Of a stretch of 13,573 nucleotides of DNA, positions 1 to 13,573 are shown one piece after another (position 1 is the stretch's first letter; each line of letters starts with the position of its first letter). Source of the DNA: Breznakia blatticola (GTDB lineage Bacteria; Bacillota_I; Bacilli_A; Erysipelotrichales; Erysipelotrichaceae); contig NZ_SODD01000055.1 of assembly GCF_004365815.1 (NCBI RefSeq), positions 1 through 13,573 on the forward strand, written 5' to 3'. Position numbers and translations under genes: made by a program. The notes under the pieces are model-generated. The model did not search any database and was not told the origin of the DNA. It saw nothing but the letters and a program-made list of their open reading frames with translations.

Positions 1-51
1 GTGATTAATACATATGTAGCGCCGTATACGAGAACCGTACGTACGGTGCAA

Positions 52-96
52 TGGGAGGGGCGAAAGAATATATTTCTTTCCCTCTACCCTATTTTT
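52..96. terminator. GC-rich stem-loop between the ssb stop and the window edge; possible terminator for convergent transcription
   Basis: GAAAGAA (62-68) pairs with TTCTTTC (74-80) around a TATAT loop. The stem is extended by G-rich 56-60 pairing with 81-85, with one bulged C. A T5 run (92-96) follows on the plus strand, but only after a 6-nt gap, and there is no U-tract on the minus strand. The terminator call is therefore tentative. Confidence 0.35.
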
Positions 97-412
97 CTTC
101 GTGATCTAAGAAACTTACTTTCTCAGCAACGAATTCATAATTTGTGTAGGTCTTATTTTCTTCGCTTGTATAAAAACTTGTTTGTACTCGACCGCGAACA
201 CCAACGAGTGCTCCAGGTTCACAAACATCAATTACATCTTCAGCAATACCACGCCAAAGCGTTACCTGAAATACATCATAGTCATATACATTATCCGCAT
301 TTTTAAAGTTTCGTTTTACTTTTACACTAGCAGTTGCAAATTTAATATTTGAGCTAGTTAAACGAAGTTCTGGTTTTTCTACCATTCGACCTACAATTAC
401 AAAATGATTCAA
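89..412 (-). CDS. ssb: Single-stranded DNA-binding protein, short paralogue (107 aa) consisting of the OB fold only
   Basis: ORF 89..493 trimmed to the TTG at complement 410-412. A GAGGTG Shine-Dalgarno lies 5 nt upstream (minus strand AAAGAGGTGTTATATTG). The product, LNHFVIVGRMVEKPELR...FQVTLWRGIAEDV...VGVRGRVQTSFY...AEKVSFLD, aligns by eye to Bacillus SsbA/SsbB OB folds. The longer ORF would read through the upstream gene's terminator. Confidence 0.85.
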   Translation of the reverse strand: MNHFVIVGRMVEKPELRLTSSNIKFATASVKVKRNFKNADNVYDYDVFQVTLWRGIAEDVIDVCEPGALVGVRGRVQTSFYTSEENKTYTNYEFVAEKVSFLDHEEK

Positions 413-475
413 TATAACACCTCTTTTCTTTCTTGTCACGTATATATAGGCAAGAAAAAGAAAGTATCCTAAAGA

Positions 476-511
476 AGATAAAAAAACCATCACAGAATAT
501 CAATGATGGTT
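476..511 (-). terminator. Rho-independent terminator of the DUF567 gene
   Basis: Minus strand reads AACCATCA-ttgatattctg-TGATGGTT followed by TTTTTATCTT. The 8-bp stem occupies 485-492 and 504-511, and it starts 18 nt after the TAA at 530-532. Confidence 0.7.
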
Positions 512-529
512 ATCATAGAGTTTATTGAA

Positions 530-1003
530 TTAATTATTACTATCTAACTTCACACGATCAATGGCAATGACAAGTGCAACAATTAGTTTTTCATAAGTAT
601 CATCATCAATTTTAATTACATAAGAATCACCCCAAGTAAACCATTCTTTATGAATCGAAGCAATCTGTCGGTTTTGCAGTGTGATTGTAAAGTTCATATC
701 CCATATATCACCACTTACTTCAATGCCATCAGCTTCAATGTGATATTTTGCATGAAAAAATGAGAAGTCACGGTAAATGGTAGCGACATCATAACCATCA
801 ATATCAACATAAAACCGTGGTAAGAAGCTAAATACCTTTTTGGTTATTGTTGCAAACTCACCATTTGCATCATAAATTGTAAAATGTTTAGGTATTTCCA
901 TGAAGCTTCCTTCAACCCAATATATGGGTGTTTCATTTGCATCGAAAACGGTAAATTTTTCTCCTATCGAGAATACTTTTTGTTTTATATAGAGTGTTTT
1001 CAT
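530..1003 (-). CDS. LURP-one-related / DUF567 family protein (YxjI-like, tubby C-terminal-like fold)
   Basis: Intact 157-aa ORF with AAGAGGT just upstream of the ATG. The sequence pattern MKxLYIKQKxFSxxxKFxVxDxxxxxxYxVEG...FxIxDxxG...WxxxF is the one I recognise from YxjI/LURP-one-related proteins. The family call is from memory and was not searched. Confidence 0.75.
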   Translation of the reverse strand: MKTLYIKQKVFSIGEKFTVFDANETPIYWVEGSFMEIPKHFTIYDANGEFATITKKVFSFLPRFYVDIDGYDVATIYRDFSFFHAKYHIEADGIEVSGDIWDMNFTITLQNRQIASIHKEWFTWGDSYVIKIDDDTYEKLIVALVIAIDRVKLDSNN

Positions 1004-1022
1004 AGTACCTCTTTCTATATGT

Positions 1023-1031
1023 ATAATAGCA
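1023..1031 (-). promoter_or_regulatory. Candidate extended -10 promoter for the DUF567 gene
   Basis: Minus strand reads TGCTATTAT (TGnTATTAT), about 20 nt upstream of the ATG at 1003 and directly after the upstream operon terminator. The -35 is weak (TATTTT at 17 nt). Confidence 0.35.
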
Positions 1032-1043
1032 CAAACGATGACA

Positions 1044-1076
1044 GAAAATAAAAAAGATGACTATTTGCCATCTTTT
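1044..1076 (-). terminator. Rho-independent terminator ending the rnj-ftsK-ymfF-ymfH operon
   Basis: Minus strand reads AAAAGATG-gcaaatagt-CATCTTTT followed by TTATTTTCTG. The ymfH TAG stop (1061-1063) lies in the loop. Confidence 0.65.
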
Positions 1077-2338
1077 GGAAGTATTTCAACTTCACATGTA
1101 TTATTGATATCAATTAGAGCACTTGCCTCTTTAATGACATCCTTATTTACTTTATTCACAATTTCTAGACTTTCAAAGAAATCCAATCCTGCAAAGTATG
1201 TACGAACAAATCCAATACTAATGGAATCAAAACTATTAAGCGATGTTACATTACTTCCATATACACGACGCTTCATATTTTCGAGTTCTTTTTCATCAAA
1301 GTCACAAATATTTTGTAGTTCATGTTTAATGGTTGCATAGAATTCTTCAATCTTATTGGTTTCTGTGCTAAATGCGATAAGTCCATAATCTTTTGTGAAT
1401 TCTACGTCATATGAGAAAGAATCATTGATAATTTCTTGATCCATCCATTCTTGATATTTACTTGCTAATGGTGAAAATGCAACATCTAGAGCAAAGGTAA
1501 TTGCCCATTCATATAGTTCTGCTTGTTTTGCATCACGGATTCCTGGCATCTTAAAAGTTAATGCTGTTTTTGGTGTAGTGATATCCATTTGAATTTGTGC
1601 ATGTGGTGTTTTAACTTTTATTGGTTCATCCACATAAATACGACTTGCTTGATATGGAAGTTCAAAGGTTTTCTTAGCTTGATTTTCTTTGATGGTTTCC
1701 ATTAATTCTTTTGGATCATGTCCACTAACTCCTACTAAAATCATACGACTTGGATGATAATTTAGTTGATAACATTCATATAGTGTTTCTAGTGTAATTG
1801 CATTTACACTATCTGCAGTACCACCAATATCATGTTTCATTGGGTGAATATCAAAAACGGAAGCAAATAACTCGCTAAATAGACGAGCATCAGGCATTTG
1901 ATTATACATTTCAAGTTCTTGAATGATAATCCCCTTCTCTTTTTCGACAGACTCTTTGGTAATCGTTAGCTCTTGAACAAAATCAAGCAGTAAATTCAGT
2001 GGCTTGATTGGGTTATTGGTTGTTGAAAAGTAATATGCAGTTTCGTTATAAGAAGTAAATGCATTCACATTAGCTCCTAAACTAGAAAACTCTTCCATGA
2101 CATCCTTACCTTCTTTTTCAAACATCTTATGTTCCAAAAAGTGTGCAACTCCTTCTGGGTATGTATGAACATTTCCATGTTCATCTTTTTGGTCGTGATC
2201 ACGTCCACCAAATGGTGTTGCAAACACGAAATTGCTTTTCTTAAATCCAGGTTTTTGCCATAAAATGACATGTAAACCATTTGGTAAAGTTTCACTAATA
2301 TAGCTTTCCTTAAAGTGATGATTTGTAATTGTTTCCAT
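1061..2338 (-). CDS. ymfH: M16 family zinc metallopeptidase (insulinase/pitrilysin-like), catalytically competent subunit, YmfH-like
   Basis: 425-aa ORF. The inverzincin motif HFLEH is encoded at 2129-2143 (minus strand CAC TTT TTG GAA CAT), with the downstream NAFTSYNETAYY glutamate region. The ATG overlaps the upstream stop (TAATG). The position after the inactive partner and ftsK matches B. subtilis ymfF-ymfH. Confidence 0.9.
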   Translation of the reverse strand: METITNHHFKESYISETLPNGLHVILWQKPGFKKSNFVFATPFGGRDHDQKDEHGNVHTYPEGVAHFLEHKMFEKEGKDVMEEFSSLGANVNAFTSYNETAYYFSTTNNPIKPLNLLLDFVQELTITKESVEKEKGIIIQELEMYNQMPDARLFSELFASVFDIHPMKHDIGGTADSVNAITLETLYECYQLNYHPSRMILVGVSGHDPKELMETIKENQAKKTFELPYQASRIYVDEPIKVKTPHAQIQMDITTPKTALTFKMPGIRDAKQAELYEWAITFALDVAFSPLASKYQEWMDQEIINDSFSYDVEFTKDYGLIAFSTETNKIEEFYATIKHELQNICDFDEKELENMKRRVYGSNVTSLNSFDSISIGFVRTYFAGLDFFESLEIVNKVNKDVIKEASALIDINNTCEVEILPKDGK

Positions 2339-3573
2339 TAGTTTTCATCTCCTTTACGTAAGACAAATGTAGTAAGCAACTCAATTTGAGACATTATTTC
2401 TTTGATGTCTTCTAGTGTTACTTCATAAATTTGTTTGATGATTTCTTCAACACTTACATCTGTTGCCAAAATCATATTGCGGTAACCAAAGTTCAAAATA
2501 CCATGTAAATCATCCATTTGTGTCATAAATGAATTGGCAAGCATATCCTTAACCACTTGGATGATGCTATGATCAAAATCACCTTGTTTTACACGTTCCA
2601 ATTGTTCTTTTATCAATGTGATTGTCTTATCAACATTTTCTTCATTTACTCCAACATTGACACTTAATACTCCATCATATGGATGCAATCCAGAGTGGAT
2701 GGAATATGCAAGTGAGTGTTTTTCACGCACTTCACGAAACAACAATGAAGACGGTGTTTGACCGAAGATTGCATTTGCAACTGCTAATTTCCAATAAGAT
2801 GCATCAAGATTGTTGATGTTGGTTTGATAGACCATTGAGATATACGCTTGACTAATATCACGATATTCTTCGATATAGTTATCTTTACGTTTTGCATCCA
2901 CTTTATAAGATACAGCAGGTATGATTTTCGCATCACTGATAAATGCATTCTTGATTTGCTCGATTGTAGAATCGTCTACATTACCGATAACGAGTACTTC
3001 CATAACATCATCTTGTATCATGGATTGCATAGCCTCAAGTAAACTATCCGGTGTAATGTTTTTTACTTCATCTTCAAAAAATAGGACTTGATTAGCAAGT
3101 GCATACCCTCTTCCTGCTTCGTGTAACGCTTTACTTGAAGCATACTGGCTTGGTTCATCATACATACGAGTTGTTTTACTTAGCGTCATACGAATACTTT
3201 CATCTACGTAGTTTTTATATAACTTTCCATTTTCATCAACTAATGGTTCATATAAAAATGCTTTCATGACAGCAATTGCTTCCATAATTAAATCTTCTTT
3301 GTAGTCGATATAAGATGGATCAATAATACGTGCACGTAGTTCAACAACTTGGCTATCTCCATAGGTCATATAATTGCTTGAAATACTTGCACCATACATT
3401 GCATTTAGTTTATCTACAATACTTGCTTTGGTTGGATATTGCTTACAGACATTGGTTAAATAGTCGGATATTACCATTCTTGGTGCAACACTATCTTTAT
3501 GTAATGGTGAACGAAAACGTACACTAATTACGATATTTTTGAATTTTGTTTCTTTAATAACTTTTAAATTCAT
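2338..3573 (-). CDS. ymfF: M16 family peptidase-like protein lacking the HxxEH motif (probable inactive partner, YmfF-like)
   Basis: ORF 2338..3645 trimmed to the ATG at 3571-3573, which is preceded by GGAGAA (minus strand TAAGGAGAAAACAATG). The longer form would overlap the ftsK 3' end. It has M16-like length and C-terminal domain pattern, but the zinc-motif position reads SDYLTNVCK. Confidence 0.85.
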   Translation of the reverse strand: MNLKVIKETKFKNIVISVRFRSPLHKDSVAPRMVISDYLTNVCKQYPTKASIVDKLNAMYGASISSNYMTYGDSQVVELRARIIDPSYIDYKEDLIMEAIAVMKAFLYEPLVDENGKLYKNYVDESIRMTLSKTTRMYDEPSQYASSKALHEAGRGYALANQVLFFEDEVKNITPDSLLEAMQSMIQDDVMEVLVIGNVDDSTIEQIKNAFISDAKIIPAVSYKVDAKRKDNYIEEYRDISQAYISMVYQTNINNLDASYWKLAVANAIFGQTPSSLLFREVREKHSLAYSIHSGLHPYDGVLSVNVGVNEENVDKTITLIKEQLERVKQGDFDHSIIQVVKDMLANSFMTQMDDLHGILNFGYRNMILATDVSVEEIIKQIYEVTLEDIKEIMSQIELLTTFVLRKGDEN

Positions 3574-3583
3574 TGTTTTCTCC

Positions 3584-5818
3584 TTATTCGTCTTGTACAG
3601 GTTTACGATAGACTTCACGTGGTTTGGAACCATTTGCTGGTCCAATAACTCCTTGATCTTCTAGTAAATCGATAAGACGTGCAGCACGTGAGTATCCAAT
3701 TGAAAACTTTCTTTGGATAAATGATGTACTGGCTTTTTGTGATTCTACGACAAATTGATATACTTCATCAAATAGCGGATCACTACTAATTGTACTGTTT
3801 ACTTGTCCATCGTGCTCTTCTAAGCGTAAGAAAGCATCTTCATAGTTAGGTCCAGCCTGTTTTGAACTAGCTGCAGCAATCGCTTCAACTTCATCATCTG
3901 AGACAAAACATCCTTGCACACGAATTGGTGAGTTTTCACCTTGTGGAATATATAACATATCACCAAGTCCAAGCAACTTCTCAGCCCCTTGTTGGTCCAA
4001 AATGGTACGTGAATCAATTGCCGAGCTTACAGCAAAAGCAATACGACTAGGAATATTCGCCTTAATTACTCCAGTAATAACATCAACACTTGGTCTTTGC
4101 GTTGCAACAATCAAGTGAATACCTGCAGCTCTAGCAAGTTGGGTAATACGTTGAATACTTGCCTCTACTTCTTTAGCAGCAACTAACATTAAATCGGCAA
4201 GTTCATCAATAATTACGACAATCCATGGTAATGGTTTTGCCCCAGTCTTTTTGACAAACTCATTATATCCGGCAATGTTACGAACACCAGCTTGTGAGAA
4301 GTAATTATAGCGTTCTTCCATGATATTCACGACCACTTTAAGTGCTCGATTTGCACTATCTCCATCGGTAATTACTGGTCCAAGTAAGTGCGGGATATTT
4401 GCATACATCGTAAATTCCACTTTCTTTGGATCAATAAGCAACATTTTAACTTCATCTGGTTTTGTGCGCATCAGTAATGAAGTAATAATACTGTTTACAC
4501 AAACACTTTTCCCACTTCCGGTTGCTCCTGCAATTAGTAAGTGAGGCATTTTATTTAGTTCGCCATAAACATTATTCCCCATCAAATCTTTACCCAAAGC
4601 AAACAGTAGTTTCTTATTTGCACTACTTTGTGGAATGGTGCGTAATAAATCACGAATATTTACTAAGGTTTTCTCTTGGTTAGGGATTTCAATACCGACA
4701 GTACTTTTTCCTGGAATTGGCGCTTCAATACGAATATCTTTAGCTGCTAGTCCCATTTTTATATCTTGTTGAAGATTGCTGATTTTATTAACACGAACAC
4801 CCTCTTCAACTTTTAATTCAAACTTTGTGACACTTGGTCCGATATGTGTTGCCACAAGTTGTGTATTTACATCGAATTGCTTCAAAATGTACACAAGACG
4901 TTTTCCTGCTTCATTTGCTGCATTTACATTACTGCTATTCTTCCCTTTTCGTTCAGGAATGGCAAGTAAGTTTAAACTTGGAAGTTTATATCTTGAGTAG
5001 TCTGTTGAAACCGTACGTTCATTTGTTGATGTTTGCTCTACTACTTCTGGTGTTGGTTCTGCAGGTGATAGTACATCTACTTCATCATAGTCATCAGCTA
5101 ATATTCCAACATTGGTTGGTTGTGTATCTTGATATAGTAAATCTGCAAAATCCTCGGTTGGTTCTTCTTCCACTTCTTCATAATCTAAAATCTTTGCTTC
5201 TTTATCAGCGACGCGCTTAATTTTACGATTTTCTTTACGCACTTCATGTTTTTCACCCATACGTGTAAACATCGCTTTAATACGCTCACGATCTTCTTTA
5301 CGTAAAGCTACAACAATATAAATCAGTGTGAGTCCTGCAAGTAAGATATAAGTTCCACTTTTATCAAATAAGATCGTCGATAGACTGTAAAGAAGTGCTC
5401 CGATGATTCCTCCACCTGCATGAAATGCACCACTTAGTATATTACTTGTATTCTTAAGATAGTAATTTAAAAATGCTTGCCCTTTGAAGTTAACATCCAT
5501 AAAGGTTGTTAAAAAGGTTTGCATCATTAAAAATCCAATAATTGTCATTATGACAAGTTTTGTGTTGAGTCCGCGTAAGGTTTTCTTAATCATGTAATAA
5601 ACACAAAGTATGATGCATAGTGCAAATACTGCTGGTGTACTTTCCCCAAAAATGAAGCGCATTCCATGGTTTAACATTTCCCCAACAAGTCCAACACTTA
5701 ATAACCCGATAAGTGCTACTGTAATAAAAAGTAAACAGTAGACATAGAGAAGAACCTCACTTTCTAAAGCGCGGTTCTTCTTTTTATTTGTTCTTTTTGT
5801 TGTTTTCTTTTTCGCCAT
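3584..5818 (-). CDS. ftsK: DNA translocase FtsK/SpoIIIE
   Basis: 744 aa. It has a lysine-rich N-terminus followed by about 4-5 hydrophobic helices and an acidic/Pro/Thr-rich linker. The motor domain carries Walker A GATGSGKS (encoded around 4504-4530) and Walker B VVIIDELADL. The C-terminal gamma winged-helix reads SFIQRKFSIGYSRAARLIDLLEDQGVIG. SD AGGTGG lies 7 nt upstream. Confidence 0.95.
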   Translation of the reverse strand: MAKKKTTKRTNKKKNRALESEVLLYVYCLLFITVALIGLLSVGLVGEMLNHGMRFIFGESTPAVFALCIILCVYYMIKKTLRGLNTKLVIMTIIGFLMMQTFLTTFMDVNFKGQAFLNYYLKNTSNILSGAFHAGGGIIGALLYSLSTILFDKSGTYILLAGLTLIYIVVALRKEDRERIKAMFTRMGEKHEVRKENRKIKRVADKEAKILDYEEVEEEPTEDFADLLYQDTQPTNVGILADDYDEVDVLSPAEPTPEVVEQTSTNERTVSTDYSRYKLPSLNLLAIPERKGKNSSNVNAANEAGKRLVYILKQFDVNTQLVATHIGPSVTKFELKVEEGVRVNKISNLQQDIKMGLAAKDIRIEAPIPGKSTVGIEIPNQEKTLVNIRDLLRTIPQSSANKKLLFALGKDLMGNNVYGELNKMPHLLIAGATGSGKSVCVNSIITSLLMRTKPDEVKMLLIDPKKVEFTMYANIPHLLGPVITDGDSANRALKVVVNIMEERYNYFSQAGVRNIAGYNEFVKKTGAKPLPWIVVIIDELADLMLVAAKEVEASIQRITQLARAAGIHLIVATQRPSVDVITGVIKANIPSRIAFAVSSAIDSRTILDQQGAEKLLGLGDMLYIPQGENSPIRVQGCFVSDDEVEAIAAASSKQAGPNYEDAFLRLEEHDGQVNSTISSDPLFDEVYQFVVESQKASTSFIQRKFSIGYSRAARLIDLLEDQGVIGPANGSKPREVYRKPVQDE

Positions 5819-5835
5819 ATTCTGCCCACCTATTA

Positions 5836-7500
5836 TTATACGTTTGTTGTTTCTAAAATCACGGGTAAAACCATTGGTCGTTTCCCTGTTTCTTTAACCA
5901 AATACTTACTGATTTTATCTTTTGCTTCTGCACGACATTCTAAGTTATCGTAACGGCGATCTTTTACTGCTTTTTCGATTGTTTTTTTCATGATGTTCAT
6001 TACTTCTTTAATTAAGTAATCTGCATCTTTTAAATATACAAGACCTCTTGTTTGTACATCAATTCCACTGATGATTTTCTTTGTGCGATTATCTAGTGTA
6101 ACACCAATAATCATCACACCATCTGTTGACAACCATTCACGGTCTTTTAAAACAACCCCAGTTACATCCCAATTTTCATCTCCATCAATGAGTTGATCTT
6201 CAAGTTTGATCACTTCATCTGTAGAAATTAGCTTTTTATTTTGGAATGTTGCCACTTGTCCATTGTCTAATAGGATGATTTTGTCATCATCATATCCCAT
6301 TGAACTTGCTAAATTAGCATTCGCAATCAAATGACGATATTCACCTTTTACTGGAATGTAGTATTTTGGTTTAAATAGAAATAATGCCATTTTTAAATCT
6401 TCTTTTGAAGGGTGCATACTTGCAGCATCTTTTGCTTTAAAAGAGTAAATGCGTCCACCTTCTTTATAGATTTCATTTTCCATATTTACTGCTTCATGCT
6501 CAGTCCCATTAACCACAGGACTTGTAATAACAATTGTGTCATTCTTTTGCATTTCTACATATTTATCTTCATTAGTCGCAATTGTTGAAATCTTAAGGAA
6601 CAAGCGTTTTCCACGACCTGTAACTAAAATCACAACATTTTTCATATCATTTTTAAATTGATCACGTGGAATGATCATGTTCTTTGGTAATTTATAGTAA
6701 CCAAGTTCATCAAGATATTTTAACGTTTTAATCATTTCTTTATCACGAATAAAGACTTTCTTTTTGTATTTAATCGCCATGTCTAATATTTCCATAATGC
6801 GGTATAGACTTTGACGGTAACAAGCAACAATTAGACGATTCTTACCACTTTCTTCAAAGATTGGTTCTAACTTCTCTTTGATTTGGTGGTGTGGTGCTGT
6901 GTGTCCTTCATTTGTAGCACTAACGGATTCGCTTAGTAATGCTAGAACACCCTTGTTTCCAATTTCACTTAGCACATTCACATCCATGCGGTATTCATCA
7001 CTTAAACTATTGTAATCAACAATGAACTCTCCTGAGAATACAACAGCACCTTGGCTTGTCATAAAAGCAATTCCAAAGTTATCTGGTGATGCATGTGTCA
7101 TCGCAAAGGTACGAACTGGCACACCTTCAATTTTAAATGTCGATGAGCGATCAACGACATGAAGAATGTACTCATTAATTCCCGCTTCATGTAATAAGTC
7201 ATGCACAAAAAGCGATGTAAACTTCCCTGTATAAACAGGAATATTGATCTGTTTAAGCAAGAATGGTAATGCACGCATTACATCATCGTGTGCATGAGTA
7301 ATGAAAATCCCTGCAATTCGCTCTTGGTTTTCAATTAAGTAGTTAAAATCAGGAATGACATATTCCACTCCTAGTAAGGCGCTATCTGGAATCATGATTC
7401 CCGCCTCAACGATAAAGATTACGTCGTTAATCTCAACCACGGTCATATTTTTACCGTTTTCGTCAAGACCTCCTAACGCAAATATTTTTACTGTATCCAT
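5836..7500 (-). CDS. rnj: Ribonuclease J (metallo-beta-lactamase/beta-CASP), J2-like with substituted active-site ligands
   Basis: 554 aa that aligns by eye along its full length to B. subtilis RNase J1/J2 (KIFALGGLDENGKN..., GVEYVIPDFNYL, KPKYYIPVKGEYRHL). SD AAGAGGA lies 9 nt upstream. It sits immediately upstream of ftsK, as rnjB (ymfA) lies near spoIIIE in B. subtilis. Confidence 0.9.
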   Translation of the reverse strand: MDTVKIFALGGLDENGKNMTVVEINDVIFIVEAGIMIPDSALLGVEYVIPDFNYLIENQERIAGIFITHAHDDVMRALPFLLKQINIPVYTGKFTSLFVHDLLHEAGINEYILHVVDRSSTFKIEGVPVRTFAMTHASPDNFGIAFMTSQGAVVFSGEFIVDYNSLSDEYRMDVNVLSEIGNKGVLALLSESVSATNEGHTAPHHQIKEKLEPIFEESGKNRLIVACYRQSLYRIMEILDMAIKYKKKVFIRDKEMIKTLKYLDELGYYKLPKNMIIPRDQFKNDMKNVVILVTGRGKRLFLKISTIATNEDKYVEMQKNDTIVITSPVVNGTEHEAVNMENEIYKEGGRIYSFKAKDAASMHPSKEDLKMALFLFKPKYYIPVKGEYRHLIANANLASSMGYDDDKIILLDNGQVATFQNKKLISTDEVIKLEDQLIDGDENWDVTGVVLKDREWLSTDGVMIIGVTLDNRTKKIISGIDVQTRGLVYLKDADYLIKEVMNIMKKTIEKAVKDRRYDNLECRAEAKDKISKYLVKETGKRPMVLPVILETTNV

Positions 7501-7553
7501 ATATTATAATCCTCTTTCTTTTATTCTTTTTGGTATGTAAATTTCCTTAATCA

Positions 7554-7562
7554 AGTATATCA
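7554..7562 (-). promoter_or_regulatory. Candidate extended -10 promoter for the rnj operon
   Basis: Minus strand reads TGATATACT (TGnTATACT), about 54 nt upstream of the rnj ATG. The -35 is poor (ATGTGT). Other A/T-rich -10-like hexamers exist in this spacer, so the assignment is weak. Confidence 0.25.
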
Positions 7563-7667
7563 TAAAATGCATCTAAACACATTAGAATACCCATGAAAGT
7601 CCAATGAAACCGCTTTATTTTCTCAACTTCTTATAAAATATAGCATTTTACATTTTTAATACGTAAA

Positions 7668-7705
7668 CAAAGGGTTGCAAATGATTGAATGTTGGCAAAC
7701 CTTTG
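7668..7705. promoter_or_regulatory. Imperfect inverted repeat (candidate operator) bracketing the -35 of the three-gene operon promoter
   Basis: CAAAGGGTTGCAA (7668-7680) faces TTGGCAAACCTTTG (7692-7705). Twelve of 14 positions are complementary (6 + 4 + 2 bp blocks), with an 11-nt centre containing the TTGAAT -35 box. Confidence 0.3.
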
Positions 7706-7714
7706 TGTTAGAAT
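7685..7714 (+). promoter_or_regulatory. Sigma-A type promoter of the activase/dehydratase-like operon
   Basis: -35 TTGAAT (7685-7690), an 18-nt spacer, then the extended -10 TGTTAGAAT (7706-7714). The predicted TSS is near 7721, and SD GAGGGA (7731-7736) lies 9 nt before the ATG at 7746. Confidence 0.5.
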
Positions 7715-7745
7715 GACACATATGGAAAATGAGGGAACGATAAAT

Positions 7746-10682
7746 ATGACTTATAAAATAGGCTTAGATATCGGTTCAACAACGATCAAAGCAGTCGTTT
7801 TGAATGATACAAATGAAGTAGTATATAAAAGTTACGAACGTCACAAATCAAGAGTTCGTGAAATGGCACTAGAAAAGATTGAAGAATTAAAACCGATTAT
7901 TAAGGATCATAAATTCAAGATTTCTTTAACTGGTAGTGCTGGTTTAGGAATTGCAAACAATGCTAATTTACCATTCGTACAAGAAGTTTTTGCGACAACC
8001 AAAGCAGTTAGAAAATATCACAATGACAGTGATGTTGTAATTGAACTTGGTGGTGAGGATGCAAAAATTATTTTTTTACGTGGAGCTTTAGAGGAACGAA
8101 TGAATTCAACATGTGCCGGTGGTACTGGAGCATTTATCGATCAAATGGCAACGCTACTCAATGTCGACTTGGCAGAACTTGATTCCCTCTCACAAAACTA
8201 TACAAAATTATATCCAATTGCTTCACGCTGTGGAGTCTTTGCGAAAACGGATATTCAACCATTATTGAACCAAGGTGCTCAAAAGGAAAATCTAGCTGCT
8301 AGTATTTTCCAAGCTGTTGTTGATCAAACCATTACCGGTCTTGCTCAAGGAAGAACCATTGATGGAAATATTCTATTCTTAGGTGGTCCTTTATCCTTTA
8401 ATAAAGGCTTACGTGACCGCTTTATTGAAACTTTAAAAATTGATGAAAGTCAGGCGACACTTCCAGAAATGGGACCATACTTTGTTGCTTTAGGGGCTGC
8501 AATTAGTGCAGAAAGTGAAACTCAAGATTATACATATGCACAATTAATGGATGCATTAAAACGTGCAGCAAATGTGAAAGTCTCACATGAAGGTCTACCT
8601 CCCCTATTTAATAATGATGACGAATATTTAGAGTTTAAAGAACGTCATGCAAAAGCGAAAGTGCAAGAAGTAGATCTTGCTAGCTATAAAGGTAAAGCAT
8701 ATTTGGGAGTTGATGCAGGAAGTACGACAACTAAAATTGTTTTACTAAATGAAAATCATGAGATTTTATATCAAAACTATACGTCAAACCAAGGAAATCC
8801 AGTTGATGTTGTGCAAGAACAACTCACTAAAATTTATTCAATCAATCCAGAGATTCAAATTGCTGGAAGTGGTGTTACTGGATATGGAGAAGAATTGATT
8901 CGTCAAGCTTTCCATATGGACCAAGGTGAAGTAGAAACCATCTCTCACTATACTGCAGCTAAACATTTTGAACCAAATGTTGATTTCATTATCGATATTG
9001 GTGGTCAAGATATGAAGTGTTTTAAAATCAAAGATAATCGCATTGATGAGATTATTCTAAATGAAGCATGTAGTTCTGGATGTGGTAGTTTCATTGAAAC
9101 TTTTGCCAACTCTTTAGGATATGACATTATTCAGTTCTCACAAATGGGCTTAATGGGTCAACATCCAGTGGATTTAGGTAGTCGTTGTACAGTCTTTATG
9201 AATTCATCAGTGAAACAAGCACAAAAGAATGGTGCAACTGTTGAAGATATTAGTGCAGGACTTGCTATCTCAGTAGTAAAAAATGCACTATATAAAGTTA
9301 TTCGTATTGCAGATCCAGAAGATTTAGGACAAAACATCGTTGTACAAGGTGGAACATTCTTAAATGACACTGTATTACGCAGTTTTGAAAAAGAATTAGA
9401 TAAACCTGTTGTTCGTCCACAAATATCTGGACTTATGGGTGCTTTTGGAATTGCACTAATCGCACAAGAAAAATCAAATGGAACAAGTACAATTCTTAGT
9501 AAAGAAGAAGTCGAAAACTTTACCCATACTTCAAAAGTAGTAAACTGTCGTCTTTGTGGAAACAACTGTTCCCTAACAATTAATACGTTCGGTGATGGAA
9601 AACGTCTTATTGCTGGAAATAAATGTGAACGTCCAATTAAAGGTGAAGCAAACTTTGATATTCCAAATGTTTATGCTTTAAAAATGGCAAAATTGGAATC
9701 GTATAAGGAACTATCAAAACCAGGTAAACGCGGAAGACTTGGTTTACCAATGGTACTTAATATGTATGAAAACTTACCATTCTGGCATACGTTCTTTACC
9801 GCTTTAGATTTTGAAGTTATTGTGAGCGACCGTTCTAGTAAAGCGATTTACAATAAGGGACAACATACAATTCCTTCAGATACAGCGTGTTATCCAGCAA
9901 AATTAGTACATGGTCATATTGTGAATTTATTAGAAAAGGATTTGGATGCAATATTCTACCCTGCTATGACTTATAACTTTGATGAAGGAATTAGTGATAA
10001 CTGCTTTAACTGCCCTGTTGTTGCATACTATCCTGAAGTCATTCAAGCAAATATGGATGTGAAAATTCCATTTATGTATCCATATATTTCTGTTAATGAT
10101 AAAAAGGATTTTATGAAGAAAATCCGTCGTTATCTAAAAGAACAAGGATACAGTATATCTAAAAAAGAAATCGTTGAAGCGAGTAATCTAGCTTATGCGG
10201 AATACGAAAACCATACAAATGAAATTGAAAGCTATGCACGTGAAGCATTAGAGTATGCACAAAAAGAAGATTTAAAAATCATCTGTTTAGCAGGACGTCC
10301 ATACCATATCGATCCTGAAATTAACCACGGAATTGATCGTTTGATTACCTCACTAGGTTGTGCGGTTATTTCTGAAGACAGTGTGGCACGTACAGTTGAG
10401 TTTGAAAAATTCCAAGTATTAAACCAATGGACATATCACGCTCGTTTATATCAAGCAGCAAACTATATTGCCAATATTGAAAATTGTGAACTTGTACAAC
10501 TTGTAAGTTTTGGTTGTGGACTTGATTCCATTACATCGGATGAAATTCACGACATCTTACATGAAAACAATAAAATGTATACACAACTTAAAATTGATGA
10601 AATTGATAATTTAGGAGCTGTGAAAATACGAATTCGTTCATTACTAGCAGCAATGGAAGACCGGGAGGAAGCAAATGAGTAA
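7746..10682 (+). CDS. Large subunit of a BCR/HAD-family ATP-dependent reductase (PlsA/PlsR plasmalogen-synthase-like): two tandem BcrAD/BadFG (HgdC-type activator) ATPase modules, a Cys4 linker and a DUF2229-like dehydratase-related module
   Basis: ORF 7689..10682 trimmed to the ATG at 7746 (SD GAGGGA). Module 1 has GLDIGSTTIKAVVL, ELGGEDAK, STCAGGTG and SRCGVF. Module 2 has GVDAGSTTTKIVLL, DIGGQDMK, EACSSGCG and SRCTVF. The linker carries CRLCGNNC...NKC. The C-terminal module has ACYPAKLVHGH, NCFNCPVVAYYPE and SFGCGLDS. 978 aa. Confidence 0.85.
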   Translation: MTYKIGLDIGSTTIKAVVLNDTNEVVYKSYERHKSRVREMALEKIEELKPIIKDHKFKISLTGSAGLGIANNANLPFVQEVFATTKAVRKYHNDSDVVIELGGEDAKIIFLRGALEERMNSTCAGGTGAFIDQMATLLNVDLAELDSLSQNYTKLYPIASRCGVFAKTDIQPLLNQGAQKENLAASIFQAVVDQTITGLAQGRTIDGNILFLGGPLSFNKGLRDRFIETLKIDESQATLPEMGPYFVALGAAISAESETQDYTYAQLMDALKRAANVKVSHEGLPPLFNNDDEYLEFKERHAKAKVQEVDLASYKGKAYLGVDAGSTTTKIVLLNENHEILYQNYTSNQGNPVDVVQEQLTKIYSINPEIQIAGSGVTGYGEELIRQAFHMDQGEVETISHYTAAKHFEPNVDFIIDIGGQDMKCFKIKDNRIDEIILNEACSSGCGSFIETFANSLGYDIIQFSQMGLMGQHPVDLGSRCTVFMNSSVKQAQKNGATVEDISAGLAISVVKNALYKVIRIADPEDLGQNIVVQGGTFLNDTVLRSFEKELDKPVVRPQISGLMGAFGIALIAQEKSNGTSTILSKEEVENFTHTSKVVNCRLCGNNCSLTINTFGDGKRLIAGNKCERPIKGEANFDIPNVYALKMAKLESYKELSKPGKRGRLGLPMVLNMYENLPFWHTFFTALDFEVIVSDRSSKAIYNKGQHTIPSDTACYPAKLVHGHIVNLLEKDLDAIFYPAMTYNFDEGISDNCFNCPVVAYYPEVIQANMDVKIPFMYPYISVNDKKDFMKKIRRYLKEQGYSISKKEIVEASNLAYAEYENHTNEIESYAREALEYAQKEDLKIICLAGRPYHIDPEINHGIDRLITSLGCAVISEDSVARTVEFEKFQVLNQWTYHARLYQAANYIANIENCELVQLVSFGCGLDSITSDEIHDILHENNKMYTQLKIDEIDNLGAVKIRIRSLLAAMEDREEANE

Positions 10683-11925
10683 AATAGAACGCGTTGAATT
10701 TACCAAAGAAATGAAGAAAACGCATACCATCCTTATTCCAAATATGTTACATATGCATTTTCAAATCCTTGAAGAATTATTGATTTCTGAAGGATATAAA
10801 GTAGAACTGCTTAAAACAAAGCATCAAAATATAGTGAATGAAGGGGTAAAAAACGTACACAATGATACATGTTATCCTGCCCTACTTGTTGTTGGACAAA
10901 TGATTGATGCTTTAAAAAGTGGTGCATATGATCTTGATAAAGTTGCCTTGATTATTACCCAAACTGGTGGTGGATGTCGTGCAAGTAACTACATTCATTT
11001 ATTAAGAAAAGCACTTAGAAATAATGGAATGGCACATATCCCAGTAATTTCAGTAAACTTCTATGGATTAGAAAAAAATAGTGGATTTACATTCACTTAT
11101 CGCTTCTTAATAAAAGCGATTTATGGAATTATTTATGGTGATTTACTAATGTGGATCTCCAATCAATGTAAGCCATATGAACTTGAAGCAGGTGCAACTG
11201 ATGCCATGGATAAGAAATGGACAAAGAAAGTTGCAGACAGTCTTCATTCAACAAAATTCTTACATATTAAAGCAAATTATAAAGAAATATTAGATGATTA
11301 TGCATCGATTGCTAGAAGTAATGAGCAAAAAGTTAAAGTTGGAATCGTTGGTGAAATCTATATGAAGTATTCCCCTCTTGGAAATAACAGTTTAGAAGAA
11401 TTCTTATTAAATGAAGGAGCTGAACCTGTTGTGACTGGATTGATGGATTTTATTGCCTACTGTTGTGAGAATATGATTTTGGATTACAGTTTATATGGAA
11501 TCAATAAAATGAATCGTAACTTTGCACGAGTTGTGATTAAGTATATCATTCACTCGCAACGTAAGATGATTAAAGCAATAAAGAAACATGGAGTTTTTCG
11601 ACCAATGTCAGACTTTAGTCAAATCAGTAATATTGCCTCAGATTACATCTCAAAAGGTGTAAAAATGGGAGAAGGATGGTTACTGACAAGTGAAATGTTA
11701 GAACTTATTGAATCTGATGTGAATAATATTGTTTGTTGCCAACCGTTTGGTTGTTTACCAAATCATATTGTCGCTAAAGGAATGATGCGTAAAATCAAAG
11801 ATAACTATCCATATTCAAATATTGTGGCCATTGATTATGACCCTGGTGCAAGTAGCATTAACCAGGAAAATCGTATTAAACTAATGTTAAGTAATGCAAA
11901 ACTTAACATGGAGGAATCAAAATGA
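10675..11925 (+). CDS. HgdB / D-component-like (2-hydroxyacyl-CoA dehydratase-related) subunit, equivalent to the C-terminal module of the ~1400-aa fused 'CoA-substrate-specific enzyme activase' proteins
   Basis: 416 aa. The ATG at 10675 overlaps the upstream stop by 8 nt (ATGAGTAA), and SD GGGAGGA lies 5 nt upstream. Conserved Cys-containing blocks are NDTCYPALLVVGQ, TQTGGGCRASNY and CCQPFGCLPNH. Confidence 0.85.
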   Translation: MSKIERVEFTKEMKKTHTILIPNMLHMHFQILEELLISEGYKVELLKTKHQNIVNEGVKNVHNDTCYPALLVVGQMIDALKSGAYDLDKVALIITQTGGGCRASNYIHLLRKALRNNGMAHIPVISVNFYGLEKNSGFTFTYRFLIKAIYGIIYGDLLMWISNQCKPYELEAGATDAMDKKWTKKVADSLHSTKFLHIKANYKEILDDYASIARSNEQKVKVGIVGEIYMKYSPLGNNSLEEFLLNEGAEPVVTGLMDFIAYCCENMILDYSLYGINKMNRNFARVVIKYIIHSQRKMIKAIKKHGVFRPMSDFSQISNIASDYISKGVKMGEGWLLTSEMLELIESDVNNIVCCQPFGCLPNHIVAKGMMRKIKDNYPYSNIVAIDYDPGASSINQENRIKLMLSNAKLNMEESK

Positions 11926-12716
11926 ATCTGTTCGATGCCATCATAGCATTCTTTGTTTACGCCTTCCTAGGATGGGTTTGCGAAACAATCTATGTCAGTG
12001 TTGGTAAACGACATTTTGTAAAGCGTGGGTTCTTATATGGAACGATATGCCCAATCTATGGGTTTGGTGCACTTGCTGTACTTTATGTATTGGATCCATA
12101 TACGTATTACCCACCACTTATTTTTATTTTAGGTGTAGTTGTTACTAGTACACTTGAATATGTAACAAGTTATGGAATGGAAAAAATCTTCCATCTTCGC
12201 TGGTGGGACTATTCAACATATAAATTCAATCTGAATGGACGAATTTGTTTAAAAAACTCGATTATGTTTGGAATTATGGCACTTGTATTAGTTTATGGAA
12301 TACACCCTGAAGTCGTTGAATTGATCAAAAGTCTACCGGATGTCACAAAATACGTGCTGACTGGTTTACTCATTGGTATCTTTATTACCGATACGACATT
12401 CTCGATTGTACATGCACTTGATATTAATAAAGCACTACAACGTGTTGATGAACTTAAGGATAAAATTGGTAGTGATGCAGAGTTACTAGCAAAACAAGTC
12501 AATGAAAATATTCAAAATGTACGCGAACAAATCTCGGATAAGACAATTAAAGCAAGTAATCGTTATAGTAAGCGTCTTGAACACTTTAAAGAGTCATATC
12601 CAAGTTTGAAACCAATGATAGAAGAACATCGCTTAAAAGCATTAGAAAGTATTATTCAAACTTTGAAAGATGCAAATCTACCACTTACGAAAAAAGAGAA
12701 AAAGAAAAAAAGATGA
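11922..12716 (+). CDS. Integral membrane protein of the 'putative ABC-transporter type IV' (DUF1113 / CmpB-like) family, with a C-terminal cytoplasmic coiled-coil, lysine-rich tail
   Basis: 264 aa. ATGA start/stop overlap with the upstream gene, and SD GGAGGA lies 6 nt upstream. There are about five hydrophobic helices in residues 1-165, including the family signature FLGWVCETIYV...KRGFLYGTICPIYGFGA. Residues ~170-264 are hydrophilic and helical and end in KKEKKKKR. Confidence 0.8.
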   Translation: MNLFDAIIAFFVYAFLGWVCETIYVSVGKRHFVKRGFLYGTICPIYGFGALAVLYVLDPYTYYPPLIFILGVVVTSTLEYVTSYGMEKIFHLRWWDYSTYKFNLNGRICLKNSIMFGIMALVLVYGIHPEVVELIKSLPDVTKYVLTGLLIGIFITDTTFSIVHALDINKALQRVDELKDKIGSDAELLAKQVNENIQNVREQISDKTIKASNRYSKRLEHFKESYPSLKPMIEEHRLKALESIIQTLKDANLPLTKKEKKKKR

Positions 12717-12730
12717 GCGATCATCTTTTT
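12707..12730. terminator. Bidirectional rho-independent terminator shared by the convergent operon and the HAD gene
   Basis: AAAAAGATGA (12707-12716), loop GCGA, TCATCTTTTT (12721-12730) form a 10-bp stem. T-runs follow on both strands. The stem contains the TGA stop of the plus-strand gene (12714-12716) and abuts the TAA of the minus-strand gene (12729-12731). Confidence 0.7.
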
Positions 12731-13442
12731 ATTTTGCGTCTTCTAATTCTCTAACAAATGCTAAGAATCCTTTTGCATCTGTATTCCACTGTGCAAGTTT
12801 TGCCTCATTCTTACGGTCAATTAAATGGTCATTAATTAAGTAAAGTGGAATATCTAGTTTTAAGATTGCCCCATCTTCTTGGGCATCATTTCCAACCATC
12901 ATCACATCTGCTTTATCAATTTGATGCTTTTCTAATACTTCTGTAAAGTACGCTGGATTTGGCTTACAGTAATGGTAATCTTCAAATGTCGTAACTTCTA
13001 AGAATGCATTCGCATCAACTCCAGACCAACGAAGTCTAGATTCACTTGCAATTTTTGGGAATAATGGGTTGGTTGCTGCAATCATTTTATACCCTTTTTG
13101 TTTTAAAACTTCAACGGCTTCAACTATATCGGCATTTTGTGTTACCACAGATTCGATATTCTGAAAGTCTGTTGTATAGAAATCTTCAAATGTTGATTCG
13201 ATTTCACTTGCAGGGATCGAACTTACTTGTTCAAAGGTCTGCCAAAAGATTTCTGCATTGGTTTGGCTTCCATCATTTGTTGTCATTGCTTCAGTTCCTG
13301 CCCAAATCGCTTTTATAAGTAAATCTGCATCATATGTTGAATCAGCAAATTTGCGTTTAATTTGTCCAAAATATTGCTTGATGAATTCATCAAGGTCCAT
13401 GGAAAGTAATGTTCCATCTAAATCAAATAGTATTGTGTTCAT
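12729..13442 (-). CDS. HAD-superfamily hydrolase (phosphatase-like, subfamily IA type)
   Basis: 237 aa. Motif I is ILFDLDGTLL, motif II is IAATNP, the conserved Lys is in CKPNP, and motif IV is MVGNDAQEDG. SD AGAGGAGAA lies upstream of the ATG at 13440-13442. Confidence 0.85.
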   Translation of the reverse strand: MNTILFDLDGTLLSMDLDEFIKQYFGQIKRKFADSTYDADLLIKAIWAGTEAMTTNDGSQTNAEIFWQTFEQVSSIPASEIESTFEDFYTTDFQNIESVVTQNADIVEAVEVLKQKGYKMIAATNPLFPKIASESRLRWSGVDANAFLEVTTFEDYHYCKPNPAYFTEVLEKHQIDKADVMMVGNDAQEDGAILKLDIPLYLINDHLIDRKNEAKLAQWNTDAKGFLAFVRELEDAK

Positions 13443-13467
13443 GTATTCTCCTCTATCGCATAGTACT

Positions 13468-13496
13468 ATTTAACCTTATTTTGTTTTCATAGTCAA
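13468..13496 (-). promoter_or_regulatory. Candidate sigma-A promoter of the HAD hydrolase gene
   Basis: Minus strand has -35 TTGACT (13491-13496), an exactly 17-nt spacer, and -10 TTAAAT (13468-13473), about 25 nt upstream of the ATG. Confidence 0.45.
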
Positions 13497-13500
13497 AGTA

Positions 13501-13532
13501 AAATAAAAAAAGATGCAAAATTCATTGCATCT
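13501..13532 (-). terminator. Rho-independent terminator of a minus-strand gene lying beyond the 3' edge of the window
   Basis: AGATGCAA (13511-13518) pairs with TTGCATCT (13525-13532) around a 6-nt loop. On the minus strand the hairpin is followed by TTTTTATTTT (13501-13510). All three minus-strand frames hit stops at 13532-13548, consistent with a gene ending just upstream of the hairpin. Confidence 0.6.
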
Positions 13533-13573
13533 TATATCGACTTATTCAAATAGTGCAGTTGATAGATAACGCT

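Follow-up and report, generated by a model that had tools for sequence, protein, structure and literature searches.

A split plsA-plsR operon in Breznakia blatticola predicted to encode an ATP-dependent plasmalogen synthase

Anaerobic plasmalogen synthases convert phospholipids to vinyl-ether lipids without oxygen, and the two overlapping genes described here, from the insect-gut anaerobe Breznakia blatticola, belong to this already known family. Expression of plsA-plsR from Clostridium perfringens in Escherichia coli led to plasmalogen formation, and the single-polypeptide PlsA proteins of Enterococcus faecalis, Lactococcus cremoris and Bifidobacterium longum have been validated as plasmalogen producers in the same host (PMC12838417). 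A scheme of reduction, protonation and dehydration has been reviewed for plasmalogen formation (PMC8788747), and plsA/plsR genes have previously been reported in Erysipelotrichales (PMC9702350). Homologous enzymes sharing the BBD core, the glycerol ester reductases (Ger) of Thermotoga maritima (Tmari_0479/AGL49404) and D. alkenivorans (SHJ90043), are active only anaerobically and target the sn-1 ester of membrane lipids (PMC13159169).

The plsA-plsR locus

The window, i.e. the whole stretch of B. blatticola DNA that was analysed, is 13,573 nucleotides long. Its relevant features are:

7685..7714, + strand: promoter-like site (TTGAAT, 18-nt spacer, TG-extended TAGAAT), ~30 nt 5' of the plsA start, from a consensus scan
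7746..10682, + strand: plsA, 978 aa; two activase modules, then the Cys4 linker and the DUF2229 reductase/dehydratase module
7746..8525, + strand: activase module 1 (HgdC/BcrAD-type ATPase), residues 1-260; alignment with 1hux_A and 4eht_A, E 1e-24
8697..9479, + strand: activase module 2, residues 318-578; alignment with 4eht_A, E 1e-29, and 1hux_A, E 9e-26
9546..9626, + strand: Cys4 linker, C601-x2-C604-x3-C608-x18-C627
9738..10385, + strand: DUF2229 (PF09989) module, 'Red1' in the literature; Pfam 258 bits, profile positions 2-218 of 218
10675..11925, + strand: plsR, 416 aa; second HgdB/HadC-like module ('Red2')
11922..12716, + strand: membrane protein, PF06541 (ABC_trans_CmpB), Pfam 180.7 bits; charged C-terminal tail of ~100 aa

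The C. perfringens reference locus was located by the published plsA-plsR cloning primers (PMC12838417 Table S6), both of which match a single contig (L006) exactly 4,199 bp apart, the size of the fragment cloned by Jackson et al. (PMC12838417). Window PlsA aligned with C. perfringens PlsA (975 aa) at 60% identity over 973 columns with 4 gaps, and window PlsR with C. perfringens PlsR (420 aa) at 55% identity over 403 columns without gaps, both collinear over the full length. The 978-aa ORF is therefore PlsA and the 416-aa ORF PlsR, an assignment that the original prediction had left to an alignment. Judged by sequence, the Breznakia genes are clear orthologues of the C. perfringens pair, which is the nearest validated enzyme. 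Among the matches listed, PlsA was 61-80% identical to homologues of ~969-1009 aa. In a neighbour-joining tree without bootstrap, window PlsR grouped with PlsR of [Clostridium] innocuum, Anaerotruncus, Zongyangia and C. perfringens. Orthology and operon organisation are established by the analysis, as are the architecture and fold of the proteins and the conservation of their ligand and ATPase residues; the profile and alignment scores behind both assignments are far beyond chance. Positions 7746-11925 probably represent a plsA-plsR operon for an oxygen-sensitive, ATP-dependent plasmalogen synthase, the activity predicted for Breznakia.

In the ORF list, the plsA reading frame is open over 7689-10682. 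The most plausible start appears to be ATG 7746, which gives 978 aa; it is preferred because a GAGGGAA ribosome-binding site precedes it, because homologues of 972-988 aa open with M-x-Y-K-x-G-L-D-x-G-S-T-T, and because the promoter-like site is located downstream of ATG 7689. Overlapping that site is an imperfect inverted repeat (7652-7681 / 7692-7721), found by an inverted-repeat search and kept only in the nearest relative (locus L015); the evidence here is weak and at consensus level. plsR starts at an ATG preceded by a GGGAGGA ribosome-binding site and shares 8 nt with the end of plsA, and the PF06541 gene, with a GGAGGAA site, shares 4 nt (ATGA) with the end of plsR.

Modules, conserved cysteines and a proposed mechanism

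Two BcrAD_BadFG stretches and DUF2229 at residues 665-880 were found in PlsA by Pfam (258 and 214 bits), and the NCBIfam model TIGR00241 matched it twice. Each ATPase module gave an end-to-end alignment with two activators of solved structure, HgdC (1hux) and HadI (4eht), at E values of 1e-24 to 1e-29. C123 and C162 of module 1 correspond in these alignments to C127 and C166, the [4Fe-4S] ligands of HgdC, and C442 and C481 of module 2 sit at the same cluster-ligand positions. The ATPase motifs and 13 Cys of PlsA were invariant in the homologue alignment, as were D8, G10, S11, T12, T13, G102-D105, C123, C162 and G213-G214 in module 1 and D323-T329, G419-D422, C442, C446, C481 and G535-G536 in module 2. 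The four Cys of the linker, invariant in 16/16 sequences including C. perfringens PlsA, probably form a metal or Fe-S site. Further invariant Cys are C715 (DTxCYPAK) and C756 (NCPVVAYYPE) of the DUF2229 module and C924 (SFGCG) further downstream, and the start of this module is homologous to the PlsR N-terminus (hhalign, 82% probability). The Pfam, NCBIfam and HgdC/HadI results agree with the original prediction of one ORF carrying two activator modules, a Cys4 linker and a dehydratase-related module; of the profiles it had named, BcrAD_BadFG and DUF2229 were found, and HGD-D (PF06050) was not.

The overlapping 416-aa ORF had been described as HgdB-like with conserved Cys, and both points were borne out. 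C66 (HNDxCYPA), C101 (GGGCRASNY) and C360 (QPFGCLPNH) were kept in 91-92 of the 92 family representatives. An AlphaFold2 model of PlsR (pLDDT 85.7) was compared with the PDB by Foldseek: every one of the best 14 matches was an HAD/BCR/DCCP subunit, and those at E <= 4e-4 comprised HadBC, BzdNO, MbdON and DCCP only. The model points to an HgdB/HadC-like fold, with a structural identity to these matches of merely 10-13%. PlsA and PlsR sum to 978 + 416 = 1394 aa, and the proposed correspondence of their module order to that of single-polypeptide forms was confirmed by fused homologues of 1338-1616 aa, which have a PlsR-like 416-aa module as their C-terminus. Window PlsR was 30-43% identical to the fused representatives (41% for the Bifidobacteriaceae-type P0263).

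In the mechanism that we propose, the tandem HgdC-type ATPase modules of PlsA would form an intramolecular pseudo-dimer holding one bridging [4Fe-4S] cluster, for which conservation and homology suggest C123 and C162 of module 1 and C442 and C481 of module 2 as ligands. A low-potential donor, possibly ferredoxin or flavodoxin, would reduce this cluster, and ATP hydrolysis would drive the electron from it into the Fe-S centre(s) of a heterodimer-like catalytic core; we infer both this donor and the role of the Cys4 linker. The core would consist of the DUF2229 module of PlsA and PlsR, distant paralogues with three conserved Cys each, like the alpha and beta subunits of 2-hydroxyacyl-CoA dehydratases. 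In line with the published scheme (PMC8788747), two successive one-electron reductions with protonation would then act on the ester carbonyl of the sn-1 acyl chain in a finished diacyl glycerophospholipid, and dehydration as the last step would leave the 1-O-alk-1'-enyl (vinyl ether) bond.

Product, substrate and the downstream gene

By analogy, the Breznakia product is expected to be a vinyl ether and not a saturated ether. An unlikely alternative is that the same machinery works as a Ger-type glycerol ester reductase whose end product is saturated, a 1-O-alkyl ether, with a vinyl ether as a possible intermediate. The Ger enzymes of T. maritima and D. alkenivorans, PlsA/PlsR homologues with the same BBD core, formed 1-alkyl glycerol monoethers in E. 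coli; homologues of Ger are widespread in Firmicutes, the product-deciding domains are unknown according to the authors, and the literature offers no reliable sequence rule to tell vinyl-ether from alkyl-ether producers (PMC13159169). The nearest validated enzyme is, however, the plasmalogen-forming C. perfringens pair (60% and 55% identity), and C. innocuum, an Erysipelotrichaceae relative whose PlsR (P0169) is 61% identical to window PlsR, contains dimethyl acetals, the marker of plasmalogen vinyl ethers (9.95% C16:0, 2.83% C18:0; PMC7543727). Moreover, both validated Ger are described in the literature as one protein over both parts, with small C-terminal PF06050 matches and saturated alkyl ethers as products, whereas Breznakia, like C. 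perfringens, has two separate proteins, and PF06050 was found neither in window PlsR nor in C. perfringens PlsR even at E <= 10. The earlier view of a lipid ester reductase of the PlsA/PlsR-Ger type, and not a fermentative dehydratase, is supported by the identity to the C. perfringens pair.

We consider it quite unlikely that the three genes form a functional unit in which PlsA/PlsR dock to the membrane through the coupled PF06541 protein or rely on it for handling of the lipid substrate or product. Such a unit would fit the ATGA overlap and good ribosome-binding site, the position of the gene behind plsR in 6/6 Breznakia-clade loci examined, the hydrophobic segments and long charged cytoplasmic-type tail seen by hydropathy, and the need of a soluble enzyme to reach a membrane-embedded substrate. 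The linkage is nevertheless confined to these loci (L015-L018, L025/L026); among the others examined, the loci of C. perfringens, C. innocuum, Longicatena and Zongyangia and two more lack the gene beside plsA-plsR. Since the linked loci are all close relatives (67-94% PlsR identity) with the whole neighbourhood in common, the linkage is explained by inherited synteny and says little on the substrate. Furthermore, E. coli needs just plsA-plsR, or plsA alone (PMC12838417), and PF06541 is without known function. The gene is a lineage-specific neighbour and no core component of the plsA-plsR system; the coupling claimed for it stands, and as an argument for a lipid substrate it is weaker than originally put.

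A soluble-substrate radical enzyme, either a 2-hydroxyacyl-CoA dehydratase with fused activator or another BCR/HAD-type reductase with a CoA thioester as substrate, is highly improbable: NCBI does label such proteins '2-hydroxyacyl-CoA dehydratase' or 'acyl-CoA dehydratase activase-related', the PlsR fold is that of HadC, BzdO and DCCP, and relatives L016, L018 and L025 have a D-2-hydroxyacid dehydrogenase-family gene in divergent orientation upstream of plsA, but that gene is missing in the window and in L015, PF06050 was not found in the window proteins, the solved HAD/BCR catalytic subunits were matched neither by single-sequence search nor by a 30-sequence profile and share so little structural identity, the window proteins are 55-60% identical to a lipid enzyme, and, as originally observed for adjacent genes, CoA-transferase, acyl-CoA dehydrogenase and ETF genes were absent from the window and all related loci examined.

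Comparison with known systems

With HgdAB+HgdC, HadBC+HadI and the class I benzoyl-CoA reductases, the Breznakia pair has in common the logic of ATP-driven electron injection, the activator fold and cluster ligands, and the catalytic subunit fold. The activator is a separate homodimer in those systems and a fused tandem pair in Breznakia PlsA; the Breznakia catalytic modules lie beyond sequence-level detection from their catalytic subunits, and the substrate is a CoA thioester there versus a predicted membrane lipid ester here. A plasmalogen-type system needs a net two-electron reduction, whereas 2-hydroxyacyl-CoA dehydratases recycle one electron catalytically. In the DCCP system (6eno, 7yyl), DCCP-R was among the sequence matches of both PlsA ATPase modules and DCCP among the PlsR fold matches, no closer than HadBC; the two are separate polypeptides.

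The PlsA proteins of E. faecalis (EF1327, Q835P9), L. cremoris and B. longum have the module order of Breznakia, Act1-Act2-Red1-Red2, in a single chain of 1415-1639 aa, whereas the Breznakia system is split. A TetR regulator is found upstream of plsA in E. faecalis (PMC9702350) and in some Erysipelotrichaceae loci, and is absent from the Breznakia window. The genes of C. perfringens (PlsA, CPE1194, Q8XL48; PlsR, CPE1195, Q8XL47) likewise form a two-gene operon in identical order, with the same Pfam pattern (2x PF01869 and PF09989, then a weak PF09989 match), the same Cys4 linker and every one of the conserved Cys motifs. The two loci differ at the gene junction, an 8-nt overlap in Breznakia versus an 8-nt spacer in C. 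perfringens, and in their flanks, C. perfringens having a radical-SAM gene upstream and a two-component system downstream, and Breznakia the PF06541 membrane protein downstream.

Correspondence with the plsA-plsR pair of Clostridium perfringens

The plsA-plsR genes of C. perfringens (CPE1194/1195) encode a validated synthase that forms plasmalogens in E. coli, as do the single-gene PlsA proteins of E. faecalis, L. cremoris and B. longum (PMC12838417). The pair was cloned by Jackson et al., as relayed in PMC12838417, as a 4,199-bp fragment, and the cloning primers were taken from Table S6 of PMC12838417. The forward primer matched 11 metagenome contigs, two of which (L006 and L004) also carried the reverse primer; in L006 the primer sites span exactly 4,199 bp and enclose two ORFs 8 nt apart, one of 975 aa that begins at the TTG of the primer and one of 420 aa. 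Two 'Clostridium sp.' genome-contig loci with forward-primer matches were not treated as C. perfringens, since the reverse primer matches neither; in L002, 4 of the 22 reverse-primer bases differ at the corresponding site.

ORF calls in the window and the repeat upstream of plsA
7689-10682, + strand, ORF 1 (plsA, as called)
10675-11925, + strand, ORF 2 (plsR)
11922-12716, + strand, ORF 3 (PF06541 membrane protein)
7652-7721, imperfect inverted repeat (30 nt, 70% complementary, core ACAAAGGGTTGCAAA ... TTGGCAAACCTTTGT) overlapping the plsA promoter-like site

The 978-aa protein of the window aligned end-to-end with the 975-aa ORF of L006 at 60% identity and 78% positives (973 columns, 4 gaps), and the 416-aa protein aligned end-to-end with the 420-aa ORF at 55% identity (403 columns, no gaps); the Pfam patterns of the two pairs are identical. 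The original prediction of a PlsA/PlsR-type lipid ester reductase, and not a dehydratase, is borne out by these identities to the validated pair. It had left open which ORF corresponds to which name. The alignments, together with the definition in a recent preprint of the 'plsA portion' as the part with two activase domains and PF09989, settle this: the name PlsA belongs to the 978-aa protein, and PlsR to the 416-aa one. On the same grounds the finding is real, and the window pair is orthologous to the published enzyme.

The proteins carry the public names '2-hydroxyacyl-CoA dehydratase', 'acyl-CoA dehydratase activase-related protein' and 'putative nucleotide-binding protein'. These names are misleading and wrongly suggest amino-acid fermentation, and the main practical value of the analysis is the correction of this annotation.

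Start of plsA, the third gene and the neighbourhood

The two genes are co-oriented, adjacent and overlapping. ATG 7746, preceded by GAGGGAA, is the biologically plausible start for plsA; it yields 978 aa with the N-terminus MTYKIGLDIGSTT, the same kind of start as in homologues of 969-1009 aa, and lies ~30 nt downstream of a promoter-like site (7685-7714, TG-extended). ATG 7689, used by the automatic gene calls (997 aa, cluster representative P0001), was disfavoured by the homologue lengths, by the ribosome-binding site and by the promoter-like site, which would put this ATG upstream of the transcript start. The inverted repeat at 7652-7721 is a possible operator candidate from its sequence; it is kept in the nearest relative (L015) and absent from the related loci L016, L018 and L025, and because of this conservation in the closest relative only, no operator can be claimed there. 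No regulator gene adjoins plsA in the window; a TetR gene lies upstream of plsA in the loci of several other lineages, and has also been described for E. faecalis (PMC9702350). Rfam and tRNA scans returned no riboswitch or RNA element tied to the plsA-plsR operon.

The flanking genes of the window are housekeeping genes by Pfam (RNase J, FtsK, two M16 peptidases, SSB, HAD phosphatase). At the left contig edge, just past the stop of the minus-strand ssb (89-493), Rfam RF00029 (group II intron domains V/VI) matched window 17-92 (+) with 40.7 bits against a gathering score of 40; a multi-copy intron would account for the contig end here.

The third gene shares an ATGA with the end of plsR, is preceded by a GGAGGAA site and encodes a PF06541 (ABC_trans_CmpB) membrane protein with a charged, lysine-rich C-terminal tail of ~100 residues. 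It follows plsR in all six close-relative loci (L015-L018, L025, L026; 67-94% PlsR identity), which share wider synteny, and its linkage to plsR is confined, among the loci examined, to the Breznakia/Anaerorhabdus clade; beside plsA-plsR it is absent in C. perfringens, C. innocuum, Zongyangia, Longicatena and two other loci. The original prediction had regarded this gene as coupled and had used it to argue for a membrane-lipid substrate. The coupling stands, given the ATGA overlap, whereas the argument is weak in view of the loci that lack the gene, and its presence says little on the substrate.

Inherited synteny adequately explains the linkage, and as plsA-plsR is sufficient for activity in E. 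coli, the PF06541 protein does not belong to the core. No function for PF06541 was found in the literature. It is rather improbable that in the Breznakia/Anaerorhabdus lineage this protein was gained as a third, translationally coupled component of the plasmalogen synthase, which would tether the soluble PlsA/PlsR complex to the membrane or else act on the lipid substrate or product by presenting or redistributing it; if true, this would be the first function for an uncharacterised membrane-protein family. The lineage-specific partner is possibly the only new element here, and the one lead of some promise.

An AT-rich hairpin (AAAGATGA-GCGA-TCATCTTT, then TTTATTTT; window 12697-12735) was read from the sequence in the 12-nt gap between the convergent PF06541 and HAD-hydrolase genes. 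It is likely a weak bidirectional terminator; the consensus scan did not call it.

Domains, conserved residues and family

The 978-aa PlsA contains, by Pfam, two BcrAD_BadFG (PF01869) stretches and a complete DUF2229 (PF09989, residues 665-880), and the 416-aa PlsR a weak N-terminal DUF2229 match only; the NCBIfam 'acyl-CoA dehydratase activase' domain matched PlsA twice. The ORFs and modules were all as originally described, and of the profiles proposed for searching, BcrAD_BadFG (twice) and DUF2229 were found and HGD-D (PF06050) gave no match. The resulting architecture, Act1-Act2-Red1 (Red1 being the DUF2229 module) followed by Red2 encoded by the next gene, is that of PlsA/PlsR, and the C. 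perfringens pattern is identical.

Both ATPase modules of PlsA aligned from end to end with two activators of solved structure, HgdC (1hux) and HadI (4eht), at E-values of 1e-24 to 1e-29. The HgdC cluster ligands C127 and C166 have C123 and C162 as their counterparts in module 1, and C442 and C481 in module 2, so that the tandem pair can supply the four bridging-[4Fe-4S] ligands of the homodimeric activator. Invariant in an alignment of 16 PlsA sequences, that of C. perfringens included, were the ATPase/ASKHA motifs (DxGSTT twice, GGED, GGQD and the GG motifs), the four activase cysteines, the linker C601-x2-C604-x3-C608-x18-C627, and C715, C756 and C924 of the C-terminal module. In PlsR, C66 (HNDxCYPA), C101 (GGGCRASNY) and C360 (QPFGCLPNH) are invariant in close homologues and kept in 91-92 of the 92 family representatives. 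These cysteines and the intact ATPase motifs match what is expected of PlsA/PlsR for putative [4Fe-4S] clusters. A profile-profile comparison aligned the first ~70 residues of PlsR with the start of the PlsA DUF2229 module, including its DTxCYPA motif, at 82% probability, a result that fits paralogous modules paired in an alpha/beta-like manner.

An AlphaFold2 model of PlsR (mean pLDDT 85.7, pTM 0.87) was compared with the PDB, and HadB/HadC, BzdNO, MbdON and DCCP were the sole matches at E <= 4e-4 (TM-scores 0.37-0.53, identity 10-13%), the next ones having E > 0.01. Searches of PDB sequences with the single sequence and with a 30-sequence profile found no solved HAD/BCR subunit. As modelled, PlsR has the superfamily fold, yet is very far from genuine dehydratases and reductases.

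An exhaustive PlsR search returned 3,435 representative clusters at E <= 1e-3, and 495 at E <= 1e-30. Some homologues stand alone (~400-450 aa), and in others the module makes up the last ~410 residues of a fused protein (1338-1616 aa), which confirms the earlier statement that the window pair has the module order of single-polypeptide proteins. In a neighbour-joining tree of 92 PlsR modules (no bootstrap, none of them from Ger, the glycerol ester reductase), the window PlsR groups with [Clostridium] innocuum, Anaerotruncus and Zongyangia, then with the validated C. perfringens PlsR, within the split-protein clade. The primer-encoded N-/C-terminal residues of the validated PlsA of E. faecalis, L. 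cremoris and B. longum had no match among the 50%-identity representatives; P0263 is, by its cluster name, from Parascardovia (Bifidobacteriaceae).

Several family members stood out. One fused PlsA-like protein, P0365 (1415 aa), has an annotation that assigns it to the anaerobic protist Barthelona sp. PCE (KAL0229736.1), on a 2.17-Mb contig; a eukaryote may thus have acquired the bacterial pathway for anaerobic plasmalogen synthesis horizontally. P0314 (1364 aa) carries its PlsR-like module N-terminally (residues 7-413) with the rest after it, permuted relative to the usual fused order. The plsA of L017 (3068-6014), from a Breznakia-related assembly, is broken into two called ORFs (218 and 769 aa), and in the sister assembly L016, with an identical PlsR, it is intact (981 aa); the break reflects a frameshift, a pseudogene or faulty assembly.

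Predicted product, mechanism and alternatives

Dimethyl acetals are the analytical signature of plasmalogens. Those of C16:0 and C18:0 amount to 9.95% and 2.83% in C. innocuum (PMC7543727), a species with a PlsR (P0169) that shares 61% identity with that of the window, which indirectly, and by analogy, supports vinyl ether formation by the Breznakia pair. The window PlsR is identical to TDW10694.1/WP_279586086.1 of Breznakia blatticola, and plsA/plsR genes have previously been reported in Erysipelotrichales (PMC9702350). For Breznakia, the literature yielded a related species description only, and no lipid data.

A mechanism may be drawn from homology with BCR/HAD systems and from the scheme proposed for PlsA/PlsR, as summarised in PMC8788747. 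The bridging cluster shared by the two activase modules, once reduced, would be driven by ATP hydrolysis to pass electrons to the Fe-S centres in the core formed by Red1 of PlsA and by PlsR. Two one-electron steps, with protonation, would reduce the carbonyl of the sn-1 ester in a diacyl phospholipid, and dehydration would then give the vinyl ether. This analysis establishes orthology, architecture, residues and fold, and the enzyme activity is known for the orthologues from the literature (PMC12838417). Which residues hold the clusters, which donor supplies the electrons, what the Cys4 linker does and what exactly Breznakia produces are points that we infer.

The corrected reading predicts anaerobic plasmalogen synthesis in the insect-gut bacterium B. 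blatticola, and the predicted plasmalogens would bear on membrane physiology and oxidative-stress tolerance. Chemotaxonomy would also be affected, as dimethyl acetals should appear in fatty-acid profiles. No long-standing question is opened, since earlier publications cover the family, its activity and where it occurs in Erysipelotrichales.

The main rival to plasmalogen formation is Ger-type chemistry, with a saturated alkyl ether as the product. Ger shares its core with PlsA/PlsR, of which it is a homologue, and the literature offers no accepted sequence rule that separates it from plasmalogen formers (PMC13159169). However, the nearest validated enzyme forms plasmalogens, dimethyl acetals occur in C. 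innocuum, and the small PF06050 matches described for Ger are absent from PlsR at E <= 10 and from PlsA at E <= 0.001; we consider this alternative unlikely.

The function implied by the database names, that of a CoA-ester dehydratase or reductase, could draw on a gene of the D-isomer 2-hydroxyacid dehydrogenase family (PF02826), found upstream of plsA in several relatives:

PF02826 genes upstream of plsA
L016, 2001-2948, opposite strand to plsA
L018, 1949-2881, opposite strand to plsA
L025, 102-1064, opposite strand to plsA

This function is very unlikely, as that gene is missing from the window and from its nearest relative L015, the window proteins have no PF06050 match and show only fold-level likeness (10-13% identity, no PDB sequence match), the window holds no CoA-transferase, 2-hydroxyacid dehydrogenase or acyl-CoA dehydrogenase/ETF by Pfam (the original prediction had likewise seen none of the fermentation genes adjacent), and the relatives' loci never carry a CoA-transferase or ETF.

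The preferred reading, a PlsA/PlsR plasmalogen synthase, also differs from Ger in layout. Compared by description, and by a PF06050/single-chain criterion that the Ger authors themselves call unreliable (PMC13159169), Ger is a single polypeptide whose C-terminal part has small PF06050 (HGD-D) matches (BBDHDDH / BBDHDHDH), whereas the window pair is split.
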